NCBI GenBank assembly: GCA_943356485.1 | Contig: CALRFD010000006.1 | Coordinates: 7,450 to 71,449 of the forward strand | Reading direction: 5' to 3' | Origin: Patescibacteria group bacterium | GTDB taxonomy: Bacteria; Patescibacteriota; Microgenomatia; Daviesbacterales; UBA10151 | DNA length: 64,000 bases | In this document: positions 1 through 64,000 of the stretch, one piece after another | Layout: each line of letters starts with the position of its first letter | How positions within the stretch are numbered: position 1 is the first letter of the stretch | Notes under the pieces: generated by a model | What the model was told of the DNA's origin: nothing | What the model saw: only the letters and a program-made list of their open reading frames with translations | The model's database searches: none | Position numbers and translations under genes: made by a program

Positions 1-1220
1 AATACTTTACCTCAGCTAGAGGAGCTCGTAAAGGAGTTGCAGATAAAGCTTTGAAAACAGCAGATGCAGGATACTTAACTAGACGTTTAGTTGATGTTGC
101 GCATGATGTGATTATCCGAATGGATGATTGTCACACGACAAAAGGGTTGGACTATGATATTTCAAAGAGTAATTTTACCAACGCGAGAGAAAAACTTTTA
201 GGAAGAGTGGCTTTGGAAAATATAACGGAACCAAAAAGCAGGAAAGTTTTAGTTAAGGCAGGAGTGATATTGATAGAAGAACATATCCAGGAAATTTTGA
301 AAAGTGGTGTGCAGGTTGTTATGGCAAGATCTACCTTGACTTGTGAAGCAAAATACGGAATTTGTAAAAGCTGTTATGGCTTTGATTTAACAACCAGAGA
401 GTTAGTCAAGATTGGTACTCCGGTTGGAGTTGTTGCCGCTCAAGCTATCGGTGAGCCTGGTACACAGTTAACCATGCGTACTTTCCATACCGGAGGTATT
501 GTTGGTCTAGACATTACGCAAGGTTTACCAAGAGTAGAAGAGCTATATGAAGCTAGAACTCCAAAAGTCGCATCCCCAATTGCCGAGATCGCTGGAAAAG
601 TTTCCGTATTAGAGACTGAGCTTGGAACCAGAATCAGAGTCAGAACAACTTCAAAGCCACATGAAGAAAGAGAATATGTTATTCCTGCAACTGCTACACT
701 GTTAGTTGAAGAAGGTCAGTTAATAGATGCGGGAACTATTCTCGCATCAGGACATATGGACGTCAAAGAGATCTTGAGAATTCAAGGTTTAAGGGCGGCG
801 CAAAGATATATTGTTGATCAGGTGAGACTTGTTTATGAATCTCAGGGAGTACCGATTAATGAAAAGCATTTTGAAGTTATTGTTAGAAAAATGTCTGACA
901 AGGTTAGGGTTGACTCTCAAGGTGACACCAATCTTTTACCGGGTGAGATTATTGATCAAATCAGGTTTGAAGATGAAAACAAAAGAGTCTTGGCAGGTGG
1001 TGGAGAGCCGGCAACAGCAGAGGTTGTGATATTAGGTATAACTAGGGCATCTTTGCAAACAGAGAGCTTCTTATCATCTGCTTCCTTCCAGGAAACAACT
1101 TCAGTCCTCTCGGATGCGGCGATTTCAGGAAAGTCTGATAGGTTAATTGGTTTGAAGGAAAATGTTATAATCGGCCGACTTATCCCGACTTCAGAAGAGA
1201 GAGCAAGAATAGAAGGGTAA
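1..1220 (+). CDS. rpoC: DNA-directed RNA polymerase subunit beta' (C-terminal part; 5' end outside window, reading frame opens at nt 3)
   Basis: Translation from nt 3 gives ...SARGARKGVADKALKTADAGYLTRRLVDVAHD..., the conserved RpoC C-terminal region; it continues the track ORF 51..1220 upstream to the window edge. Confidence 0.9.
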   Translation, partial: YFTSARGARKGVADKALKTADAGYLTRRLVDVAHDVIIRMDDCHTTKGLDYDISKSNFTNAREKLLGRVALENITEPKSRKVLVKAGVILIEEHIQEILKSGVQVVMARSTLTCEAKYGICKSCYGFDLTTRELVKIGTPVGVVAAQAIGEPGTQLTMRTFHTGGIVGLDITQGLPRVEELYEARTPKVASPIAEIAGKVSVLETELGTRIRVRTTSKPHEEREYVIPATATLLVEEGQLIDAGTILASGHMDVKEILRIQGLRAAQRYIVDQVRLVYESQGVPINEKHFEVIVRKMSDKVRVDSQGDTNLLPGEIIDQIRFEDENKRVLAGGGEPATAEVVILGITRASLQTESFLSSASFQETTSVLSDAAISGKSDRLIGLKENVIIGRLIPTSEERARIEG

Positions 1221-1237
1221 GAAGATAAATACATAAG

Positions 1238-1699
1238 ATGCCAACAATTAATCAATTAGTTAGAAAAGGCAGGAAAACTATCGTTAAAAAGATTAAAGCA
1301 ACTGCGCTAAGACGAAGCTTTAATGTAAAGAATCGAAAGTATACACAAAATTTTAATCCTCAAAAAAGAGGCGTGGTCACCTTGGTAAAAACGATGACTC
1401 CTAAAAAACCTAATTCAGCTCTTAGAAAAGTCGCCAGAGTAAGACTTTCAAATAGAGCTGAGGTTACAGCATATATTCAAGGTGAAGGTCATTCCTTGGC
1501 TGAGCACGGGATTGTTTTAGTTAGAGGAGGAAGAGTAAAAGATTTACCAGGAGTTAAGTATCATTTGATCAGAGGAAAGTTTGACTTAGCAGGTGTACAG
1601 GGAAGGAAAAAAGCCAGATCAATATATGGTACAAAGAAAGGTGGAGGTCTAGCTGCAAAGGTAGCTCCGAAAGCAGCTCCGGCAGTACCAGCTGCATAA
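1238..1699 (+). CDS. rpsL: 30S ribosomal protein S12 with ~25-aa Ala/Lys/Pro-rich C-terminal extension
   Basis: [13 protein letters not shown]... and the conserved PNSALRKV motif; 153 aa versus ~124 typical. Confidence 0.93.
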
Positions 1700-1705
1700 A
1701 ATATT

Positions 1706-2182
1706 ATGAGAAGTAAAAAAGCACCAGATAGAATATTGCCTCTTGATCCGATTTATGGTTCAAGGATACTCTCCCGTTTTATTAACAAAGTCATGAAAGA
1801 TGGTAAAAGATCAACTGCACAAAGTGTAGTTTACAAGGCCATGGAGGCAATTAAAGAGCAAAGTAAACAAGAACCATTAAGTGTTTTTGAAAAAGCTATT
1901 GCCAATGTTGCGCCTAAGATGGAAGTTAGACCCAGAAGAGTTGGAGGAGCTTCATATCAGGTGCCTGTTGAGGTACGCGGAGATAGAAAAGAAGCATTAG
2001 CTATCAGATGGTTAATTTCTGCCGCCAGATCAAGGTCAAATGCAGCATTTCATGGTTTTGATAAAAAATTAGCAGCAGAGCTTATGGATGCTGCAAATAA
2101 TGCCGGATCTGCCATGAAGAAAAAAGAAGATATGCAAAAAACAGCCAATGCTAATCGCGCTTTTGCTCATTTTAGGTGGTAA
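1706..2182 (+). CDS. rpsG: 30S ribosomal protein S7
   Basis: MRSKKAPDRILPLDPIYGS...VMKDGKRSTA... typical S7; canonical position after rpsL. Confidence 0.93.
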   Translation: MRSKKAPDRILPLDPIYGSRILSRFINKVMKDGKRSTAQSVVYKAMEAIKEQSKQEPLSVFEKAIANVAPKMEVRPRRVGGASYQVPVEVRGDRKEALAIRWLISAARSRSNAAFHGFDKKLAAELMDAANNAGSAMKKKEDMQKTANANRAFAHFRW

Positions 2183-2185
2183 TTT

Positions 2186-2401
2186 ATGGCTCATTCGCCA
2201 GAAGAAGATTCCGGCAGGATAATACCTTTTAGAAAATCTACAAAGCATTCTTCTTCGGGTTTAAATCCAGAACAAAGAAGTCAACTCTTAAGTGAAATTT
2301 TTCCGCAAAGAATAGAAGGAATAAGTGCTAGACAAATACCCAGGGTATGGGGTTTAAAAAGCTCAGGAGGCAAAATTTTATATTTTCCTAAGTCATATTG
2401 A
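2186..2401 (+). CDS. hypothetical small protein (71 aa)
   Basis: ORF starts 4 nt after the rpsG stop and is preceded by AGGTGG SD; no recognisable family. Confidence 0.3.
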   Translation: MAHSPEEDSGRIIPFRKSTKHSSSGLNPEQRSQLLSEIFPQRIEGISARQIPRVWGLKSSGGKILYFPKSY

Positions 2402-2444
2402 AAAAACCACTAGGTGGTAATAATCAATTTACATGATTGTGGTT

Positions 2445-2474
2445 GACTTTTAGGATCAGATTAATTAAGATTTA
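2445..2474 (+). promoter_or_regulatory. putative sigma70-type promoter (TTGACT-17-TAAGAT)
   Basis: -35 TTGACT, 17-nt spacer, -10 TAAGAT, directly upstream of the hairpin and the greA-NTD-like ORF plus fusA. Confidence 0.35.
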
Positions 2475-2478
2475 CAAA

Positions 2479-2504
2479 GTGACCTCCCAGAGGGGAGGTT
2501 TTTT
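2479..2504 (+). terminator. intrinsic terminator-like hairpin CCTCCC-AGAG-GGGAGG + T6 (possible attenuator in the fusA leader)
   Basis: GC stem followed by a T-run in the AT-rich intergenic region. Confidence 0.5.
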
Positions 2505-2524
2505 ATCGGAGATAAAGATATATT

Positions 2525-2752
2525 ATGATAGACGAAAAGCTGCGACAGGAAAAATTAAAGATGTGGAGAGAGAATCTGAAACAGTTGGAAAAACAACTGC
2601 AGGAGATTCTTATCAAAAAAGGCCAGGCTGCTCAAGAAGGGGATCTTTCAGAAAATGCAGCTTACACTATGGCAATTGAGGATTCAGAAACAGCTAGGGT
2701 TAGGATTGAAGAGATAAAGAAGATCATCCGAGAGTTGGAGGCAGGGAAGTAA
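2525..2752 (+). CDS. GreA/GreB N-terminal coiled-coil domain-only mini-protein (75 aa)
   Basis: ...[34 protein letters not shown] matches the GreA N-terminal finger domain (GDLKENAEYHAAKE...RI.EL); GGAG RBS; stop overlaps the fusA ATG. Confidence 0.45.
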
Positions 2753-4890
2753 TGGCTGTTACTAAAACCAAACGAGATTATCCTCTGGATAGAATCCGTA
2801 ATATCGGAATAATTGCACATATTGATGCAGGTAAAACTACGACTACCGAAAGGATACTTTTTTATACAGGAAGAACCTATAAAATCGGTGATATTGATGA
2901 AGGGACTACTACTACCGACTGGATGGAGCAAGAAAGAGAGCGTGGTATTACTATCGTATCAGCTGCCATCACGACCTTTTGGATTCCAAAGAGCGGACCT
3001 TTTAAAGATTTAGAGACCAGGATTAACTTAATTGATACACCGGGTCATGTTGATTTTACAGCTGAGGTAGAAAGATCATTAAGAGTTCTGGATGGCGGAG
3101 TTATTGTTTTAGACTCTTCTTCCGGAGTGCAATCTCAAACAGAGACTGTTTGGAGGCAGGCTAATAAGTATAAAGTCCCTTTGATTGCTTTCTCTAATAA
3201 AATGGATGTTGTTGGCGCAGATTTTTTAGGTACAATCCAATCTGCCAGAGATAGGCTTGGGGCAAATGCGATTGCTTACAATTTGCCAATAGGTAAGGAG
3301 AATGATTTTAAGGGAGTGGTAGATTTGCTTACAAAAACAGCTTTTATTTGGGAAGGTGATGAAACAGGGGCTAAATTTCATGCAGCTGAGATTCCTCAAG
3401 ATATGGTTTCGGAAGTTGACAGCCATAGAGAAAAATTAGTGGAGGAGATTGCCGGTTCAGATGATGTGTTAATGGAAAAATACCTTGGAGGTGAGGAGAT
3501 CTCAGTTGAAGAGCTAAAAGCAGCTCTTCGAAAAGCAGTTATCGACAATAAAATTGTTCCTGTTTTAGCCGGATCATCCTTGCGGAATAAAGGTGTGCAG
3601 TTAATGCTTGACTGTGTAGTTGAATATTTGCCTTCACCGCAAGATGTGAATGAATTCACCGGAATAAATCCTCAAACGCAGGAGGAAGAAATTAGAAAAG
3701 CTGTTGCCTCCGAGCCTTTAGGCGCTCTGGCTTTTAAAATTCAAGTCGATCCACATGTAGGAAAGTTAACCTATATCAGAATTTACTCAGGTACTTTAAA
3801 GAGCGGAAGCTATGTTTATAACGCCACAAAACAGATTAAAGAAAGAGTCGGCAGGTTGCTACTCATGCACGCTAATGATCGTGAGGAGATTGAAGAGGCC
3901 TATGCAGGGGAAATAGTTGCAGCAGTTGGGCTTAAAGATACAATCACCGGTGATTCACTTTGTGACGAATCTGCTCCTTTAATTTTGGAATCGATTTCTT
4001 TCCCTGATCCTGTTATCTCTCTGGCAATCGAACCAAAAACAAAGTCTGATCAGGAAAAGTTAGGTTATGCTCTGCAGAGACTGGCAGAGGAAGATCCGAC
4101 ATTTAGAGTCAAGTCTGATCCTGAAACACAACAAACAATCATTGCCGGAATGGGTGAGCTTCAACTGGAGATCTTAGTTGACAGGATGAAACGTGAGTTT
4201 AAGGTGGAAGCAAATGTAGGTCAGCCGCAGGTTGCGTATAAAGAAACGATTCAAAAAGAAGCTTTGGGTGAGGGTAAATATATCAGACAAACAGGAGGTC
4301 GCGGACAATACGGACACTGTTTGTTACGTATTGAGCCTCTTCCCAGAGGGCAAGGAAGAGAATTTGTATCAGCTGTTGTTGGCGGATCGATTCCAAGAGA
4401 ATTTATTGGACCGATTGAAAAAGGTGTTATTGAGAAAGAAGATACAGGATTATTAGCAGGTTATCCAGTAACTGACATTAAAGTAACAGTTTATGATGGA
4501 TCTTTCCATGATGTTGATTCATCTGAGATGGCATTTAAGATCGCCGGCAGCTTAGGTTTATCTGAGGCTTCTAAAAAAGCTGACATGATTCTGCTTGAAC
4601 CTATTATGAAGGTAGAAGTTACTACCCCGGATGAATTTTTAGGAGAGATAATTGGAGACTTGTCTTCAAAAAGAGCGCAAATTTTATCATCAGAAACTAG
4701 CGGAAAGGCTAGAGTGATAATTGCTTTGGTGCCTCTGGCTGAAATGCATGGATATGCTACAGCTATCCGGTCTATGTCGCAAGGCCGGGCTACTTACTAT
4801 ATGGAAGCAGATCACTATGAGCCTGTGCCAAGCAATATTACCCAAAAGATTATTGAAACCTCCGGCTTTACCGGACGTGTCGAACACTAA
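2752..4890 (+). CDS. fusA: elongation factor G
   Basis: [15 protein letters not shown]..., 712 aa, all EF-G domains present. Confidence 0.95.
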
Positions 4891-4902
4891 AAGTATTTCA
4901 GT

Positions 4903-5892
4903 ATGATATCTAAAGAGCAGTTAAACCTTGCGGTAGTGCCGGGTGGGAGTATGGGTCAAGCAATAGCTCTAATCGCTGCTCAAAAGGGTCATAATGTCAG
5001 GGTTTATCGAAGAGCGCATGAAGTTGACACCAGAGAAAGAGTTAATCTTCCTGATAATGTTAAAATATTTTCCTCATTGAAAGACACGGTTACGGGGGTT
5101 GATGTTCTTGTTCTAGCTCCGCCTACTCAAATTTTTGAAGAATTAGCCAGAGAGTCATTGTTTTATTTGAAGCGTGAGAGTTTAATTTTAAGCGCTTCAA
5201 AAGGATTACAAAAAGGAACTAATCATAGGCCCTCACAGATATTGGAAAACTTGGATCAGACTTTGCGGCCAAGAATAGCCGTTATGTCTGGTCCTAATTT
5301 AGCTTCAGGCATTCTAAGAGGTGATGAGACTGGAACGGTAATTGCTGCTTATAATTCTAAAGTTGCTAATTATCTTCGGGATAGGCTTGAAAATCCCAAA
5401 TTTATTATTCAAGCAGAGAAAGACCTTATAGGAGTAGAGTTGGGAGGAGCTTTTAAAAATTTAGTAGCCTTGGCTGCAGGTATGTTTGATGAAATAAATA
5501 TGTCAGCAAACACAAAGGCTTATTATATAACCAAGTTAGTAAGCGAATTAGTTGAAGTTGCCCTAAGGCAAGGTGCTAAAAGTTCAACATTCACCGGGTT
5601 GTCCTGGTTGGGGGATATTTTTTTGTGCACTACAGATAATGAAAGTAGAAACTATAGAGCTGGGGAGTTGTTGGTGAAAAATCCAAGGGCAGCTCAGGGT
5701 TTTTTGTCTGAAGATAAACCATGGTTAGCAGAGGGTGTGCATACTATTGCTCCTGCATACGCTTTGGCAAGAGTGAGCAATATAAATTCTACGCCTATAC
5801 TTGATTTGATTAATAACGCAGTATATACAGAACAAAGTCTTGAGGATGCTATTAATAGATTGGGGAATAATCGAGACTACCATGATTCTTGA
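4903..5892 (+). CDS. gpsA: NAD(P)H-dependent glycerol-3-phosphate dehydrogenase
   Basis: N-terminal Rossmann fold; ELGGAFKNLVALAAGMFDE...GLSWLGDIFLCTTDNESRNYRAG matches GpsA VGGALKNVIAIAAG...GLGDLVLTCTS..SRNRRFG. Confidence 0.75.
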   Translation: MISKEQLNLAVVPGGSMGQAIALIAAQKGHNVRVYRRAHEVDTRERVNLPDNVKIFSSLKDTVTGVDVLVLAPPTQIFEELARESLFYLKRESLILSASKGLQKGTNHRPSQILENLDQTLRPRIAVMSGPNLASGILRGDETGTVIAAYNSKVANYLRDRLENPKFIIQAEKDLIGVELGGAFKNLVALAAGMFDEINMSANTKAYYITKLVSELVEVALRQGAKSSTFTGLSWLGDIFLCTTDNESRNYRAGELLVKNPRAAQGFLSEDKPWLAEGVHTIAPAYALARVSNINSTPILDLINNAVYTEQSLEDAINRLGNNRDYHDS

Positions 5893-5924
5893 CAATGCAG
5901 TCTTGAACATGAGAGTCTTAAATT

Positions 5925-6905
5925 ATGGATCAAGTAAATAAAGCTAAAAATTCTTCACTACCACCAATAGGTCAGTTATTTAAAGAGGCCTGGAATACTT
6001 TTAAACGCAGTCTTTTGCAGTTAATTTTATTAAATATTTTAGGAATGGCAGTTTATTTTTTACTGGCTGCTTTGGCATTTGTTATTTTAGTATTAAGCGG
6101 TTTAGGATCCAGCATCCTGCAAAAAGGCTTAATGGGACTAAGTGCAATTACTCCATTATCCGGCATTATTTTTCTTGCAATAGGAGTTATCTCTTTAATT
6201 ATTGCTGCAGCAGCGCAGATTTGTGCAGTCTTAATTGTTAACGATAAAGCACAAACTAAACTAGTTGAGAAATTTAAAAAAAGCTTTAGTTATATCTGGC
6301 CTTTGTTTTTAATTAACTTAGTGACTGGTTTTTTGACAATAGGAGGGTCTTTTTTATTTGTCATTCCCGGAATACTTTTTATAATGCTTTTTTCCTATGT
6401 GCAATTTGAAGTAATTTTGAATAACCAGTTGGGCTTATCCTCCATAAAGCGCTCTGTTGGAATAATCAGTAAAAATTTTGGTGAGATTTTTATCCGGTAT
6501 TTGCTTCTAATTCTGATCTATTTTGGGATATCGATTGTACTTAGCATTTTTAAAAATATTTTGCCACAGGAATTAAAGTGGTTACCAAATATTATCTCCA
6601 GTATCATTCATATGTTCTGGGGTTGGTTTATGTTAGCCTTTAGTATTGTTTTATATAAACAGTCAAAAAGCGTAACAAGCAATGAGGAGGTCAGTAATAT
6701 TATCTGGATTTGGATAGTAGCTGTCTTAGGCTGGTTGATTGCTTTAAGTTTAACTATTATAACCTGGAAAGTGCTATACCCAGAGGTGTTGAAAGATGTA
6801 GAAACTAAACTTCCGCAAACTGTAATTTTAAACTCAGTAAAAGATTTTCCGTTATCAAGTGAGTCCTCGCCTTCAGCGAATAAAAAAACTTTCGGGAAAA
6901 ACTGA
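5925..6905 (+). CDS. hypothetical polytopic membrane protein
   Basis: 326 aa with ~8 hydrophobic helices; no recognisable family. Confidence 0.5.
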   Translation: MDQVNKAKNSSLPPIGQLFKEAWNTFKRSLLQLILLNILGMAVYFLLAALAFVILVLSGLGSSILQKGLMGLSAITPLSGIIFLAIGVISLIIAAAAQICAVLIVNDKAQTKLVEKFKKSFSYIWPLFLINLVTGFLTIGGSFLFVIPGILFIMLFSYVQFEVILNNQLGLSSIKRSVGIISKNFGEIFIRYLLLILIYFGISIVLSIFKNILPQELKWLPNIISSIIHMFWGWFMLAFSIVLYKQSKSVTSNEEVSNIIWIWIVAVLGWLIALSLTIITWKVLYPEVLKDVETKLPQTVILNSVKDFPLSSESSPSANKKTFGKN

Positions 6906-6924
6906 ATGCTGGCAATTGGTCTCT

Positions 6925-7025
6925 TGCATTTTGTTTACAAATGCGATATATTTATAACTACCAGCGAGAAAGAGCTGGATTTTAATGGCCTCTTGCATTA
7001 AAATGCAATTACCGTTAAAATAACA
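6925..7025 (+). promoter_or_regulatory. two tandem promoter-like units upstream of tuf (TTGCAT-17-TATATT and TTGCAT-17-TAAAAT)
   Basis: Repeated CTCTTGCATT -35-like boxes with 17-nt spacers and A/T -10 hexamers; palindrome TTGCATTAAAATGCAA. Confidence 0.35.
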
Positions 7026-7030
7026 AAATT

Positions 7031-8215
7031 ATGGCAGACGCAAAAAAGTTCGATAGAAGTAAACCACACGTAAATATTGGCACCATGGGTCATGTTGACC
7101 ACGGTAAAACAACTCTTACAGCAGCTATAACTACTGTGCTTGCTGGTAAAGGCATGGCAGAAAAAAGATCTGTTGATCAAATTGATAATGCTCCTGAAGA
7201 AAAAGCTCGTGGTATTACGATTAATATTTCTCATCAGGAATACGAGACAGCTAAAAGGCATTATGCTCATATTGATATGCCTGGTCATGCAGATTATATC
7301 AAAAACATGATTACCGGAGCTGCGCAAACTGATGGAGCTATTTTAGTTGTTTCCGCCCCAGATGGTCCTATGCCTCAAACAAGAGAACATTTGTTATTAG
7401 CCCGACAGGTTGGAGTTCCGGCGATTGTAGTTTTCTTAAATAAATGTGACATGGTTGACGACGCCGAACTGCTAGATTTGGTTGAAGAAGAGGTTAGAGA
7501 TTTGCTTAAGAAATATGAATATGATGCAAATTCTCCAATAATTAGAGGATCTGCTAAAAAAGCTTTGGAAGGTGACCCAACAGCTGTAAAAGCCATTGAA
7601 GACTTAATGGATAAGGTAGATGAGTGGATTCCAACTCCTGTTAGGGATAAGGATAAACCATTTTTAATGGCAGTGGAAGATGTTTTCTCTATTAAGGGTA
7701 GAGGAACAGTGGTAACCGGTAGAATTGAAAGAGGAGTAGTAAAAGTTAATGAAGAAATAGAAATTGTGGGAATTAGGCCAACTAAAAAGAGTGTTGTTAC
7801 TGGAATTGAGATGTTTCACAAATTATTAGATCAGGGTGAAGCCGGAGATAATGCCGGAATTTTACTTCGGGGTGTTGAAAAAGATGATGTTGAAAGAGGA
7901 CAAGTTTTAGCCAAACCAGGCTCAATTACTCCTCATTCCGAATTTGAAGCGGAAGTCTACATTCTTTCTAAGGAAGAAGGCGGTAGGCATACTCCATTTT
8001 TCAAAGGTTACAGACCACAATTTTATATCAGAACAACTGACGTGACTGGTGAAGTAACTCTTCCAGAAGGTGTTGAAATGGCTATGCCAGGCGATACAGT
8101 TAAAGTGGTTGGAAAATTAATTACACCGGTTGCTATGGAAGATGGTTTAAGGTTTGCTGTTCGAGAAGGCGGTAAAACTGTTGGAGCCGGAGTTATTACC
8201 AAGATAATTGCCTAA
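7031..8215 (+). CDS. tuf: elongation factor Tu
   Basis: [15 protein letters not shown]..., 394 aa. Confidence 0.96.
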
Positions 8216-8243
8216 CATTTTGGTTGCACATTGAAAGGACTAT

Positions 8244-8552
8244 ATGCCAAGAGGAAGAATCAGAGTAAAACTGAAAAGTTTTGATCACAGAGTGTTAGAT
8301 AACACCTGTGAGTCCCTTTTGGATACAGCCCTTCGAACCGGCGCTAAGATTGTTGGTCCAATCCCCTTACCTACAAAAAGAGAGATGATTACTGTTCTAC
8401 GTTCTCCTCATACAGATAAAGATGCAAGAGAAGCATTTGAGATAAAAACCCACAAAAGAATGATTGATATTATTGAACCAACCCAAAAAACTATTGATTC
8501 GCTGATGCACTTGGAGATTCCCGCTGGCGTTGACATTGAAGTAAAGATGTAG
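8244..8552 (+). CDS. rpsJ: 30S ribosomal protein S10
   Basis: IRVKLKSFDHRVLD...GPIPLPTKRE... typical S10. Confidence 0.93.
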   Translation: MPRGRIRVKLKSFDHRVLDNTCESLLDTALRTGAKIVGPIPLPTKREMITVLRSPHTDKDAREAFEIKTHKRMIDIIEPTQKTIDSLMHLEIPAGVDIEVKM

Positions 8553-8587
8553 TTTTTACATCAACTTGCTTAAAATTATCACTTCTT

Positions 8588-8818
8588 GCAATTTACGCAC
8601 AAGACTGTTAAAATTCCTTTTAGTGATGACCATTTCAAGTGGTTAATTAATATTTGATATTTTCAGTAGATCGCGTCCTTCGCTTCTAAGGCACAGACGT
8701 AGATACGCTCAGGATAAACTGGTCGGTATCTGCAATTTGTCCTGAGAAATAGAATAAGGAAAGAAATACTGAGTGAGTGTTCCCTAAAAAGGACTCACTC
8801 TTTTTTGTGCGTAAATAA
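8588..8818 (+). promoter_or_regulatory. structured 230-nt rpsJ-rplC intergenic leader closed by a 10-bp inverted repeat (ATTTACGCAC ... GTGCGTAAAT) and ending in a GAGTGAGTG...CACTCACTC-T6 hairpin
   Basis: Long-range complementarity bracketing the whole spacer plus internal hairpins. There is no room for a promoter between the hairpin and the rplC start. Confidence 0.35.
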
Positions 8819-8819
8819 T

Positions 8820-9647
8820 ATGATTAATACATTATTAGGTGTAAAAAAGAATATGACTTCAACTTATGACTCTCGTGGCCGTCGGGTTGGCGCAACTATT
8901 TTAGAAATTGCTCCAAATTTTATAACCCAAGTCAAGACTATTGAGGGAAAAGATGGTTATAATGCTATTCAAATTGGAACCGGAACTAAAAAGTCCATTA
9001 AAAAGCCTCAGCTCGGCATTGGAAAAAAAGCTGGAGTTGAAAAACCAATTAGATGGTTTAGGGAAGTCAGAATTATGGAAAATCCCTCGACTTCGCTCGG
9101 GACTTTACAGCCTGGAACAGAAATCAAACTGAACCAGGTTTTTTCAATAGGAGATGCCATAAAAGTAACTGGAATATCTAAGGGTAAAGGATTCCAGGGT
9201 GGAGTTAGAAGACATGGCTTTCATGGCGGATCTAGAACACATGGTCAATCCGATAGAATGCGTGCGCCGGGTTCTATTGGCTCAGGAACAACTCCAGGTA
9301 GAGTTTATAAAGGAAAAAGAATGGCTGGACATATGGGCATGGATACTGTGACCACTAAGAATCTAGAGGTAGTAGGAATTGATAAACAGAAAAATCTATT
9401 AATAGTTAAAGGAGCGATTCCGGGTTCAACAGGCGGATTAATTAAAATAATAAAGCTAGGAAGAATTAAAGGTTATACTCCTCCACCTGAAGAAAAACCA
9501 TCTGAAGAAGAAATTTCAGAAAACTCTGAAAAACTCGGAAAGCCAGAAAACCAGAATTCCGGTGAGTCTGATAATTCTGATAAATCCGGTGCACAGAGTC
9601 CTTCTGAGTCTTCTGAAAAAGAGGAGGTAGTACCAGATGCCAGTTAA
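8820..9647 (+). CDS. rplC: 50S ribosomal protein L3 with acidic Ser/Glu-rich C-terminal extension
   Basis: MINTLLGVKKNMTSTYDSRG... aligns with E. coli MIGLVGKKVGMTRIFTEDG.... The track ORF begins at TTG 8805 and the likely ATG is 8820. The ~55-aa tail ISENSEKLGKPENQNSGESDNSDKSG... is not part of canonical L3. Confidence 0.9.
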   Translation: MINTLLGVKKNMTSTYDSRGRRVGATILEIAPNFITQVKTIEGKDGYNAIQIGTGTKKSIKKPQLGIGKKAGVEKPIRWFREVRIMENPSTSLGTLQPGTEIKLNQVFSIGDAIKVTGISKGKGFQGGVRRHGFHGGSRTHGQSDRMRAPGSIGSGTTPGRVYKGKRMAGHMGMDTVTTKNLEVVGIDKQKNLLIVKGAIPGSTGGLIKIIKLGRIKGYTPPPEEKPSEEEISENSEKLGKPENQNSGESDNSDKSGAQSPSESSEKEEVVPDAS

Positions 9648-10452
9648 AAATCCAAAGATCAAAATTCAAAAGTCAAAAGTTGAAGAAAAAATTGAAAAAG
9701 CGCTGAAACCTGCTACAGCTAAAAAAGCTACAAATTTGTCTATACCTGCTTTTTCTTTGCTGGGAAAAGCAGATGGGACAATAGATTTGCCAAAGGAGAT
9801 CTTTGGAGTTTTAGTAAATAAAGCATTACTGTCTCAAACAGCCAGGGTTTATCTTAATAATCAAAAAACTATCACTGCTTCAACTAAAACCAGAGGTCAG
9901 GTTGAAGGATCCTCAGCTAAGATTTATGCTCAAAAAGGAACAGGTCGGGCAAGACACGGAAGTGTTAGGGCACCCATTTTTGTAGGTGGTGGTATAGTTT
10001 TTGGTCCAACTCCTCGAAAAGTAATAATGGAGTTACCTAAGAAGATGAAAAAAGCAGCTTTGATTTCTGCTTTATCTGATAAAGCAGCAGAGAAGAAAGT
10101 TTTAGGCTTAACAGGCTTAGATAAGACAACCGGTAAAACAAAAGAGATTGCTAGCCTTTTAACTAAATTATCTGATAAAAAGAAAAAGGAAAGCGTTTTA
10201 ATTTTAACTGATAAAAATACGGATAATGTTTTAAGAGCGGTGAGAAATCTTCCTACGGTGAGTGTCTTCTCGGTTGAGACAATTAATGCCTATGAAGTGC
10301 TGAAACATGATTTATTGCTATTAACAAAAGAGGCAGTTGATAAATTAGGCAAAAGAGAGTCAAGTGGCAAGAATGAAGAGTCAAGTGAAAAAGTAGAAAA
10401 AGCAAAAATAAAAGTAAAAACAAAAACAGGAAAGGAAAGTTCTAGACTCTAG
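9637..10452 (+). CDS. rplD: 50S ribosomal protein L4 with Lys-rich N- and C-terminal extensions
   Basis: Core ...AQKGTGRARHGSVRAPIFVGGG... typical L4; 271 aa versus ~205. Confidence 0.9.
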   Translation: MPVKNPKIKIQKSKVEEKIEKALKPATAKKATNLSIPAFSLLGKADGTIDLPKEIFGVLVNKALLSQTARVYLNNQKTITASTKTRGQVEGSSAKIYAQKGTGRARHGSVRAPIFVGGGIVFGPTPRKVIMELPKKMKKAALISALSDKAAEKKVLGLTGLDKTTGKTKEIASLLTKLSDKKKKESVLILTDKNTDNVLRAVRNLPTVSVFSVETINAYEVLKHDLLLLTKEAVDKLGKRESSGKNEESSEKVEKAKIKVKTKTGKESSRL

Positions 10453-10469
10453 CGACTAGCCACTAATTT

Positions 10470-10934
10470 ATGATTATTCTAAAACGACCGATTATAACTG
10501 AAAAATCAATGAGGCTTGCGTCCGCAGGACTCTATACTTTTGAGGTAGACAAAGACGCTACAAAGCCAATGGTTGCTCGAGCTGTGAAAGATAAATTTAA
10601 TGTGAGCGTTTTAAGCGTAAAAGTTATACGTATAAAGGGTCAAACAAAAACACAAAGAACAGTTCGGAAAAATTATAAAGCTAGTGATATTAAGAAAGCT
10701 TTGATTAAAGTGGGTATTGGTCAAAAAATAGCAATCTTTGAAACTCCAAAAGAAGAAGTAGTAGTTACAACAGCAGAAGGCGAGCCTATAATGCTTCGAG
10801 AAAAGAAAGATCTCTTAGGTAGAACCAAAGTAAAAGTTGAAAGAAGTCCTGCCCGCAATGCTTCGCAACGCGTTGCAGGTGGGGCAGTAGGGGCAGCTCC
10901 GACAACTCAAAGAAAGGTAATAACAGGGAAATAA
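10470..10934 (+). CDS. rplW: 50S ribosomal protein L23 (C-terminally extended)
   Basis: Typical L23 N-terminus; 154 aa versus ~95. Confidence 0.88.
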   Translation: MIILKRPIITEKSMRLASAGLYTFEVDKDATKPMVARAVKDKFNVSVLSVKVIRIKGQTKTQRTVRKNYKASDIKKALIKVGIGQKIAIFETPKEEVVVTTAEGEPIMLREKKDLLGRTKVKVERSPARNASQRVAGGAVGAAPTTQRKVITGK

Positions 10935-10938
10935 AGTC

Positions 10939-11703
10939 ATGAAAGTATTAAGTATCAAGAAGCCAAAAAATTTGAAACATTTGCTGAAGAAACATTCCGG
11001 TAGATCATCTGGTGGGATGGTGACTGTACGGGGTCAGGGTGGGAGACATAAGAGATATTATAGAGAGATTGATTTTAAAAGAGATAAATTTGGTGTTGAA
11101 GGTGAGGTTATGGCATTAGAATATGATCCAAACAGGAATGTAGATATAGCTTTGATTAAATATGCAGACGGTGAATTTAGATATATCCTGGCTCCAAAAG
11201 GATTAGGACAGGGAGAGAAGATAGTATCTGGTGAAAAAGTAGAGGTTAAATTAGGAAATGCTTTGAAGCTAAAAAATATTGCAATTGGAACTTTAGTGCA
11301 TAATGTGGAGTTAACTCCGGGACATGGAGGGCAAATTGGTAGATCAGCAGGAATAGGTATACAGATACTGGCAAAAGAAGGTGGATTTGCCCATTTGAAA
11401 ATGCCATCAACAGAGGTTAGAATGATACCCTTAGATTCTTTAGCTACTGTTGGGGTTTTGGGTAACGAAGAGATGAAGAGAATGGTGATTGGCTCGGCAG
11501 GTAGATCCAGACATATGGGTATTAAACCTACGGTTCGTGGTGTTGCTCAGGATCCGGATTCACATCCGCATGGTGGAGGAGAAGGCCGATCAGGCATAGG
11601 TCGTAAGAAGCCAATGACTAAATATGGCAGACCAGCAGTTGGAAAAACCAGAAAAAAGACTAAGCAAAGTAGCAAGTATGTCATAAAAAGGAGGAAACCA
11701 TAA
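10939..11703 (+). CDS. rplB: 50S ribosomal protein L2
   Basis: GRSSGGMVTVRGQGGRHKRYYREIDFKR... and conserved GSAGRSRHMGIKPTVRG. Confidence 0.93.
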   Translation: MKVLSIKKPKNLKHLLKKHSGRSSGGMVTVRGQGGRHKRYYREIDFKRDKFGVEGEVMALEYDPNRNVDIALIKYADGEFRYILAPKGLGQGEKIVSGEKVEVKLGNALKLKNIAIGTLVHNVELTPGHGGQIGRSAGIGIQILAKEGGFAHLKMPSTEVRMIPLDSLATVGVLGNEEMKRMVIGSAGRSRHMGIKPTVRGVAQDPDSHPHGGGEGRSGIGRKKPMTKYGRPAVGKTRKKTKQSSKYVIKRRKP

Positions 11704-11712
11704 AATAAAAAT

Positions 11713-11997
11713 ATGAGTAGATCTATTAAAAAAGGACCATATATTGATGAAAAATTAATGAAAAAAGTGATGATGCAAAAACAAGGTGGCTCTAAAAATG
11801 CTATCAAAACTTGGGCAAGAAGATCACAAATCCCACCTGAATTTGTTGGTGTAACATTTTTGGTGCATCAAGGTAAGAATTTTGTAACTGTATTCGTATC
11901 TGAATCAATGGTAGGCCATAGATTAGGTGAATTTGCACCAACAAGAACTTTTAGAGGTCATGGAAAGGTGACAGAGAAGAGTACATCAAAGACATAA
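11713..11997 (+). CDS. rpsS: 30S ribosomal protein S19
   Basis: [19 protein letters not shown]... typical S19. Confidence 0.93.
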
Positions 11998-12005
11998 AGG
12001 AAAAT

Positions 12006-12431
12006 ATGGAAGTACAAACTATACAAAGATATATCCACAGTAGTCCCCGTAAATTGAGGTTAGTTGCTGATATGGTTAGAAAGATGGCGCCTGTTAGCGC
12101 CTTGAGGATTTTGAGAATTACACCAAAGTATGCAGCGAAGGATCTCTCAAAAGCAATTGAGACAGTCCTGGCAAATGCAAAGCAGCAAGGTATTGATGAA
12201 AATGTTTTATCTTTCAAAAAGCTGGAGGTTGATGAAAGTGTTAAGATGCGAAGATTTCATGCAGGAACAAGAGGAAGGGTTAAGCCTTTCAAGAGAAAGA
12301 TGGCGCATATTAAGATAGTTGTCAGTGACCAGGTTACAGTTAACAGTAAAAAGCAAGTTTCAAATAAAAAAGTAAGTGTAGCTCCTGCTAAGGCAGTAGA
12401 AAAGCTTGAAGAAATAAAGGAGACAAAGTAA
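12006..12431 (+). CDS. rplV: 50S ribosomal protein L22 (Lys-rich C-terminal tail)
   Basis: Typical L22 core; the tail carries a KVSNKKV segment also present in L29. Confidence 0.9.
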   Translation: MEVQTIQRYIHSSPRKLRLVADMVRKMAPVSALRILRITPKYAAKDLSKAIETVLANAKQQGIDENVLSFKKLEVDESVKMRRFHAGTRGRVKPFKRKMAHIKIVVSDQVTVNSKKQVSNKKVSVAPAKAVEKLEEIKETK

Positions 12432-13073
12432 ATGGGACAAAAGATTCATCCAGTAGGTTTTAGAATGGGAATATCCTCGACATGGAAGTCCCGTTGGTTT
12501 GCTCAAGGGTTAAAATACCAGACAAACGTATTAGAGGATATAAAGATCCGGGATATTTTAATGAAGAAATTAAAGCCGGCTGGTATACATTCGATTGAGA
12601 TAGAGAGGGCAGTTAATAAACTGAAAGTAATACTTTTTGTTTCGCGGCCGGGAGTATTGATTGGTAGAGGTGGAAGCGGTTTAAGTGAGCTAAAGAAGTT
12701 TTTGATGAAAAGTTTAAAGATTAAAGAAGAAAATGCTCTAGAAATTATGCCAATGGAGATTAAATCTGCAGATCTGTCATCTTATTTAGTCGCACAAAAT
12801 ATAGCAGAGCAGTTAATAAGAAGGATGCCTGCGCAAAGAATTATGAATCAATCAATTGATAGAGTGATGAGAGCTGGAGCTAAAGGTGTTAGAATTGTCC
12901 TTTCTGGAAGAATTGGTGGGGCTGAGATTGCCAGACGTGAATGGAAAGCATCTGGTACAATGCCTCTCCATACTTTAAGAGCAGACATAGATTTCTCCAT
13001 CTACCCGGCGCTAACAAAGTCCGGATATGTTGGTGTAAAAGTTTGGATTAACAAAGGGGAGGTTAGTATATAA
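12432..13073 (+). CDS. rpsC: 30S ribosomal protein S3
   Basis: [14 protein letters not shown]... with KH and S3-C domains. Confidence 0.93.
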
Positions 13074-13074
13074 T

Positions 13075-13494
13075 ATGGCGCTGCTGCAACCAAGTAGAAC
13101 GAAGCATCGAAAAATGTTTAAAGGCAAAAGAACTGGTGTTGCAACCAGAGGTAGTGCAATCTCTTTTGGTACATTTGGGCTGAAGGCTATGGAATGCGGG
13201 TGGATTAGTGCTAGACAGATTGAATCAGCCCGCCGGGCTATGGCTCATTTTACACAAAGAGGCGGACGTATTTGGATTAGGATTTTTCCGGATAAACCTA
13301 TAACCAAACATCCGGCAGAGTCCAGAATGGGTTCTGGAAAAGGTGACGTTGAAGGTTATGTAGCAGTGATCAAACCAGGTCAGCTAATCTTTGAAATGGG
13401 AGCTGTCACAAAAGATATAGCAACAGAGGCATTAAGGCTGGCTGCGCATAAGTTGCCACTCGATACAAGGTTTGTAGAAAAAGGAATTAACTAA
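13075..13494 (+). CDS. rplP: 50S ribosomal protein L16
   Basis: [17 protein letters not shown]... typical L16. Confidence 0.93.
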
Positions 13495-13495
13495 A

Positions 13496-13798
13496 ATGAA
13501 GAAAAACGAATTTGTGATTATTAAAGGACTTAGTATAAAAGAATTAAAGCAAAAGGCTAAAATTTTTAAAAAAGAAATAGCAGATTTGAATATGGATAAA
13601 AATATGAAGAAACTGAAGGATTTAAAATCCATTGATAAAAAAAGAAAAGACTTAGCTCAGGTTCTAACTGTGTTGAATCAAAAAGAACTTTTAGCAAAAT
13701 TGGAACCGAAAGCAGTGTCAAGTGAAGAGAAAAAAGTGTCAAATAAAAAAGTAGCAAAAATAAAAACAAAAGTAGGAAAGGAGAGTACTAGTCTCTAG
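13496..13798 (+). CDS. rpmC: 50S ribosomal protein L29 with Lys-rich C-terminal extension
   Basis: L29 N-terminal helix; 100 aa versus ~65; the tail and 3' junction duplicate the L4 tail. Confidence 0.8.
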   Translation: MKKNEFVIIKGLSIKELKQKAKIFKKEIADLNMDKNMKKLKDLKSIDKKRKDLAQVLTVLNQKELLAKLEPKAVSSEEKKVSNKKVAKIKTKVGKESTSL

Positions 13799-13823
13799 AC
13801 TCTAGCGACTAGCCACTAACTAT

Positions 13824-14303
13824 ATGACCGGACGAGTAGTATCAATAAAATTAAAAAATACAGCAACTGTTTTAGTCAGCAGAATAGCTATGCATCCTTT
13901 GTACAAAAAGACCTATGTTCGAACTAAAAGATTTTTGGTTGATGATCAAATTGGGGTTAAAGATGGGGATATTGTTGAGATTATAAAATGTAAACCAATA
14001 TCTAGGAATAAGCATTGGAGAATAGTTAAGGTTACCGGTGCAAATTTACAAGAGATAGCAGAAGCTAAACTAAAACAGGCAGCTGCAGAGGTCATCTCTG
14101 AAGCCATGCCGGTAGAGAAAAAAATGACAAGTGTCCCGCCTGTCGGCAGGCAGGTAATGCCAAAGGAAAAAATTTCAGAAAACTCTGAAAAACCGGGAGA
14201 GTCAGAGGATCAGAACGTCAGTGAATCTGATAGTTCTGACAAATCTGATACACAGAGTCATTCTGATAAGAAAAAAACCGGTAAAAAGAAAGAGATAAAA
14301 TAA
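13824..14303 (+). CDS. rpsQ: 30S ribosomal protein S17 with ~70-aa acidic C-terminal extension
   Basis: S17 OB-fold core (...[10 protein letters not shown]...); the tail [25 protein letters not shown]... is homologous at DNA level to the L3 tail. Confidence 0.88.
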
Positions 14304-14304
14304 T

Positions 14305-14673
14305 ATGGTTCAACACAGAACAATGTTAAATGTTGCGGATAATTCAGGAGCCAAAATTTTGATGGTGATACAGCCACTGGGAGGATCAGGTAAACGTAAG
14401 GCGACTTTGGGTCAAAAAGTAGTTGCAGTTGTTAAAGGAGCAAATCCAAATGGTCAGGTAAAAGATCATGAAGTAGTCAAGGTTGTGATAGTTAGATGTA
14501 AGAAAGAGTTGAGACGTGACGATGGCTCATATATAAAATTTGACGATAATGCCGGAGTTGTTATTGATAATGATGGAAATTTGCGCTCAACTAGAATTTT
14601 CGGGCCAATTGCCCGTGAGGTTCGTGACAGCGGATATACGAAGATCGTATCCCTAGCACAGGAGGTATGGTAA
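14305..14673 (+). CDS. rplN: 50S ribosomal protein L14
   Basis: ...NVADNSGAK... typical L14, 122 aa. Confidence 0.93.
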
Positions 14674-14677
14674 AAAT

Positions 14678-15010
14678 ATGAATTTAAAAATGAACATTGT
14701 AAAAACAAAACTAAAAAAAGGGGATAGTGTTAAAATCCTTCTTGGAAAAGATAGTGGAAAAACAGGGAAAATAGAAAAAGTTTTGAATAAGAATGGGAGA
14801 GTTTTTGTTGGAGGGGTGAACCTGTATAAAAGGCATGTAAAGAAAATGGGAGATATGGAAGGTGGGATTATAGATTTGCCAAAATCCCTGCAGTTATCAA
14901 ATGTAGGACTAATTTGTCCTAACTGCAGCAAGGTAACAAGAATTGGCCTTAAGATGGATGGAGCCACAAAGGTGAGATTTTGCAGAAAATGTAAAAAGGA
15001 GATTAAATAA
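14678..15010 (+). CDS. rplX: 50S ribosomal protein L24 with C-terminal CxxC...CxxC zinc-ribbon
   Basis: KOW domain (KKGDSVKILLGKDSGKTGKI) plus CPNCSK...CRKCKK. Confidence 0.88.
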   Translation: MNLKMNIVKTKLKKGDSVKILLGKDSGKTGKIEKVLNKNGRVFVGGVNLYKRHVKKMGDMEGGIIDLPKSLQLSNVGLICPNCSKVTRIGLKMDGATKVRFCRKCKKEIK

Positions 15011-15014
15011 TTAT

Positions 15015-15566
15015 ATGAACAGATTAAAAGAAAAATATATAAATGAAGTTGTTAAGAAGCTACAGGATGAACTTGGCTTAAAAAATAAGCTATCGGTGCC
15101 AGCTATAAAAAAGGTTGTTATTAGTATGGGGTTGGGGGAGGCAAAGGATAACGCTTCAGTTATAGATAAGGCAAAGATCTATCTAACAGCTTTGGCTGGT
15201 CAAAAACCAATGGTAACTGTAGCTAAGAAATCTATAGCCGCCTTTAAAGTAACTCAAGGTCAACCTATAGGTATGATGGTGACCCTAAGGGGTGATAGAA
15301 TGTATTCTTTCTTAGATAAATTAATAAACGTAGTGTTGCCGAAGGTAAGGGATTTTCGAGGGATTTCAGACAAGTCATTTGATGGTTTCGGTAATTTAAA
15401 CATGGGATTTAAAGAACAAACTATTTTTGCAGAAGTTGATTATAAGACAGTTGATAAAACTAGAGGTATGGCTATCACTATTACAACGACAGCTAAAAAT
15501 AAGGATCAGGGTAAAAAATTGCTGGAAGGTTTGGGCATGCCGTTTACAAAAGGAGGTATATCGTAA
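15015..15566 (+). CDS. rplE: 50S ribosomal protein L5
   Basis: Typical L5, 183 aa. Confidence 0.93.
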   Translation: MNRLKEKYINEVVKKLQDELGLKNKLSVPAIKKVVISMGLGEAKDNASVIDKAKIYLTALAGQKPMVTVAKKSIAAFKVTQGQPIGMMVTLRGDRMYSFLDKLINVVLPKVRDFRGISDKSFDGFGNLNMGFKEQTIFAEVDYKTVDKTRGMAITITTTAKNKDQGKKLLEGLGMPFTKGGIS

Positions 15567-15628
15567 ATAGTATATTGCACATCGTTTTAACGATTAACCA
15601 TAAACTATATACAATAAACTAAAAAATT

Positions 15629-15808
15629 ATGGCAAAAGTATCAAATGTAGTAAAAACAAAAGTTAAATTTGAGGTTCAAAAAAAGAGTAGATGTAAAAGA
15701 TGCGGTAGAGCCCATGGGTACATCAGAAAATTTGGACTGTGTAGACTTTGTTTTAGAGAGTTAGCTCACGAAGGGCTATTGCCCGGTGTGAAGAAAGCGA
15801 GTTGGTAA
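15629..15808 (+). CDS. rpsZ: 30S ribosomal protein S14 type Z (zinc-binding, 59 aa)
   Basis: Hand translation: [59 protein letters not shown]. Not in the ORF track because it is under 60 aa. Confidence 0.9.
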
Positions 15809-15812
15809 AGTT

Positions 15813-16187
15813 ATGGATCCAGTAGCAGATGCATTAATAAGAATAAAAAATGGTTACAATGTTGGTAAAGTTTCAGTAGAAATTAAATTTTCTAATCTGA
15901 TCTTAAAATTGATGGAAGTATTAAGAGAGTCAGGTTATATTGGAAAGATTGAGAAACAGGATAGACAAATTATAGTTGAACTGCGGTATGAAGCAAGGAA
16001 GCCTGCCTTAACTGATGTCAGACGAGTTTCAAGACCATCTCTGAGGATTTATAAAGGAGTCAAGAGTCTGCCGAGGGTTTTGAATGGTTTAGGAATTGCA
16101 GTCATCTCAACACCTAAAGGTTTGATGACAGATAAGCAAGCACGAAAACAAAGATTAGGAGGAGAGGTATTAGCCCTCGTATGGTAA
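15813..16187 (+). CDS. rpsH: 30S ribosomal protein S8
   Basis: MDPVADALIRIKNG... typical S8. Confidence 0.93.
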   Translation: MDPVADALIRIKNGYNVGKVSVEIKFSNLILKLMEVLRESGYIGKIEKQDRQIIVELRYEARKPALTDVRRVSRPSLRIYKGVKSLPRVLNGLGIAVISTPKGLMTDKQARKQRLGGEVLALVW

Positions 16188-16188
16188 T

Positions 16189-16749
16189 ATGTCGAGAATA
16201 GGAAATGCACCAATATTAATACCGGCTTCCGTTTCAGTAGAAAAGACTGAAAGGGAAATTTCGGTGACCGGATCAAAAGGCAGTTTAAAGATGGAATTTG
16301 ATCAGTTAGTTGATGTCCAAATTGCAGACGGAGTAGTTAATGTTAAAAGAAAAAATGATCTGAAAAAAGTTAAATCTCTACATGGTTTAACAAGAAGTCT
16401 AATTGCAAATATGATAAATGGTGTAACTACTGGTTGGGATAAGACTTTGGAGTTAGTAGGAGTTGGTTTCAGGGCGCAGGTTAATGGTAATAAATTAGTT
16501 TTAAATGTAGGTTTTTCTCATCAGGTTGAGATAGAGGCACCTGAAGGAATAAAATTTGAAGTAATAGATAATGTAAAACTTAAAGTGTCTGGAATTGATA
16601 AACAATTGGTAGGGCAGATAGCTGCAAACATTAAAAAAGTTAGGATTCCAGATGTGTATAAAGGTAAGGGCATAAGATATTCAGGTGAATATATCAGGAA
16701 AAAAGTTGGAAAAAGCGCTAAAGTTGGTGCAACAGGAGGAGCTAAGTAA
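16189..16749 (+). CDS. rplF: 50S ribosomal protein L6
   Basis: MSRIGNAPILIP... typical L6. Confidence 0.93.
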   Translation: MSRIGNAPILIPASVSVEKTEREISVTGSKGSLKMEFDQLVDVQIADGVVNVKRKNDLKKVKSLHGLTRSLIANMINGVTTGWDKTLELVGVGFRAQVNGNKLVLNVGFSHQVEIEAPEGIKFEVIDNVKLKVSGIDKQLVGQIAANIKKVRIPDVYKGKGIRYSGEYIRKKVGKSAKVGATGGAK

Positions 16750-17081
16750 TGGAAAAATTAAGTAGAGTTAGACGACATAAAACAATAAGAAAGCATCTGA
16801 TTGGTACGAGCGATCGTCCAAGGCTCGCAGTCTTTAGATCTAATCAACATATCTATGCACAGATAATTGATGACAGTCTTGGGAAGACTTTGGTATCAGG
16901 TTCTGATATGAAACAAACAGGGACTAAAAAGCAAAGAGCATATAATTTAGGTAAGAGTTTAGCAGAGAAAGCGCTAAAATCTCAAATCAAAACAATAGTT
17001 TTTGATAGAGGTGGTTTTTTATATCAGGGTAGAATTGCAGAAATTGCCAGAGGTGCCAGAGAAGGAGGGTTATTATTCTAA
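16749..17081 (+). CDS. rplR: 50S ribosomal protein L18
   Basis: ...[20 protein letters not shown]... typical L18. Confidence 0.93.
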
Positions 17082-17581
17082 TGAATATAAATAATCAACG
17101 TGACCAACAATCAGAATATTTTGAAAGGGTGGTTCAGGTTAATCGGGTTTCGAAAAAGACTAAAGGTGGGGATAAAAGATCATTGTCCGTTTTAGTGGTG
17201 GTGGGAGATAGAAAAGGAAAGGTGGGAGTTGGATTAGGTAAAGCCGCAGAAGTGCAATCAGCTGTTCGTAAAGCCACGAGCTATGCTAAAAGGCATATGA
17301 TAGATGTGCCGCTTCGAGGTACAACTATTCCTCATCAGATTTTAGTTAAAAGCGGGGCAGCTATTGTATTGCTTAAGCCCGCTCCTCTTGGAACCGGAGT
17401 CATTGCAGGCGGTGCCGTGAGAGTAGTAGTTGAGGCAGCAGGAATACATGATATTGTTTCTAAATCTCTAGGAACAGAAAACAAAGCCTCAAATGTATAT
17501 GCAACAATGGAGGCTTTATCTAAACTAAAGAAAGTAGTGATAAAGGCTGAAACTGGCGATAAAAAGGATAAGAAAGACTAA
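17081..17581 (+). CDS. rpsE: 30S ribosomal protein S5
   Basis: ...[14 protein letters not shown]... typical S5. Confidence 0.93.
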
Positions 17582-17584
17582 GTT

Positions 17585-18022
17585 ATGAAACTACACACTT
17601 TAATTAAAAGTAAAACAGGTATGAAGAAAAGAGTTGGAAGAGGAATTGGCTCTGGTCTTGGGAAAACTGCCGGAAGGGGGACGAAAGGTCAAAAGGCAAG
17701 AGGTAGCGTTCCAGCTGGATTTACCGGTTCCGGTTTACCTTTGTATAAAAAACTACCTCTAAAAAGAGGTTTGGGAAATACAGTCCTAGCTAAAAAATTA
17801 ATCCCTGTAAATCTCTCAAGTTTGAATGTTTTCAAGGATAAGACTGTAGTGGATATGGATTCTCTGTTAGGTGCAAACATTATTAATAAAAAAGATCTTA
17901 AAAAAGGAGTGAAGATTTTAGGTCATGGTGAACTCAATTCCGCGTTAACTATCAAACTGCCGTCTTCTGCAAGTGCTCGAAAGAAGATAGAAAAGATAGG
18001 CGGAAAGGTTGTAGATGTCTAA
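17585..18022 (+). CDS. rplO: 50S ribosomal protein L15 (no L30 gene between rpsE and rplO)
   Basis: ...[26 protein letters not shown]... typical L15. Confidence 0.92.
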
Positions 18023-19307
18023 TATATTATCTCCCATAATATCTGCGTTTAAAATTAAAGAATTAAGAAATAAAATCCTCGTAACAACACTCATTATAAT
18101 AATTTTTAGAATAGCCTCACACATACCGGTTTCAGGAGTTGATTTAGCTGCCCTGCAGCAGCTTTTTTCCTCAAATCAATTTTTAGGACTTCTGGATATA
18201 TTTTCCGGGGGAACGCTGGCTAATTTTTCAATTATATCCTTAGGACTTAATCCCTACATTAATGCCTCGATAATATTTCAGCTCTTAACAATGATTATTC
18301 CCTCCCTTGAGGCTCTGTCAAAAGAAGGTCAGAGCGGAACGGAATTAATTAACCAGTATACAAGATATTTGACAGTTCCTTTAGCAGTACTACAATCCAT
18401 AGGTATGTTTGTACTGCTTAAAAACCAGGGGGTATTAAGTCAGGTTACTCCAATTCAAATTGCGGCAATAATAGTTGGCATGAGTGCAGGTACAATATTT
18501 TTAATGTGGCTTGGGGAACTAATTACAGAGTATGGAATTGGTAACGGAATATCATTGATAATATTTGCCGGAATTATAGCCAGAGTTCCGGTGGTATTTA
18601 CGCAGACTGCTTCACTGCTCGACCAAACCCAAATTTTAAATATCTTATTTTTTGTAGCAATGGCTATTTTAGTTATAGCTGGGGTGGTATTTGTAAATGA
18701 GGGAAGAAGACAAATTACAGTCCAATATGCCAGAAGATTTATCGGAGGAAGGGAAGTAAAAGCCGGAGCTCAAACATATATCCCACTGAGAGTTAATCAA
18801 GCCGGAGTAATCCCAATTATTTTTGCTGTATCACTTGTTTTAGTGCCGTCTTTTGCCGGAACATATTTGGCACAACTTCCTCAACCTCAACTCTCAGCTA
18901 TAGGCAGACTTTTAGCTGCAAATTTTAATCCGGGAAGCATTACTTACAACATAATTTATTTTATTCTGGTAGTTGGTTTTACGTTTTTTTATACGGCAGT
19001 GATATTTAATCCAACAAAGGTATCCGATGAGATTAAAAAATACGGCGGGTTTTTACCCGGGATCAGGCCAGGTGAGCAGACGGCTGCTTTTTTAAATTAC
19101 GTAATGGTCAGAATCACTTTGGCCGGGGCTTTATTTTTAGGAACGATTGCAATTTTACCTTCTATTGCTTCGCAAATAACCGGGATTAAAACGCTTATTT
19201 TAGGTGGAACAGGACTATTAATCGTTGTGTCAGTTATTTTGGACACCGCCAAGCAGTTTGAGTCTAAATTGATTGAGAAAAGTTATGAGGTATTTGCAAG
19301 AAGATGA
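18015..19307 (+). CDS. secY: protein translocase subunit SecY
   Basis: 10-TM protein, 430 aa, canonical position after rplO. Confidence 0.93.
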
Positions 19308-19834
19308 TGCGCAGAATTTTACTTATTGGTCCGCAAGGAAGCGGGAAGTCCACTCAAGCCGACTTACTGTCTCAATTTTTAAATATTCCAAAAATCTCTA
19401 CAGGGGATATTTTCAGAGATCTATCGAAGGAAAATAGTGAGCAGGCTGCAAAAGTAAAAGAGATTTTGGATCAAGGAAGATTGGTCGATGATACTCTAAC
19501 AGCCACAATTGTCAAAAATAGGCTGCAAGAAACAGATTGTCAGAATGGTTTTATAATGGATGGGTATCCAAGAAATATTCATCAGGTGCAGTTGTTCGAC
19601 CCAGGGTTTCAAAAGATAATTTATTTAAAAACCCCCAAAGAAGAATTACTTAAAAGGCTTATGGCAAGAGGTAGGGCGGATGATACAAGGGAGGCAATTA
19701 ACACCAGGTTGGATTTATATTTTAGTCAGACGCAACCCTTGCTAGATTATTATAAAAACCAGGGAATATTAGTGGAAGTTTCGGGAATAGGGGATGTAAG
19801 TCAAATACAAAATGAAATCAAGAAATCGATATGA
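19304..19834 (+). CDS. adk: adenylate kinase (short-lid type)
   Basis: P-loop [18 protein letters not shown]...; 176 aa. Confidence 0.88.
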
Positions 19835-20591
19835 ATTAAATTTAATGAGAAAAAGCGGGGAAATTGCAGCCGCGGCTTTGAAAAAAGCTATGGAATCTAT
19901 TAATATCGGTGTAACTGAGGTAGAAGTTGACAGGGCAGTTGAAAAAGAGATTTATCGACTGGGAGGGGATTTATCATATAAAACAGTTCCCGGGTATAAG
20001 TATGCAACCTGTATAACGGTGAATGAAGAAGTTGTGCATGGCATTCCGACTGAGAGAAAGTTTCAGGCAGGAGATTTAGTATCTGTAGATTTAGCGGTGA
20101 TGTATAAAGGCTGGCATACAGATTGTGCATGGAGTGTGTTAGTAAAGGGTAAAGGGGAAAGCGTTAAGGGGAAAGAATGGGGGGAGAAGAAGAAATTTTT
20201 GGAAGTAGGGCAACAGGCTCTGTGGGATGGAATAACTCAAGCTGTGGAAGGAAATAGAGTTGGGGATATCTCTTTTGCAATTCAGCAAAAAGTAGAAGAA
20301 GAGGGATATAAGGTGGTACATTCCTTAGTAGGTCATGGGGTTGGAAAGAGCTTACATGAAGATCCTGAGATACCGGGTTACGGAAAACCAGGAACAGGCT
20401 TGGTTTTAAAAGAAGGAATGACACTGGCAATAGAGGTCATCTATGCTAAAAGTTCGTCTGAAGTTGTTTTAGCTTCTGATGGTTGGACCTATCTTTCTAG
20501 TGATGGATCTTGGGGAGGGCTTTTTGAAATGAGTGTAATAGTGGGCAAAAAAGAAGCTGAAGTCTTAACCCGCCTGCCAAAGACTGGCTAG
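19812..20591 (+). CDS. map: methionine aminopeptidase type I; last codons (RLPKTG*) contributed by a GC-rich palindromic insert
   Basis: Pita-bread fold motifs (VHGIP, HSLVGHGVG); the 3' end overlaps repeat family A. Confidence 0.9.
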   Translation: MKSRNRYELNLMRKSGEIAAAALKKAMESINIGVTEVEVDRAVEKEIYRLGGDLSYKTVPGYKYATCITVNEEVVHGIPTERKFQAGDLVSVDLAVMYKGWHTDCAWSVLVKGKGESVKGKEWGEKKKFLEVGQQALWDGITQAVEGNRVGDISFAIQQKVEEEGYKVVHSLVGHGVGKSLHEDPEIPGYGKPGTGLVLKEGMTLAIEVIYAKSSSEVVLASDGWTYLSSDGSWGGLFEMSVIVGKKEAEVLTRLPKTG

Positions 20592-20640
20592 CCCGCTTGC
20601 CGAGCAAAGCGAGGCAGCCAGGGGCACTGGCGGGCAGGCA
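20568..20640. repeat. GC-rich palindromic element family A, long copy (CCCGCCTGCCAAAGACTGGC-[36 nt]-CACTGGCGGGCAGGCAG) at the map 3' end
   Basis: The 20-mer CCCGCCTGCCAAAGACTGGC is identical to 56558-56577; the terminal arms are inverted repeats; locally ~70% GC in a ~36% GC genome. Confidence 0.7.
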
Positions 20641-20696
20641 GATTGGAGAAAAATAGGTAATTAGATACGTCTAATTTAGCTTTGTAATTATGGGTT

Positions 20697-20725
20697 GTAT
20701 TCTGAAGCTAGTTTTGCTAAAATAC
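20697..20725 (+). promoter_or_regulatory. putative promoter for infA (TTGTAT-17-TAAAAT)
   Basis: Hexamer spacing consistent with sigma70. Confidence 0.3.
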
Positions 20726-20738
20726 TCAAAGCCATTTT

Positions 20739-20978
20739 ATGGATGAAGTTATTGAGGTAGAAGGTAAGATCCTGGCGGTTTTGCCTAATACCTTATTTAG
20801 AGTAGTAATTGATCGGTCTGATAAACTGCCTGAAGTTGTAGGTAGAGTGCTTTTATGTCATATCTCAGGTAAAATGAGAATGCACTATATCAGATTGTTA
20901 GAAGGCGATAGGGTGAGAATCGAGATGAGTCCTAGATATGATTTGGACAAAGGAAGAATTACTTTTAGGTTAAAATAA
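20739..20978 (+). CDS. infA: translation initiation factor IF-1
   Basis: S1-like OB fold, 79 aa, typical IF-1. Confidence 0.92.
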
Positions 20979-20982
20979 AAAA

Positions 20983-21099
20983 ATGAAAGTAGCAGCAAGC
21001 ATTAAAGTTAGATGTAAATTTTGTAAGGTTATTAAGCGTGAAGGCATATTATTTGTCATATGTCCTCGTGATCCGAGGCATAAACAAAGGCAAGGATAA
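20983..21099 (+). CDS. rpmJ: 50S ribosomal protein L36 (38 aa)
   Basis: Hand translation [38 protein letters not shown]; below the ORF-track size cutoff. Confidence 0.9.
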
Positions 21100-21101
21100 T
21101 T

Positions 21102-21497
21102 ATGGCAAGAATAGCAGGAGTTGATTTACCGGAAAATAAAAGAGTAGATATCGGATTAACTTATATCTTTGGTATAGGTAGATCAAATGTAGTCAAAATT
21201 ATTAAAGAGGCAAATGTTTCGGATTCAAAAAGAATTAAAGATTTAACAGATGATGAAGTAGGAAGGTTGCAGAAGTCAGTTGATAAATTTAAAGTTGAAG
21301 GAGACTTGAGGCAGGATATAGAAAGAGATATAAAGAGATTAGAAGAAATAGGAAGTTTTAGAGGACTAAGACACAAAAAGGGCTTACCGGCAAGAGGTCA
21401 GAGAACACGTTCGAATGCCAGGACAAAAAGAGGTAAGAGGAAGACAGTTGGTACGGTTAGAAAAGAAGTTGTAGCAAAGACAGGAGACTCTAAATAA
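21102..21497 (+). CDS. rpsM: 30S ribosomal protein S13
   Basis: [10 protein letters not shown]... typical S13. Confidence 0.93.
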
Positions 21498-21512
21498 TTT
21501 TAGGGATTAAAT

Positions 21513-21905
21513 ATGGCTAGTAAAAAAATACAAATTAAAAAACAAAAGACAGAACGTAAGGTTACAAGCGGCCGAGTTTATGTTACAGCGACTTTTAACA
21601 ATACTCTAGTCACCTTAACAGATGCAGCCGGGAATGCTCTAACTTGGGGAACGTCAGGGGCATCAGGATTTAAAGGGGCTAGAAAAGCGACTCCTTTTGC
21701 TGCTATTTCTGCGATGGAAACGGTAGCGAGTAAAGCAAAAGAGATGGGTATGATCTCAGTTGAAGTTTATATAAAAGGTCCAGGACCTGGAAGAGACGCA
21801 ACAGTTAAGGCGCTTAGAGGATCCGGCATAAACATTACTATGATTGCAGATGTAACTCCAATTCCACATAATGGTCCAAGACCGAAGAAAAGGAGAAGAG
21901 TTTAA
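21513..21905 (+). CDS. rpsK: 30S ribosomal protein S11
   Basis: Typical S11 core. Confidence 0.93.
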   Translation: MASKKIQIKKQKTERKVTSGRVYVTATFNNTLVTLTDAAGNALTWGTSGASGFKGARKATPFAAISAMETVASKAKEMGMISVEVYIKGPGPGRDATVKALRGSGINITMIADVTPIPHNGPRPKKRRRV

Positions 21906-22507
21906 TGGCTAGGTATACAGGTCCTAAAAGAAGATTATCAAGGAGAGAGGGTTTACCGCTAACTTCTAAAGATATAAAGTATATGGAGAAAAAAGGTACT
22001 ATTCCTCCAGGTCAACACGGGGTTAGAATGAGAAGAAGAGTTTCTGAATATGGAACTCAACTTAGAGAAAAACAAAAGGCAAAAAGATTGTATGGAATTT
22101 TGGAGAAACAGTTTAAGAATTATTATGAAAAAGCTTCAAAAATTAAAGGTTCAACCGGACTTAGCCTTTTGCAGCTTCTGGAAACTAGGTTAGATAATGT
22201 AGTTTACAGATTAGGATTTACTAAAAGCAGGTATGAAGCCAGGCAGTTTGTATCACATGGACATATCCAGCTTGATAATCAAAAAGTGACTATTCCATCA
22301 GCTAAGGTGTGTATTGGGCAGACTATTGCATTATCTGAAAAAATGAGAGATAATACACAGGTTAAAAAGACTTTAGAAGGTCTTGAGGATCTGCCGGAAT
22401 GGCTTGAGCGAAAAGCCACAGTAGGTAAGATTTTAAGAATTCCTAACAGGGATGAAATGGAACAGTCAATTGACGAACAAATGATTGTTGAGTATTACAG
22501 CCGTTAG
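21905..22507 (+). CDS. rpsD: 30S ribosomal protein S4
   Basis: MARYTGPKRRLSRREG... typical S4. Confidence 0.93.
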   Translation: MARYTGPKRRLSRREGLPLTSKDIKYMEKKGTIPPGQHGVRMRRRVSEYGTQLREKQKAKRLYGILEKQFKNYYEKASKIKGSTGLSLLQLLETRLDNVVYRLGFTKSRYEARQFVSHGHIQLDNQKVTIPSAKVCIGQTIALSEKMRDNTQVKKTLEGLEDLPEWLERKATVGKILRIPNRDEMEQSIDEQMIVEYYSR

Positions 22508-22534
22508 TGGAGTTCGCTCATTCGAGATAAAAAT

Positions 22535-23446
22535 ATGATTAGATTTAAAGTTACAAATGAAATAGAAAAAGATAACTATGCACAAATAGTTATTGAACCC
22601 TTGGAAGCAGGCTTTGGTCATACCCTGGGAAATAGTATTAGAAGAGTTCTCCTAACCTCTCTACCTGGTTCTGCAGTAACCTCTATTAAAATAGACGGCG
22701 TATCACATCCTTTTTCCACAATGGATGGAATTTTAGAAGATGTTATAGAAATCATGCTGAATGTTAAAAAGATTCATCTTAAAGTTGGCTCAGATAAAGA
22801 AATAAAATTGACAGTAAAGGCCTCAGGTAAGAAAACAGTAACCGCAGGTGATTTTGAAATAGAAGGAGATGGGGAAGTTATGAATAAAGATCAACATATT
22901 GTGACTTTGACTGATGCCAAGTCTAAATTTAATATGGAAATGATTGCTCAAAAAGGTAAAGGTTATTCAATGTCAGAAGAGAGAAAGACAAACGAAATTG
23001 GGTCAATCACAGTTGATGCTCTATTTTCACCTGTAATAGCTGTTAACTATACTGTAGAACCAACAAGAGTTGGAAGAAGCGCAGACTACGATAAATTAAT
23101 TTTAGATATAACTACAACCGGAATTATGACTCCTCTTGAAACTGTAAATGAAGCATCCAGAATATTATCAGATGCTTTCCATAAAATTTATGAGCCAGAA
23201 GCAGAAGAAGAGGTTATTGAAAAAGGTTCAACTATTTCTGAGGAAGTTTTGAAATTAACAATAGAAGAGTTAGACTTACCTGTTAGAATTACAAATGCGC
23301 TTAAAGCGATTGAATTAGATACCTTAGAAGATTTAATAAATGTCCCAAGACAAGATCTTTTAAAAGCGAAAAACTTAGGGACAAAGTCTTTGAGTTTAAT
23401 ATCAGAAAAACTTTCTGAGAGGGGGTTGTCTTTGCGTGAGGCATAG
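22535..23446 (+). CDS. rpoA: DNA-directed RNA polymerase subunit alpha
   Basis: NTD and CTD motifs; 303 aa. Confidence 0.92.
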   Translation: MIRFKVTNEIEKDNYAQIVIEPLEAGFGHTLGNSIRRVLLTSLPGSAVTSIKIDGVSHPFSTMDGILEDVIEIMLNVKKIHLKVGSDKEIKLTVKASGKKTVTAGDFEIEGDGEVMNKDQHIVTLTDAKSKFNMEMIAQKGKGYSMSEERKTNEIGSITVDALFSPVIAVNYTVEPTRVGRSADYDKLILDITTTGIMTPLETVNEASRILSDAFHKIYEPEAEEEVIEKGSTISEEVLKLTIEELDLPVRITNALKAIELDTLEDLINVPRQDLLKAKNLGTKSLSLISEKLSERGLSLREA

Positions 23447-23921
23447 AGTTTATGGTAAGAAACTTGGAAGAAATAAAAACGAACGCACTAGACTTTTTAA
23501 GGGTTTAGTTCAAGAGTTATTTCTTCATGGTAGTTTAATTACTTCAGAGACTAAAGCTAAGTCGATAAAAGGCTTAGTTGATAAAATTATTAACTTGGCA
23601 AAAAATAAAAATAGCCAAAGATTACTTCAGGCATATTTTACCAACAAAGCGTTAGAAGAAAGAGTATCTGGCGAGATTGCTCCAAAGTTAGATGGTAGGG
23701 TTTCCGGATATACCTCCATGATACGTTTAGGAGTGCAGGAAGGGGATCGAACAACACTTGTTAAAATGAGTATTATTGGTCAGGAGGAATTAAAACCTTT
23801 AGGAAAAAAAGAAGTTAAAAAAGAAACAGTAACAGTTCTCAAGGTAAAACCTGAATCCAAGAAAACAGGGGAATCAAAGGAGAAAAAGACTACTAAAGTA
23901 GCTAAGAAAGTTAAAAAATAA
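23436..23921 (+). CDS. rplQ: 50S ribosomal protein L17 (Lys-rich C-terminal extension)
   Basis: MRHRVYGKKLGRNKNERTRLFKGL... typical L17. Confidence 0.9.
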   Translation: MRHRVYGKKLGRNKNERTRLFKGLVQELFLHGSLITSETKAKSIKGLVDKIINLAKNKNSQRLLQAYFTNKALEERVSGEIAPKLDGRVSGYTSMIRLGVQEGDRTTLVKMSIIGQEELKPLGKKEVKKETVTVLKVKPESKKTGESKEKKTTKVAKKVKK

Positions 23922-23924
23922 TTT

Positions 23925-24353
23925 ATGAGTACTACATCTGTTTCATCAAAAGATATAAAAAGGCAGTGGCATTTAATAAATGCAGAGGGGAAAATTTTAG
24001 GTAGACTGGCAACAGAGGTAGCAACTATTTTAATGGGCAAGAAAAAACCTTCCTTTGTTCCTTACTTAGATATCGGAGACTATGTGGTAGTAACTAACGC
24101 TAGCAAAGTTCAACTCTCTGGCAAAAAGATGCAAAACAAAACATATACCCGTCACTCAGGTTATCCGGGAGGGCTTAAAGTAGAAACCTTTGATAAGTTA
24201 ATTGTCAGAAGACCGGAAAAGATTATCGAACATGCAGTTGCCGGTATGCTACCAGGAAATAAATTAGGCAAAGCGATGATAAAAAAATTAAAAGTTTTCG
24301 CCAGCTCAGAGCATCCTTATGTTAAAGAAATAAAAAAGGAGACTAAAGAATAG
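23925..24353 (+). CDS. rplM: 50S ribosomal protein L13
   Basis: Typical L13. Confidence 0.92.
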   Translation: MSTTSVSSKDIKRQWHLINAEGKILGRLATEVATILMGKKKPSFVPYLDIGDYVVVTNASKVQLSGKKMQNKTYTRHSGYPGGLKVETFDKLIVRRPEKIIEHAVAGMLPGNKLGKAMIKKLKVFASSEHPYVKEIKKETKE

Positions 24354-24355
24354 TT

Positions 24356-24775
24356 ATGGAAACAAAAGTTAAAAAAACAAAAAACAGTGATACTATTTCT
24401 GTTGTAGGAAGAAGAAAAGAAGCAGTTGCCAGAGTAAGAATTTCTGTCGGAGCAGGAGAGCTAGCGGTTAATGGTAAGCCAATAGCTGAATATTTTCTAG
24501 GCGCTTTATACCAAAAGAAATACCAAAGGCCAATAGAGGTAACTAAAACTGAAGGAAAATATAATATTTCTGCTAAAGTTGTTGGCGGAGGGGTTGTTTC
24601 CCAAGTTGATGCGTTTGTACACGGAGTTGCCAGGGCAATTGCTAAGATTGATCCCTCTTTGCGGACACTTTTAAAAAAAGATGGGCTTCTAACCAGGGAT
24701 GCCAGAGTTAAAGAGAGAAGGAAATATGGTAATGCCCAAAAAGCCCGTGCAAAGAAACAGTCTCCAAAGCGTTAA
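24356..24775 (+). CDS. rpsI: 30S ribosomal protein S9
   Basis: Typical S9 with C-terminal ...KRKYGNAQKARAKKQSPKR. Confidence 0.92.
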   Translation: METKVKKTKNSDTISVVGRRKEAVARVRISVGAGELAVNGKPIAEYFLGALYQKKYQRPIEVTKTEGKYNISAKVVGGGVVSQVDAFVHGVARAIAKIDPSLRTLLKKDGLLTRDARVKERRKYGNAQKARAKKQSPKR

Positions 24776-24858
24776 ATTTAAAATTAACCTGATATAATCT
24801 ATTGTATTCCAGAATAATTCATGCTACATTTCCAGGTATATTCTGCCTAGAAGGATAA

Positions 24859-25290
24859 TTGTTTATGTCAGCAGAGGCTTCTCAGTGGGATCATGGTGCA
24901 CACAAAATAAATGGTAAGTCAGTATTTGATATAGGTGAAGGAGCAGTTGCTTCCAGATTGCACTTAGTTTCATTTTCGGAAGCAGTAGAAGAAGAACAGA
25001 TCAGAGATCTTGTTAACAAAAGACAACTGCGTGGGTTAACTGAGGATGAATGGAATGCATTTGTTGCAACTACCCCCAGACAAGCCTTTGCAGAACTTGA
25101 TTTTTCTATAGCCTTAATGTTTACCGCGCAACGCGATGATACAGAAGCTCATCTTTTAGCGACTGTAGTTTATAATCCCCGTAAGAATATGATAGAGATT
25201 ATTTCTAACTGGATCAAAAGAAGTTGGTCCTGCGACTTTGCATTTATGTTTTCAGAGAAAATCGTACCTAAAATTCCACCTCCCCATTAA
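24859..25290 (+). CDS. hypothetical protein (143 aa)
   Basis: ORF with slightly elevated GC; no recognisable family. Confidence 0.4.
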   Translation: MFMSAEASQWDHGAHKINGKSVFDIGEGAVASRLHLVSFSEAVEEEQIRDLVNKRQLRGLTEDEWNAFVATTPRQAFAELDFSIALMFTAQRDDTEAHLLATVVYNPRKNMIEIISNWIKRSWSCDFAFMFSEKIVPKIPPPH

Positions 25291-25391
25291 ACATTAATAA
25301 GTATTTTCCCTATAAACTTTTCAGCAATTTGTGGTAAAATATTAAAGTTATGAAAATTTTAAATAATAATCTTTGGTTTCACTTTGGCTAT

Positions 25392-25482
25392 CCTCTTAAA
25401 AAGGGAGGCGTTTTTGTGGTTTAAGATAATTTTTAATTAAATAATCGATCCACAAGTAACCTCCCAATTGGGAGGTTTTTTT
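25392..25482 (+). promoter_or_regulatory. leader with two tandem SD-like hairpins (CCTCTT-N-GGGAGG-CGTTTTTGTGG and CCTCCC-AATT-GGGAGG-T7-GTGG) upstream of the 25506 ORF
   Basis: Two terminator-like stems whose 3' arms are GGGAGG; TTTGTGG after hairpin 1 can pair with CCACAAG before hairpin 2 (alternative structure). Confidence 0.4.
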
Positions 25483-25505
25483 GTGGTTGGAAGGAGGTGA
25501 ATATT

Positions 25506-25919
25506 ATGAAAGAAGAAATAAAAAATACAGGAATTGATCTTAGGTCTCAAGTTGCTGTTTTAACTAACAGCCTATTAGAGGCTAATAAAACAAAAGACTT
25601 AAAATTGCAATTAACATCTATGCAAAGTTTGACTGATTTATTGGCAAATACTCCTGGTGCAATAAATGCTTTAAGCCAGCTGCAAGAAAATAGAGATGTC
25701 TTGATAGATAAAAAAGTCTTATTATCACGCAACTCAAGAAAACTAATAAGCAGAGCGGTTGTATTAGGAATTGAGTCGACTGATTTAAAAGCAGAACTGA
25801 CAAATAAGGTAGAGGATGCTAAGAAAAAAGGGAGAGATAGACTAACCCGTGGAGATTTAAAAGATCTTGCTCAGGATGTTAAATCTAGACTAATTCAAAG
25901 GAGGCCTGTCCTTGTCTAA
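25506..25919 (+). CDS. hypothetical protein (~137 aa)
   Basis: GGAGGTG RBS 6 nt upstream of ATG 25506 (track ORF starts at GTG 25497); no recognisable family. Confidence 0.5.
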   Translation: MKEEIKNTGIDLRSQVAVLTNSLLEANKTKDLKLQLTSMQSLTDLLANTPGAINALSQLQENRDVLIDKKVLLSRNSRKLISRAVVLGIESTDLKAELTNKVEDAKKKGRDRLTRGDLKDLAQDVKSRLIQRRPVLV

Positions 25920-26008
25920 AAAATCTAGCGGTTGGGTTATATAAAGCGCGCGCTCAGCCGCTAGGGTGTAAATCTTGCATTGGTCTGGTAAAATACTTTA
26001 TGTACTAA

Positions 26009-27406
26009 ATGGATAAGCAAACACCTCAGGAAAAGATTTTTAAAAGCTACGATATCAGAGGTATATATCCAGAGGAAATTAATGAAGATTTTGCTATTCC
26101 TATAACTAAAGCTATTTATAAACTTCTGCAAACTCAACTGGAAACTACAGAACCTTTAACAATTGCAGTGGGGCGGGATATGAGGCTTTCATCTCCGGCT
26201 ATCTTTGAAGCAGTTTCTAAAACCCTGGTGGAATTGGGTGCACAGGTGATTGATTTAGGGATAGTTTCTACCCCGACCTTTTATTATGCAGTTTATAAAA
26301 ATGGCTTTGACGGGGGGGTGCAAATTACAGCTTCTCATAACCCGGGGGAATATAACGGGATAAAAATTGTCAGAAAATCGCCAACTGGACTGGTAAAGAT
26401 TGGTAAGAGTACAGGAATGGATGATATTAAAAAATGGAGCATAGAAGGAGCAGGTCTTTCTCAGATTGATGGAGGTACTATCACTGAAAAAATGGGAGTT
26501 GTGGTTGAGGAGGTACAAAACGCTTTAAGAATTGCCGGAAACCCAAAACTTAATAAATATAAAATTGTTGCAGATGCTGCAAATGCGCTGGGTGCTTTAT
26601 ATATAGAAGAGCTTTTTAAACATATTCCAGGCGAGCTTGTCAAAATGAACTTTGAGCTGGATGGAACTTTCCCCTCCCATCAGGCAGACCCTTTGCAAAA
26701 AGAAACACTGGTTGATCTGCAAAAAAGAGTGGTTGAAGTAAAGGCAGACTTAGGTTTGGCTCCTGATGGGGATGGGGACAGATTATTTTTTATTGATGAA
26801 AAAGGAGGGATTGTCCCGCCATCAATTATTACCGCCTTAGTGGCCAGAGAACTTTTAAAAAAGCATAAAGGTGCAACGGTTTTAGGGGATATTAGATATA
26901 TTATGACTCCTAAAAAAATAGTAGAAGAATTAGGCGGGACTTTTGTGGTAACAAAAGTAGGTCATTCTTTTATTACAGAAAAACTGCATGAGACCGGAGG
27001 AATTTTTGCCGGAGAATCCTCCTCACATTATTTTTTTAAAGAAACAGGTAATGCAGAGTCACAAATTCCAATGATTTTAATAGTTCTTAAAGTAATGACA
27101 GAGGAAGGTAAAAAACTTTCGGAGATTGTTGATTTCTTAAAAAGATCGCATGAGTCAGGTGAATATAATTTTAAAGTAAAAAATGCTAAAGAAGTAATGG
27201 AGGCGGTGAAAGGCGAATTTCCAGAAGGTGAAGTCTCGGAGTTAGACGGGGTTTCAATATCTTTTGCAGATTGGAGATTATCACTTAGAACCTCAAATAC
27301 CGAACCGCTTTTAAGGCTTAATATAGAAGTGGATATAGATGGAAACATTGAAGAAAAGAAAGATAAATTAATAGGGCTTATCAAAAAACATGGTATTTTT
27401 GAATAG
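26009..27406 (+). CDS. phosphomannomutase/phosphoglucomutase family protein
   Basis: Active-site TASHNPGEYNGIKI and metal-binding GDGDRLFF motifs of alpha-D-phosphohexomutases. Confidence 0.85.
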   Translation: MDKQTPQEKIFKSYDIRGIYPEEINEDFAIPITKAIYKLLQTQLETTEPLTIAVGRDMRLSSPAIFEAVSKTLVELGAQVIDLGIVSTPTFYYAVYKNGFDGGVQITASHNPGEYNGIKIVRKSPTGLVKIGKSTGMDDIKKWSIEGAGLSQIDGGTITEKMGVVVEEVQNALRIAGNPKLNKYKIVADAANALGALYIEELFKHIPGELVKMNFELDGTFPSHQADPLQKETLVDLQKRVVEVKADLGLAPDGDGDRLFFIDEKGGIVPPSIITALVARELLKKHKGATVLGDIRYIMTPKKIVEELGGTFVVTKVGHSFITEKLHETGGIFAGESSSHYFFKETGNAESQIPMILIVLKVMTEEGKKLSEIVDFLKRSHESGEYNFKVKNAKEVMEAVKGEFPEGEVSELDGVSISFADWRLSLRTSNTEPLLRLNIEVDIDGNIEEKKDKLIGLIKKHGIFE

Positions 27407-27439
27407 ATAGAAGTTTTTAGTTTGACTATTGTCAAAGTA

Positions 27440-27596
27440 GTAAACATATGGTTTACTAGTACTGCATTAAGAGTGCCGCTTAAAAAGCGAGCCGGCAACC
27501 GTAAAGTTACGGTGCCAAATCCTTGAGAGAGGAAGATGCGCCCGCCTTTGGCGAGGAAACTTGAAAGCCTCTCTGATGAGAGGTTTTTTTGAATTT
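27440..27596 (+). ncRNA. SAM riboswitch (SAM-I/IV clan) with intrinsic-terminator expression platform
   Basis: Core motifs GAGUGCC ... GCCGGCAACC ... GGUGCCAAAUCC, then antiterminator GAGAGAGG, terminator CCTCTC-TGATG-AGAGG-T7 and the metK ATG. Confidence 0.7.
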
Positions 27597-28709
27597 ATGG
27601 CAAATATCATAACAACATTTACATCTGAATCAGTTTGCTCAGGCCATCCGGATAAAATTTGTGATGCAGTTTCCGATGCTATAGTAGATGCAGTATTGAC
27701 TCAAGACAAACACGGCCATGTTGGGGTTGAAACCATGGCTGCTTTTGGTAAAGTGATTATTGCCGGTGAGGTGAAAGCAAAGGGCAAAACTATTAACTAT
27801 GAAAAAATTGCCAGGGAACAAATTAAAAGACTGGGATATACTGATCCAAAATTTAATTTTTATTATGATTCACCGGTAGCCATGCATGTACACCAGCAAT
27901 CTCCGGAGATTGCTGTGGGAGTAGATAGTGATGGAGCCGGAGATCAGGGAATGATGTTTGGATACGCATGTACAGAGACAGAAGAGCTAATGCCTCTTCC
28001 GATAACTTTGGCGCATCAGTTGGCTAGAAGAATAGATCATGTTAGGGAAGATAAAATTTTAGATTATCTTCGTCCGGATGGAAAAACTCAGGTTACAGTT
28101 GAATATAAAAATGGTAAACCGGTGGCGGTAAGCCATGTAGTAGTTGCTGTTCCTCACAAGGAAAATATTGGCTTGGATCAGGTTAAAAAAGATGTTTATG
28201 AAAAAATAGTTACACCAGTTTTGGCAAAGTATGGCTATAAAGTTTCAATTAAAAATTTAATAGTAAACGGTACTGGTGTTTGGCATAACGGCGGACCAGC
28301 TGCAGATTGTGGTGTAACGGGCAGAAAAATTGTAGTGGATGGATATGGCGGATATGCTAGGGTTGGGGGGGGAGCGTTTTCCGGCAAAGACCCGACAAAG
28401 GTAGATAGATCAGGTGCATACGCCGCCCGTTTCATTGCAAAAAATATTGTAGCTAATAAGTTGGCGAAAAGAGTAGAAGTTAGACTGGCATATTTTATCG
28501 GAGCTAAAAAGCCATTAATGCAGCAAGTCGAAACTTTCGGTACCAATAAAAAGAGCCAGAAAATAATAGATAATTTTGCCGCCAAAATTCTGGATACTTC
28601 AGTAACAGGTATTATAAAAGGGTTGGATTTGTTAAGGCCAATATATTTACCAACTGCTGCCTATGGTCATTTTGGCCGGGATGAATTTCCTTGGGAAAGA
28701 ATTGTTTAG
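27597..28709 (+). CDS. metK: S-adenosylmethionine synthase
   Basis: MANIITTFTSESVCSGHPDKICDAVSDAIVDA...; the track ORF starts upstream at 27561 but the conserved N-terminus and riboswitch terminator place the start at 27597. Confidence 0.9.
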   Translation: MANIITTFTSESVCSGHPDKICDAVSDAIVDAVLTQDKHGHVGVETMAAFGKVIIAGEVKAKGKTINYEKIAREQIKRLGYTDPKFNFYYDSPVAMHVHQQSPEIAVGVDSDGAGDQGMMFGYACTETEELMPLPITLAHQLARRIDHVREDKILDYLRPDGKTQVTVEYKNGKPVAVSHVVVAVPHKENIGLDQVKKDVYEKIVTPVLAKYGYKVSIKNLIVNGTGVWHNGGPAADCGVTGRKIVVDGYGGYARVGGGAFSGKDPTKVDRSGAYAARFIAKNIVANKLAKRVEVRLAYFIGAKKPLMQQVETFGTNKKSQKIIDNFAAKILDTSVTGIIKGLDLLRPIYLPTAAYGHFGRDEFPWERIV

Positions 28710-30265
28710 CCAAACATTATCCAGTATCTATCAGTTTGCATGAATCTTGCTAGCGGAGTTAAGTTGTTTAGATTTATACCAATTATTTTTGCAAGTAATT
28801 CCATGTCTACATTTTTTCTAACGATATCTGCTAAATGGTTATATTCTTCTCCAGCTTTCATATTTTCCTCCAGCGGTAATACTACGCCTTTTTGTCTGGC
28901 TATATTTTCTAAAATGATTCTTCTGGGGCCTTGATTTTGAAGTATGCCATGGTAATAAGTGCCGATAACTGCTTTGTCGACTGATAGGCTAATTGTTTCT
29001 ATAGGAGATCCGTCGATCATTTCCGTTGTGGCCATGTGAATTTCATATCCTGTGATGCTCATGTCTTTTGCCCCCTGTAATAATCCATAATCGCGAGTTA
29101 TTCTGCTCATTGTTTGCTGTGTTATTTTTTCTTTTCCTTTTTCAAATTTTGTGATTACAGGTAAAAGATCTAAGCCTCTTACTTCAGCTTGTCCTGATTC
29201 AACTCCTTCAGGGTCTAAGATAACTTTTCCCAGCATTTGAAACCCTCCGCAAATCCCGATTACTGCTTTGCCATCCAGGGCATGTTTTGTTACTAAATCT
29301 GCCAGTCCCTTTACTCTTAACCAGGTTAAGTCTGATACAGTGCTTTTGCTTCCACCCAATAAAACTAAGTCAGGATTTCCAAATTCTTCCTGTCTATCAA
29401 TAAAACGGACTTGTACCCCCGGGGTTCTAACTAAAGGATCAAACTCGTCAGAATTTTGCAAAGAGGGTGTCCTTAAAACAACTGCATCCAATACAGCATT
29501 TTCTTTAAGTGTATTTTTCCTTGATAATTTATATGTATCTTCATCCGGAATACCATGATCTTCCATAAATGGAATAACACCCAGTATTGGAACTCCTGTA
29601 ACTTCGATTAACTCCTGTAGAACAGATTCCAGATATTTTCTTTCACCTCTAAATTTATTAATAATTAAGCCTTTAATTAACTCTCCAGCTTTTGGATCCT
29701 TTCTTCTGATAATATTCACTGTTCCTTCAAGGGATGCAAAAACTCCTCCGGGATCGATATCTCCTACTAAGATAATTGGAGCTTTTGCATATTTTGCCAT
29801 TCGCACGTTTGCTATATCTGTGTCCATTAAATTTGGTTCAGCAGGGGAACCAGCTCCCTCCATAATAACGACTTCGTATTGGGAAGCAATAATATCAAAG
29901 CTTTCCGTGGCAATAGACCAGAGTCTATCTTTGTAATATTGTTGTTTTAGCTCCTCAGTTGCAACTTTCCCCCGAACAATTAGTTCTCCTCCTACTTTGC
30001 CGTCGGGTTTTACTAAGATTGGTTGCATATCAACTGTTGGCTTAACTCCCGCTGCAATAGCTTGCACAATTTGTCCTCTGCCAATTTCTCCCCCATCTTC
30101 GCTAACTCCTGAATTTAGACCAATATTTTTTGCCTTAAATGGAGCAACAGAAAACCCATCCTGGTATAGAATTCTGCAAAGTCCGGTTGCAACTATACTT
30201 TTCCCTACATTAGAAGCAGTGCCGAGTATCATTATTGATTTGATTTGTTTTCTTTCGGCGTTCAT
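28706..30265 (-). CDS. cobQ: cobyric acid synthase CobQ-like amidotransferase (CobQ/MinD-type ATPase domain + GATase-3 domain)
   Basis: N-terminal [11 protein letters not shown]...PFKAKNIG...DGGEIGRGQ and C-terminal [10 protein letters not shown]...GYEIHMA match CobQ/CbiP. Confidence 0.7.
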
Positions 30266-30408
30266 ATATTTATCTTTTCTCCTTCATAAGTTGTAAAGCG
30301 TTTGCCGCATTTTAGACATTCGCGCCTTCTTCTTATAAGATTTTTATTTTTAACTGTTCTGGTGTTAACAGCTTTTGTTTGGTTTACTCCGCAATATGTG
30401 CAACGCAT
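30262..30408 (-). CDS. NrdR-like zinc-ribbon-only mini-protein (48 aa); stop overlaps the cobQ start (ATGA)
   Basis: Hand translation [48 protein letters not shown] resembles the NrdR N-terminal zinc ribbon (MxCPFC...RRRREC..C..RFTTYE) but lacks the ATP-cone. Confidence 0.5.
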
Positions 30409-30539
30409 AATTTTTATCGAGATGAGGGGAGTAGTATAAAAAACATCTCCTTTGACTCGAAGGATCAGTAAAGCCTTTAAAGTTAGGTCCGACTACAACG
30501 GTTGCGGCACAGTTCTGAGTTTCACAGTATTCAAAACTT

Positions 30540-30620
30540 TAAGAATTAGTTTTATTGAACTAAGGTCTAAGATAGCAGTTATGAAAAATAGGGTCAATAT
30601 ACTGTATGCAGTATACGAGT
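30540..30620 (-). promoter_or_regulatory. putative promoter (TTGACC-17-TATCTT) overlapped by perfect palindrome TATACTGCATACAGTATA
   Basis: The 7-bp-arm palindrome abuts the -35 box upstream of the nrdR-like/cobQ leader, operator-like. Confidence 0.3.
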
Positions 30621-30622
30621 AA

Positions 30623-31558
30623 TCATTTCTGTTTATTTCTGCTTAGAAAAATTACACCAAAAAACATTGGGACAAAGGCAAGCAATTGATATATAGTGGG
30701 AGTTTTTTGTAAAAGTATAAATGCAAAAATTAATGTTATTAAAGGAGCAATGCTGCCAAGGGCAGTTGCTTTCATTACACTGATTCTATGAATTCCCTCT
30801 ACCCAAAGAACTTTTGAAAGACCTAATACAAGTACACCGTTGATTAAGAGAAAAATCAAAGAGGTATTAAAACTGTCATAAGAAAAAGAATTCTGAAATA
30901 GGAATGCAAGAAAGAAAACTACGATAGAACTGAGGAAACTCCTAATAAAAAGAATAGTTTCGCTGCTTACTTTAGATCTTGCTCTTTTTTGATAAAAATT
31001 ACCAAATGGGGCAATAAACGCTCCGGTCAATACTAACAGATCACCAATTTGGAAACTGTGAATACTAGGATAGAAGATGATGACGACACCTATAACTATT
31101 AAAATAGCACCAACAATATGTTCTCTAGGCAGGTCATCTTTTTTCCAAACATGAAAATATAAGTAACTAAAAAATATTTCAGATAATGCAATAATACTGG
31201 CGTTTCCTGGACTGGTGTAACGTAATCCAAAAAAGAACAAAAGATAAAACAGAATACCCAGAATTGTGGTGGCAATAAGTATATCTGCTAAAGCAGAGGT
31301 ATTTCTTAACTCCTGCCATTTATGTTTATAAATAATGATTGAACCAAAGAAGATACAGGAAAATAAAGTACTAAATCCAAGTGAAATAAGAGAGGGTAGC
31401 TTGTTTTGCGACAGAGTTGTCATTATAGGAAATAATCCCCAAAGTATGGCTTCAAAAAAAATAAGAAGTTCCCCAACTCTGTCTTTACCGATTTTCATAT
31501 ATTGAGAGGTATAAGAAACAATGTCGGGGATGGGAGGATTAAACTCCCGACTCCGCAC
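30623..31558 (-). CDS. DMT-superfamily (EamA-like) transporter, 10 TM
   Basis: Two EamA-like repeats. The true start is probably the internal Met at ~31495 (MKIGKDRV...) because the 5' end of the track ORF overlaps a tRNA-like element. Confidence 0.6.
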   Translation of the reverse strand: MRSREFNPPIPDIVSYTSQYMKIGKDRVGELLIFFEAILWGLFPIMTTLSQNKLPSLISLGFSTLFSCIFFGSIIIYKHKWQELRNTSALADILIATTILGILFYLLFFFGLRYTSPGNASIIALSEIFFSYLYFHVWKKDDLPREHIVGAILIVIGVVIIFYPSIHSFQIGDLLVLTGAFIAPFGNFYQKRARSKVSSETILFIRSFLSSIVVFFLAFLFQNSFSYDSFNTSLIFLLINGVLVLGLSKVLWVEGIHRISVMKATALGSIAPLITLIFAFILLQKTPTIYQLLAFVPMFFGVIFLSRNKQK

Positions 31559-31594
31559 CCCCAGCGCGGCGTGTTATCACTATACTAATCCCCG
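31526..31594 (-). tRNA. tRNA-Pro(GGG)-like element with degenerate D-arm and non-canonical T-loop (possible pseudogene/remnant)
   Basis: Minus strand: CGGGGAU-UA-[no D stem]-CCGCG-CUGGGGG-UGCGG-AGUC-GGGAG-UUUAAUC-CUCCC-AUCCCCG. 7-bp acceptor, anticodon GGG with U33/R37; the 3' half resembles bacterial tRNA-Pro. Confidence 0.35.
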
Positions 31595-31722
31595 AAGATT
31601 AATTTTATCAGGTTCAAGGATAATACTCTACTCTGCAAACTATTTATTTATGTATCCATACAGTAGAACAGGATTAATTTTGGGGTATTGACCTTAGGGG
31701 TTTATTTGGGTAAGTTAATAGT

Positions 31723-32790
31723 ATGGCACAAAACAACGATGCTAGAAATGCTGCAGTTTCAGCAGCTATGGCGCAAATTCAAAAAGCTTATGGAAGCGGT
31801 TCTATCATGCGTCTTGGTGAAAGGGTTGAAAAATTCGCAACAGAAGTTATCCCCACAGGATCTATTGCTTTGGATTTGGCACTTGGTGTAGGGGGTTTGC
31901 CAAAGGGTAGAATTATAGAAATCTATGGTCCTGAGGCAGGAGGGAAAACTACTGTTTGTCTGCATGTAATTGCTGAAGCTCAAAAAAAAGGTGGAGTTGC
32001 TGCTTTTATTGATGCAGAACATGCACTGGATCCACAAAGAGCTCAGAAAATTGGTGTTAATTTAGACGAACTGCTAATCTCACAACCAGATACCGGAGAG
32101 CAGGGGTTAGAAATTGCCGAAAGTTTAATCAGATCCGGTGGAATTGATGTGGTAGTCATAGATTCTGTGGCAGCTTTAGTTCCCAGGTCAGAGTTAGAGG
32201 GTGAAATGGGAGACTCTTCAATGGGAGTACAGGCAAGACTCATGTCTCAAGCCTTGAGAAAACTTACTGGTGCAGTTTCTAACACTAATACAATAGTTAT
32301 CTTTACCAATCAATTGAGGCAGAAGATTGGAGTAATGTTTGGAAACCCTGAAACAACCACCGGTGGCTTAGCGCTCAAATTTTACTCCTCTATTAGATTG
32401 GATGTTAGAAAAATTGAAAACATCAAACAAGGTGATATGGTTGTAGGATCAAGGCACCGGGTTAAGGTGGTAAAAAATAAGGTCGCTCCCCCATTCCGGA
32501 TTGCCGAATTTGATATGGATGAAAACGGTATTTCTCATGAAGGAGAGTTGTTGGATGTAGGTATAGAACTAGGGATTCTAACAAAGAGTGGAGCATTTAT
32601 TAAATGGAATGAAAAGATGCTTGGTCAAGGAAGGGTTGCAGCAGCCAGTTATTTGAAAGAAAACAAAAAAGAGGCATTGATTTTAGAAAAAGAGATTAGA
32701 GATGCTTGGGGTAAGCAAAAGGATGGTAAGGAAAAAATTGTAGTAGGTACTGATAATGGTGAAGAAGGTGCTGTTGAAGAAGCGGTATAA
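31723..32790 (+). CDS. recA: recombinase RecA
   Basis: Walker [11 protein letters not shown]1/L2 loops; 355 aa. Confidence 0.96.
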
Positions 32791-32807
32791 TAATACCCCA
32801 TACTTTC

Positions 32808-33467
32808 ATGCCAAAGATTTCTTCTGTTGAATCACAAAAGAACCCGCATAGATTTAATATTTTTCTAGATGGTGTTTTTGTTTTTGGGGCAGATGAGGAT
32901 TTGGTGGTTGATCAACGTTTAGTCATCGGGAAAGAGATTGCGCCAGGCGATTTAGAAAAACTGCTCTTTGAATCTGCGGTGGGAAAATTAATGGAACGTA
33001 TGTATACGCTCTTTAATATTCGACAGAGATCCGAAAAAGAAATTAGGGATTATTTAAAGAATTTATCTTTTAAAAGAAAAGTTAAAGACCAGGATGAACT
33101 TTCAGAGGCAGCAGTGGAATTATTAATCATTAAGCTTAAGCAAAAAGGATTGTTAAATGATGGCGAATTTGCCAAATCCTGGGCGGCGGCCAGAAGAAGA
33201 AGTAAACAAAAAGGGAAGAGACTACTGCAGTATGAATTAGCTCAGAAAGGTATAGCCAAAAATATTATTGACCAGGTACTGGAAAAAGGGTCAGAAGACT
33301 ATAGTGAAGAAGGTCTGGCAACGGTGGCACTGCAGAAAAAGCTGAAACTTTGGCAAAAATTACCTGAACTCGAATTTAAAAAAAAGACTTATCAGTTTTT
33401 AGGAAGAAAAGGTTTTGATTTTGAAACAATCTCGGCTGTAATTGAAAAATTCTTGGAAAAAGAGTAA
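32808..33467 (+). CDS. recX: regulatory protein RecX
   Basis: Position directly after recA; helical repeats with ...RSEKEIRDYLKNLSF.... Confidence 0.6.
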   Translation: MPKISSVESQKNPHRFNIFLDGVFVFGADEDLVVDQRLVIGKEIAPGDLEKLLFESAVGKLMERMYTLFNIRQRSEKEIRDYLKNLSFKRKVKDQDELSEAAVELLIIKLKQKGLLNDGEFAKSWAAARRRSKQKGKRLLQYELAQKGIAKNIIDQVLEKGSEDYSEEGLATVALQKKLKLWQKLPELEFKKKTYQFLGRKGFDFETISAVIEKFLEKE

Positions 33468-33581
33468 AATTAAAAAGTAGTCAGAAGATTTAAGGATAAA
33501 TCTATGAAGATTAAAAATCTTACATTTTCAAATCCTCAAAGCCGAATTTAATTTGGTTTATTTTTTTGACTCATTTAAAAA

Positions 33582-34289
33582 ATGCAACATTCATTTAGTC
33601 CTAAAAATTTTAGCTCACAGCAGTCACCTACAACTAATGATGAACCTGTGACTATTTCATCCGGAGGAGACCTGCCCGCTAGTGCTTCGCAACAAGCGAT
33701 GCAAGCGGGTTTAGCCAAAAGAGAAGGAATTTTAGAAGAAAGAGAAAGACAAATTGCTGAGAAACAAAGGTTAGTCGAAGAAAAGCTCGAAAGTTTAGAA
33801 AAACTTCGAAGAGACCTGGTAGAAAAATTAGAAAAAGTATCGAAATTTTCGGCGGAGGATGCTAAAAAGATTCTTTTAGAAAATCTGGACAAAGATTTAA
33901 GCGCAGAAATCTCCAAAAAGGTTAGAGAGGCAGAAAATGAAATAAAGTTGCAGGCTGATGATAAAGCAAAGAATATTTTAGCCGATGCAATAATACATGG
34001 AGTTACTGATTATGTTTCTGAATTCACGACTTCAAAAGTTAGACTTCCGGATGAGGATATGAAGGGTAAGATAATTGGAAAAGAAGGTAGAAATGTTCGT
34101 ACTTTTGAACAAGTTACGGGAGTTGACGTGGTAATGGATGATGAGATTCCGGATACTTTAATCCTATCCTCATTTGATCCTATTAGGAGGGAGATTGCTA
34201 AAGTCTCCCTAGAGAGATTAATTGAGGATGGCAGGATTCAACCGCAAAGAATAGAGGAAATCGTTGCAAAAACGCAAAACAGATATTAA
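33582..34289 (+). CDS. rny: ribonuclease Y, N-terminal part (coiled-coil + KH domain); broken from the HD part by a frameshift
   Basis: ...[70 protein letters not shown] matches the RNase Y KH region. Confidence 0.8.
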
Positions 34290-34971
34290 TAAGATAATGC
34301 GTTATGCAGTTGAAAAATTATGTCACGATGTGGGAGTATATAATTTACCGGTGGAATTGATTGATCAGTTAGGTCGTTTTAAATACAGATATTCATATGG
34401 ACAAAACTTAATATTGCATACTCAGGAAGAAACGCAGATAGGTGTAGCTTTGGCTCATATGCTTGGGGCAAACGTGAATACTGTCAGACTCGGTTGTTTG
34501 TTTCATGATATCGGTAAAATAGTGGCTGATGAAGAAGGCTCACACGTTGATAAAGGTGTGGCTTTAGCAAAGAAGTTTGGTTTACCGGAAGAAGTTATTA
34601 ACTGCATTGCCGAACATCATGAAGATAAGCCCTTTTCTTCGGTTGAATCAATTATCGTTTGTATTGCTGATTCAATCTCTGGCGGAAGACCAGGGGCAAG
34701 ACATGAAAACGTCCAGGATTATATAAAAAGGTTGTCAGATATTGAAAAGATCGGGATGTCTTTTGAAGGTGTAGAAAAATGTTTCGCTGTACAAGCCGGA
34801 AGAGAGGTTAGAGTTATTGTTACCCCTGAGAAAGTATCCGATGATGAACTGCCTAAATTAACCCATGATATTGCAGATCGAATTTCTAAAGAAGTTATGG
34901 TTCCCGGGACTGTTAGAATTACTGCTATTAGAGAAACAAGAGTCAGTGAAAGTACGAACTCTGTTCAGTAG
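34264..34971 (+). CDS. rny: ribonuclease Y, C-terminal part (HD domain) in +1 frame
   Basis: ...[21 protein letters not shown]...LFHDIGK...AEHHED... matches the RNase Y HD domain; the frame opens at 34255. Confidence 0.8.
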
Positions 34972-35073
34972 CGAGAATTGTTCCCTGAAAGATTAACGAA
35001 TTTTTGTCGATATTTAACATTTAGGTCTTTACAATAGATGGGACATTTGGTAATTTATCAGCACAATACTTTT

Positions 35074-35346
35074 ATGACTAAAAATGAATTAATTGAAAAA
35101 GTCGCCAAGAAATCTAATTTAACAAAAAGAGCAGCGGTTGATAGCGTAAATACAACCTTTAACTTAATTAGAGATGGTTTAATCAGAGGCGAGAAAGTTG
35201 TGATTACCGGATTTGGTACTTTTCTCATTAGATCCAGAGCAGCTAGACGAGGCAGAAATCCGCAAACAGGAGAAACGATTCAAATCCCAAGTAAAAAAAC
35301 TCCTGGTTTCGCCGCAGGTAAAACTTTAAAAAGACTTATTAAATAA
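35074..35346 (+). CDS. hup: DNA-binding protein HU
   Basis: MTKNELIEKVAKKSNLTKRAAVDSV...GFGTFLIRSRAARRGRNPQTGETIQIP typical HU/IHF; the track ORF 35038 has a 12-aa N-terminal overcall. Confidence 0.88.
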   Translation: MTKNELIEKVAKKSNLTKRAAVDSVNTTFNLIRDGLIRGEKVVITGFGTFLIRSRAARRGRNPQTGETIQIPSKKTPGFAAGKTLKRLIK

Positions 35347-35402
35347 TTACAATACCCAGAAGTCCCCTTACAATATCCTTTTAAATATTCTAAAATGACC
35401 TC

Positions 35403-36386
35403 ATGTCAGATTCAATTATTCAAGTTAAGGGTTTAAAGAAGTACTACTCCCTCCAGCAAAAAGAACCCGGGCTGTTGTCTTCCATAAAATCGGTATTTAA
35501 TAGAAAGTATAAAGATATTAAAGCTGTAGATGGAATTTCTCTTGAGATAAAGACAGGAGAGTTGGTTGGATTTATCGGGCCAAACGGAGCAGGCAAAACA
35601 ACTACCTTAAAACTTTTATCCGGTCTTTTGTATCCAACTTCAGGAAACATAAGGGTTTTAGGAAAGGAACCTTTTAAAAGACAAAAGGAATTTCAAATGA
35701 ATATTTCTCTAATAATGGGACAAAAGAATCAACTTTGGTGGGATTTGCCTGCTTGGGATAGTTTTGTATTAAATAGAGAGATATACGAAATAGACGAGGA
35801 AACCTTTAATAGAAATATTAAAAAACTCTCCAAAATGTTGGATGCAGAAGATATATTAAAAGCCCCAGTTAGAAAATTGTCGCTAGGACAAAGGATGAAG
35901 TGTGAGCTAATCGCAGCGCTTTTGCATAACCCGAAAGTATTATTTTTAGACGAACCTACCATAGGATTAGATGTTATAGCACAACAAAATATGAGGGAGT
36001 TTATAAAATCTTATAACGAGGAATTTAATGCGACTATTATTTTAACTTCTCACTATATGGGAGATGTTAAAGAGCTTTGTAAAAGAGTCATCATTATTAA
36101 TGAAGGAAAAATTATTTTTGATGGGCTTCTGGAAAATATAGTTAATAAGTTTGCTCCGTTTAAATTGATAAAAGTAGATTTTGAAAAGGAAGTTAGTTTA
36201 GAAAGATTGGGGGAAATAGGTATTGTAGAGGATTATAATAAGGTTCATGCAACAATACAGGTTAAAAAAAGTGAAGTAGCGTCTAAAGCCAGTAAATTGT
36301 TATCTGATTTTGATGTTTTAGACTTAACGATAGAGGATCCGGCAATTGAAGGAATAATTCGAACGATATTTGCCCAGAATGTGTAA
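35403..36386 (+). CDS. ABC transporter ATP-binding protein
   Basis: Walker A GPNGAGKTTTLKLLSG, signature LSLGQRMK, Walker B LFLDEPT. Confidence 0.9.
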   Translation: MSDSIIQVKGLKKYYSLQQKEPGLLSSIKSVFNRKYKDIKAVDGISLEIKTGELVGFIGPNGAGKTTTLKLLSGLLYPTSGNIRVLGKEPFKRQKEFQMNISLIMGQKNQLWWDLPAWDSFVLNREIYEIDEETFNRNIKKLSKMLDAEDILKAPVRKLSLGQRMKCELIAALLHNPKVLFLDEPTIGLDVIAQQNMREFIKSYNEEFNATIILTSHYMGDVKELCKRVIIINEGKIIFDGLLENIVNKFAPFKLIKVDFEKEVSLERLGEIGIVEDYNKVHATIQVKKSEVASKASKLLSDFDVLDLTIEDPAIEGIIRTIFAQNV

Positions 36387-36441
36387 AACTGGTTTCGTTT
36401 TTTTGACATTTGAGTTTTAAATTTGTTACGCTATTTCTTAA

Positions 36442-36726
36442 GTGTCAAAACCAATAAAAGATAATGATATAAATATACCAGGAGATATACTAAAAGATTT
36501 ACTGACTCAATCAGAAATTAGGATGTTAAAAAACAGGTGGCATATTATTAAACTTCTGGACGAAGGCCTATCTATTAGGGCAGTAGCTGCGCAATTGAAG
36601 GTGGGAACAGATACGGTAGTTAGGACTATTAGAATGATCGAAAAAAGTAATATTTTATCTAAATTTGTTAAAAAGGAAGTAAAAGTAAATCCATCGACAC
36701 CTTGGGTATTTGGTAAATCAGAATGA
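36442..36726 (+). CDS. TrpR-like/YerC-YecD family HTH protein
   Basis: LTQSEIRMLKNRWHIIKLLDEGLSIRAVAAQLKVGTDTV typical of the YerC/YecD Trp-repressor-like family. Confidence 0.6.
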   Translation: MSKPIKDNDINIPGDILKDLLTQSEIRMLKNRWHIIKLLDEGLSIRAVAAQLKVGTDTVVRTIRMIEKSNILSKFVKKEVKVNPSTPWVFGKSE

Positions 36727-36732
36727 ATTTTA

Positions 36733-37527
36733 ATGAGTAAATATTGGGAGATTTTTAAAGTTTCTTGGCAACAAAACTTAATATACAGATTTAATTTTTT
36801 TCTTTGGCGGGTCAGGAATGTAATGCAGCTCTTGTTGGTTTATTTTATCTGGTGGACAGTTTTTCAATCACAAAATTCGATCTTTGGTTATACCACCTCT
36901 ATGTTATTTACATATATTCTAGTCGCGGCATTAATCAGAGCAATTGTATTGTCAACAAGAGTAACAGATATGATGAATCAAATAAACGATGGAAGCATAG
37001 TTAATTTTTTAGTTAAGCCTTTAGGGTTTGTCAGATATTATCTTGCAAGGGATGCTGCAGATAAACTTTTTAACATTTCATTCTATATTGTAGAAGTAAC
37101 TCTCTTAGTTTTAATCTTAAAACCAAGAATATTTATTCAAACAAACGCCTTAGTTATCATACCTTTTTTTACGGCTATAATAGGTGGGTTAATAATCTAT
37201 TTTTGTATAAATTTTATTATTAGCTTAACTTCTTTTTGGGTTGAGAGTTCCTGGGGGCCGCTATTTTTAATGTCTGTATTTTTGGAAGGACTAGGTGGAG
37301 GGATGTTTCCGATAGATATTTTACCAAAGCATATTTTTAATATTCTAATATTAACCCCGTTCCCCTACCTTATTTATTTCCCGTCTAAAATATACTTAGG
37401 AACCTTAGGTAATTATGAGATGGTGCAAGGCTTTAGTATAATATTTATTTGGGTAGTAGTTTTACTTTTTTTAATGCGAATGGTTTTAAAAATGGGCTTT
37501 CGCCATTATAGTTCAGGGGGAAACTAA
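36733..37527 (+). CDS. ABC-2 family transporter permease
   Basis: 6-TM membrane protein following the ABC ATPase. Confidence 0.7.
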   Translation: MSKYWEIFKVSWQQNLIYRFNFFLWRVRNVMQLLLVYFIWWTVFQSQNSIFGYTTSMLFTYILVAALIRAIVLSTRVTDMMNQINDGSIVNFLVKPLGFVRYYLARDAADKLFNISFYIVEVTLLVLILKPRIFIQTNALVIIPFFTAIIGGLIIYFCINFIISLTSFWVESSWGPLFLMSVFLEGLGGGMFPIDILPKHIFNILILTPFPYLIYFPSKIYLGTLGNYEMVQGFSIIFIWVVVLLFLMRMVLKMGFRHYSSGGN

Positions 37528-37546
37528 TATAAAAAAATATATAAGG

Positions 37547-38311
37547 GTGTGGTGGTTATTTACAATCAACTCGTTTAGAATTCAATTAAATTTTAGATGG
37601 GGCTTATTCTTATTTCTGTTTGCGAAAATTCTAAGGTTCACAACTTTCAGTTTCTTTTTGATAATTTTATTAAATAATACTAAAGTTTTGGCAGGATACA
37701 GTCTAAACCAAACGATTTTATTTTTTCTAACCTTTAATCTTTTGGATATTTGTTCCCAACTATTCTTAAGAGAGGTTTATAGATTTAGACCAGCAGTATT
37801 ATCTGGTGTTTTTGATTTTTACCTGATTAAGCCGCTGAGTCCATTATTTAGAAGTTTATTTACGGGTGCGGATTTATTAGATTTAATAACTCTGTTTCCG
37901 CTTATTTATGCAATTATATTTTTTATTATTAAAATGAATTTATTAAACTTATCTAATATATTAATGTATTTATTGATGCTGATCACAGGACTTATAATCG
38001 GTTGTTCTTTTCATATTTTTGTTCTTTGTTTGGGGATCTTAACAACGGAGGTAGATAATGCAATTATGTTATACAGAGATATTATGAATATGGGAAGAAT
38101 GCCAGTAGATATTTATACGGAGCCGATCAGAGGATTAATAACATTTATTATACCTGTTGGGATCATGATGACATTTCCGGCAAAAGCACTTATGGGTATA
38201 CTTAGTCTACAGTTTTTAATCTACGCTATATTTTTTTCCTTACTTTTATTTTATTTATCTATAAAATCATGGCAGTATGCTTTAAAAAACTATTCCTCAG
38301 CAGGCGGCTAA
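37547..38311 (+). CDS. ABC-2 family transporter permease (second subunit)
   Basis: 6-TM membrane protein. Confidence 0.7.
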   Translation: MWWLFTINSFRIQLNFRWGLFLFLFAKILRFTTFSFFLIILLNNTKVLAGYSLNQTILFFLTFNLLDICSQLFLREVYRFRPAVLSGVFDFYLIKPLSPLFRSLFTGADLLDLITLFPLIYAIIFFIIKMNLLNLSNILMYLLMLITGLIIGCSFHIFVLCLGILTTEVDNAIMLYRDIMNMGRMPVDIYTEPIRGLITFIIPVGIMMTFPAKALMGILSLQFLIYAIFFSLLLFYLSIKSWQYALKNYSSAGG

Positions 38312-39519
38312 AAAGGGTTCTTTGATAAATTGCTTAAGAAAAAAACGTTAACCCACATTTTAGGTAAAGGTATTCCCGTTAAGAACGGGAATATTAATAT
38401 AAATGAAATAACAATTAAAAAAAGTAAAATAACCATCTCTTTTTTATACCCTGCTTTTTTAATTTCTGTTAATTGATGTCCTAGAGAGATACAAAGAAAA
38501 GGTACTGAAGGACTGAAGTGGTATAAAAACATAATTCTGGGAGAGATGGACCAGGGGAGCCAGAAAATTATAAAACCTAAACTTAAGACAATTAAATTAA
38601 GCGATCTTTTTTTAATTGTTTGCCATAAAGTTAATATCATCGCAATACTTCCGATCCAGAATACAGGTGGATTTCCGGAAGCAAAAATATTTGCAACTTT
38701 ATCTTTTTGGTAATCTACAAAGTACCAGATGGGATATAAATTAAGCGGCCAAGACCACCAGGGAGATGAATAAGGATGAGTTGCTTTGAGGTGCGTTTGA
38801 TACCACCAAATCTGTCTATGAAGTTCAATAAAATCGCTCCATTTGTATCCAATTAAAAAATATGGTGTATAGCTTAAAAGATAAATCAGTGGAGGGATAA
38901 GAAAGAAATAAATTAAACTTTTAAGTCTTCTTTGGTACACAAGAACCGGTAAATACATTAAGATCAAAAAGATTCCCGGCCATTTAGTAGCCATAGCTAT
39001 CCCCATGAACAATGAAGATAGAAGGTATTTTTTTTGAACAAATAAAATAACGCTAAGGAGGACAAATGCTACCAGATAAATATCATTCATACCTGTTCTG
39101 GATTGAACAAAGACTAATCCATCAACAGAAAAAATAAAAGCAGAAAGCAGACTGGTAAGTTCATTTTTAAAAAGTAGAAACGCTAACTTATAGACTAAGA
39201 ATACTGATAAGATACCGAGTAATGCTCCGGGTATTCTCCAGGCCCAGGCGTCTGTAGTTTTCAAAATAAACATAGAAGATGTCATAATCTCCTTTTCAAT
39301 AGGAGGATGAAGCCACTCAAGAGCAACTCCGGGTTCAGATTTACCCCAGGGACTCCAGGCATCCTTATTCCCTTTTAGGTACTCCTTGGCTGTATAGGCA
39401 TGATAAACTTCGTCAAAGACATATTTGTCTGGAAAGTCCAATCTATATAGACGTAAAATAACTGTAACTAATAAGATTAAAATTAAGATTTTTTTTGTGC
39501 TAATTCTTTTCATATGCAT
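38308..39519 (-). CDS. GT-C membrane glycosyltransferase, family 39/PMT-like
   Basis: N-terminal loop FDEVYHAYTAKEYL (DE motif of GT39/PMT) plus ~10 TM helices. Confidence 0.65.
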   Translation of the reverse strand: MHMKRISTKKILILILLVTVILRLYRLDFPDKYVFDEVYHAYTAKEYLKGNKDAWSPWGKSEPGVALEWLHPPIEKEIMTSSMFILKTTDAWAWRIPGALLGILSVFLVYKLAFLLFKNELTSLLSAFIFSVDGLVFVQSRTGMNDIYLVAFVLLSVILFVQKKYLLSSLFMGIAMATKWPGIFLILMYLPVLVYQRRLKSLIYFFLIPPLIYLLSYTPYFLIGYKWSDFIELHRQIWWYQTHLKATHPYSSPWWSWPLNLYPIWYFVDYQKDKVANIFASGNPPVFWIGSIAMILTLWQTIKKRSLNLIVLSLGFIIFWLPWSISPRIMFLYHFSPSVPFLCISLGHQLTEIKKAGYKKEMVILLFLIVISFILIFPFLTGIPLPKMWVNVFFLSNLSKNPF

Positions 39520-40717
39520 CGTTTAATTTTAATATATTAATACTAATCAAGAAAAATATTAAGGTTGAAAAAAATGAAATTAAAGGTATGTTTTTATCTG
39601 CAAAATTATATATAGAAGCATAGTATATAGTCTGGGGTATTTTTAGATAGAATTGATTATAATAAATATAGACATAATATAAATCTAATAAATGGAGACT
39701 GCTTAATATTATCGTTAAAGATGTAAGAATTTTAGACTTTTTAAGGATTGAAAAAATAATCATAAACACTAGAGCTGGGTAGAGATATCTTTCATGCATT
39801 CTTGTTAATAAAAAGAAAAAACTCAAAGTAGATAAACTAGATAAAGTAAACAAAGAAACTTTCTTGCTAAAATAGAAAAAACCGGTTATCACCCAAAAAA
39901 TTACTAATAAGATAAAACCTATATTTTGATAACTTATATCCAACCATTTTTTATTATCCGGTATCCAAAATCCAAAAATACCCCAAAAATTATAAGCAAA
40001 TATAGAACCATAAGGATAGTAGTCCAAAAGATTAGTTATTAGATCTATTGGTCCCTTGATTGGATTGAAAATAAAAAATGGAAAAAATCCAATAAATATT
40101 GTTAACAAGAAGGGAAAGCTAAGATAAAGTAAATTTTTTGGAGAAAAGTTTTTTAAAATGTACAGGAAAAATACCGGAGATAGAATAATAGCCTGAGGTT
40201 TCAGCAGAAAAGATATTGCCCAAAAAATTGCAGCGAAAATAATTCTCTTTTGAGTTAAAAAATAAATTGATACTACTAAAACTAAACTAAATAAACCATC
40301 AAATTGTCCAAAAATTGCACTATTAAATATGAAGGCAGGATTTAAAATTACAAGAAATAGCGATAGCTTTTTCCAGATGCTATATTTATCCGGAATGATT
40401 TGATAAATAATAGCCCCAAGTATTATTTCTGCAATTATTGATGGAAGCTTAAGAACTATATAAAAATTTGAATCACTAATTTGAAATAAATTTTTTATAA
40501 AGCCTAACAGAGACAATATATATAAAAATCCGGGTGGATATCCAGTCCAAATCTTATCAGAATAAAAGCTTAGAAATCCTACCTCATGCAATCTTTGAGC
40601 CCAGGCAAACCAGGTATCAACATCAAACTTGAAACCTGGGATAGGAGTAAGGATAAGTCTCGTTGAAAGTCCAAGTAGTAAAGACAGAATTAAGAAACGA
40701 TCTTTAAAAATATTCAT
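39500..40717 (-). CDS. GT-C-fold membrane glycosyltransferase (DUF2029/Gpi18-like)
   Basis: FDVDTWFAWAQRL first-loop motif and polytopic topology. Confidence 0.5.
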   Translation of the reverse strand: MNIFKDRFLILSLLLGLSTRLILTPIPGFKFDVDTWFAWAQRLHEVGFLSFYSDKIWTGYPPGFLYILSLLGFIKNLFQISDSNFYIVLKLPSIIAEIILGAIIYQIIPDKYSIWKKLSLFLVILNPAFIFNSAIFGQFDGLFSLVLVVSIYFLTQKRIIFAAIFWAISFLLKPQAIILSPVFFLYILKNFSPKNLLYLSFPFLLTIFIGFFPFFIFNPIKGPIDLITNLLDYYPYGSIFAYNFWGIFGFWIPDNKKWLDISYQNIGFILLVIFWVITGFFYFSKKVSLFTLSSLSTLSFFFLLTRMHERYLYPALVFMIIFSILKKSKILTSLTIILSSLHLLDLYYVYIYYNQFYLKIPQTIYYASIYNFADKNIPLISFFSTLIFFLISINILKLNDAYEKN

Positions 40718-40746
40718 TTGTAATAATTAACAATACTTTTGTTATT

Positions 40747-41901
40747 TTAAAATAAAACATTTATAAAATATATATTTATTAGAAATGTGACTACGGATAA
40801 GATAATAAACTTATAGGAAGCATCTTTTTTAAAGGAGTTTACTAAGATTATAAAAAGAAAAGGGTAGAAATCAATGGCATATCGGAAGCCATATTGCCAC
40901 GATCCATGAGTAAAACTTCCACAGATTGCAACCATCATAATTAAAAATGTAATGGATGCTGATTTTACTTCTAACATTTTCCAATTACTAAATAAAATCC
41001 AAATAAAAATAAAAGATGTGAAAAAAATACTTAATCCTGAACCATCTATCTTTAAATATGGAAACTGCATAATTTCTGTACCAGGAATAAATATAGGTTC
41101 GGGCATTTTTAAAAACAGGTAGTAAAGATTGGTAGCAAAATGAATAGGACTCCAGAGTCCAAATGCTCTGCTAGCGTTAACTGGCCCCTCCAGATATTGC
41201 TTAGAATAGCCAGTTTCTAAAGGATTACCAAATCTAGCATAATTGTAGAAGCCTATTATTAGGATTGATATTATTATTGGTACTACCAGCAAGATAAAGT
41301 TCTTAATTTTTTTCCTTTTAGTTAAATCACAGTAAAGTAAGTTGAGTATAAAAAATAATGTTGTAAAAATTAATGAGACTCTGGTAGCGTAAGCCAGAGC
41401 GATAAGGATTCCTATAATTAACCATGACCTTCTAAAAAAATAAGTCTCTAAACTTAAAAGAATTAAGGTAAAACCAACAACTTGAGCGTAGTACCAAGAC
41501 CAAGGTATAAGGGCTACTCCCAAATATGCGCTGGAAAATAAGATAGCGAAACTTATGGCAACAGAGTTAGTAAGATTGCCGGTAATTTTTTTAGCAATTC
41601 TAAAAAGTAGAAAAACATTTAGAATATTTAAAAAAAATAACAAATATCCTTGTTTCATTAAATTGCCAAATATATAAACAAAAGGCATTAGTAAAACTGC
41701 AGGGAATGGACCTAGTGGCCAATAATAATGACCGCCACTTACGGCAGCATCAAAAGTGTTTGATAGGAAGTAAAGTTTGCCTTGTAAGAAAGAAGAAGCA
41801 AGGCTCACAAATTGTTCTTGTTGAGAGGGTTTAAAGAAGTCATAGTAAACAAATAAAACACCCCCCAAAATATAAAAGAATGATATTATAATCCTCTTCA
41901 T
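40747..41901 (-). CDS. GT-C-fold membrane glycosyltransferase (ArnT/PMT-like), third in a row
   Basis: Polytopic protein with a GT-C-like helix pattern. Confidence 0.45.
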   Translation of the reverse strand: MKRIIISFFYILGGVLFVYYDFFKPSQQEQFVSLASSFLQGKLYFLSNTFDAAVSGGHYYWPLGPFPAVLLMPFVYIFGNLMKQGYLLFFLNILNVFLLFRIAKKITGNLTNSVAISFAILFSSAYLGVALIPWSWYYAQVVGFTLILLSLETYFFRRSWLIIGILIALAYATRVSLIFTTLFFILNLLYCDLTKRKKIKNFILLVVPIIISILIIGFYNYARFGNPLETGYSKQYLEGPVNASRAFGLWSPIHFATNLYYLFLKMPEPIFIPGTEIMQFPYLKIDGSGLSIFFTSFIFIWILFSNWKMLEVKSASITFLIMMVAICGSFTHGSWQYGFRYAIDFYPFLFIILVNSFKKDASYKFIILSVVTFLINIYFINVLF

Positions 41902-42865
41902 GAATAAAGTATTAGTTATTTTAGGTTCGACTGCAACAGGGAAGACGGATCTGGCTCTTCAACTTGCAGGTAAGTTTCAGGGTGAACTTATTTCTTGTGA
42001 CTCTAGACAGGTTTATAAGGATTTAGATTTAGGAACTGGTAAATTACCTGGCGGAAAAGTATCAGTCCAAAAGGGGATAGGCTTTTGGATTTTGGATGGA
42101 ATTAAAATTTGGATGTATGATGTGATAAATCCAAAGAGACAATACACAGTTTTTAATTATGTAAAAGATGCAACTTTAGCAATAGAAGAAATTCAAAAGA
42201 AAGGTAAATTACCAATAATAGTTGGTGGAACGGGTCTTTATCTTAAGGGATTACTGTATGGCTTTTCTAATTTGGAAATTCCGTTAGATAAAAAGCTGCG
42301 AAGTGATCTAAGCAAACTATCGTTGAATGAATTACAAAAAAAACTCCAAAATCTATCAATTAAAAAATGGGAGAGTTTAAATTTATCTGATCAGAAGAAT
42401 CCCAGAAGATTAGTTAGGGCAATAGAACTAGAGATTTCACCTCGGAGGAGTCCATCCGACCACCTCCGAGGTGGTATGGCAACAGATAACATTTTAAAAA
42501 TAGGGTTAAATGCACCGAAAGAAGTTTTGTACCAGAGGATTGATGAACGGGTGATTTCTAGAATTGAGCAAGGTATGGTAAATGAAGCAGGAAAACTATA
42601 TAAAGATGGACTAAGCTTGAAAAGAATGCGACAGCTGGGACTCGAATATGGAGTGCTGGCAGATTATCTCGAGAAAAAGATTGATGAGGACGATTTAGGT
42701 CAAATTATGCAGAGAAAGATTCATAATTATGCTAAACGGCAAATAACCTGGTTTAAAAAAGAACAAGATGTAAATTGGTTTGATATTACAGAAGAAAAAT
42801 ATTACAACGAGTTGGAAAAACTAGTGGCTAAATGGTATTATTCTTCTGATGCCTCGCAAGATTGA
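41900..42865 (+). CDS. miaA: tRNA dimethylallyltransferase; carries an in-frame palindromic insert
   Basis: P-loop ILGSTATGKTDLALQLA and CDSRQVYKDLDLGTGK typical of MiaA. Confidence 0.9.
   Translation: MNKVLVILGSTATGKTDLALQLAGKFQGELISCDSRQVYKDLDLGTGKLPGGKVSVQKGIGFWILDGIKIWMYDVINPKRQYTVFNYVKDATLAIEEIQKKGKLPIIVGGTGLYLKGLLYGFSNLEIPLDKKLRSDLSKLSLNELQKKLQNLSIKKWESLNLSDQKNPRRLVRAIELEISPRRSPSDHLRGGMATDNILKIGLNAPKEVLYQRIDERVISRIEQGMVNEAGKLYKDGLSLKRMRQLGLEYGVLADYLEKKIDEDDLGQIMQRKIHNYAKRQITWFKKEQDVNWFDITEEKYYNELEKLVAKWYYSSDASQD
42438..42474. repeat. GC-rich palindromic element family B (CACCTCGGAGG-N12-CCTCCGAGGTGG) in-frame inside miaA
   Basis: 11-bp perfect inverted-repeat arms identical to those at 54854-54909 in cca. 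Confidence 0.7.
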
Positions 42866-43817
42866 TATTTCTCATAAAACAGTAATTTTTATAACCCTCT
42901 TTATTTTGGGTCTTTGGGTTATATATTTAATCAGGGATTTATTAATTATTTTGTTTATTGCGATTATTTTAATGTCTGCTTTAGAGCCGCTGGTAATCTT
43001 TTTTAATAGGTTAAAAATTCCCAGGGCATTGGGGATTGCAATAACCTATATTACAATAATAGCCATAGTTCTAGGTATTTTGGCGGCTATCTTACCTCCT
43101 TTGGTCGAACAAAGCAGCAGGCTTATCGTAAGTTCCCCTGCTCTTTTAGGACAAGTATCGAGTTTCACTAATATAGACAAGTCTGTATTCCAGTCAGAAA
43201 TAACATCTTTATCTAAAAACCTATTTTCTGTAACTCTGGCAGCCTTTGATAATTTCCTGACTGTAATATTTTTACTTGTAATTACTTTTTACTTATTACT
43301 TGAGAGAAGAGATCTAGAAAATAGAATATCAGGATTATTCATAGGAAATGAAGATCGCTCAAGGCAATTGATGACTAAAATTCAAGAAAAATTAGGTTCC
43401 TGGCTTAGAGGACAAATTTTTTTAAGTATAGTGATTGGAAGTTTATCCTACTTAGGGCTGGTAATATTAAATGTGCCTTTTGCTTTGCCGCTATCGCTAG
43501 TTGCAGCAATAATGGAAGTTGTGCCAGTCATTGGTCCGATAATTTCGGCTGTTCCTGCTATTTTTGTAGCGCTGACTATCTCCCCAATTTTAGGGGTAGG
43601 AGTTGGCGTAATGTATTTTATAATTCAGCAAATGGAAAATCATTTTATAGTTCCACAAGTTATGAAAAAAGCTGTCGGCTTAAATCCTCTGGTAGTAATT
43701 TTAACTATTGCAGTAGGTAGCAGAATATTAGGTTTTTCCGGGGCGCTGCTGGCAGTCCCAATAGCCGTAGTCTTACAAATCCTTGTGACTGAGGTTATTG
43801 AGCAAAGAAAAGTTTAA
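42849..43817 (+). CDS. AI-2E family transporter (PerM/UPF0118)
   Basis: 8-TM protein with AI-2E family topology. Confidence 0.7.
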   Translation: MPRKIDISHKTVIFITLFILGLWVIYLIRDLLIILFIAIILMSALEPLVIFFNRLKIPRALGIAITYITIIAIVLGILAAILPPLVEQSSRLIVSSPALLGQVSSFTNIDKSVFQSEITSLSKNLFSVTLAAFDNFLTVIFLLVITFYLLLERRDLENRISGLFIGNEDRSRQLMTKIQEKLGSWLRGQIFLSIVIGSLSYLGLVILNVPFALPLSLVAAIMEVVPVIGPIISAVPAIFVALTISPILGVGVGVMYFIIQQMENHFIVPQVMKKAVGLNPLVVILTIAVGSRILGFSGALLAVPIAVVLQILVTEVIEQRKV

Positions 43818-43872
43818 TCTCTAAAAGATAATAGTTTGTGTTTTTAGGGCTTTTAACATAAAATTTCTATAA

Positions 43873-44271
43873 ATGACAGAAAATATATTATCAGCTGAAA
43901 AGCCTCAGGTTACAAGAGAACAGGTAATTGATACTTTTAGAAAATTTCCGGAAAAAGGTATTACTCATCCTGATGATCTGTCTCTTGATGATCCAGACGT
44001 GATATCAGCTAATGGACTTCTCCATGATTGGGCTAATCAACAGGAAGTCAAAGCTCGAGAACTTAATACTCCCAAAGCTAACCTGGAATATCAACTTAAT
44101 AGAAGTACTATTTATGTTGATGCAGGCTTTTCAGATCCTGATTATCTGGATGAGGTTGCCAATGATTGGTTAGCACAAGATTTGCAGGAAGCGGAAGATG
44201 TCGGTTTGACAGAGATGGTAGATCGTATTAAGGCTAAAATAGAAGAGATAGAATCAAAGATTGCTAAATAA
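43873..44271 (+). CDS. hypothetical acidic protein
   Basis: 132-aa ORF; no recognisable family. Confidence 0.45.
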   Translation: MTENILSAEKPQVTREQVIDTFRKFPEKGITHPDDLSLDDPDVISANGLLHDWANQQEVKARELNTPKANLEYQLNRSTIYVDAGFSDPDYLDEVANDWLAQDLQEAEDVGLTEMVDRIKAKIEEIESKIAK

Positions 44272-44279
44272 TATTTGTG

Positions 44280-44598
44280 CCTAGGAAGCTAGTAAGCCAG
44301 ATTCTGTTATTAGATGATAATTTATCTAATGCTCTTGATTTCGATCGTATGGCGAACAGCCTGATCGGTTCTAAGATTGCAGCGGGGAGGATTGCCCCTC
44401 GCTACGCTCAGGATAAACCCTCTACATAACGAGTACCCATTAGCTTGGTAGTTTCACTTGGCGCAACCCAAATCTTCACTGTTGCTCTAAACTGGGTCTT
44501 ACGACCTCCGTCTTACAACGGACACCCTTGTTCTATGCTGTCTGGACTTTCCTGAGCGTACCGCATGGTACACCCTAATCATCCTTCTTCCTAGGCAG
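44280..44598 (-). ncRNA. rnpB: RNase P RNA (minimal bacterial type, ~320 nt)
   Basis: Minus strand: P1 CCUAGGAAG/CUUCCUAGG closes the ends; P3 hairpin GUACC-AUGC-GGUAC. P4 5' strand CAGGAAAGUCCAGAC pairs with 3' strand ACAGAAUCUGGCUUA; relative to E. coli GGAAAGUCCGGGC/ACAGAACCCGGCUUA the changes are compensatory. CAUAGAACAAGGGUGUCC and GUGAAACUACC resemble the M1 RNA P5/P10-12 regions. GC-rich island in an AT-rich spacer. Confidence 0.85.
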
Positions 44599-44632
44599 AT
44601 GTATTTTACTATATAATGGGTTTAAGGTTCAA

Positions 44633-46168
44633 ATGCTCTCAAAAGTTTTAACAGGAGCAAATATTGGTTTGGATGCTGTCTCTATCACTTGTGAAGTAGA
44701 TATCACAAAGCAGGGATTACCCTCTTTTGTTATTGTAGGGCTTGCGGATAGAGCAGTTGAAGAAAGTAAAGACAGAGTAAGATCTGCTATTAGAAATTCC
44801 AACGCCCAGTTTCCTCAACATAAAATAATTGTAAATTTAGCGCCGGCTGATTTACCAAAGATGGGACCTATTTTTGATTTGCCTATTGCTTTGGGATTAC
44901 TTTTAGCTTCAGGACAGATTAGTAATCAATCATCCTCAACTATTAATTTAGACAAAACTTTAGTTTTAGGTGAGTTATCTTTGGACGGAACCCTTAGAAA
45001 ATCTGCCGGTGTTCTACCTCTGGCGCTTTTAGCAAAACAAATGGGAATGGAAAATATTATCGTACCTAAGGAAAACGGGAAAGAGGCGGCGATAATTGAA
45101 GGCATAAAAGTTTTTGCGCCTAATTCACTTCAGGAGATCATTAAAGCGGTGCTGGGACAAAAAGATCTGGAAGTAGTCAGGAGAACAGCACTAGATTTAG
45201 AAGAAGATTTAGAGTATGAATATGATTTTTCTCAAATAAAGGGTCAGGAACAGGCAAAAAGAGTAATGGAAATTGCTGCTGCAGGCGGACACAATGTTCT
45301 ATTAAAAGGCCCTCCTGGAGCTGGAAAAACCTTATTGGCTAGAGCTTTTCCTTCTATTCTACCCCCGCTTGAATTTAGTGAGGCAATAGAGGTAACTAAA
45401 ATATATTCAATTATTGGTCAGTTAGATGCAAGAGGAGCTCTTATTAGAAGGAGACCTTTTCGCGCCCCTCACCATAGCGCTTCACATGTTGGATTGATTG
45501 GAGGAGGAAATAATATCCGCCCGGGAGATATTTCTTTAGCTCATAGGGGAGTTTTGTTTTTAGATGAGGTTGCAGAATTTCCGAGGCATGTTTTGGAAAG
45601 TTTAAGACAGCCGCTGGAAGATCATCAGATTACAATTTCTAGGGCGTCCGGTTCGCTAACTTTTCCGGCAAAGTTTATTTTAATTGCTGCGCAAAATCCT
45701 TGTCCCTGCGGATTTTTAGGTGATAAAAAGAGAAACTGTAGCTGTATGCCTGGGCAAATTGCCAAATATAAGAGAAGAATATCAGGCCCTTTACTCGATA
45801 GAATTGATCTTTATCTTGACATGCCGGCTGTAGAGGTAGAAAAATTAGTAGTTGACGCAACAGTGGAAAGCTCAGTTGTTATCAGGGAAAGAGTTGCCTC
45901 TGCCAGAAAAAAACAGCAGGAACGTTTTAAAGGAGAGCCTTTAACTAATTCCGAGATGACAAATACTGAGATCAAACAATTTTGCAGTATTACTCAAGAT
46001 GGATTAGACCTTTTGAAGATGGCAATATCCTCACTTAACTTATCTGCCAGAGGTTACCATCGGGTGTTGAAGCTATCTAGGACTATTGCTGATTTAGCAA
46101 AAGCTGAGAATATTACTTCCGAACATATTGCTGAAAGCTTGCAATATCGTGTTAGGGAGGAAACTTAA
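44633..46168 (+). CDS. comM: YifB/ComM family Mg-chelatase-like AAA+ ATPase
   Basis: N-terminal Lon-like domain then AAA+ domain (LLKGPPGAGKT...); 511 aa. Confidence 0.9.
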   Translation: MLSKVLTGANIGLDAVSITCEVDITKQGLPSFVIVGLADRAVEESKDRVRSAIRNSNAQFPQHKIIVNLAPADLPKMGPIFDLPIALGLLLASGQISNQSSSTINLDKTLVLGELSLDGTLRKSAGVLPLALLAKQMGMENIIVPKENGKEAAIIEGIKVFAPNSLQEIIKAVLGQKDLEVVRRTALDLEEDLEYEYDFSQIKGQEQAKRVMEIAAAGGHNVLLKGPPGAGKTLLARAFPSILPPLEFSEAIEVTKIYSIIGQLDARGALIRRRPFRAPHHSASHVGLIGGGNNIRPGDISLAHRGVLFLDEVAEFPRHVLESLRQPLEDHQITISRASGSLTFPAKFILIAAQNPCPCGFLGDKKRNCSCMPGQIAKYKRRISGPLLDRIDLYLDMPAVEVEKLVVDATVESSVVIRERVASARKKQQERFKGEPLTNSEMTNTEIKQFCSITQDGLDLLKMAISSLNLSARGYHRVLKLSRTIADLAKAENITSEHIAESLQYRVREET

Positions 46169-46195
46169 AATTTTTAGCCGATCTGAAAAACGAAA

Positions 46196-46232
46196 AAGCC
46201 CCTAAAGATTAGGGACTTTTTCGAAAATGGTT
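46196..46232 (+). terminator. intrinsic terminator after comM
   Basis: AAAAAGCCCCTAAAGATTAGGGACTTTTT hairpin with T-run. Confidence 0.5.
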
Positions 46233-46274
46233 GCTCCTCAAAATAATTGAGGATCCATAAAAGTTTAAGATAGG

Positions 46275-46412
46275 TTAACCGCCGATCTTAAACATAGAAG
46301 TGCTACAAACTGGGCAAGTTCCTCTGTTTGCTTTTTTACCATTTTTCATGGTAACTTCTTGTACGTTTTCAGCATCTCTCTTAGCTCTACATTTAACACA
46401 GTACATTTGCAT
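46275..46412 (-). CDS. small C4 zinc-ribbon protein (45 aa, DUF5679-like)
   Basis: Hand translation MQMYCVKCRAKRDAENVQEVTMKNGKKANRGTCPVCSTSMFKIGG; strong GGAGGTG RBS; below the ORF-track cutoff. Confidence 0.6.
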   Translation of the reverse strand: MQMYCVKCRAKRDAENVQEVTMKNGKKANRGTCPVCSTSMFKIGG

Positions 46413-46800
46413 GATGTTTTCACCTCCTCTCAAAATAAGTTAAAATTCAAAATATGGTTTTGTAATAAATGATATAGAATTATCTGTGTTCCGATTGCAA
46501 GAGTTGAAAAGAAAAATATTTTTAATAGATCCTGTTTTAAGTAAACTATATCTGAGGTTGAAACTTCTGTTTGTCGACGATAATTCTGATTCTCTGACGC
46601 ACTGATTTGCGGTGCTGCAGACTTGCCATAAACTTGATAGCGTAGGAGTTTTAAACGTTTTTCTAGATTGGATTGTTTTTTGGAAAGTTGGATAGACATG
46701 CTTGAATACGCACAATTGAGCCTAGCACGTTCAAAACAGAGTGTCAAGGATCAAGTGAATAAAGTTAAAAATAACTCATTATTTTGTTATAATTTTTGTT

Positions 46801-47472
46801 GTGAGTGTAAATGTTGTAATGGTCAAAAATAAAATAGATGGTTCAAGAAAAGCTTTAGATTTGTTAAAGAAAGTAGTAAGTAAAGATACATTATTATTGC
46901 TATCAGGCGGCAGCTCCCCAACTCATTTATATAGGTTGATTGCAGATGAGAAAACCCTAAAACCTGGCGGGGTTGTTTTAATTGACGAAAGATACGGATT
47001 GTTAATGCATGATAAGAGTAATGAAAAAATGATAAAAGACTCAGGTTTGCTTTCTTATTTAAATAATGAAGGAATACCTTTTTGTGGAATTTTGGAAGAT
47101 TTAAGTTTGCAGGAAACCGTAAAACAGTTTGAAATAAAATTGGGTCAAATATTAAATAAATTTCCAAAAAAAGTGGCAATTATGGGTATTGGAGCTGATA
47201 GCCATACTGCAGGCATTAAGCCCGATTTAGAATATGATCATTTCGATTTGGTTACCTGTTTTGATGATGAATTAGGATATTTTGGCAAAAGGGTAACTAT
47301 TACTTTTGAAGGTTTAATGAAGATAGATAAATTTATCTTGCTTGTATTTGGAGACAATAAGAAGCAAGCTTTGCAAAATATATTCAAAAAAGAAGACCAA
47401 AAACATTTTCCGGCAGTTTTTTACGCTAAGGCATCAGCCGAAGTTACGATTATAACCGATATAAGCGTATAA
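46801..47472 (+). CDS. 6-phosphogluconolactonase/glucosamine-6-phosphate deaminase family protein
   Basis: LLLSGGSSP... and GIGADSHTAGI motifs of the NagB/Pgl/SOL family. Confidence 0.65.
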   Translation: MSVNVVMVKNKIDGSRKALDLLKKVVSKDTLLLLSGGSSPTHLYRLIADEKTLKPGGVVLIDERYGLLMHDKSNEKMIKDSGLLSYLNNEGIPFCGILEDLSLQETVKQFEIKLGQILNKFPKKVAIMGIGADSHTAGIKPDLEYDHFDLVTCFDDELGYFGKRVTITFEGLMKIDKFILLVFGDNKKQALQNIFKKEDQKHFPAVFYAKASAEVTIITDISV

Positions 47473-47519
47473 TTGTGGTTGACAAAATTTACCAACATGT
47501 TATATTTAAAGAGTAACTT

Positions 47520-47981
47520 ATGTATTCGGCCTGGGGCGTATTGGTTGGTATTTTTTTTATTTGGGCTGGAGGATTAAGTTTTCTTATTTGGCAGCAAAAT
47601 AAATTTTTAAGATCTGTTTTTCCAAAAAATGGAGAAAGAGATATTAGAAAGAAGTTCGAAGAAATTTTGGGCAGTATCTTAGGATTTGAGGAAAGATTAG
47701 CTGATCTAGAAAAAAAAATTAATGAATTGGGGATCGATGGATTAAAGCATATCCAAAAAGTGGAGTTAATGCGGTTTAATCCTTATGATGATACAGGTGG
47801 TGATCAGAGTTTTGCCGTTGCGCTTTTAGATCGTAACGGAACGGGGGTGGTAGTTACAAGTTTACATGCAAGGTCTGGAACAAGGGTTTTTGCAAAAGGT
47901 GTTATAGAAGGAAAACCGGATAAATATCAGTTTTCAGAGGAAGAGAAAAAAATAATTAAAAAAGTATTAAATGAAAAATGA
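47520..47981 (+). CDS. DUF4446 family protein
   Basis: N-terminal TM then ...RFNPYDDTGGDQSFAVALLDRNGTGVVVTSLHAR... characteristic of DUF4446. Confidence 0.6.
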   Translation: MYSAWGVLVGIFFIWAGGLSFLIWQQNKFLRSVFPKNGERDIRKKFEEILGSILGFEERLADLEKKINELGIDGLKHIQKVELMRFNPYDDTGGDQSFAVALLDRNGTGVVVTSLHARSGTRVFAKGVIEGKPDKYQFSEEEKKIIKKVLNEK

Positions 47982-49165
47982 ATAACATTATTAAAATATT
48001 CCAAAATTTAACTAATATACAAAAGGTTTTAGTTCTCATAATCTTAGCAACTATTTTTTACGGTTTTTCAACCAGCATAGCTTATTCCCTATTTAGTAAA
48101 GTTTCATTTACCTCGCAAACTAAAACTTCAACCTCTGGTGCTTCGGTGCCTGCTCCTGCAAGTGTAGTTATGGAAGATCCAAATGAGCCAAAGACTGAAA
48201 GTTGTCCTTTGAATGGGTCGCTGCATACAAAAAGAGCTAAAGACTCTTGGGATCAAAGAAGACCTTTGGCTGTTATGATTGAAAATCATTCAGAAGCAAG
48301 GCCTCAGTCAGGACTATCCAGTGCAGATGTTGTTTATGAAGCTGTTGCAGAAGGTGGAATAACTAGGTTTATGGGGCTTTTTTATTGTAATCTTTCTGAT
48401 ATACAGGTAGGTCCTGTAAGATCAGCGAGAACTTATTTTGTTGACTGGTTAAGTGAATATAATGCTCTGTATGCTCATGTGGGTGGAGCAAATACTCCTG
48501 GTCCAGCTGATGCTTTAGGTCAAATTATTAAATATGATATTAAAGATTTGAACCAATTTAGCATTGGGTTTCCTGTTTATTGGAGGGACTACCAAAGATT
48601 AGGTCATCCGGTTGCAACAGAGCATACGATGTATTCAACTACTCAAAAATTGTGGGAGGTTGGTAGCAAGAGAGGCTGGACAGCAACAGATTCAGCTGGC
48701 ATAAAATGGGATGTAAAATTTACTCCCTGGAAGTTTGCTAAGGATGAAAAAGGTGGTGGTACAACCAGCAAAATCACTGTTAACTTTTGGGAAAGTCAGC
48801 CTGAATATGCTGTTGAGTGGAACTATGATTCTGCCTCAAATACTTACAAAAGAAAAAATGGAGGTGCCGCCCATATGGATTTGGATAATAATATGCAACT
48901 TTCACCTAAGTCAGTTGTTATTCAATTTGAGAAAGAAGCTAATGCTAATGACGGATATCCGGGGAACGTACATTTATTATATGGAACTATTGGTAGCGGT
49001 AAAGCCTTATTTTTCCAAAACGGAACTGTGGTTGAAGGTAAGTGGAATAAATCATCAAGACTCGCGAGAAGTAAATATGTAGATTCAGCTGGCAAGGAGA
49101 TTGAATTCGATAAAGGGCAAATTTGGATTCAAACTGTCCCGGAGGGATCCAAGGTAAGTTATTAA
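47978..49165 (+). CDS. DUF3048 domain-containing exported protein
   Basis: RPLAVMIENHSEARPQSGLSSADVVYEAVAEGGITRFMGLF matches the DUF3048 N-terminal domain; N-terminal TM/signal. Confidence 0.65.
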   Translation: MNNIIKIFQNLTNIQKVLVLIILATIFYGFSTSIAYSLFSKVSFTSQTKTSTSGASVPAPASVVMEDPNEPKTESCPLNGSLHTKRAKDSWDQRRPLAVMIENHSEARPQSGLSSADVVYEAVAEGGITRFMGLFYCNLSDIQVGPVRSARTYFVDWLSEYNALYAHVGGANTPGPADALGQIIKYDIKDLNQFSIGFPVYWRDYQRLGHPVATEHTMYSTTQKLWEVGSKRGWTATDSAGIKWDVKFTPWKFAKDEKGGGTTSKITVNFWESQPEYAVEWNYDSASNTYKRKNGGAAHMDLDNNMQLSPKSVVIQFEKEANANDGYPGNVHLLYGTIGSGKALFFQNGTVVEGKWNKSSRLARSKYVDSAGKEIEFDKGQIWIQTVPEGSKVSY

Positions 49166-49219
49166 ACAAATCTTTATAAGGGTTTGTTTCATTGATTGCC
49201 TGCCTGAAAGGAGGTAGCA

Positions 49220-49810
49220 ATGCTGGAAGAACTATTTGTTTCAAGAGTCCGGGTAAAAATATTACAACTTTTTTTGACTGCTCCACAAGAATCTCTATTT
49301 CATGTTCGTGAGATTGTGCGTAGAGTTTCTGAAGAGATAAACGCCGTTCGTAGGGAGCTTGCACGGATGGAAAAGTTTGGCGAAGTTACTTCAGAATGGC
49401 GGGCGAACAGAAGACTATATAGATTTAGAAAAGATTACGTTTACTACAAGGAATTACTCTCGCTTGTAGCAAAATCTACCGGATTGGGCGGTAATTTAAT
49501 TAAGAATAAAAATAAACTTGGTAAAATTAAGTTTGCTTTTGTCTCAACTCTTTTTTTAAAAGGGGTTTCTTCCTCACAAGGTGATATTGATTTGCTGGTT
49601 GTAGGAAGTATCGTTTTGCCAGAGCTTCAAGCAATTATCGCAGATGAACAGGCGAAAAGGGAATCCGAAATAAATTATTCCTTTATGGATGAGGCAGAAT
49701 TTAAGTTTAGAGTTAAGAGAAGAGATCCTTTTATATTGCATGTATTAATACAGCCTAAAGTAATGCTGATAGGTGATGAAGATGAGTTATTAGAAGGAGT
49801 AATGGTATAG
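49220..49810 (+). CDS. hypothetical winged-helix regulator-like protein
   Basis: Predicted wHTH N-terminus (..VRVKILQLF....HVREIVRRV...); C-terminal domain of unknown function. Confidence 0.4.
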   Translation: MLEELFVSRVRVKILQLFLTAPQESLFHVREIVRRVSEEINAVRRELARMEKFGEVTSEWRANRRLYRFRKDYVYYKELLSLVAKSTGLGGNLIKNKNKLGKIKFAFVSTLFLKGVSSSQGDIDLLVVGSIVLPELQAIIADEQAKRESEINYSFMDEAEFKFRVKRRDPFILHVLIQPKVMLIGDEDELLEGVMV

Positions 49811-49886
49811 CTTTAAAATCTATCGTCTGGATCACTTATCGCAAATCATGATATTGTTAACTAATCTTAAGGTTTAATATTAATAT

Positions 49887-51173
49887 ATGAAAAGCAACCC
49901 AACAATTTGGTTTATTTTATTTTTAGTGTTTGTTGCTTTAGTAATAGATTTTCCAACAATACCCAGATTTAAGATATTAGGAAGAAGTGTTGAATTAAAA
50001 TTTAACTTAAAGCTAGGTTTGGATTTACAAGGAGGCTCACAACTTATTCTGCAGGCCGAAACAGATAAATTAAAGATTGAAGATCGCGATGATGCTTTGG
50101 CATCAGTAAGGGAAGTTATCGAAAGAAGGGTTAATAATTTTGGGGTTTCAGAAAGTAGGGTTCAAACCTCAAAAATTGGCGAACAAAGAAGGGTGATAGT
50201 TGATTTACCCGGATTAAAAGACTCAACAGCAGCAGCAGAGTTAGTAGGCAAGACTGCCAAGTTGGATTTTCGTGAATTACCGGCAACTCTTTCTGCCCAG
50301 GCTACGGGGTCAGCGATAATTGCTATTTTGGAATCTGTACCGACCGGTTTGACAGGAGCGGATTTGATTAAAGCCAGCCCAACTTTTGGAGGTGGCCGAA
50401 GCAGTGGTCCTCAAATTGGTTTAAAATTTAATGATGAGGGGGCAAAAAAGTTTGAAGCCATTACTAAAAGAAACATTGGAAAACCGCTAGCAATATTCCT
50501 AGACGATCAGTTGCTTGAAGCTCCGACTGTTCAAGGAGAAATCATAGGCTCAGATGCAGTTATTACAGGTAAGTTTACAATAGATCAGGTTAAAACAATC
50601 GCTACCCAATTAAATGCAGGAGCCTTAAAAGTCCCGGTTAAAATTATTGATCAGCATTCTATTGGTCCGGAATTAGGACAGCAGTCAATCAACAAAAGTT
50701 TGGCTGCTGGAGTTATAGGACTTAGTATAGTTATGTTTTATATGGCTTTTAACTATGGTTTTTTTGGAATAATTGCAGATGTTGCATTAATTATTTATTC
50801 AATTTTAGTTTTGGCAATTTTTAAAACAGGATTGTTTATCTTACCACCAATAACCTTAAGTTTATCAGGAATTGCCGGGTTTATTCTATCAATTGGAATG
50901 GCAGTTGATGCTAATATTTTGATTTTTGAGAGAATGAAGGAAGAAAGAAGATGGGGAAAGAGTCAATTATTAGCCTTGGAGCTAGGTTTTAAAAGAGCCT
51001 GGTCTTCTATTTGGGCTTCAAACGTCTCTTCACTTATTACTGCAATCATTTTATATAGTATGGGTCAATCTTTAGTTCGTGGCTTTGCGATAACGTTAGC
51101 TATTGGAGTTCTGGTGTCAATGTTTACGGCAGTTGTAGTAACAAAGACTCTTTTAAAATTAATAGTTAGATAA
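49887..51173 (+). CDS. secD: protein translocase subunit SecD
   Basis: N-terminal TM, periplasmic domain, C-terminal 6-TM bundle; ...LGLDLQGG... motif. Confidence 0.88.
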   Translation: MKSNPTIWFILFLVFVALVIDFPTIPRFKILGRSVELKFNLKLGLDLQGGSQLILQAETDKLKIEDRDDALASVREVIERRVNNFGVSESRVQTSKIGEQRRVIVDLPGLKDSTAAAELVGKTAKLDFRELPATLSAQATGSAIIAILESVPTGLTGADLIKASPTFGGGRSSGPQIGLKFNDEGAKKFEAITKRNIGKPLAIFLDDQLLEAPTVQGEIIGSDAVITGKFTIDQVKTIATQLNAGALKVPVKIIDQHSIGPELGQQSINKSLAAGVIGLSIVMFYMAFNYGFFGIIADVALIIYSILVLAIFKTGLFILPPITLSLSGIAGFILSIGMAVDANILIFERMKEERRWGKSQLLALELGFKRAWSSIWASNVSSLITAIILYSMGQSLVRGFAITLAIGVLVSMFTAVVVTKTLLKLIVR

Positions 51174-51184
51174 AAGTTGGAAAT

Positions 51185-52060
51185 ATGCAATTTATAAGTA
51201 AAAAACCTGAATTTGAATATTTAAAAAACAAATGGGGTGTTCGTCAAAAAAAAGCCCAAAATAATTTTTGGGATAAACATGCAGATGCATTAAAACATAT
51301 TGCGCTAGGATCCTTAGGTGGATTGATCTTACTCTCCCCTCCTTCTCAGATTCAGATACCGGAACATAATTTATTGGTCAGCAGTGATGATATTATAAAG
51401 GGTTTTGATAAAAATATACTTTTAGCTAAAGTTTTATCTGATAAATTACCTGAGCCGGTTGCTCCACTGGATTCTAAATTAGAGAAAGATATTACTGATA
51501 TTTTATCTTCCCAATTTGGTTTTAAAGTTACGTCAGAGTTAGATAATATTAAACTAAACAGAAACTATGGATTTATAGGGGGAGAACAGCATTTATATCG
51601 GTATCCGGGAGATAATCTATATGCTCACGCTGAAAATGCGATTGATTGGGCAAAATATGGCGATGCGGGAGTGGCGCCTGGTTTAGGAGCATGGGGGTAT
51701 TTTGCTACCTCCAAAGAAGCATTTACAAAGCAAGATCAACAGAGAGAGCGTTATTATTTAGCAATTCAAACATTTTTAGCACCAGGATTTTCTGAAAATG
51801 TTGATAGGTATAGGGATTTTTTTAAGTTTAGAAAAATGCTGGTAGTTAACCCTATAACTGGACAGGCGGTTGTTGCGGTAATAGGGGACGCTGGACCAGC
51901 TGAATTTACAGGTAAGCATTTAGGAGGATCTCCTGAAGTTATGGATGCACTAGGTCTTGCGACAGGATCCAGAAAAGGTGCAGTATTGTATTTTTTTATC
52001 GATGATTATGAAGATAAAATTCCACTGGGGCCTGTTAAAGTAGCAGATACAAAGGCTTAA
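51185..52060 (+). CDS. membrane-anchored hypothetical protein with C-terminal RlpA-like double-psi beta-barrel-like segment
   Basis: TM near the N-terminus; C-terminal VVAVIGDAGPAEFTGKHLGGSPEVMDALGL resembles the RlpA/DPBB signature (D.GP...G...S.A...LG). Confidence 0.35.
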   Translation: MQFISKKPEFEYLKNKWGVRQKKAQNNFWDKHADALKHIALGSLGGLILLSPPSQIQIPEHNLLVSSDDIIKGFDKNILLAKVLSDKLPEPVAPLDSKLEKDITDILSSQFGFKVTSELDNIKLNRNYGFIGGEQHLYRYPGDNLYAHAENAIDWAKYGDAGVAPGLGAWGYFATSKEAFTKQDQQRERYYLAIQTFLAPGFSENVDRYRDFFKFRKMLVVNPITGQAVVAVIGDAGPAEFTGKHLGGSPEVMDALGLATGSRKGAVLYFFIDDYEDKIPLGPVKVADTKA

Positions 52061-52094
52061 GGTGAAGTGTTACGATATAAAAATTAATTAAAAT

Positions 52095-52454
52095 ATGAGT
52101 CTTTTTTATAGTCATTTAATTGAGATAGAATCTATAATCGTAGAATTAGATCAGATGGGTTTAAGCTCCCGGGAAAAAACGCGCCTAGCAGCTATTTTAG
52201 ACGATTCACTGCACCACACAATTTTAGATGCAATATTTACTCAACTAAGTGATGAGGATAAAAAAGTTTTTGTAATGCATTTATCTAAAGGTTCGCATGA
52301 TAAGATCTGGGATTTTTTAAACAAGAAGATTGATCATGTTGAAGATAAAATTAAAGCTGTAGCAGAGGAGTTGAAAAAAGAGCTTCATAAAGATATATTG
52401 GAGGCTCGTAAAAGGCGAAGTTCGGTGGAGGCAACAAAGAAAACAAATGATTAA
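52095..52454 (+). CDS. hypothetical protein (119 aa)
   Basis: ORF between secD and secF that overlaps the secF start; no recognisable family. Confidence 0.4.
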   Translation: MSLFYSHLIEIESIIVELDQMGLSSREKTRLAAILDDSLHHTILDAIFTQLSDEDKKVFVMHLSKGSHDKIWDFLNKKIDHVEDKIKAVAEELKKELHKDILEARKRRSSVEATKKTND

Positions 52455-53334
52455 TCTGATGCGTTTTAAGGTTTTATATTTTGTTTTTTCTTTATTAATT
52501 ATACTGCCTGGCTTATACTATCTTCTAACTTCAGGATTAAAATTAGGGATAGATTTTACAGGTGGGGCGTTAATTGAATACAAATTTAATAAAAATATAA
52601 GCATAGAAGAATTAAAACAAGCCATAACAAAAGATGGTGTTGAAGTTGGTGGTATTAGCTTAACTGATAGCAAGACTTATATTATAAGGACAAAACCAAT
52701 TGAGCAAGCAAAGATCAATTCCTTAAAGGTTAATTTAAGCAGTAAGTTTGGTAATGTTGAGGAAAGAAGAGTAGAAAATGTAGGTCCTGTGATAGGGTCA
52801 GAATTAAAACAAAAAGCAACCTTAGCCCTAATATTATCTTCCTTGGCGATAGTTTTGTATATAGCATTTTCTTTTAGAAAAATACCAAAGCCAGAGTCTT
52901 CTTTACGGTTTGGTATAGCCGCAGTTGTTGCATTAATTCATGATATTTTGGTTGTAGTAGGAATTTTTGCTATTTTAGGAAAATATTGGGGAGTTGAGAT
53001 AGACACACTTTTTGTAACAGCATTACTAACTATAGTTGGTTTTTCAGTACATGACACCATTGTTGTTTTTGATAGAATCAGGGAGAACTTAACAAAAAAT
53101 ATTGGGAAAAAATTTATTGATGTGGCAAATATTTCTGTGGTACAAACCTTAGGCAGGTCTTTGAATACCTCCTTAACAGTTATTTTTGTTCTTTTAGCAT
53201 TACTACTTTTTGGAGGTGAAACCATAAAATGGTTTGTCTTTGCCCTTTTAGTTGGAATTATCTCTGGGACTTATTCCTCAATTTTTAATGCTACAGCTTT
53301 ACTGGTTTGGTGGGAAGAAAAATTAGGTCATTAA
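52447..53334 (+). CDS. secF: protein translocase subunit SecF
   Basis: ...LGIDFTGGALIEY... and 6-TM bundle typical of SecF. Confidence 0.88.
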   Translation: MINLMRFKVLYFVFSLLIILPGLYYLLTSGLKLGIDFTGGALIEYKFNKNISIEELKQAITKDGVEVGGISLTDSKTYIIRTKPIEQAKINSLKVNLSSKFGNVEERRVENVGPVIGSELKQKATLALILSSLAIVLYIAFSFRKIPKPESSLRFGIAAVVALIHDILVVVGIFAILGKYWGVEIDTLFVTALLTIVGFSVHDTIVVFDRIRENLTKNIGKKFIDVANISVVQTLGRSLNTSLTVIFVLLALLLFGGETIKWFVFALLVGIISGTYSSIFNATALLVWWEEKLGH

Positions 53335-53426
53335 TTAGAATCAAGCTACTAGAATTTAGAATTAAGCTTTTGGTTCAATAAATTCTTTTGAACCTTTAAT
53401 TAAACCATTTATTAGTTTGTTTACTT

Positions 53427-53750
53427 CTATTGTTTGATTGGCAATCTCAAGGAATTTTCATTGCTAATATACCCTACGTCTCTTGAAACAAGCAGTTGGT
53501 TTTGTAGCTCAGTGGAAGAACCCAGAGACATGTAGTAGAACTGAACCTTTTCTTTAAAAGATTTACGAGAAAATCCTTCAGCAATATTACTTGTAATTGA
53601 GATTGCACATCTTCGCATTTGGTCTACTAAAGAATATATTTCTTCTTTTGGAAATGACTTAGTGACTACATAAACAGATAAAACTAACTGATGAGCTTTT
53701 TGCCACGTAATTAAATCAGTGAATGATTTAATTTTCAAAGCTTGATTCAT
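53427..53750 (-). CDS. four-helix-bundle protein (TIGR02436 / 23S rRNA IVS-protein family)
   Basis: ITWQKAHQLVLSVY..TKSFPKEEIYSLVDQMRRCAISITSNIAEGFSRKS signature. Confidence 0.7.
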   Translation of the reverse strand: MNQALKIKSFTDLITWQKAHQLVLSVYVVTKSFPKEEIYSLVDQMRRCAISITSNIAEGFSRKSFKEKVQFYYMSLGSSTELQNQLLVSRDVGYISNENSLRLPIKQ

Positions 53751-55132
53751 GATTCTAAATTCTCGATTCTAGCTAAAAGATAATCGCGATTATTTTTAGC
53801 TGAATTCTCTTGTACTTCCTCAAAAAGTTTTTGTAGCATTTCTCCCACTTTTCGTCCGGGTTTTATGTTTAAAGTTTCCATCACGTCTTTTCCGTTTACT
53901 TTTAGATCAGAGATAGAAAAAGGCTTTTTTAAAACCTCCTGTATTCTTTCTTTAAATTTTTCCATTCTCCAAGAGACTGCATTTTGTGTTCCTCCGCCCA
54001 GTCTATCTGCAACTCTGACTGCCATCATATCATCTATATTCTCTGTCCCTACATTTTTGATAAATCTGCGGATGGCTGAATCTGTTTGTTTCTCATCTAG
54101 GGTAAACATATGCCACCTTACTAACTTGTATAACTTATCAGTTTCTTTTTTAGACAGGTTGAATCGTCTGGCGATATTTAAAACAATTTTCCCGCCTACA
54201 AAATCATGGTTATAGAAAGTTACATTTTCATCTGCTTGAGTTTGAACGGTGTCCGGTTTACCTATATCATGAAGTAATGCAGCGAGCCGTACTAAAGGAT
54301 CAGAAGAAGGGCAGGTTTTTAAAGAAAGAAACGAATGCTCGCCAATATCATATATTCTATCGTGTTTTGGTCCTTCCTGTTGCAGTCCAAAACATCTTTC
54401 AAGTTCCGGTAATATAATCTGCAGAATCCCTGTTTCTCTAAGTTTAAGGATACCTTCATAATGATTTTCAGAGGCAAGGATTTTAAAAAGTTCATCCCTG
54501 ACTCTTTCGCTGGCAATATCTTTAATTAAGGTAACATTTTTTGCGATCGCATTTTTTGTTGCCATTTCAATTTCAAAGTTTAATTTTGCAGCAATCCTGA
54601 TAGCTCTGATAAGACGAAGAGCATCTTCCTGAAAGCGGGTATCAGGATTTCCTACGCATCGAATAATTTTATTTTTAATATCATTTTGACCCTTAAAGGG
54701 ATCAACTATTTTTTCATCAGAAGACAGAGCGATCGCATTTACTGTAAAGTCGCGCCTGGCTAAATCTTCCTCAATTTTATCTGTCCAGGAAACTTCCACT
54801 GGATGACGATGATCTTTATATATGCCTTCTTTCCGCATGGTTGTTATCTCATACACCTCGGAGGAGGGTTTACTCGAGAGTTCAACGGACTCACTCCCCT
54901 CCGAGGTGGTTTTTACTGGTATTCCAACTGTGCCAAATTTATTATCATTAAAGGCATCCGGGTATAGTTTTAAAATTTCCTCAGGTTTGGCATCAGTGGA
55001 AAAATCCCAATCAGAAACGGGTTTACCCATTAAAAGATCACGAACAGCTCCTCCAACAATATAAATTTGGAATTTTTCTTTTTCAAATTTTTCTAAAATA
55101 TTTCTTACTGCTTCAGGTAGTGTATAATTCAT
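53747..55132 (-). CDS. cca: CCA-adding tRNA nucleotidyltransferase with HD domain; carries an in-frame palindromic insert
   Basis: PolyA-pol head IVGGAVRDLLMGKPVSDWDFST and HD motif LLHDIGKP. Confidence 0.88.
   Translation of the reverse strand: MNYTLPEAVRNILEKFEKEKFQIYIVGGAVRDLLMGKPVSDWDFSTDAKPEEILKLYPDAFNDNKFGTVGIPVKTTSEGSESVELSSKPSSEVYEITTMRKEGIYKDHRHPVEVSWTDKIEEDLARRDFTVNAIALSSDEKIVDPFKGQNDIKNKIIRCVGNPDTRFQEDALRLIRAIRIAAKLNFEIEMATKNAIAKNVTLIKDIASERVRDELFKILASENHYEGILKLRETGILQIILPELERCFGLQQEGPKHDRIYDIGEHSFLSLKTCPSSDPLVRLAALLHDIGKPDTVQTQADENVTFYNHDFVGGKIVLNIARRFNLSKKETDKLYKLVRWHMFTLDEKQTDSAIRRFIKNVGTENIDDMMAVRVADRLGGGTQNAVSWRMEKFKERIQEVLKKPFSISDLKVNGKDVMETLNIKPGRKVGEMLQKLFEEVQENSAKNNRDYLLARIENLES
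54854..54909. repeat. GC-rich palindromic element family B (CACCTCGGAGG-N33-CCTCCGAGGTGG) in-frame inside cca
   Basis: Same 11-bp inverted-repeat arms as the miaA copy at 42438-42474. Confidence 0.7.
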
Positions 55133-55155
55133 AGCGTAATTGTAACTAATGTACT

Positions 55156-56805
55156 ATGAAATGGAAAGTGGCTCCGAAATCTTCTGATGATATTGTAGAA
55201 CAAATATTAATAAATCGTGGAATAAAAACTTTGGAGGAACGTGAAGACTTTTTTAATCCTAAAATATCCGATTATGAAAAAGATATGCAGATACCAGGAA
55301 TTGAAAAAGCATTAGAAAGAATTAAAAAGGCGATAGAAGAAAAAGAGTTAATAATTGTTTTTGGAGATTATGATGTTGATGGGATCTCTGCCTGTGCAAT
55401 TTTATATAAAAGTTTAACTTCAATTGGAGCAAAGGTGCTACCCTATATTCCACACCGGGAAAAAGAAGGTTATGGTTTATCCAGACAAGGATTGGAATTT
55501 GCCAAAAGTTCCGGGGCACAAGTAGTAATCACTGTAGATAATGGAATTGTAGCAATAGAACAAGCAAAATTTGCAAAAACATTAGGGCTGGATTTAATAA
55601 TAACTGATCATCATCTGCCTTTGGATAAACTACCTGAGGCTTATGCCATAGTTCATTCTACCAAAATGTGTGGGGCAGCGGTGGCCTGGTGCTTGATAAA
55701 AGACTCAATAAGTAAAGACCTAGCAAAAGAGCTTCTGCAGTTTGTGGCCATTGCCACAGTTTGTGATTTAATCCCGCTAATTGGTTTAGGAAGAGCGTTT
55801 GTTTTTGAAGGGTTGAAGCTATTAAATAAAACTAAAAATTTAGGGCTAATTGAATTAATAAATGAATCAGGAATAAAAGGAGAGATCGGCTCCTTTGAGA
55901 TAGGGTATATATTAGGACCAAGATTAAATGCGATTGGCAGACTAGAGCATGCCATTGATGCTTTAAGACTGCTTTGTACAAAAGATTTAACCAAAGCCCG
56001 CAAATTAGCAAAAGTTTTATGTGAGGTCAATATCCAGCGGCAAACTCTAACTAAAACTGCCATAGAGGAAGCGAAATTATTAATTTCCAAAGATAAAAAG
56101 ATACATGTTTTATTCAGTAAGGATTGGGCATCAGGGATAATTGGACTAATTGCCGGCAAAATTGCTGAAGAATATTCTAGGCCGACAATTGCCATATCTG
56201 TTGGAGAAACCTTCTCTAAAGGTTCAGCCAGGTCAGTGGCTGGAGTTAATATTGTGGAGCTGATCAGGGAATTTTCTGATATCTTAGTTGACGTAGGTGG
56301 ACATCCGGGTGCAGCGGGATTTTCTATAGAAACAAAACATCTAGCAGTTTTTAAATCCAGAATAGAAAAAAGCGTTTTATCCCTACCGGATGGGGCAGAA
56401 CAGATTTTGGAAGTAGACGCACTAGTTGACACTAATCAATTAAACAAGAGTCTGGTGGAAAGTTTACAAAAATTTCAACCCTTTGGTTTTAAAAATCCCA
56501 GACCAATACTAATAACATATGGGGTAAGAATTTCAGATATAAAAACAGTGGGTCAAGCCCGCCTGCCAAAGACTGGCACTGTCGGGCAGGGCAAGCATTT
56601 AAAATTTAAAGTTTCCCCTCCTGTCATCCTGAGTGGAGCACAGCGAAGCGAAGGATCTATAGATTGTATTGCTTTTAATATGGGTCAACTGCAGGGTAGT
56701 CTGCAAAAAGCTCATGAGATTGATCTGGCATATACTCCAGAAATTGATAGCTATAATGGTTTTGAAAAACTGCAGTTAAAAATTAAAGATATAAAAATTA
56801 AATAA
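55156..56805 (+). CDS. recJ: single-stranded-DNA-specific exonuclease RecJ; carries an in-frame palindromic insert near the C-terminus
   Basis: DHH motifs (VFGDYDVDGISA, ITDHH) and DHHA1 domain; 549 aa. Confidence 0.88.
   Translation: MKWKVAPKSSDDIVEQILINRGIKTLEEREDFFNPKISDYEKDMQIPGIEKALERIKKAIEEKELIIVFGDYDVDGISACAILYKSLTSIGAKVLPYIPHREKEGYGLSRQGLEFAKSSGAQVVITVDNGIVAIEQAKFAKTLGLDLIITDHHLPLDKLPEAYAIVHSTKMCGAAVAWCLIKDSISKDLAKELLQFVAIATVCDLIPLIGLGRAFVFEGLKLLNKTKNLGLIELINESGIKGEIGSFEIGYILGPRLNAIGRLEHAIDALRLLCTKDLTKARKLAKVLCEVNIQRQTLTKTAIEEAKLLISKDKKIHVLFSKDWASGIIGLIAGKIAEEYSRPTIAISVGETFSKGSARSVAGVNIVELIREFSDILVDVGGHPGAAGFSIETKHLAVFKSRIEKSVLSLPDGAEQILEVDALVDTNQLNKSLVESLQKFQPFGFKNPRPILITYGVRISDIKTVGQARLPKTGTVGQGKHLKFKVSPPVILSGAQRSEGSIDCIAFNMGQLQGSLQKAHEIDLAYTPEIDSYNGFEKLQLKIKDIKIK
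56558..56590. repeat. GC-rich palindromic element family A, short copy (CCCGCCTGCCAAAGACTGGCACTGTCGGGCAGG) in-frame inside recJ
   Basis: 20-mer identical to the map 3' end (20568-20587); stem CCTGCC/GGCAGG; encodes ARLPKTGTVGQ. Confidence 0.7.
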
Positions 56806-56816
56806 TTTGAAATACC

Positions 56817-57179
56817 TCAATATTTTCTACCATTTCTTTGTTTTATTAATTCACGTCTTTTCCTGCTAATTATTGCTTCTACTTCCACCATTAAATCTAC
56901 AACCTCTTCAATTCTTTTCTGTGTTTGGTTTAATGTGTTGGCTAAAGTATTCAAATTAAGGTCTTCTCTAAATATTTCAGGCTGTCCTTCCGGTAGAACA
57001 AAAGACATTATAGTTCCCATTTCCCTTGCTAAATTTAATCTACCTTCCGTATCATCAGGTGCTAACCCTCTTAATATTCCAGTCTCAATCCATTGTTGAG
57101 TATAACTAAAAGGATTCGTTGCTGCTTGTTCAAATCTTTCAACCCAGACTTGCTGATGTGTTTTTACTTCTACTGCCAT
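56817..57179 (-). CDS. hypothetical protein (120 aa)
   Basis: ORF with its own leader hairpin, U7 tract and mini-uORF; no recognisable family. Confidence 0.45.
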   Translation of the reverse strand: MAVEVKTHQQVWVERFEQAATNPFSYTQQWIETGILRGLAPDDTEGRLNLAREMGTIMSFVLPEGQPEIFREDLNLNTLANTLNQTQKRIEEVVDLMVEVEAIISRKRRELIKQRNGRKY

Positions 57180-57356
57180 ATTTATCCGCCCTCTTTCTTA
57201 ATCATAAAAAAACCTCCCTTTAGGGAGGCTTGTCGCTTGGGTAATTTATTTAAAACTACCTGAACAAACCTCCCCTTCGTGAGGTAATAATAATTCCAAT
57301 AATTTGTATTGTCTTTGTTAGCATTTTTCTATAATACTACAAAGATTGTACAAAGT

Positions 57357-57743
57357 CTAGTTTTTTTCTTTCTTGCCTGTTAGTTCTTCTAGTCTTGATT
57401 GCATATGCTGAGATAGACTAGTTGCAATAACCAATGCTTTTTGTTGTAGCGAATTGTTACTGTGATTAACCATCGCTGTTAGATGGTCTGTTAAAAATCT
57501 TGCTTGTTCCGTTGCATAAGATTCTCTAGTTTCAGCATCTGGATCATATACAGATTGATCTGAGATAGTCCTCTCTCCCCCAGCTCTTCTTGCCATAATA
57601 GCAGAGTAAGCACTTTGTCTGGAAAGCCTGGTAACAGTGCGAGCCCCATACGGTTCTATTTGAGCAAGATCTGTCATTAGCCCATGTAAGGCGTCTACTA
57701 TTTGCATAGGTGCAATTTTTGTTTCTGTTGTCATTTTATTCAC
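57357..57743 (-). CDS. hypothetical protein (~125 aa)
   Basis: Likely start is ATG 57734 (MTTETK...), 9 nt after AAGGAGG; the track lists GTG 57743. Confidence 0.45.
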   Translation of the reverse strand: MNKMTTETKIAPMQIVDALHGLMTDLAQIEPYGARTVTRLSRQSAYSAIMARRAGGERTISDQSVYDPDAETRESYATEQARFLTDHLTAMVNHSNNSLQQKALVIATSLSQHMQSRLEELTGKKEKN

Positions 57744-57750
57744 CTCCTTT

Positions 57751-57838
57751 CATATTTTTTCCATAAAAAAACCTCCCATTTCGGGAGGTCTATTCCTTTC
57801 TCTTTTAGATTTTAATTAATCTAAAAAGACCTCCCTAA
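57751..57838 (-). repeat. 88-bp leader element, copy 1 (identical to 58505-58592): terminator/SD-sequestering hairpin + U7 + AUG mini-uORF, with upstream competing GGGAGG
   Basis: Exact 88/88 match. Minus strand reads UUAGGGAGGUCUUUUUAGAUUAAUUAAAAUCUAAAAGAGAAAGGAAUAGACCUCCCGAAAUGGGAGGUUUUUUUAUGG. Confidence 0.85.
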
Positions 57839-57952
57839 CGTTATCCCCCAAAAGGAGACTTTGTGTAAGAAGGCTAAGTAATAAGTTAAAATTTAGTTTT
57901 AAAGTTTTAATCATAAGATTGAATATATATTTAAATCATTTAATTGTCAAGT

Positions 57953-58507
57953 TTAAAAACAAGCAAATTGTCTTTCTAAATCTTTAATACTATTTATTCC
58001 AGGGACAACCCTGGGTTGTTTTCCTGTAGCAATTTGTTTAAAAGAAGATAGTGTTTCAGCTGAAGCTCTAATTAAATCTTGAACTAAAGCATCTGTAGAA
58101 AGTGGGTTACTATCACCATTTTCTCTTAATGCATCAATTACTTGTTCCGGTGTTGCTATTAGGCATGGCAGGTTACTAATACGAAATTTTCCAGAGTATC
58201 TTGCTCTATGATGACCATCAATAATAAATAATTGTATATTTTTGTTAGGAATAGCACAGACTAGAATAGGATTTTCATTCAAGTAGTTTATGCCTTGTTG
58301 AGCTAACCTTCGTTCTACCGAGGATCTTTTGCAACCGTCGTATTCCTCTCTAGTTTGAATTCCAAAAAGATGTATTCTTGGAATTAACAATCTAGGTGTC
58401 TTTGATTCTAAACTTTCTTTTAATTTATTCCCCTCTACGAATTGAAAGCTAGAGCAAGATAGCTGTCGTCTATCAATAATAGGTTTTTCCATTTCTAAAT
58501 AATTCAT
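57953..58507 (-). CDS. ParB/sulfiredoxin-fold (ParB-like nuclease domain) protein
   Basis: ...NPILVCAIPNKNIQLFIIDGHHRARYSGK... has the DGHHR-type motif of the ParB/Srx superfamily; 184 aa. Confidence 0.5.
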   Translation of the reverse strand: MNYLEMEKPIIDRRQLSCSSFQFVEGNKLKESLESKTPRLLIPRIHLFGIQTREEYDGCKRSSVERRLAQQGINYLNENPILVCAIPNKNIQLFIIDGHHRARYSGKFRISNLPCLIATPEQVIDALRENGDSNPLSTDALVQDLIRASAETLSSFKQIATGKQPRVVPGINSIKDLERQFACF

Positions 58508-58592
58508 ATTTTTTCCATAAAAAAACCTCCCATTTCGGGAGGTCTATTCCTTTCTCTTTTAGATTTTAATTAATCTAAAAAGACCTCCCTAA
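58505..58592 (-). repeat. 88-bp leader element, copy 2 (identical to 57751-57838); its uORF MEKI* overlaps the ATG of the ParB-like gene (ATGA)
   Basis: Exact duplicate; upstream promoter-like TTGACT-17-TACAAT at ~58700. Confidence 0.85.
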
Positions 58593-58752
58593 ATAACCAC
58601 CTGAAATGGTGGCCATAATAAGATGGAGGACGTATTTAATATTATTGATTTGATTTACTTTTAACATATATTTAAAAAAACTACAGACCTAAAGTCTATA
58701 GAATATATGAATTGTAATCCTAAATATTATAAAAGTCAAATTTGAAAAATAT

Positions 58753-59922
58753 TTATAGTAAAACTAATCTGCTGCTATGGCTTTTCAATTCATCAATTGC
58801 CTCGCCCTGTTTTAAGTGATTGTTTGTGGCAAAAGATAAATAAAAAGCATATTCGCCTAACATTCCGGTAGCCAAAGAATCTATTGCTATTAAATCTATA
58901 CCTCTTGTATGGAAAGGTTTTATCGCATTTTTTAAACTCCCGACAGTATCTCTTAGTGTAAAAACTACAGTTGTTTTATCCTGGTATTTTGTCCCATTAA
59001 TTACTCCACCTCTAAGCTTTTCTACGATTTCTTCCATGTTTAATTCCCAAGGTATACTTGGTGGTAAATACTGTGCAATTGGATATGAACCAGCAGATCT
59101 AATTCCTACACCCTGTTTATATAATCCGCTTAGAGCTTTTATTAATGGCCGATCCTCCTGATGTCCTAATAAATCCATCCAGATGGTTTCAAAACCTCCA
59201 ACTTCGCCCAGAGACTTTATTCTTGAGAGGTTTATTCCCTCGTCTGTTAAAACTTCAAGAGCTGAAAATAAGCCGCCAGGTCTGTTTGGTATTTGAGCGA
59301 TTAAGGTTGATTTACTTTCTCCTTCATGTGGGTTTGTTTCTCCATTTTGAATACCAACAACTGCAAAGCGGGTAGTATTTAAGGCGTTGTCTTGTTGGTT
59401 ATTTAATTGTTGTAAAATATCGGTCAATTGATTTATAGCTCCTGCCATGCTTGGGCCAACCCCAGCAAGTTTTGGATTTCCTGCTGCTTCCAGGATTGCA
59501 GCTACTGTACTATCTCTATCTTCAAACTTAGCATTAGGAAAGTTTTTATTGGCGTTTTTTCTAACCTGTCCTAGTGCTGTATCTTTGGATGCAACAATTT
59601 CGATTTCTTCCCTAGGGACGCCTTTTTGCCAATAAATACTTTGACTAATTGGATGGTTTATCTCGCGGATGATTCTAAAAGGAATATTTTTAAAAGCAAT
59701 TAAAGCATCATTAACTGCTCCTTCAGTAGAATTTTCTATTGGTACTATTCCCTGTTGAGCTTTTCTCTCGAATACCGCCTGACAAACTAAAGCGATATTG
59801 GAGCATGGAATTAGAGTTGTATTCTTGTATTCAGAGCCGGAGAGCCTTACTCCGGTAGCTACCTCATAGGAGAAGGATCCTTCTGGACTTAAGTATGCTA
59901 ATGTTTCTATTTGTTTATTCAT
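58753..59922 (-). CDS. pheA: prephenate dehydratase-like protein (PDT domain + tandem ACT domains)
   Basis: YLSPEGSFSYEVA..., VPIENSTEGAVND..., ...TTRFAVVG..., ACT region STLIAQIPNRPGGLFSALEVLTDEGINLSRIKS; extra C-terminal ACT-like domain. Confidence 0.7.
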   Translation of the reverse strand: MNKQIETLAYLSPEGSFSYEVATGVRLSGSEYKNTTLIPCSNIALVCQAVFERKAQQGIVPIENSTEGAVNDALIAFKNIPFRIIREINHPISQSIYWQKGVPREEIEIVASKDTALGQVRKNANKNFPNAKFEDRDSTVAAILEAAGNPKLAGVGPSMAGAINQLTDILQQLNNQQDNALNTTRFAVVGIQNGETNPHEGESKSTLIAQIPNRPGGLFSALEVLTDEGINLSRIKSLGEVGGFETIWMDLLGHQEDRPLIKALSGLYKQGVGIRSAGSYPIAQYLPPSIPWELNMEEIVEKLRGGVINGTKYQDKTTVVFTLRDTVGSLKNAIKPFHTRGIDLIAIDSLATGMLGEYAFYLSFATNNHLKQGEAIDELKSHSSRLVLL

Positions 59923-60060
59923 ATATTTTTCTCCCTGTCCGCAACGACTTCGTAAACTCGTCTTGCGTGTCGGGCGGGCATAAAAAAACCTCCGGTATAA
60001 AACGGAGGTAAGTTGATTTTCACAAAAACCAACCTCCGTTTAAACGAAGGTAAAAAAGAA
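59923..60060 (-). promoter_or_regulatory. pheA-like leader: two SD-like hairpins (CCUUCG..CGGAGG; CCUCCG-UUUUAUAC-CGGAGG-U7) then AUG of a 20-codon uORF whose UGA overlaps the pheA AUG
   Basis: Same grammar as the 88-bp element; uORF MPARHARRVYEVVADREKNI*. Confidence 0.45.
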
Positions 60061-60144
60061 ATTAAAGTTTTCTCTTTGGTTTTGCATGTAGGTTAATTTA
60101 TCAAAGATTCTTCATCTTGTCAACTATTATCTTTAGCTGTTATT

Positions 60145-61497
60145 ATGCAATGGATGAAAGATCGGACATTAATTTTAGATTGTAAAAATGAAATTGGAAA
60201 GCAGGTCAATATTTATGGCTTTGTGCAGGTTAGGCGCGACCATGGCAAAATTCAGTTTTTAGATGTTTCAGACAGAACCGGAATTATGCAGGTTGTTTTG
60301 GGTGGGGGGAAGGGGACTGATATCAGGGCGCAAGATGTTGTTAAGATCTTAGGACAGGTTAACAAAAGGCCGGAGCATTTAGTTAATAAAAACATTCCAA
60401 CCGGTGAGATAGAAATTTACTCTGAAGAATTTGAAGTCTTATCAAAAGCTGAAGAGTTGCCTTTCGATATGGGGGGGAAGGATTTAAACCTGCAACTACC
60501 AACCTTATTAGACTTTAGGCCGCTAACTTTAAGACATCCAAAAGTTAAACAGATATTTAAAGTGCAAGAGGCTATTATTGATGGATTTCGAAGAACCTGC
60601 CAAAGTTTAGGTTGTACAGAAATAGTTGTTCCTACAATAGCTGCATCATCTACAGAAGGAGGAGCTGAAGTTTTTAAGTTAGATTACTTTGGTCACAAAG
60701 CCTTTATGACTCAAAGCCCCCAGCTTTACAAACAGATGCTAATTCCTGTATTTGAAAGAGTCTATACAATTTCTCATGCTTATCGTGCAGAGCCGTCTGT
60801 AACAACAAGACACCTGACAGAGGTTACTCAGATGGACTTAGAATTTGGATTTTGCGAATTTCCAGAGTTATTAGATCTTTTAGAAAAAGTTGCAACAGAC
60901 ACTTTGAAATATGCCGAAGATCAAAATGAAAAAGCTCTGAAGGAATTTGGTATAGAAAAAATAGCTTTTGGCTCGCCTCGTGGCGAAGCGGGGAGTATCC
61001 CCAGACTTACTTTAAGGGAAGCACAGGAGTTAATTTTAAAGGAATTTGGGCGGGATAATAGAAAGGAAAAAGATTTAACTCCGCAAGATGAGCTAGATTT
61101 ATGTAAGTGGGCTTTAGAAAAACATAATAGTGATTTTGTAACTGTGACCCACTTTCCTACAAAAGCTAAACCTTTTTATACAAAACCAGATCCAAAAGAT
61201 CCTGAATATTCCTTGAGCTATGATTTGTTATTTAGAGGTGTTGAAGTTTTGAGCGGTAGTCAGAGAATTAATGATTATAAGCAGTTAGTGGAGAGTATTA
61301 AATTAAGAGGTATGGATCCTAAGGAGTTTGAGTTATATCTGATGGCTTTCAAATTCGGAATGCCTCTTGAGGGTGGATTTTCATTTGGGTTGGAAAGATT
61401 AACTATGCATATGTTAAATTTAGCTAATGTTAGAGAAGCAAGTCTTTTTCCAAGAGACATGGAGAGGGTAGATATCAGGTTAAATAAAAGTTCCTAA
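60145..61497 (+). CDS. aspS: class IIb aminoacyl-tRNA synthetase, archaeal-type AspRS/AsnRS (~450 aa)
   Basis: N-terminal OB anticodon-binding domain; class II motifs (FRGVEVLSGSQR, GGFSFGLERL). Confidence 0.8.
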   Translation: MQWMKDRTLILDCKNEIGKQVNIYGFVQVRRDHGKIQFLDVSDRTGIMQVVLGGGKGTDIRAQDVVKILGQVNKRPEHLVNKNIPTGEIEIYSEEFEVLSKAEELPFDMGGKDLNLQLPTLLDFRPLTLRHPKVKQIFKVQEAIIDGFRRTCQSLGCTEIVVPTIAASSTEGGAEVFKLDYFGHKAFMTQSPQLYKQMLIPVFERVYTISHAYRAEPSVTTRHLTEVTQMDLEFGFCEFPELLDLLEKVATDTLKYAEDQNEKALKEFGIEKIAFGSPRGEAGSIPRLTLREAQELILKEFGRDNRKEKDLTPQDELDLCKWALEKHNSDFVTVTHFPTKAKPFYTKPDPKDPEYSLSYDLLFRGVEVLSGSQRINDYKQLVESIKLRGMDPKEFELYLMAFKFGMPLEGGFSFGLERLTMHMLNLANVREASLFPRDMERVDIRLNKSS

Positions 61498-61505
61498 CTG
61501 TAATA

Positions 61506-62423
61506 ATGAGATATTATTTTTATTCAATTGGTATAATTATTTTTGCATGCTTTTTAGCAACGGTATTACCAATATTCGCAAATTCTATCGATGAGAATCT
61601 AGTCTCACTAGAAATACCTAAAAACAACTCTGCGATAGCAGGGATTCAAAAATATAACATACCCCCTATTAGTAAAAACATAGAGGTACCTCAACTCTCC
61701 GCCAGGGCAATCTTTGTTAAGGATTTAACTACAGGAACTATACTTTATCAAAAAAATGCTACAGATCAGATCCCTATAGCCTCTACTACAAAAATTATGA
61801 CTGCCTTAGTTGCGAGCGAATACTTTAATCAAAATTCGCTTTTGGTGATAAAGCAATCAGCTCAAACTCCCGGTTCAAAGGTGGGTTTAAATTTTGGTGA
61901 GAGTTTATCTTTTCGATCTTTGCTTTATGGTATGCTGCTTAACTCCGGTAATGACGCTGCTTTTGCTATTGCAGAAAATTATCCAGGTGGAGTTTTAGGG
62001 TTTATTTCAGCGATGAATAAAAAAGTTATGAGTTTAGGATTAAAAAATACCCATTTTGATAATCCTGCAGGATTTGATAGTCTTAGCCATTATTCATCTG
62101 CAAAAGATTTAGATGCAATCACGGAAGAGGCACTAAAGTATGATCAATTGGCCAAAATTTTTGCAACAAGAGAAACAAATATCGTCTCTGCCGATAAAAA
62201 ATACACACACCAGCTAACTAATTTGAATAAATTGCTGACATCAGTAAAAGGAGTATTAGGAGTAAAGACAGGATATACGGATATAGCTAAGGAAAATCTT
62301 GTGACTTTGGTTGAAAGAAATGAGCATAGGATATTAACAGTAGTTTTAGGTTCGGACGATAGATTTACAGACTCAACTAAATTAATTGAATGGGCGTATG
62401 TAAACTTTTTTTGGCCTTCATAG
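61506..62423 (+). CDS. D-alanyl-D-alanine carboxypeptidase (S11 family, PBP5/6-like)
   Basis: SxxK (ASTTKIMT), SGN (LNSGNDAA) and KTG motifs; N-terminal signal/TM. Confidence 0.8.
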   Translation: MRYYFYSIGIIIFACFLATVLPIFANSIDENLVSLEIPKNNSAIAGIQKYNIPPISKNIEVPQLSARAIFVKDLTTGTILYQKNATDQIPIASTTKIMTALVASEYFNQNSLLVIKQSAQTPGSKVGLNFGESLSFRSLLYGMLLNSGNDAAFAIAENYPGGVLGFISAMNKKVMSLGLKNTHFDNPAGFDSLSHYSSAKDLDAITEEALKYDQLAKIFATRETNIVSADKKYTHQLTNLNKLLTSVKGVLGVKTGYTDIAKENLVTLVERNEHRILTVVLGSDDRFTDSTKLIEWAYVNFFWPS

Positions 62424-62430
62424 CTTACAT

Positions 62431-63480
62431 TTACTTAGACGAATCAGTAAAATCATCAGAGATTGCAGGAACATATGCTAAAAAACCCTGACCTTCAAAT
62501 ACATAGATAGGCTGCAGATATGGGGTATAATTTTCAGGTAGGTAGTATCCTAAATAGATCGATGAAATAGAAACCTGAGCTTTATTTGGCTCTGAAATAA
62601 TAACTCCTTTCCCACCCTTTAAGTCAGCGTAGGCAGATTCTGTTGTTTTAATTGGATAGGTCGCACCAGTTGTTATATCTATTGGGAAGTAAATATATTG
62701 TAATGACAGATAATTTTCTAAATTTTCAGCAGACTTTACAACTATGGCGCTGACTAAGGCTTTGTTAAAATCCGGTGTAAATATCGACTTGTTATTTATA
62801 TTTTGTGGCCAAATAGATATTTGTACTGCTTGAGCTTCTGTTCTTAATTTTGTCTGAATAAAATCTTTGCCGTCAATTTTAAGCAGAGTTATTTTAGTTC
62901 TGCCTTTTTTAAATTCGTCTTTTAATACACCTAACGTACTCAAAACGTTTTCAAAATCTGTGATCAGTTTATCATCATTGTCTAAAGCTTCGTGTCCGGA
63001 AACAGTTGCATCTTTTGTATATAAAAAATTTCCTGTATCCAGGTTTATGCTTAGTGTTTTATCCTGGATTTGGAATTTATATTCTGTTTCGGATAAAATT
63101 TTAGGATCAAGGCTTATTCCAAATTTATCAGCCAGGTTTTGTGATTTTTCAGGCGAGAGTAAGGTAGCAAAAGATTTTGATACGTAATAGACCTTCATGA
63201 TTTTATCAAATCCAGGATCAGTGCCTATTTTGGGAAGAATTCCGGTTGAGGTGTCTATTGAATATGAAAAATTCGAGCTGGATACTGAGGATGTGGGTAG
63301 ATCAGGGTGAGGGAGTAAACCAAATTTTAGGTCTGGTTTTTCTTCAATCGGAGGCAGGTGAGCAATATAATATGCGTGCCATATTTTATATCCACTAAAG
63401 CTGATTGTGCCTAAAAAAGACATGACTAAAAAAATTGCAATTACTCTTTTTGTTAAGGCAGCAGTTTGAGTCAGAGTCAT
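62431..63480 (-). CDS. hypothetical exported/membrane-anchored protein (349 aa)
   Basis: N-terminal TM helix; Ser/Thr-rich; no recognisable family. Confidence 0.45.
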   Translation of the reverse strand: MTLTQTAALTKRVIAIFLVMSFLGTISFSGYKIWHAYYIAHLPPIEEKPDLKFGLLPHPDLPTSSVSSSNFSYSIDTSTGILPKIGTDPGFDKIMKVYYVSKSFATLLSPEKSQNLADKFGISLDPKILSETEYKFQIQDKTLSINLDTGNFLYTKDATVSGHEALDNDDKLITDFENVLSTLGVLKDEFKKGRTKITLLKIDGKDFIQTKLRTEAQAVQISIWPQNINNKSIFTPDFNKALVSAIVVKSAENLENYLSLQYIYFPIDITTGATYPIKTTESAYADLKGGKGVIISEPNKAQVSISSIYLGYYLPENYTPYLQPIYVFEGQGFLAYVPAISDDFTDSSK

Positions 63481-63530
63481 ATTCGGAATACTATTATTAT
63501 ACTAGAATGGACAGTATAATATGAGCATCT

Positions 63531-64000
63531 ATGAATATTAGAACTAGAATAGCTCCTTCTCCAACAGGTGAAGATCTGCATATTGGAAATATCTATACAG
63601 GATTAATTAACTGGACTTTTGCAAACAAAAATAAAGGTCAGTTTATTATCAGGATTGAAGATACGGATAGAACCCGCTTGGTTGAAGGCTCGGAACAAAG
63701 AATACTAAACTCTCTCAAAAAATTTGGTTTAAATTATAACGAGGGTCCGGATATTGGAGGGGAATATGCTCCGTATAGACAATCAGAAAGAAAAGAAACT
63801 TATAAAAAATATGCGGAAGAGTTAGTAGAAAAAGGAGCAGCATATTATTGTTTTTGCTCAAAAGAGAAATTAGAAGAGATTAAGTCAAAAGAACAAAAGA
63901 AAGGAGATTTTAAAAGACATATTTTTTTATGTGAGGAATTTGATAAAAATTTGATTAAAGAAAAAATAGAAAATAAAGAAAGTTTTGTAATTAGGTTAAA
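63531..64000 (+). CDS. gltX: glutamyl-tRNA synthetase (N-terminal fragment; continues past window end)
   Basis: MNIRTRIAPSPTGEDLHIGNIYTGLINWTFA...IIRIEDTDRTR (HIGH-region motifs); TATAAT at 63514. Confidence 0.85.
   Translation, partial: MNIRTRIAPSPTGEDLHIGNIYTGLINWTFANKNKGQFIIRIEDTDRTRLVEGSEQRILNSLKKFGLNYNEGPDIGGEYAPYRQSERKETYKKYAEELVEKGAAYYCFCSKEKLEEIKSKEQKKGDFKRHIFLCEEFDKNLIKEKIENKESFVIRL

Follow-up and report, generated by a model that had tools for sequence, protein, structure and literature searches.

The locus and its features

The locus lies in a stretch of 64,000 nt (here called the window; GenBank assembly GCA_943356485.1, contig CALRFD010000006.1, positions 7,450-71,449 of the forward strand) from a Patescibacteria group bacterium, assigned by GTDB to Patescibacteriota, Microgenomatia, Daviesbacterales, UBA10151 (Candidatus Daviesbacteria, CPR). 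On the minus strand a promoter is followed by a predicted cobalamin riboswitch, a 48-aa ORF that encodes only a zinc ribbon, and cobQ. The features, in the direction of transcription, are:

30623..31594, minus strand: upstream accessory part, an EamA-family transporter gene and tRNA-Pro(GGG) (31523..31594)
30598..30615, minus strand: near-palindrome TATACTGCATACAGTATA, directly adjoining the -35 box; either a candidate operator or merely conserved sequence at the upstream end of the promoter
30569..30597, minus strand: sigma-70-like promoter (TTGACC, 17 nt, TATCTT, with TG before the -10), its position kept at three related loci (L166, L001 and L168)
30436..30565, minus strand: predicted cobalamin (AdoCbl-type) riboswitch aptamer, from Rfam scores, homology, covariation and a kissing loop
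30409..30449, minus strand: degenerate expression platform with hairpin arms, a U-run and a 10-codon ORF, from alignment to L166
30262..30408, minus strand: ribbon-only NrdR paralogue, 48 aa, from a PF22811 match, alignment to solved structures and model superposition
28706..30265, minus strand: cobQ, cobyric acid synthase, 519 aa, from Pfam CbiA and GATase_3 matches and equivalog scores

A first-pass annotation had described part of this layout. Its ORF, ribbon match, ATGA overlap and promoter-like site have held up, while its perfect palindrome and the conservation of its uORF have not; from its interpretation we retain a C4 ribbon without ATP-cone beside cobQ, and give up the tie to cobQ and the suggestion of a non-cobalamin substrate.

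A ribbon-only relative of NrdR

Translation of the ORF gives exactly the peptide obtained earlier by hand, and its assignment as an NrdR-type C4 ribbon is confirmed. It matches the whole of Pfam Zn_ribbon_NrdR (PF22811, 1-42/42) with an E-value of 2.8e-18 and 66 bits (cut-off 27.2), and it aligns with residues 1-43 of NrdR from E. coli and from S. coelicolor, whose structures are solved. An AlphaFold model of the peptide (pLDDT 86.5) superposes on NrdR ribbons with TMq ~0.8 and an rmsd of 1.3 Å. All four zinc cysteines are kept (C3/C6/C31/C34, in two CxxC motifs), and at the positions where NrdR contacts DNA the peptide has K12, N15, R17, R26-R29 and R37.

As the first reading also held, the ATP-cone (PF03477) is missing, both from the frames after the stop codon and from the window as a whole, and against the NrdR equivalog TIGR00244 the peptide scores 48.5 bits, below the cut-off of 124.65. 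One candidate cone at 51371..51562 was a weak BLAST match that HMM search and Pfam do not support, and recoding of the UGA stop was also rejected, as read-through adds 9 codons and no domain. The stop codon (TGA, 30264..30262) overlaps the cobQ start (ATG, 30265..30263) to form the reported ATGA. The public annotation of the contig does not call the ORF. No SD sequence precedes its ATG, which is not unusual since only ~30% of the genes in this genome carry one.

The leader, its expression platform and the promoter

The leader had been described as structured, and comparison with cobalamin riboswitch models had been suggested. Homology and covariation bear out the structure, as that of a riboswitch, whereas folding energy does not: the leader folds no better than shuffled sequence (z -0.16). 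The comparison does identify a homologous aptamer, sub-threshold in the window, where it scores 37 bits against RF01482 (E 8e-5, below the GA of 50) and 26.8 bits against RF01689 (below the GA of 36.5). The homologous aptamer at another relative's locus, L002, reaches 41.1 bits and exceeds the GA of 36.5, those of L166 and L168 score 33.2 and 41.8, and a model built in this analysis (R1) gives 114 bits. In an alignment of five loci, 8 of the 18 predicted aptamer pairs have compensatory changes, and the L5/L13 kissing-loop complementarity covaries as well (C-G, A-U, U.G). We show here, by sequence comparison, that the leader is a predicted cobalamin riboswitch aptamer. The same riboswitch variant is found on another low-GC contig (L127), where it adjoins NrdR boxes, nrdR and the B12-dependent nrdJ, which shows that a B12/NrdR/RNR neighbourhood exists in organisms of this kind.

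Strong terminators follow the aptamer in L166, L168, L001 and L083; the relatives' leaders form 9-10 bp terminators and then a U-run, whereas the window leader has none (z -1.0) and shows no significant alternative fold. Compared with L166, the window is missing ~32 nt, which there hold the antiterminator together with the terminator's 5' arm, and its own U-run aligns with the T-tract of the relatives' terminator. Riboswitch control in the window is therefore a prediction. The 10-codon uORF noted earlier (30446..30414, minus strand) is indeed present within a GAGAUG/CAUCUC hairpin (arms at 30449..30444 and 30424..30419). We do not accept it as a conserved feature, however: it is absent from L166, and its GGAG directly abuts the AUG, against SD spacings of 6-15 nt in the genome. 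The hairpin is not conserved in L166 either, and in the alignment the two look like what is left of a deleted terminator, not like a conserved device.

The TTGACC -35 box is likewise real as a sequence, being part of the promoter-like TTGACC-17-TATCTT at 30597..30569. The adjoining palindrome had been called perfect, but TATACTGCATACAGTATA pairs at 8 of 9 positions, and 18-mers of this kind occur in the window at chance frequency (12 observed, 11.6 expected). No second copy lies within the window. The L166 counterpart reads TATACTATATACAGTATA-TTGACT, without compensatory change between the two ribbon-bearing loci, and 6 of 9 pairs are retained at this position in L001 and 4 of 9 in L168. Because the right half is kept even at loci without a ribbon gene, the near-palindrome may be mere promoter sequence. 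We also considered and rejected it as an NrdR box: it departs from the NrdR-box consensus at 4 positions, a resemblance without significance. Across the window, matches to that consensus with up to 3 mismatches number 9 against 12 expected, and no paired boxes are present. An attempt to build a box matrix from nrdR loci yielded only 2 box pairs, too few for the purpose.

cobQ and the accessory cassette

The cobQ product passes both CobQ equivalog cut-offs (NF001989, 515.6 bits against 273; TIGR00313, 444.7 against 309.9), and its P-loop (G15..K22) and catalytic C339 are invariant in the CobQ family alignment. A GGAG at 30282..30279 lies 13 nt before the ATG, and M12 is a possible alternative start. 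In every relative with readable upstream DNA, a cobalamin riboswitch precedes cobQ. The idea that this CobQ acts on a non-cobalamin amide substrate runs against both the equivalog scores and the riboswitches ahead of cobQ in relatives; on present evidence, which is that of sequence, the gene encodes a bona fide cobyric acid synthase and is no candidate for acting on such a substrate. The question of other cob or cbi genes, also raised at first, has a clear answer within its scope: none occurs among the ORFs scanned in the 64-kb window, where the riboswitch is the only B12 link. Nor does the window contain nrd genes or the full-length nrdR that was to be looked for.

The EamA-family gene, tRNA, riboswitch, ribbon gene and cobQ together stand in place of the genes that close relatives carry in the metK-recA interval, and the cassette is missing from two closely related Daviesbacteria, showing it to be accessory. 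Its GC content is not anomalous. Scanning by alignment brought up nothing but ordinary CobQ loci, at 38-46% identity and from Dehalococcoidia, Firmicutes and other groups. No ribbon lies near any of them, and none of the long CobQ homologues examined as possible ribbon fusions is one. A weak match between the window and the protein downstream in L001 is spurious.

A specific relative, and selection on the ribbon

An exhaustive HMMER search of 1.84 billion representative proteins uncovered a single short specific relative of the peptide, P0176 (49 aa, locus L166). Word-indexed protein searches had produced mostly nrdR fragments cut at contig ends, and P0176 emerged only from the exhaustive search. 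Against a two-sequence profile it scores 120 bits, with every other match at or below 75. It shares with the window peptide the derived residues T4, Y5, G7, V8, Q10, T11, A13 and T16, and the two would form a small distinct clade of NrdR-derived ribbons, each encoded by the first cistron behind this riboswitch type. When metagenomes were scanned with the peptide, all 80 loci obtained carried a full-length nrdR; a viral scan found nothing, and a single-protein scan of GTDB genomes gave no match. Only two instances of the riboswitch-led ribbon-only gene are known, in different B12 operons of uncultured CPR bacteria, and the ribbon-cobQ junction is present in one assembly only.

At L166 the same promoter and near-palindrome stand ahead of an AdoCbl aptamer whose terminator is intact, and the ribbon gene that follows precedes B12-binding/uptake genes. 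These last encode a DUF4430 protein, an alpha/alpha-toroid protein and a DUF6580 membrane protein, without cobQ; the DUF4430 domain occurs at the C-terminus of transcobalamin (PMC4350170). The ribbon gene is separated from the next gene by 6 nt there, as compared to the ATGA overlap in the window. In four other relatives (L001, L002, L083 and L168) the riboswitch is followed directly by cobQ, with no ribbon gene; the alignments in which we sought a clean ribbon deletion were ambiguous. Because the ribbon gene heads an uptake operon in L166 and is missing from four cobQ loci, it is associated with the riboswitch and not with cobQ: the juxtaposition in the window, ATGA included, is as first described, and the assignment to a cobQ operon is not sustained.

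Over 43 codons the two ribbon genes differ with pS 0.72 and pN 0.18 (dN/dS ~0.09, Fisher p 1.8e-7), synonymous sites being saturated, and the differences fall 12, 4 and 22 times at codon positions 1, 2 and 3. After TTYE the tails run in different reading frames, so that conservation is confined to the ribbon proper. These substitution patterns show that the 48-aa ORF is a real gene under purifying selection. Significant profile similarity to the NrdR ribbon, a conserved relative and purifying selection thus all stand with the first-pass reading of the peptide.

In an NrdR-DNA structure, the arginines R12, R26-29 and R37 contact the backbone and D15 and R17 read bases (PMC9110341). The backbone arginines are kept in both ribbon genes, with K/R exchanges at position 12 (K12 in the window) and position 26 (K26 in L166). 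The base readers have changed once in each member, D15 to N in the window and R17 to G in L166, and the NrdR-box specificity of the ribbon proteins is therefore doubtful.

A predicted corrinoid-responsive operon with a possible trans-acting regulator

Our explanation is that the locus is a corrinoid-responsive operon, that the ribbon ORF is its genuine first cistron and that the product is a trans-acting regulator. The descriptive part of this explanation is very probably correct when taken alone. The regulatory mechanism, on its own, is plausible but falls somewhat short of an even chance, and we regard the statement as a whole as evenly balanced.

How might the ribbon protein act? Because its gene is the first cistron behind this riboswitch type, its synthesis would be gated by B12, and the protein would be made when corrinoid is scarce. 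Loss of the ATP-cone would mean loss of nucleotide sensing and of the assembly of the tetramer that bridges two boxes. What is left would most likely be a small regulator that binds nucleic acid and acts in trans, probably as a dimer of ribbons sitting on one palindrome, and that carries the cis control of the riboswitch to other promoters. As candidate targets we see the near-palindrome beside the promoter of its own operon or NrdR-type boxes elsewhere in the genome. DNA binding, dimerisation, target sites and control by the terminator-less leader are all steps that we infer. Dimerisation is plausible because pairs of NrdR ribbons bind one box and bury ~1200 Å2 (PMC9110341), whereas the inability of full-length NrdR to bind a single box (PMC12051234) counts against single-site binding.

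A bolder version, which we consider unlikely, is a cofactor-gated micro-NrdR, made only with the riboswitch open, that would either sit on NrdR-type boxes as a nucleotide-blind dimer or cap the ribbons of full-length NrdR. If true, it would couple the expression of RNR and other genes to B12 supply in ultra-small, B12-scavenging CPR bacteria, and would be the first known protein transcription factor module put under a B12 riboswitch for building a regulon.

The best surviving alternative is a microprotein that opposes NrdR and rewires RNR control, either poisoning NrdR tetramers through ribbon pairing or occupying NrdR boxes, so that RNR genes, e.g. the B12-dependent nrdJ, would respond to a shortage of B12. 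It too would be trans-regulation, and it is treated separately because its target differs. B12 riboswitches are known ahead of B12-independent RNR operons, as in Streptomyces nrdABS; L127 has NrdR boxes, nrdR and nrdJ beside the same riboswitch variant, and NrdR tetramers depend on the pairwise ribbon contacts of ~1200 Å2 (PMC9110341). However, nrdR and nrdJ are both absent from the 64-kb window, the base-reading residues are altered and a ribbon-only inhibitor has no experimental precedent, and we give this alternative only a modest chance.

If the peptide itself were unimportant, the ORF could be a cis-acting leader cistron, whose translation is set by the riboswitch and passed downstream through translational coupling or Rho protection. 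The first-cistron position at both loci fits such a role, as do the ATGA overlap in the window and the 6-nt gap in L166, and with no terminator in the window the control may plausibly be translational. A coupling device, however, needs no strong amino-acid constraint on a recognizable DNA-binding fold, and the ribbon-less relatives control cobQ directly by a terminator. We consider this explanation improbable.

Another proposal is that the ORF is a relic without function: recombination between operons led by riboswitches would have picked up the 5' part of nrdR, which is now read to its first stop, and the ATGA would be accidental. Such a relic would account for the four cobQ relatives without a ribbon, for the C-terminal tail, which is not conserved and overlaps AT-rich sequence like the 5' region of L002 cobQ, for the deleted terminator in the window and for an ORF left uncalled in the public annotation. 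It would not be expected, however, to show a dN/dS of 0.09 with saturated synonymous sites at two independent loci, to retain the four cysteines and the RRRR and R37 residues, to belong to a clade defined by shared derived residues, or to match its counterpart in length (48 and 49 aa) and first-cistron position. This proposal is already disfavoured and very improbable. Least probable of all is that the ribbon-cobQ junction is an assembly chimera, in which a cobQ operon was wrongly joined to an uptake operon like that of L166 from the same community or genome: promoter and aptamer are indeed similar sequences repeated across operons, the junction is on one contig only and the cassette lies in a variable interval, but a mis-join would be expected within the shared aptamer rather than in the ~20-nt AT-rich stretch after the ribbon, and in the window promoter and aptamer some blocks resemble the cobQ-type loci more closely and others L166, without a sudden switch.

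Relation to known systems

NrdR (TIGR00244; structures 7P3F, 9FVR and 9GEX), the repressor that senses ATP/dATP and controls ribonucleotide reductase operons, shares with the peptide the N-terminal zinc ribbon of ~43 residues, with its two CxxC motifs, RRRR motif, R37 and predicted fold (TMq ~0.8). Unlike NrdR, the window peptide has no ATP-cone, and hence neither nucleotide sensing nor tetramers that bridge two boxes; one base reader (D15 or R17) is replaced in each ribbon-only member; and the ribbon-only genes follow a cobalamin riboswitch and have B12 genes rather than nrd genes as neighbours. Other NrdR-like ribbons that stand alone or are rearranged are P0038 at a phage-like locus, P0333, which also matches Ogr/Delta, P0177, a tandem ribbon, and P0194, with ribbons in an FGE-sulfatase domain. 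These sequences lack the derived residues that unite the window and L166 peptides, and they show the NrdR ribbon to be a mobile module, able to occur without an ATP-cone. No riboswitch is found beside the ribbon loci L084 and L085. If the ribbon protein described here is a regulator, it would serve as a natural experiment on the capabilities of an NrdR ribbon that has lost its ATP-cone. Conserved ORFs below 50 aa are, moreover, a class missed by automatic annotation on this contig.

The leader resembles the cobalamin riboswitches (CL00101: RF00174, RF01482 and RF01689) in its conserved core, B12-box region and L5-L13 kissing loop. Cobalamin riboswitches precede cob, btu and B12-independent isozyme genes, and the window leader, like them, precedes B12-related genes; in its relatives the platform is an intrinsic terminator. 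It differs from the usual cobalamin riboswitches in scoring below the Rfam gathering thresholds and in having lost its terminator, and from the usual B12 regulon in that the first regulated gene encodes a putative DNA-binding mini-protein. An orphan, riboswitch-led cobQ in an accessory cassette also raises the question of salvage or repair of incompletely amidated corrinoids.

B12 riboswitches control AspocR/PocR in Listeria and EutX/Rli55 in Enterococcus and Listeria. There, as proposed here, a B12 sensor acting in cis governs a regulator acting in trans and so widens the regulon; AspocR and EutX/Rli55, however, are RNAs that act on protein regulators, while the regulator at this locus would be a small NrdR-derived protein. 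If the ribbon protein does act in this way, the locus would reveal how a B12 regulon is organized in genome-reduced, B12-scavenging CPR bacteria, and would show that a riboswitch can enlist one part of a housekeeping repressor, stripped of the rest, to signal cofactor status in trans.

The cobQ block and its ribbon-only NrdR-type gene

The metK-recA interval of the window is filled by a block (28706..31594) of cobQ, ribbon, riboswitch, EamA and tRNA-Pro, with these features:

30265..28706, minus: cobQ, ORF of 519 aa
30408..30262, minus: ribbon-only NrdR ORF, translation of 48 aa
30560..30438: AdoCbl aptamer (Rfam, 37 bits, GA 50, E 8e-5)
30597..30569, minus: promoter-like site, TTGACC-17-TATCTT
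30598..30615: near-palindrome TATACTGCATACAGTATA, directly 5' of the -35 box, 8/9 pairs
30623..31558, minus: EamA ORF, whose mechanical GTG start overlaps the tRNA
31523..31594, minus: tRNA-Pro(GGG), flanking the accessory cobQ cassette

The first-pass annotation had read the 48-aa ORF as an NrdR reduced to its zinc ribbon, and both the translation and the identity are borne out. The peptide covers the whole Pfam Zn_ribbon_NrdR profile (E 2.8e-18) and aligns with residues 1-43 of solved NrdRs, and its AlphaFold model (pLDDT 86.5) superposes on NrdR ribbons with TMq ~0.8 and an rmsd of 1.3 A. The ATP-cone is indeed missing, with no cone-like sequence after the ribbon stop or elsewhere in the 64 kb window, and because of this absence the peptide falls below the NrdR equivalog cut-off (48.5 vs 124.65 bits). 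The ORF was not found in the public protein set for the window's contig. The window RecA belongs to a 90% cluster named Daviesbacteria/Microgenomates, and the host is a Candidatus Daviesbacteria-like CPR bacterium.

A cobalamin riboswitch leader

Comparison of the structured leader with cobalamin riboswitch models, as had been proposed, gave an AdoCbl match that alone lies below GA but is backed by homologous aptamers in relatives. Indeed, all of the closest CobQ homologues have such an aptamer directly upstream of cobQ: AdoCbl-II at 41.1 bits (GA 36.5) in L002 (CobQ 56% identity), 30.7 bits in L001 (57%) and AdoCbl at 41.8 bits in L168 (49%). Across an alignment of five aptamers, 8/18 predicted pairs show compensatory changes, and the L5/L13 kissing-loop bases covary (C-G, A-U, U.G).

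In the relatives, a strong intrinsic terminator follows the aptamer. Compared with L166, the contig that encodes the only specific relative of the ribbon peptide, the window lacks ~32 nt corresponding to the antiterminator and terminator 5' arm, and only the 3' arm and U-run are left. This remnant, GGAGAUGUUUUUU, contains the start of a 10-codon ORF previously read as a uORF within a hairpin. Both elements are present, but they are not conserved. Considering that the uORF is absent from L166, that its GGAG abuts the AUG (in this genome SD motifs lie 6-15 nt from their start codons) and that the hairpin is a terminator remnant, we regard the pair as a probable by-product of the terminator deletion.

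CobQ and its accessory cassette

The 519-aa protein joins a CbiA-type ATPase to GATase_3, keeps the P-loop and catalytic Cys, and passes both CobQ equivalog models widely (515.6 vs 273 bits; 444.7 vs 309.9 bits). Outside the CPR, it is closest to cobyric acid synthases of Dehalococcoidia (~45% identity). With both equivalogs passed and a riboswitch upstream, no evidence was found for the earlier idea of a non-cobalamin amide substrate; judged from sequence, CobQ is tied to corrinoids through the riboswitch. A role in salvage or repair is speculation. The ORFs scanned across the 64 kb window include no further cob/cbi genes and no nrd genes.

The metK-recA interval of two closely related Daviesbacteria, whose RecA proteins are 88% and 92% identical, is occupied by an Exo_endo_phos gene instead, and the cobQ cassette is therefore accessory. 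The GC content of the block shows no anomaly. The interval is a variable spot (compared in the close relatives L169, 4935..6820, and L173, 6018..6809); in L169 an acylphosphatase gene and an ORF of 267 aa lie there too. EamA translation probably begins at an internal ATG (MKIGKDRV...). In the ribbon-less loci L001 (2949..4457) and L168 (3862..5025), cobQ is followed by a conserved ~500-aa protein (52% identity between the two; no Pfam/NCBIfam match; not in the window), which may be a partner of the orphan CobQ.

The ribbon gene belongs with the riboswitch

To look for relatives, HMMER was run exhaustively over 1.84 billion representative proteins. Among 3379 ribbon matches, the only short specific relative is P0176 (49 aa), encoded on L166, which scores 120 bits against a two-peptide profile (all other proteins <=75). 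The two peptides have in common residues atypical for NrdR: T4, Y5, G7, V8, Q10, T11, A13 and T16. The resulting ribbon-only clade has two known members, both from uncultured organisms.

L166 carries the near-palindrome and -35 box as in the window (TATACTATATACAGTATA-TTGACT), then an AdoCbl aptamer (33 bits) followed by a terminator that is intact, and next the ribbon gene. Three proteins follow (1853..3998): a secreted DUF4430 protein starting 6 nt after the ribbon gene, an anchored alpha/alpha-toroid protein (446 aa, with a Pro/Thr/Ser-rich linker and C-terminal TM anchor) and a DUF6580 membrane protein. DUF4430 is the domain at the transcobalamin C-terminus (PMC4350170). The operon looks like one for B12 capture, with the DUF4430 and toroid proteins together similar to a transcobalamin-like B12 binder split in two and anchored at the cell surface.

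For the pair of ribbon genes, pS is 0.72 (synonymous sites saturated), pN 0.18 and dN/dS 0.09 (Fisher p 1.8e-7), with 12, 4 and 22 differences by codon position. The tails beyond TTYE lie in different reading frames, and thus selection acts on the ribbon itself.

Is the ribbon then a partner of CobQ? The TGA of the ribbon gene does share an ATGA with the cobQ start, as first described, at a junction that rests on one assembly. However, no ribbon ORF was found between riboswitch and cobQ in four cobQ relatives (L083, L001, L002 and L168). Together with the L166 operon, these loci argue that the ribbon gene goes with the riboswitch-led unit as one of its modules and does not belong to cobQ.

A candidate operator and a possible mechanism

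The obvious choice of candidate operator is the near-palindrome, whose centre lies ~44 bp before the inferred start site, though the case for it is weak. Described earlier as perfect, it does abut the -35 box but pairs at only 8/9 positions, as in L166, against 6/9 in L001 and 4/9 in L168. The operator reading is weak because the right half is also kept in ribbon-less promoters, no compensatory change separates the two ribbon-bearing loci, the NrdR-box consensus is missed at 4 positions, and equally palindromic 18-mers occur at chance frequency (12 in the window vs 11.6 in shuffles).

In the S. coelicolor NrdR-DNA structure, each 16-bp box is bound by two ribbons, a pair burying ~1200 A2; R12, R26-29 and R37 hold the backbone while D15 and R17 read bases (PMC9110341). 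Full-length NrdR requires two boxes (PMC12051234). The mini-proteins keep the backbone arginines (with K12 in the window and K26 in L166), and of the two base-reading positions each has one replaced: N15 in the window, G17 in L166. Since these arginines are kept and NrdR ribbons pair on DNA, the mini-protein could plausibly act as a nucleic-acid-binding dimer; NrdR-box specificity is doubtful.

Alternatively, the mini-protein might interfere with full-length NrdR by ribbon-ribbon pairing. Circumstantial evidence comes from L127, a low-GC metagenome contig with the same riboswitch variant beside NrdR boxes, nrdR and the B12-dependent nrdJ; the order (3865..8126) is paired NrdR boxes, nrdR, nrdJ, riboswitch, PduO adenosyltransferase and second riboswitch. 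L127 is a compact B12/RNR neighbourhood, and the P13 3' strand of its second riboswitch holds the SD of an uncharacterised ORF.

Other features of the window

Two overlapping ORFs (33582..34289 and 34264..34971) make up RNase Y (33582..34971, plus), which in L169 and L173 is encoded by one gene of 444-448 aa; this points to frameshift, pseudogenisation or assembly error. A bacterial class A RNase P RNA (44277..44594, minus; E 2.9e-27) was missed at the default threshold because its 93.8 bits fall just under the Rfam GA of 100. SD-like motifs precede only ~30% of larger ORFs, 6-15 nt from the ATG where present, and TATAAT-like boxes lie directly upstream of the ATG in several genes, which suggests that leaderless or short-leader mRNAs are frequent. 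A 291-aa ORF between secD and secF (51185..52060, plus) matches no family.

Comparison with known systems

Cobalamin riboswitches, CobQ and NrdR are each well known. NrdR ribbons without a cone also occur elsewhere, in the phage-like locus L084, in P0333 and in the tandem-ribbon proteins P0177 and P0194. Tandem double ribbons, natural single-chain ribbon pairs, are found among P0177, P0179, P0180 and P0194: one of these proteins also has an ATP-cone, another ends in an unrelated C-terminus, and in a third the ribbons sit inside an FGE-sulfatase domain. No paper was found in the literature that links a ribbon-only NrdR to a cobalamin riboswitch. We regard the gene as a variation on these known themes: an NrdR-derived mini-protein that B12-riboswitch operons have apparently taken up as their first cistron.

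Follow-up and report, generated by a model that had tools for sequence, protein, structure and literature searches.

Two copies of a short palindromic element lie inside protein-coding genes of the window, by which we mean the whole 64-kb stretch of DNA that was analysed. One copy (36 bp) is found in miaA and the other (55 bp) in cca, and we refer to both, together with their relatives in other genomes, as family B. Each consists of two inverted arms around a spacer, and each is translated in frame and read through, as SPRRSPSDHLRGG in MiaA and as TTSEGSESVELSSKPSSEV in Cca (minus strand). Named homologues assign the window to Candidatus Daviesbacteria (Microgenomates, Patescibacteria/CPR). 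Coordinates are collected in Table 1.

A first-pass annotation of this DNA had placed the miaA copy correctly and recognised its perfect 11-nt arms, but gave it a spacer of 12 nt, which measures 14 nt. Its account of the cca copy (the same arms, a 33-nt spacer, a minus-strand gene) agrees with our measurements, as do its translations of the two inserts and its statement that the reading frame is kept in both genes.

Table 1. Positions in the window of the two family-B copies, their parts and their host genes
Feature	Position	Strand	Remarks
miaA (tRNA dimethylallyltransferase, 321 aa)	41900..42865	+	element = residues ~180-192 (SPRRSPSDHLRGG)
miaA copy, left arm CACCTCGGAGG	42438..42448	.	+ strand reading S-P-R-R
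miaA copy, spacer AGTCCATCCGACCA, 14 nt	42449..42462	+	kin of AGTCCATCCGGCCA (L098, reverse complement) and AGTCCCTTCGGGCCA (L162 miaA)
miaA copy, right arm CCTCCGAGGTG	42463..42473		perfect complement of left arm CACCTCGGAGG
miaA copy, right REP-like unit CCACCTCCGAGGTGG, 15-nt quasi-palindrome	42460..42474	.	right arm = last 11-12 nt
cca (class II CCA-adding enzyme with HD domain, 461 aa)	53747..55132	-	element = residues ~75-93, TTSEGSESVELSSKPSSEV
cca copy, arm CACCTCGGAGG	54854..54864	.	
cca copy, spacer, 33 nt	54865..54897	-	imperfect inner hairpin (perfect in orthologous L122 copy)
cca copy, arm CCTCCGAGGTG	54898..54908	.	

Reality and folding of the palindromes

With up to one mismatch allowed, the 11-nt arm sequence is found at five places in the window, where 0.23 would be expected, and a count of five is not attained in any of 100 dinucleotide-preserving shuffles. 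Both elements are GC-rich islands in a genome of about 36% GC, and the elements recur in independent NCBI, ENA, JGI and Logan assemblies. A chance or codon-driven palindrome, or an assembly artefact, would have to contend with the shuffles, with the islands of GC and with the recurrence across assemblies, while having nothing on its side except the small copy number in the window; we regard its probability as negligible. The claim that a real palindromic repeat family is present, for which the arm count in the window and the wide occurrence of the arms elsewhere both speak, is borne out.

The predicted hairpins are very stable. The miaA and cca copies reach -25.3 and -28.3 kcal/mol when folded as RNA and about -15 and -14 kcal/mol as DNA, with z about -4 and none of 200 shuffles equally stable. 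Even a lone 15-mer unit is predicted to fold as DNA into a 6-bp stem with a 3-nt loop (-5.4 kcal/mol). Neither element matches an Rfam family, and a scan of the whole window at the gathering threshold returned only a tRNA at 31524-31594.

Comparison of orthologous cca loci reveals the arm as a quasi-palindrome in its own right, 13-15 nt long: (C)CACCT-NNN-AGGTG(G). The central triplets of the two arms always pair (CGG/CCG, CGA/TCG, GGA/TCC, GGG/CCC). Among the distinct CPR doublets, for which only the outer bases were anchored in the search, 19 of 22 are perfectly complementary, and the triplets are complementary in 12 of the 15 doublets that the search pattern had not selected. The covariation count points the same way: three of 11 pairs have changed on both sides, 97% of cells are paired, and the score is reached in none of 500 shuffles. 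No direct repeats indicative of a target-site duplication were found at the borders of the two window copies or in cca alleles compared with empty sites, and none of GTAG, CTAC, CGTC and GACG adjoins either window copy or the transposase-flanking units described below.

Translation and protein context

Read directly from their sequence, the arms are free of stop codons in all six frames, and residence in frame within genes is therefore possible. Across the cca and miaA loci, a single palindrome is translated in more than one frame (TSE.., HL.G and SPRR). In the AlphaFold models of the two proteins (mean pLDDT 89 and 85), the element peptide is the only internal segment below 50. It comprises residues 181-192 of MiaA, between a helix and a strand, and residues 76-90 of Cca, in a turn between beta-strands 68-73 and 92-98, so that the loops could be placed on structure models as had been proposed, on a low-confidence linker and a beta-strand turn, respectively. 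The elements are conserved at the DNA level and not at the protein level, and they probably survive by encoding floppy, tolerated surface loops, judging from these models. The likening to Rickettsia palindromic elements (RPEs) made in the first-pass annotation is apt to that extent: the element behaves as an in-frame, tolerated segment.

Could the inserted peptides nevertheless be the object of selection, perhaps because the loops serve in interaction or localisation? In favour of this, every insert is in frame and many lineages have kept theirs, as would be expected of a protein-level module. However, three frames of the same DNA give unrelated peptides (TSEV.., HLRG.., SPRR..) at the same site, the extra length varies from 3 to about 38 residues, the segments are predicted to be disordered, and what is conserved is the nucleotide sequence and its palindromy. 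A selected protein module is accordingly highly improbable.

The miaA linker

Alignment of homologues places the miaA element in a hypervariable linker that runs from RAIEL to ILKIGL. Since the linker is equally long in element-free homologues and in Bacillus MiaA, the element replaces a variable linker and adds no loop, with no net gain of length. The view that alignment with orthologues would reveal an insertion in each enzyme therefore applies to cca, with its 16 extra codons, but not to miaA. Family-B peptides occupy the linker in 23 of 120 MiaA homologues, and about 80% are without the element. The linker of other MiaA homologues encodes translations of different palindromic families.

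One homologous copy is particularly informative about frame. The miaA copy of L162 is clearly the same element as that of the window, but its first arm and spacer are read in the +1 frame, and a 1-nt insertion in the second arm restores the original frame. Frame differences at a single site were accordingly dropped as proof of independent insertions, because L162 has shifted frame in place by compensating indels; the arguments from orientation, arm order and the parsimony count (see below) remain. The miaA copy is absent from L122, a genome that has the window's cca element.

The cca loop

In cca the element is a true length insertion. Alignment with solved CCA-adding enzymes leaves a gap of 16 residues, and the window gene has 16 codons more than its empty orthologues. 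Among the 120 closest Cca homologues, 47 have an empty allele with a uniform 8-residue turn from FGTVG to EITTMR, and the loop is expanded in 58, to 11-46 residues, with family-B peptide words in 41 of these; the extra loop peptide ranges from 3 to about 38 residues. At the DNA level, the palindrome is wholly missing from the cca site of L121, L126, L128-130, L132, L133, L138, L141 and L147; that position in the gene is occupied in the window as well as in L122-125, L134, L136, L137, L148 and L149, and solo arms are found in L131 and L146. The expectation that many orthologues would be without the element is thus correct for both genes, with absence from about half of cca and about 80% of miaA orthologues.

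The copies at this single site are diverse. Both arm orders (G..C and C..G) and both orientations occur, the spacer length varies from 11 to 33 nt, and one spacer of 12 nt, AGTCAAAGCCCA, is found there in both orientations. Between the window and L122, no other 55-nt segment of cca is as well conserved as the element, at 94.5% where the gene as a whole averages 74%. Mapped on a neighbour-joining tree of 120 taxa, the filled or empty state changes at least 33 times, compared with 40 +/- 3 for shuffled labels, the tree itself being a weak basis because the Cca sequences are about 70% identical. The filled loop exists in many variants, and its phylogenetic clustering is weak.

Other host genes and distribution

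A scan for ACCTCGGAGG-N(5-35)-CCTCCGAGGT with one genome per species returned at least 120 loci, and the arms occur widely outside the window, rather than nowhere else. The matches listed come from Chloroflexota (mostly Anaerolineae), Bacteroidota (Saprospiraceae and others), Cyanobacteria, Thiotrichaceae, Patescibacteria and a few others. The usual non-CPR form among these listed matches is a 29-nt hairpin, AGACCTCGGAGGTYT-loop-ARACCTCCGAGGTCT, and the CPR form has C...G ends and 12-15-nt spacers with a common sequence. Identical arms with the 12-nt spacer AGTCAAAGCCCA are found in both orientations in unrelated genes and genomes, belonging to different Patescibacteria classes.

Doublets lie in frame in the polyprenyl synthase and HMG-CoA reductase genes of the Daviesbacteria genome L062 and, in other Patescibacteria, in PurL (Levybacteria), in an N-terminal extension of ribosomal protein L1 and in membrane or surface proteins. 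Copy density is low, with two copies in the 64 kb of the window and about two more outside cca in about 355 kb of Daviesbacteria DNA. Long open reading frames (a stop-free frame of at least 150 aa) host both window copies and six of the nine CPR copies from the pattern scan. The coding share is 67% for these CPR copies, 53% for copies in other phyla and 88-89% for random positions, a comparison of coding and intergenic placement from which no conclusion follows, because nine CPR copies are too few. Viral contigs hold no CPR-type doublets and five matches to the general pattern, and with almost none there the element is not phage-borne.

The first-pass annotation had remarked that miaA and cca are both tRNA-processing genes, and had weighed coincidence against an insertion-site preference or a shared RNA-level function. 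A link to tRNA maturation does not stand, and a preference for tRNA genes was rejected, the hosts being diverse: because the same element lies in such unrelated genes as those for polyprenyl synthase, HMG-CoA reductase, PurL, ribosomal protein L1 and membrane or surface proteins, the two tRNA-enzyme hosts are a coincidence. A more specific form of the idea is that the mRNA hairpin is a functional element, at the RNA or DNA level, connected with tRNA maturation, with a regulatory or autoregulatory role such as that of an enzyme-bound minihelix mimic or an RNase site. Such a role would fit the very stable hairpins with pairing kept by covariation, the fact that tRNA is the substrate of both window hosts, the recurrent occupation of both sites in Daviesbacteria, and a conservation above that of the rest of cca. 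It is nonetheless very unlikely, considering that the element is missing from roughly half of the cca and 80% of the miaA orthologues, that L122 has a cca copy without a miaA copy, that hosts with other functions (polyprenyl synthase, HMG-CoA reductase, PurL, ribosomal protein L1, surface proteins) carry it too, and that no Rfam family matches it.

A RAYT-like transposase flanked by the arms

Further evidence comes from transposase genes bracketed by the same palindromes. In L057 (Saccharibacteria), a 244-residue open reading frame lies between two hairpins and matches Pfam Y1_Tnp (E = 1e-8, above the gathering score). Open reading frames of this type have a single NCBIfam match, REP_Tyr_transpos (REP-associated tyrosine transposase), with E = 1e-12 to 1e-14 and 48-54 bits against a cut-off of 80 bits; the L057 frame itself matches with E = 3e-13, again below the cut-off. 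The transposase motifs H88-F-H90 and Y148 (RYIHLNP) are invariant in 20 homologues. A profile search with the transposase gave weak matches to ISDra2 TnpA and to E. coli TnpA-REP (4ER8; E-value 0.027), and a single-sequence search of solved structures gave none. Homologous frames adjoin or lie near hairpins at loci of Thermoflexia, Anaerolineae, Saprospiraceae and Bacteroidia, and the family is abundant in Microgenomates, including one protein named as Daviesbacteria.

The flanks were compared for four transposase genes (L150, L153, L154 and L155) that had been picked purely by protein identity. In L154, from a Microgenomates-type MAG, CCACCTCGGAGGTGG-10 nt-CACCTCGGGA stands upstream, 43 nt before the start codon, and TCCCGAGGTG-9 nt-TCCACCTCCGAGGTG downstream, 18-52 nt past the stop, such that the transposase is flanked by the exact family-B arm, inverted at the two ends. 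Moreover, the 13-nt core of CCACCTCCGAGGTGG, the right unit of the window's miaA copy, is the same sequence as this L154 flank. L150 (Daviesbacteria) has a one-base variant, CCACCTGGGGGGTGG / CCACCCCCCAGGTGG, in the same composite arrangement, with CCACCTGGGGGGTGG ... CACCTAGGGA on one side of the transposase gene and the inverse on the other; a dispersed composite copy of the variant lies 2.8 kb away (L150:3710-3747). The flanks in L155 (Woesebacteria) are a degenerate variant, and L153, a second paralogue in the L057 genome, has a different palindrome.

Hairpins of the ACCTCGGAGGT type flank the transposase genes of L057, L106 and L051. This core, which contains a Shine-Dalgarno-like GGAGG and its complement CCTCC, is common to RAYT-linked palindromes of Chloroflexota, Bacteroidota, Cyanobacteria, Thiotrichaceae and Patescibacteria. 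Within the 64-kb window there is no transposase gene, and the RAYT link of the window's own family therefore rests on motif homology in other genomes; tblastx of L154 and L150 against the window found no shared genes.

A REP/REPIN-type interpretation

We consider it likely that family B belongs to the REP/REPIN-type repeats, with a RAYT-like Y1 transposase as its cognate enzyme, and that it is kept only where the reading frame survives; its members are probably small, mobile palindromes. The basic unit would be (C)CACCT-NNN-AGGTG(G), two inverted units with a 4-33-nt spacer giving a stable hairpin in single-stranded DNA or RNA. These units would be cognate to a RAYT-like Y1 (HUH) tyrosine transposase that occurs in Microgenomates and in other phyla, with inverted units on both sides of its gene. 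Acting on single-stranded hairpins, the transposase could spread, replace or excise doublets, and the window's own genome may encode such an enzyme. In the gene-dense Patescibacteria, copies would land in essential genes, where persistence would call for a net length change that is a multiple of three, a stop-free frame and a surface loop that is disordered and tolerant. Sites of this kind appear to be present in the linker of miaA and the turn of the cca beta-hairpin.

The main competing account does without a transposase. It regards family B as orphan, RPE-type selfish palindromes that were inserted once each, long ago, in the miaA and cca genes of an early Daviesbacterium and descended vertically, the arms being corrected by hairpin templating (template switching), the frames changing through compensating indels and the empty alleles arising by deletion. 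The L162 miaA copy, which is the window's element with its frame restored by a 1-nt insertion, is what this account would lead one to find, as are the 12-nt spacer indels between the window and L161, the solo arms of L131 and L146 (which resemble deletion products) and the very low density outside the miaA and cca sites. It is harder to reconcile with identical arms and 12-nt spacer in unrelated genes of different Patescibacteria classes, with both orientations and both arm orders at one site, or with at least 33 state changes on the 120-taxon tree against 40 +/- 3 for random labels. Moreover, the uniform 8-residue empty loop of 47 of the 120 homologues is not restorable by random deletions, and RAYT-like genes are flanked by the exact arm. 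We therefore give vertical descent of orphan palindromes little credence.

Several observations do run against the RAYT reading. The window holds no transposase gene, there is no GTAG or CGTC tag, the NCBIfam score is below the cut-off and copy density is low; in addition, hairpin-templated repair could keep the arms complementary without a transposase.

Why should one loop of cca be filled in about half of the orthologues? Random transposition offers no obvious reason. A target preference is possible, as is frequent transposition combined with few permissive survival sites, and as is allelic recombination among Daviesbacteria. A stronger proposal is that the RAYT-like/REP system is non-random, with a strong structural or sequence preference for, or selection at, a few loops of essential genes (such as the cca turn and the linker of miaA, where losing a copy imprecisely would be lethal), and with repeated gain, flipping and exchange across Daviesbacteria. 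We hold this to be doubtful. If this were true, the ACCTCGGAGGT core would be shared either because a RAYT lineage had crossed between phyla or because the hairpin has a conserved role for the host, and the view of REPIN-RAYT systems as strictly extragenic, lineage-specific and vertically inherited would be contradicted.

Returning to the REP/REPIN-type reading, its consequences extend beyond the window. Odd, GC-rich "extra loops" of conserved Patescibacteria proteins would be DNA-level parasites or passengers and not adaptive features, which matters for how CPR genomes are annotated and aligned and how their protein structures are predicted. The range of REP/RAYT systems would be extended to the Candidate Phyla Radiation, and a gene-dense genome would offer a case in which repeats live in frame in essential genes, bringing together the literature on REP/REPIN and that on RPEs. 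With its many covarying variants, the recurrently occupied cca loop may serve as a natural experiment on insertion, excision and hairpin maintenance, and the cross-phylum core sequence as a test of strictly vertical RAYT-REP inheritance.

Comparison with known systems

Our literature search, which covered the arm sequence and the CPR together with palindromes, in-frame elements, RAYTs or REPINs, yielded no publication on this element and no paper linking REP/RAYT to Patescibacteria. Family B can nevertheless be set beside several known classes of repeat.

The Y1 HUH transposases of the IS200/IS605 family recognise single-stranded hairpins, and the transposase linked to family B shares this fold family and presumably the mode of recognition; however, we found no IS ends, no tnpB and no conserved target tetranucleotide beside family-B copies. 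MITEs such as Correia elements (CREE) are likewise small, non-autonomous and hairpin-forming and can lie in transcripts, but family B has neither a target-site duplication nor DDE-type terminal inverted repeats.

Rickettsia palindromic elements, which Ogata and colleagues reportedly described in 2000 as lying in frame in conserved, often essential genes of a small-genome bacterium, are a parallel for the mode of residence. RPEs are about 100-150 bp long, carry a CGTC tag, are known only from Rickettsia and encode tolerated surface segments, and we know of no transposase dedicated to them. Further discussion of RPEs is given in PMC3733652 and PMC10969869. Family B resembles them in lying in frame in conserved protein genes and encoding a tolerated segment. 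It differs in size (36-55 bp), in having no CGTC tag, in its occurrence in Daviesbacteria and in its unrelated sequence, the RPEs having been compared by description, and also in that its arm matches the flanks of RAYT-like genes. Here our analysis goes beyond the first-pass annotation: with an arm that is itself quasi-palindromic and that flanks RAYT-like genes, kinship with REP/REPIN, and not an orphan RPE-like repeat, is the best-supported conclusion.

The TIRtrons (TIRYT) are RAYT-like genes flanked by long terminal inverted repeats that also occur as dispersed families (Di Nocera et al. 2013, PMC3733652). L154 and L150 recall them in that each end of the transposase gene carries an inverted composite some 35-40 nt long, in which about 10 nt separate a full unit from a half unit, and L150 does so in its dispersed composite as well; the window doublets, in contrast, are two inverted arms and not a full unit with a direct half unit.

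The likeness to REP/REPIN-RAYT systems of E. coli, Pseudomonas and Stenotrophomonas is broader, beginning with inverted doublets of short palindromes that form hairpins; REP doublets have been identified as the replicative unit (Bertels & Rainey 2011, PMC3116915). As in a REPtron, a Y1/HUH gene is bracketed by inverted units, exactly in L154, by a one-base variant in L150, and also in L057, L106 and L051. Family B has sub-families with complementary stem changes, as REPs and REPINs do, and likewise the second RAYT of a genome is accompanied by a separate palindrome (L153 versus L057). There are differences: family B has no GTAG/CGTC tag, its unit is only 13-15 nt, its copy number is low (two in 64 kb) where classical REPs are far more abundant, the linked transposase falls below the NCBIfam equivalog cut-off, and the ACCTCGGAGGT core is common to several phyla. 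Furthermore, the family-B copies analysed are largely intragenic and in frame, whereas classical REPs are mainly extragenic; REPs inside genes are already on record, and in orthologous recB genes distinct REPs occupy nearly the same position (Di Nocera et al. 2013, PMC3733652). Taken against these systems, family B is best supported as a repeat of the REP/RAYT kind in Patescibacteria with non-classical traits, namely that it has no GTAG tag, that its units are very short and that it resides in frame within essential genes.

Additional palindromic repeats in the window

Two GC-rich palindromic copies in the window have CCCGCCTGCCAAAGACTGGC in common and represent a family distinct from family B, the REPIN-like element carried in frame by miaA and cca. 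The peptide of this second family contains ..RLPKTG.., and the RecJ-like ORF that harbors one of the copies encodes 549 aa, versus ~524 aa in relatives. The family is probably the one designated family A in the first-pass annotation. Among six further GC-rich, partly palindromic islands, the majority lie in frame within ORFs, for example, the RecJ-like gene contains SPPVILSGAQRSE, and ORF 10470-10934 has RSPARNASQRVAGGAVGAAP at its C-terminus. Carrying palindromic repeats in frame appears to be characteristic of this genome as a whole. In addition, an exact 90-nt duplication, with an internal hairpin (GGGAGGTCT-35 nt-AGACCTCCC), occupies two intergenic regions (57749-57838 and 58503-58592); it may represent a terminator or promoter module common to both places, or a further repeat family.

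Palindromic islands and the Rfam hit in the window
Feature	Position	Strand	Location or remark
CCCGCCTGCCAAAGACTGGC-family copy	20564-20654		3' end of ORF 19812-20591, extending into spacer
CCCGCCTGCCAAAGACTGGC-family copy	56544-56599		in frame, RecJ-like ORF 55156-56805
GC-rich island	10843-10914
GC-rich island	27510-27574
GC-rich island	33655-33711
GC-rich island	44366-44421
GC-rich island	56614-56652
GC-rich island	60960-61012
tRNA gene	31524-31594	-	sole Rfam hit within the window

Related palindromes in other genomes

Another Daviesbacterium carries a family-B insertion at a second cca site (L143:45-97), located between ..FTINAIAL.. and ..DPF.., in which the arms CACCTCCGAGGTG and CACCTCGGAGGTG flank a 26-nt spacer. 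In miaA, the family-B spacer of locus L161:3764-3812 is longer by 12 nt (..FDFAQG..), possibly the result of a nested insertion. The miaA linker of other Daviesbacteria is occupied by other palindromic families (MiaA homologues P0128, P0131, P0133, P0166 and P0195), with the peptides SLRGAKRRGNLLRIS..SLIARN. A single surface-protein ORF from a Patescibacteria MAG (L048:1-1737) contains one complete doublet and at least three additional arms, all in frame and of two variants, CGG/CCG and GGA/TCC.

In other phyla, ACCTCSGAGGT palindromes form tandem arrays with constant spacers (L050, L065, L034, L100, L104 and L119, from Thiotrichaceae, Chloroflexia, a delta-proteobacterium, Myxococcota and Cyclobacteriaceae), and the same contigs hold sister variants with other central triplets (GAC/GTC, GCC/GGC, CAG/CTG, ACG/CGT). 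One Saccharibacteria assembly encodes two paralogues of the RAYT-like (Y1/HUH) transposase, at L153:9880-10760 and L057:1684-2510, each flanked by its own palindrome (CACTTTCCGAAAGTG and AACCTCGGAGGTT, respectively); in L057, the transposase ORF has come to include the hairpin as part of its C-terminus (..TSEVLWGDNLRGW..).

Resemblance of the arms to ribosome-binding sequences

Every family-B arm in the window (42438-42474 and 54854-54908) includes a Shine-Dalgarno-like GGAGG or GAGGTG along with the complement, CCTCC or CACCTC, with which that segment pairs in the hairpin. The CCTCC/CACCTC segments are themselves similar to the 3' tail of 16S rRNA.

Follow-up and report, generated by a model that had tools for sequence, protein, structure and literature searches.

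Genes and leaders of the region

Four genes lie co-oriented on the minus strand of the window, the whole stretch of 64,000 nucleotides that was analysed. The first in the direction of transcription is a pheA-like gene (58753..59922), encoding 389 aa with prephenate dehydratase, ACT and a second C-terminal ACT-like domain. Its identity, proposed in an earlier note on this DNA, was solid: the protein matched PF00800 with 121.5 bits as well as PF01842 (ACT), residues 314-384 matched the regulatory domain of Phe hydroxylase (E = 1.3e-8), and the T184-R185-F186 motif was invariant across a 15-member clade. The second gene (57953..58507) encodes a 184-aa protein with a DGHHR motif and a possible ParB/Srx fold. 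The ParB/Srx-like call is based on this motif and on two weak matches, one to SerK (E = 0.017) and one to ParBc_2 that was below the cut-off (E = 0.062). This family is very small, only 5 members among 5.8 billion proteins, and its gene also adjoins a PDT gene in locus L060. The third gene (57357..57734) encodes a 125-aa orphan protein, for which neither homolog nor family searches gave a match, and the fourth (56817..57179) a 120-aa all-helical protein (AF2 mean pLDDT 91.3) from a small family of about 12 members, with no significant match among PDB folds. The suggestion of an accessory or stress module gained no support: the region's GC content of 34.9% is within the spread of the window (36.2%), the aspS-pheA synteny is kept in relatives, and the search of the island for defence and phage genes gave no defence matches and no informative phage matches.

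Each gene has its own leader, here called L1 to L4 in the same order, all on the minus strand. The sigma-70-like hexamers reported upstream of each gene were recovered, TTGACA-17-TAAATT in L1 (60095..60123), TTGACT-17-TACAAT in L2 (58739-58711, within 58674..58739), TTGACA-17-TATATT in L3 (57922..57950) and TAGACT-17-TATTAT in L4 (57331..57359). Equally present in all four leaders were the CCUCC(C/G)-loop-(G/C)GGAGG-U7-AUG arrangement and an upstream GGAGG segment able to pair with the CCUCC arm, and all of the listed uORFs were found (MPARHARRVYEVVADREKNI, MEKI, MEKI plus MKGGE, and MIKKEGG). What had been missed is the candidate sensor, a short ORF upstream of every hairpin-U7, which in L1, L3 and L4 begins 6-7 nt past the -10 hexamer. 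The leaders consist of four segments, CCUCC/GGAGG/CCUCC/GGAGG-U7, which can fold either as 1:2 together with a 3:4 terminator or as a 2:3 antiterminator.

In L1 the -10 hexamer ends 7 nt before the ATG of the leader ORF MQNQRENFNFFFTFV (60040..60087), a putative Phe sensor that has no SD and is probably leaderless. Its Phe run was reached in 0 of 5000 dinucleotide shuffles. The alternative structures (59982..60051) are hairpin 1:2 at 60051-60032 (-9.6 kcal/mol), whose loop contains the UAA stop codon, antiterminator 2:3 at about 60041-60000 (-16.9 kcal/mol), and terminator 3:4 with U7 at 60009-59982 (motif 60008-59982; -10.9 kcal/mol). The mini-ORF MPARHARRVYEVVADREKNI (59919..59981), with its AUG 7 nt past the GGAGG arm, runs into the start of the pheA-like gene, which its stop codon overlaps (AUAUGA).

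In L2 some 40 nt separate the leader ATG from the predicted promoter. The ATG lacks an SD and stands behind a hairpin with U7 (58701-58681) that ends 6 nt before it and probably serves as the pheA terminator as well. The order hairpin-U-run-AAAGAU-AUG recurs in L002, L050 and L063, where the L2 peptide is also kept. This peptide, MLKVNQINNIKYVLHLIMATISGGYLGRSF (58575..58667), appears to be a multivalent sensor of mixed Leu/Ile/Val/Met/Thr content; its stall-competent codons are IKYVLHLIMATIS, and none of its single-residue runs was significant (reached in 949 of 5000 shuffles). Structures were found within 58519..58632, namely 1:2 at about 58632-58580 (-21.1 kcal/mol), 2:3 at about 58591-58536 (-22.1 kcal/mol), and 3:4 with U7 at 58545-58519 (motif 58542-58519; -13.5 kcal/mol). 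The stop of the mini-ORF AUG GAA AAA AUA UGA (MEKI, 58504..58518) overlaps the main start.

L3 shares with L2 a 90-nt repeat that is 100% identical (57749-57838; 58503-58592). Its -10 hexamer ends 7 nt before the leader ORF MIKTLKLNFNLLLSLLTQSLLLGDNVREVFLD (57816..57914), a putative Leu sensor whose Leu run was reached in just 16 of 5000 dinucleotide shuffles. The structures (57765..57876) comprise 1:2 at about 57876-57827 (-18.4 kcal/mol), 2:3 at about 57837-57782 (-22.1 kcal/mol), and 3:4 with U7 at 57791-57765 (motif 57788-57765; -13.5 kcal/mol). When a ribosome was modelled as a mask on the RNA, the antiterminator formed only with the A site on LLSL.QSLL, codons 12-15 and 17-21. Two mini-ORFs follow, MEKI and MKGGE (57736..57764), the latter holding the canonical SD of the main gene, AAGGAGGUG. 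L4 has a spacing of 6 nt between the end of the -10 hexamer and the leader ORF MLTKTIQIIGIIITSRRGGLFR (57256..57324), a putative Ile sensor whose Ile run was reached in 0 of 5000 dinucleotide shuffles. Here the structures (57206..57286) are 1:2 at about 57286-57267 (-6.3 kcal/mol), 2:3 at about 57277-57222 (-27.1 kcal/mol), and 3:4 with U7 at 57231-57206 (motif 57228-57206; -12.7 kcal/mol), followed by the mini-ORF MIKKEGG (57182..57205).

Recurrence of the design in the window and in relatives

The claim that the same grammar is used elsewhere in the genome was borne out at two plus-strand sites. One is a fifth attenuator (L5, 25350..25482, terminator 25460-25482) with the aromatic leader peptide MKILNNNLWFHFGYPLKKGGVFVV before a 137-aa gene at 25506-25919; a similar peptide, MKRFSNNFWFYYYPLKEG, occurs in L057. 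The other is the metK leader (27568-27590), where the hairpin grammar was present while the SAM riboswitch assignment stayed sub-threshold (SAM-I/IV, 31.6 bits vs gathering score 41.1, E = 0.015). Terminator-like sites were enriched in the region, 16 vs 5.2 +/- 2.2 in shuffles. Promoter-like sites were not (16 vs 22 expected), and the support for the promoters is therefore their position and conservation in relatives.

Hairpins 1:2, 2:3 and 3:4 were found in all five leaders, with 3:4 energies from -10.9 to -13.5 and 2:3 energies from -16.9 to -27.1 kcal/mol. With segment 4 withheld, 2:3 was the minimum-energy fold in five of five. The minimum-energy fold of the full-length L1, L4 and L5 RNAs was 2:3 nested in 1:4, not 1:2 + 3:4, and default termination would therefore depend on co-transcriptional folding order, as in classical systems.

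Upstream of pheA-like genes with protein identities of 75%, 47%, 47%, 34%, 34% and 31%, the terminator is found again, together with the Phe peptide and the same promoter spacing. Promoter hexamers and spacing of L1 are identical in L002 and L003; its peptide is kept with the ending FFFTF(A/V) in L002, L003, L004, L044 and L050, and the counterpart in L006 is FFFAFA. Peptides homologous to that of L3 (LLSLLLGLLLVGA) were found in L018, L019, L036, L050, L063 and L062, and homologs of the L4 peptide are MNRNIAQIIEIIISSSEGGYLG in L018 and MQKQIAQIIKIIITSKKGGLS in L019. Codon differences among relatives (TTT/TTC; CTT/CTA/CTC) preserve Phe and Leu. A promoter scoring >= 8/12, with the -10 ending 6-13 nt before the ATG (mode 6-7), was present in 27 of 35 leaders, and an SD-like motif before the leader ORF in just one of the 35. 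The position of the biased codons was examined in 33 of 38 leaders, those with a script-found 2:3 pairing, a codon being considered stall-competent if a ribosome stalled there (A site + 13 nt) would occlude segment 1 and leave segment 2 accessible. Such codons were Phe at 18 of 25 positions in the Phe type and Ile at 9 of 10 in the Ile type. Leu took 55 positions in the Leu type (next Ser, 11), I/L/V took 31 in the L2 type (next K and M, 4 each), and F/Y/W/H took 21 in the aromatic type, where the only other residue listed was one Gly.

In a small sample of nine sequences the 2:3 helix was 96% paired and showed compensatory changes at two positions (G-C<->A-U and U-A<->C-G), and the terminator helix 97.5% paired; covariation scores exceeded nearly all shuffles and all slid controls. 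In L063, of the Leu type, segments 2/3/4 read GCGGGG / CCCCGC / GCGGGG in place of GGGAGG / CCUCCC / GGGAGG. The same design also stands before acetolactate synthase with an Ile/Val peptide (metagenomic locus L056), before DAHP synthase with an F/W/Y peptide (metagenomic contig), before an aminotransferase in a related locus, and, in a Levybacteria genome, before pheA-like-pheS-pheT directly after rplT.

The hairpin-U7-AUG arrangement was kept in relatives. Its loss there would have told against the earlier note's observation, which this outcome favours. Among 28 terminators not selected for a post-terminator start codon, ATG or GTG stood 0-1 nt past the U-run in 23, and TTG at +1 in one more (24 of 28); the spacer between the GGAGG arm and this start was U-only in 28 of 28. 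The terminator 3' arm and U7 together give an SD-spacer-AUG order. It is plausible, not proven, that GGAGG-U7-AUG acts as SD and start codon, given that an SD-like motif was present at just 22 of the 67 crudely called gene starts of the window. Mini-ORFs vary from 2 to 20 codons in length and in sequence (that of L1 is MEKNI in L002 and has a GUG start in L004), show no amino-acid bias in their codons, and sometimes the AUG is the main gene's own start.

Proposed mechanism and rival explanations

Control by ribosome-mediated (leader-peptide) transcription attenuation, with a separate attenuator for each of the four genes, is in our view highly probable. The mechanism is the already known, classical "trp-operon style" attenuation, in a variant where the sensor ORF is mostly leaderless and an SD lies within the terminator. 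No prior report of such attenuation in this lineage or before these genes was found in the literature. It would place textbook regulation in an uncultured CPR-like bacterium, at genes of which three of four have no known function; for the same number, no demonstrable link exists between the cargo gene and the amino acid sensed.

Transcription of each leader would start at the sigma-70-type promoter, and since the -10 ends only 6-7 nt before the ATG in L1, L3 and L4, their leader ORFs would probably be translated as leaderless or nearly leaderless messages. Just before and over segment 1 lies the codon cluster, which is of one amino acid in three leaders (L1, Phe; L3, Leu; L4, Ile) and a branched-chain/hydrophobic mixture in L2. 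With plentiful cognate charged tRNA the ribosome would pass segment 1 and reach segment 2 or the adjacent stop codon, leaving segment 3 to pair with 4 as the CCUCC-loop-GGAGG-U7 intrinsic terminator, and transcription would stop. If no ribosome is present, 1:2 should form first and 3:4 terminate again. When charged tRNA is scarce, a ribosome stalled on the biased codons would occupy segment 1 while segment 2 stays accessible, the stronger 2:3 antiterminator would form before segment 4 is made, and RNA polymerase would enter the gene. As a second layer, segment 4 and U7 may function as Shine-Dalgarno sequence and spacer for the AUG that adjoins the U-tract. This ribosome-loading site would be exposed in read-through transcripts held in the 2:3 form and hidden in leaky ones that retain 3:4. 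The mini-ORF, which ends on or beside the main start (AUGA overlap) or precedes a second SD, could then hand ribosomes to the gene.

The first alternative is a purely translational switch, in which the hairpin hides the SD, U7 is the SD-AUG spacer and no termination takes place. GGAGG-N7-AUG is ideally spaced for an SD, window genes with an SD most often have it 7-8 nt from the start, and in several metagenomic loci the main ORF begins directly at the post-hairpin AUG. However, the G+C-rich stem of 7-10 pairs with an uninterrupted U7-8 is a canonical intrinsic terminator, a spacer role does not require the invariant U-only composition, and the metK leader has the same hairpin-U7 with no AUG after the U-run. 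As the sole mechanism this is unlikely; the two layers can coexist, and their coexistence is our favoured model.

Somewhat less likely still is that a ligand, tRNA or RNA-binding protein (riboswitch, T-box, TRAP/PyrR-like) sets antitermination and the leader ORFs are incidental. A factor might in principle recognise the conserved inner hairpin UCUUUUUAGAUUAAUUAAAAUCUAAAAGA, which L2 and L3 have in their 2:3 region. Against this, no Rfam riboswitch or T-box family matched even at E <= 10, the sole recurring Rfam match being Phe_leader, sub-threshold; a conserved aptamer-sized core common to all leader types is absent, and the types differ by peptide composition, which tracks the downstream enzyme in related loci.

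It is very improbable that the hairpins are only terminators of upstream genes, with the four genes expressed constitutively and the small ORFs arising by chance in AT-rich sequence. In favour of this reading, no leader ORF accompanies a similar CCUCCC-GGGAGG-U6 hairpin at 2483-2504. L3 is not set apart from the ParB-like gene by a further terminator, nor L4 from the 125-aa gene, hence the attenuator terminators probably also block upstream read-through there. The L1 hairpin, however, terminates no upstream gene, as it is downstream of the promoter between the divergent aspS (+) and pheA (-), and the pheA-like gene has a hairpin-U7 of its own (58701-58681). Neither covariation of the alternative 2:3 helix nor retention of biased peptides down to 31% PheA identity, at predicted stall positions, agrees with this explanation. 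Just as improbable is the earlier note's model, in which the ORFs after U7 (MEKI, MIKKEGG, the 20-codon ORF) are translation-coupled sensors setting termination: their start codon is strongly conserved and preceded by GGAGG at 7-nt spacing, but they are transcribed only after the U-tract, past the termination decision, and lack the conservation and codon bias of a sensor. Of that note's proposal, attenuation, the involvement of translation and recurrence in genome and relatives stand; the coupled element would instead be the upstream ORF, which overlaps segment 1 and is rich in Phe/Leu/Ile/branched-chain codons. The mini-ORFs more likely gate translation.

Relation to known attenuators

The E. 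coli PheL peptide ends in FFFTFP, and pheM is located within the thrS-infC-rpmI-rplT-pheST cluster. Like the attenuators of pheL (pheA leader) and pheM (pheST leader), L1 has a Phe-rich peptide, here ending around FFFTF, a four-segment RNA with 1:2/3:4 vs 2:3 pairing, and prephenate dehydratase as the controlled gene; the Levybacteria attenuator, between rplT and pheA-like-pheS-pheT, occupies the same position as pheM. The present leaders are not sequence members of Rfam Phe_leader (20-29 bits vs gathering score 55). They differ also in a leader ORF without SD placed 6-8 nt past the -10 hexamer, in paired segments all made of CCUCC/GGAGG, and in a terminator 3' arm that would double as SD for the start codon after the U-tract.

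Leu/Ile runs or a multivalent Leu/Ile/Val peptide over segment 1 are shared with leu, ilvGMEDA and ilvBN of Proteobacteria and ilvBNC of Corynebacterium (PMC11857589), and the acetolactate synthase of L056 follows the same design; here, in contrast, the 125-aa orphan, 120-aa helical and DGHHR proteins are controlled, not biosynthetic enzymes. Sensing ORFs at or beside the transcription start and without SD resemble the leaderless leader peptides in attenuators of Deinococcus deserti (PMC4007540) and the leaderless polycysteine sORFs of mycobacteria (bioRxiv 10.1101/834739), whereas the present lineage is CPR-like and its leaderless status is deduced only from promoter-to-ATG spacing. Short leader genes beside the starts of structural genes, with proposed ribosome reinitiation, were described by Korolev et al. 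2016 (PMC4833913), and the mini-ORF stops found here likewise coincide with the main start or lie only a few nt from it (AUGA overlap). Unlike in that paper, which describes no such link, the terminator of the attenuator supplies the putative mini-ORF SD through its 3' arm, and ribosome loading would therefore depend on attenuator conformation.

Probable sensor peptides and competing hairpins

The four genes are co-oriented (minus strand, read from 60160 to 56800) and encode a pheA-like protein (59922-58753, minus), a 184-aa protein with a DGHHR motif (58507-57953, minus), a 125-aa protein (57734-57357, minus) and a 120-aa protein (57179-56817, minus); their leaders are named L1 to L4 in this order. 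Sigma-70-like hexamers and the element CCUCC(C/G)-loop-(G/C)GGAGG-U7-AUG were present before each gene, as described in the earlier note, and the short ORFs listed there after the U-tracts (mini-ORFs) were found in the sequence. As an account of the leader ORFs coupled to the hairpins the description was incomplete: the mini-ORFs are real, but the list lacked the probable sensor ORFs, i.e., the leader peptide ORFs upstream of U7. In L1, L3 and L4, an ATG 6-7 nt past the -10 hexamer opens such a short ORF. The L1 peptide MQNQRENFNFFFTFV (60087-60040, minus) carries FNFFFTF, the L3 peptide MIKTLKLNFNLLLSLLTQSLLLGDNVREVFLD (57914-57816, minus) has the Leu-rich core LLLSLLTQSLLL, and the L4 peptide MLTKTIQIIGIIITSRRGGLFR (57324-57256, minus) carries IQIIGIII. 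In dinucleotide-preserving shuffles of their own regions, the Phe run of L1 and the Ile run of L4 were each reached in 0 of 5000 cases and the Leu run of L3 in 16 of 5000. Enrichment of a short leader ORF in codons of the regulating amino acid, a mark of the attenuator class, was thereby found for these three leaders. In comparison with related leaders, synonymous differences keep the residue, TTT/TTC for Phe and CTT/CTA/CTC for Leu. The L2 peptide, MLKVNQINNIKYVLHLIMATISGGYLGRSF (58667-58575, minus), contains a mixed hydrophobic cluster; for this peptide and the aromatic one at 25350, single-residue enrichment was not significant in shuffles.

The aromatic peptide belongs to a fifth attenuator of the same design (L5; 25350-25919, plus), with the peptide MKILNNNLWFHFGYPLKKGGVFVV and a terminator at 25460-25482. 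A GUG mini-ORF and the SD AAGGAGGUG follow, and then a 137-aa protein without family match.

Each of the five leaders contains a CCUCC-like segment 1, a GGAGG segment 2, a CCUCC segment 3 and a GGAGG segment 4 followed by U7, from which three competing hairpins can form: an anti-antiterminator 1:2 (-5.7 to -21.1 kcal/mol in the five leaders), an antiterminator 2:3 (-16.9 to -27.1 kcal/mol) and a terminator 3:4 (-10.9 to -13.5 kcal/mol). The terminator stems of L1 to L4 comprise 7-10 pairs including five G-C and are followed by U7 in four of four leaders, by which they would qualify as intrinsic terminators. When segment 4 was left out of folding, 2:3 was the minimum-energy fold in all five. 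Folding at equilibrium with a ribosome mask reproduced the expected switch in L2 and L3 only; the antiterminator appeared in L3 only when codons 12-15 and 17-21 (LLSL.QSLL) occupied the A site, and in L2 only when LHLIMATI did. In the full RNAs of L1, L4 and L5 at equilibrium, 2:3 is nested within a 1:4 pairing, hence default termination in these leaders must rest on 1:2 forming first. Such dependence on the order of folding is a property of classical attenuators.

Since the 1:4 pairing confounds mask folding of L1, L4 and L5, a geometric test was adopted which needs no equilibrium folding. It collects the codons at which a stalled ribosome (A site plus 13 nt) covers segment 1 and stops short of segment 2, and covered 33 of 38 leaders, those for which a 2:3 pairing was found by script. 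The stall-competent codons were Phe in 18 of 25 cases in the Phe type and Ile in nine of ten in the Ile type. Leu accounted for 55 positions in the Leu type, followed by Ser with 11; the aromatic type gave F/Y/W/H at 21 positions, the sole other residue listed being one Gly, and the L2 (mixed) type gave I/L/V at 31 positions, with K and M next at four each. In every leader of this test the sensor ORF ends next to segment 2 or past it, and an unstalled ribosome would therefore occlude segment 2. The 2:3 and 1:2 pairings are predicted to be mutually exclusive, with the regulatory codons placed such that a ribosome stalled on them would block segment 1 alone.

The pairings are also seen in comparison between leaders. 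When nine leaders of the Leu and L2 types were aligned, pairing amounted to 96% in the 2:3 helix, where two positions were compensatory, and to 97.5% in the terminator; the covariation scores were reached by 0-1 of 500 shuffles and were above all slid controls. The Leu-type leader of the related locus L063 has GCGGGG, CCCCGC and GCGGGG as segments 2, 3 and 4 instead of GGGAGG, CCUCCC and GGGAGG. Within the window, L2 and L3 share an expression platform of 90 nt with 100% identity (57749-57838 and 58503-58592), a stretch spanning segments 2-4, U7 and AUGGAAAAAAUAUGAA; the corresponding L2-type and Leu-type platforms of L063 differ from each other. The identity suggests recent gene conversion between both leaders.

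Initiation at the sensor ORFs and behind the U-tract

A promoter (score of at least 8/12) ending 6-13 nt before the leader ATG, with a mode of 6-7, was found in 27 of 35 leaders, and an SD-like motif within the final 16 nt before this ATG in only one of the 35. Judged by this spacing, translation of the sensor ORF is probably leaderless or nearly so. Leaderless leader peptides have been mapped in Deinococcus deserti (PMC4007540), and a report on mycobacteria (bioRxiv 10.1101/834739) describes leaderless sORFs. A different arrangement is seen in the L2 type: its ATG follows 6 nt after a hairpin and U-run (58674-58701, minus), itself downstream of a promoter-like site, with neither an SD nor a leaderless start. 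The same hairpin, U-run, 6 nt and ATG recur in the related loci L002, L050 and L063.

Among 28 terminators chosen without regard to start codon, 23 have ATG or GTG 0-1 nt past the U-run and one more has TTG at +1; the exceptions include the hairpins at metK and 2483. The GGAGG of the 3' arm and U7 thus form a conserved SD-spacer-start unit. What follows is less uniform. The mini-ORFs vary from 2 to 20 codons, often reading AUG-GAR-AAA-AUA-UGA, where the UGA overlaps the main AUG; some leaders (L3, L4) have a second canonical SD after the mini-ORF, and in some loci the AUG behind the U-tract is the main ORF's own start. As the elements setting termination, the mini-ORFs come too late to act, because their codons are transcribed after the U-tract. 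They are best read as a second, translational gate, which would hand ribosomes over to the main ORF by reinitiation, a process proposed for short leader genes (PMC4833913) and offered here as a comparison. The window makes only moderate use of SDs, with an SD-like motif at 22 of 67 crude gene starts (commonest spacing 7-8 nt), and the gate is for this reason put forward as a probable one. Fusion of mini-ORF and main ORF by programmed -1 frameshifting at the A-run in AUGGAAAAAAUAUGA was considered and rejected: the run varies from two to six A and is not conserved, and the main ORF is never without an AUG of its own, which the stop mostly overlaps.

The database gene calls of P0132 and P0137, two homologs of the 120-aa protein, start with ..GGFFVFM.. 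and ..RGIFFGM.., which is the translated GGAGG-U7 terminator; automatic gene calling thus runs through these attenuators. Gene callers should be used with caution here, as the terminators are sometimes translated straight through.

Related loci and the genes behind the attenuators

The pheA-like protein matched the PDT domain PF00800 with 121.5 bits and the ACT domain PF01842 with 37 bits, as expected of a prephenate dehydratase, and has a further, ACT-like domain with relationship to the regulatory part of Phe hydroxylase. It stays below equivalog level for NCBIfam PRK11898 (187.5 against a cut-off of 219). Its clade is small, comprising about 16 proteins of ~388 aa, and T184-R185-F186 (TRF motif) is invariant. 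Closer relatives were gathered via exact-protein look-ups, and a scan of the genome collection with the PheA clade profile gave three distant loci only. Upstream of the pheA-like homologs the promoter, the ATG 7-10 nt past the -10, a Phe-rich peptide, the 1:2 hairpin and terminator-U7-AUG/GUG recur, at protein identities of 75% (L002), 47% (L003, L004), 34% (L005, L006) and 31% (L007); the peptides are MQNQRGNFNFFFTFA, MENRQELAFGFFFTFA, MQKQIRKSFRFFFFTFA, MKNLIKTNAFYFTFAKRG, MKNLTKINAFFFAFA and MIKGLNFGFYFTHPTGR. A Levybacteria genome (L005, 6135-12946) has the order infC, rplT, a 123-aa gene with aromatic leader, the pheA-like gene with Phe leader, pheS and pheT. The pheA-like gene is therefore placed within the classical rplT-pheST neighbourhood, under a Phe attenuator.

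A metagenome scan with GGAGGTTTTTTTATGGARAAAAT as query returned 52 loci, roughly half of them with full architecture, and peptides of Phe, Leu, Ile, Ile/Val, Leu/Val, Ile/Thr and aromatic types. The peptide type agrees with the enzyme wherever the latter is recognisable. Prephenate dehydratase behind L1 matches the Phe that would be sensed, and ALS, DAHP synthase and pheST match likewise in related loci: an Ile/Val peptide precedes a TPP enzyme of acetolactate-synthase type, an F/W/Y peptide DAHP synthase, and a Y/W/H peptide a class I/II aminotransferase and a HAD hydrolase. The genes behind L2, L3 and L4 are of no assigned function.

The earlier note saw in the four genes an island, possibly an accessory or stress-related one. 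As a separate island by composition it fails (GC 34.9% against 36.2 +/- 2.3% in 3.3-kb windows), and aspS-pheA synteny is common to the window and relatives. Defence and phage libraries gave zero hits for the proteins of no assigned function, the sole match being a PHROG of no assigned function on PheA. The attenuator order mixed, Leu, Ile recurs in L018, L019, L050, L062 and L063 with unrelated downstream proteins. Searches behind the equivalent attenuators of other loci with HMMs of the 120-aa and ParB-like families revealed no further members. The cargo genes, i.e., those downstream of the attenuators, are thus not conserved; when all the downstream proteins were compared by BLAST, links were seen only in the PheA set and the ParB-like set.

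The ParB/Srx assignment of the 184-aa protein is weak. It scored 13.9 bits against ParBc_2 (cut-off 23.6) and E = 0.017 against SerK over residues 78-117, and the family profile had no match in PDB; the AF2 model (pLDDT 57) is too poor to use, making a fold search meaningless. The family has only five members found, all with the DGHHR motif invariant, and the homologs carry L2-type or Ile/Val leaders. In L060, an apparent operon of a 584-aa protein of no assigned function, an M20 peptidase, the DGHHR protein and PDT stands behind the leader MRSYSVVLIIDLLTASSGRSSCR. The 120-aa protein has about 12 relatives and is confidently predicted to be all-helical; its model had no significant neighbour in PDB (best E = 0.08, TM about 0.3). 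The homology search with the 125-aa protein returned no homolog, leaving it an orphan.

In L060 (6960-11447), the leader whose peptide includes VVLIIDLL has a G+C-rich terminator, CCCGCC..GGCGGG-U6; the design can therefore do without the CCUCC/GGAGG composition. A second L060 leader, of aromatic type (MKISMTRFYCAWHFTASLRCAV), precedes a 350-aa protein of no assigned function. In L011 (about 600-2050, plus), the gene behind a leader of Ile/Thr type, MRQTNFAIITIITS, encodes a 404-aa protein that weakly matches HD_4 (RelA/SpoT-type hydrolase; 24.3 bits, cut-off 27.2).

Class membership and further hairpins of the window

By their predicted architecture, the leaders functionally belong to the leader-peptide attenuator class, as do those of pheA, pheST, leu and ilv. 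By sequence, however, they fall outside Rfam Phe_leader (RF01859), where the four score 20.4-28.9 bits and the fifth 25.4 against a gathering threshold of 55. Rfam at gathering thresholds gave one tRNA only in the whole window, and at E <= 10 the region 56700-60200 gave no T-box or riboswitch family, only sub-threshold Phe_leader hits and noise. These attenuators are distinguished by a probably leaderless sensor ORF, known elsewhere, by a terminator arm doubling as SD for a start codon abutting the U-tract, and by tandem use before genes of no assigned function in a CPR-like genome. In the window, the gene of ribosomal protein L15 begins 3 nt behind that of S5, and the L30 gene is absent (17081-18022, plus). 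This order is a hallmark of the Candidate Phyla Radiation, and is consistent with a CPR genome; Roizmanbacteria and Levybacteria are the best-named relatives. Yanofsky-type attenuation is best known from Proteobacteria and Actinobacteria, and no description of leader-peptide attenuators in CPR/Patescibacteria was found in the literature searched, of which the coverage is incomplete.

Classical attenuation of the Yanofsky type would appear to be used repeatedly in an uncultured, reduced-genome lineage, in a compact design where one GGAGG arm probably serves as terminator half and ribosome-binding site. Otherwise unlabelled genes would obtain a physiological label: Leu limitation would induce the 125-aa orphan, Ile limitation the 120-aa helical protein, and a shortage of branched-chain amino acids the DGHHR protein. 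The leader peptides also provide a search handle for amino-acid-responsive regulons in metagenomes. A tentative and rather doubtful extension is that in CPR-like bacteria of reduced metabolism the tandem attenuators (Phe, branched-chain, Leu, Ile and aromatic, mostly with leaderless sensors) might be the main read-out of individual charged-tRNA pools, driving the few remaining biosynthetic enzymes and changing, lineage-specific small proteins; such cargo might include regulators, salvage enzymes (M20 peptidases) and host-interaction factors. In this reading, the constant succession of types (Phe, mixed, Leu, Ile) over loci with exchanged cargo genes would suggest that the sensor cassettes, each bringing its own SD and start codon, are modules reused in front of new genes.

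Terminator-like sites are about three times as frequent in the region of the four genes as in shuffles (16 against 5.2 +/- 2.2). The earlier note had pointed to hairpin-U7 elements elsewhere, and these were located at 25460-25482 and, before metK, at 27568-27590; a third lies at 2483-2504. The metK leader (27459-27590, plus) matched SAM-I/IV below threshold (31.6 bits against 41.1, E = 0.015), with CCUCUC-loop-GAGAGG-U7 after the SAM-I/IV-like part, and may be a divergent SAM riboswitch missed by curated thresholds. At 2455-2752 (plus), a TTGACT promoter-like site is followed, ~10 nt further on, by a CCUCCC-AGAG-GGGAGG-U6 hairpin without leader ORF. Behind the hairpin, between rpsG and fusA, a 75-aa protein is encoded which consists of the GreA/GreB N-terminal domain alone (PF03449, E = 4.7e-8).
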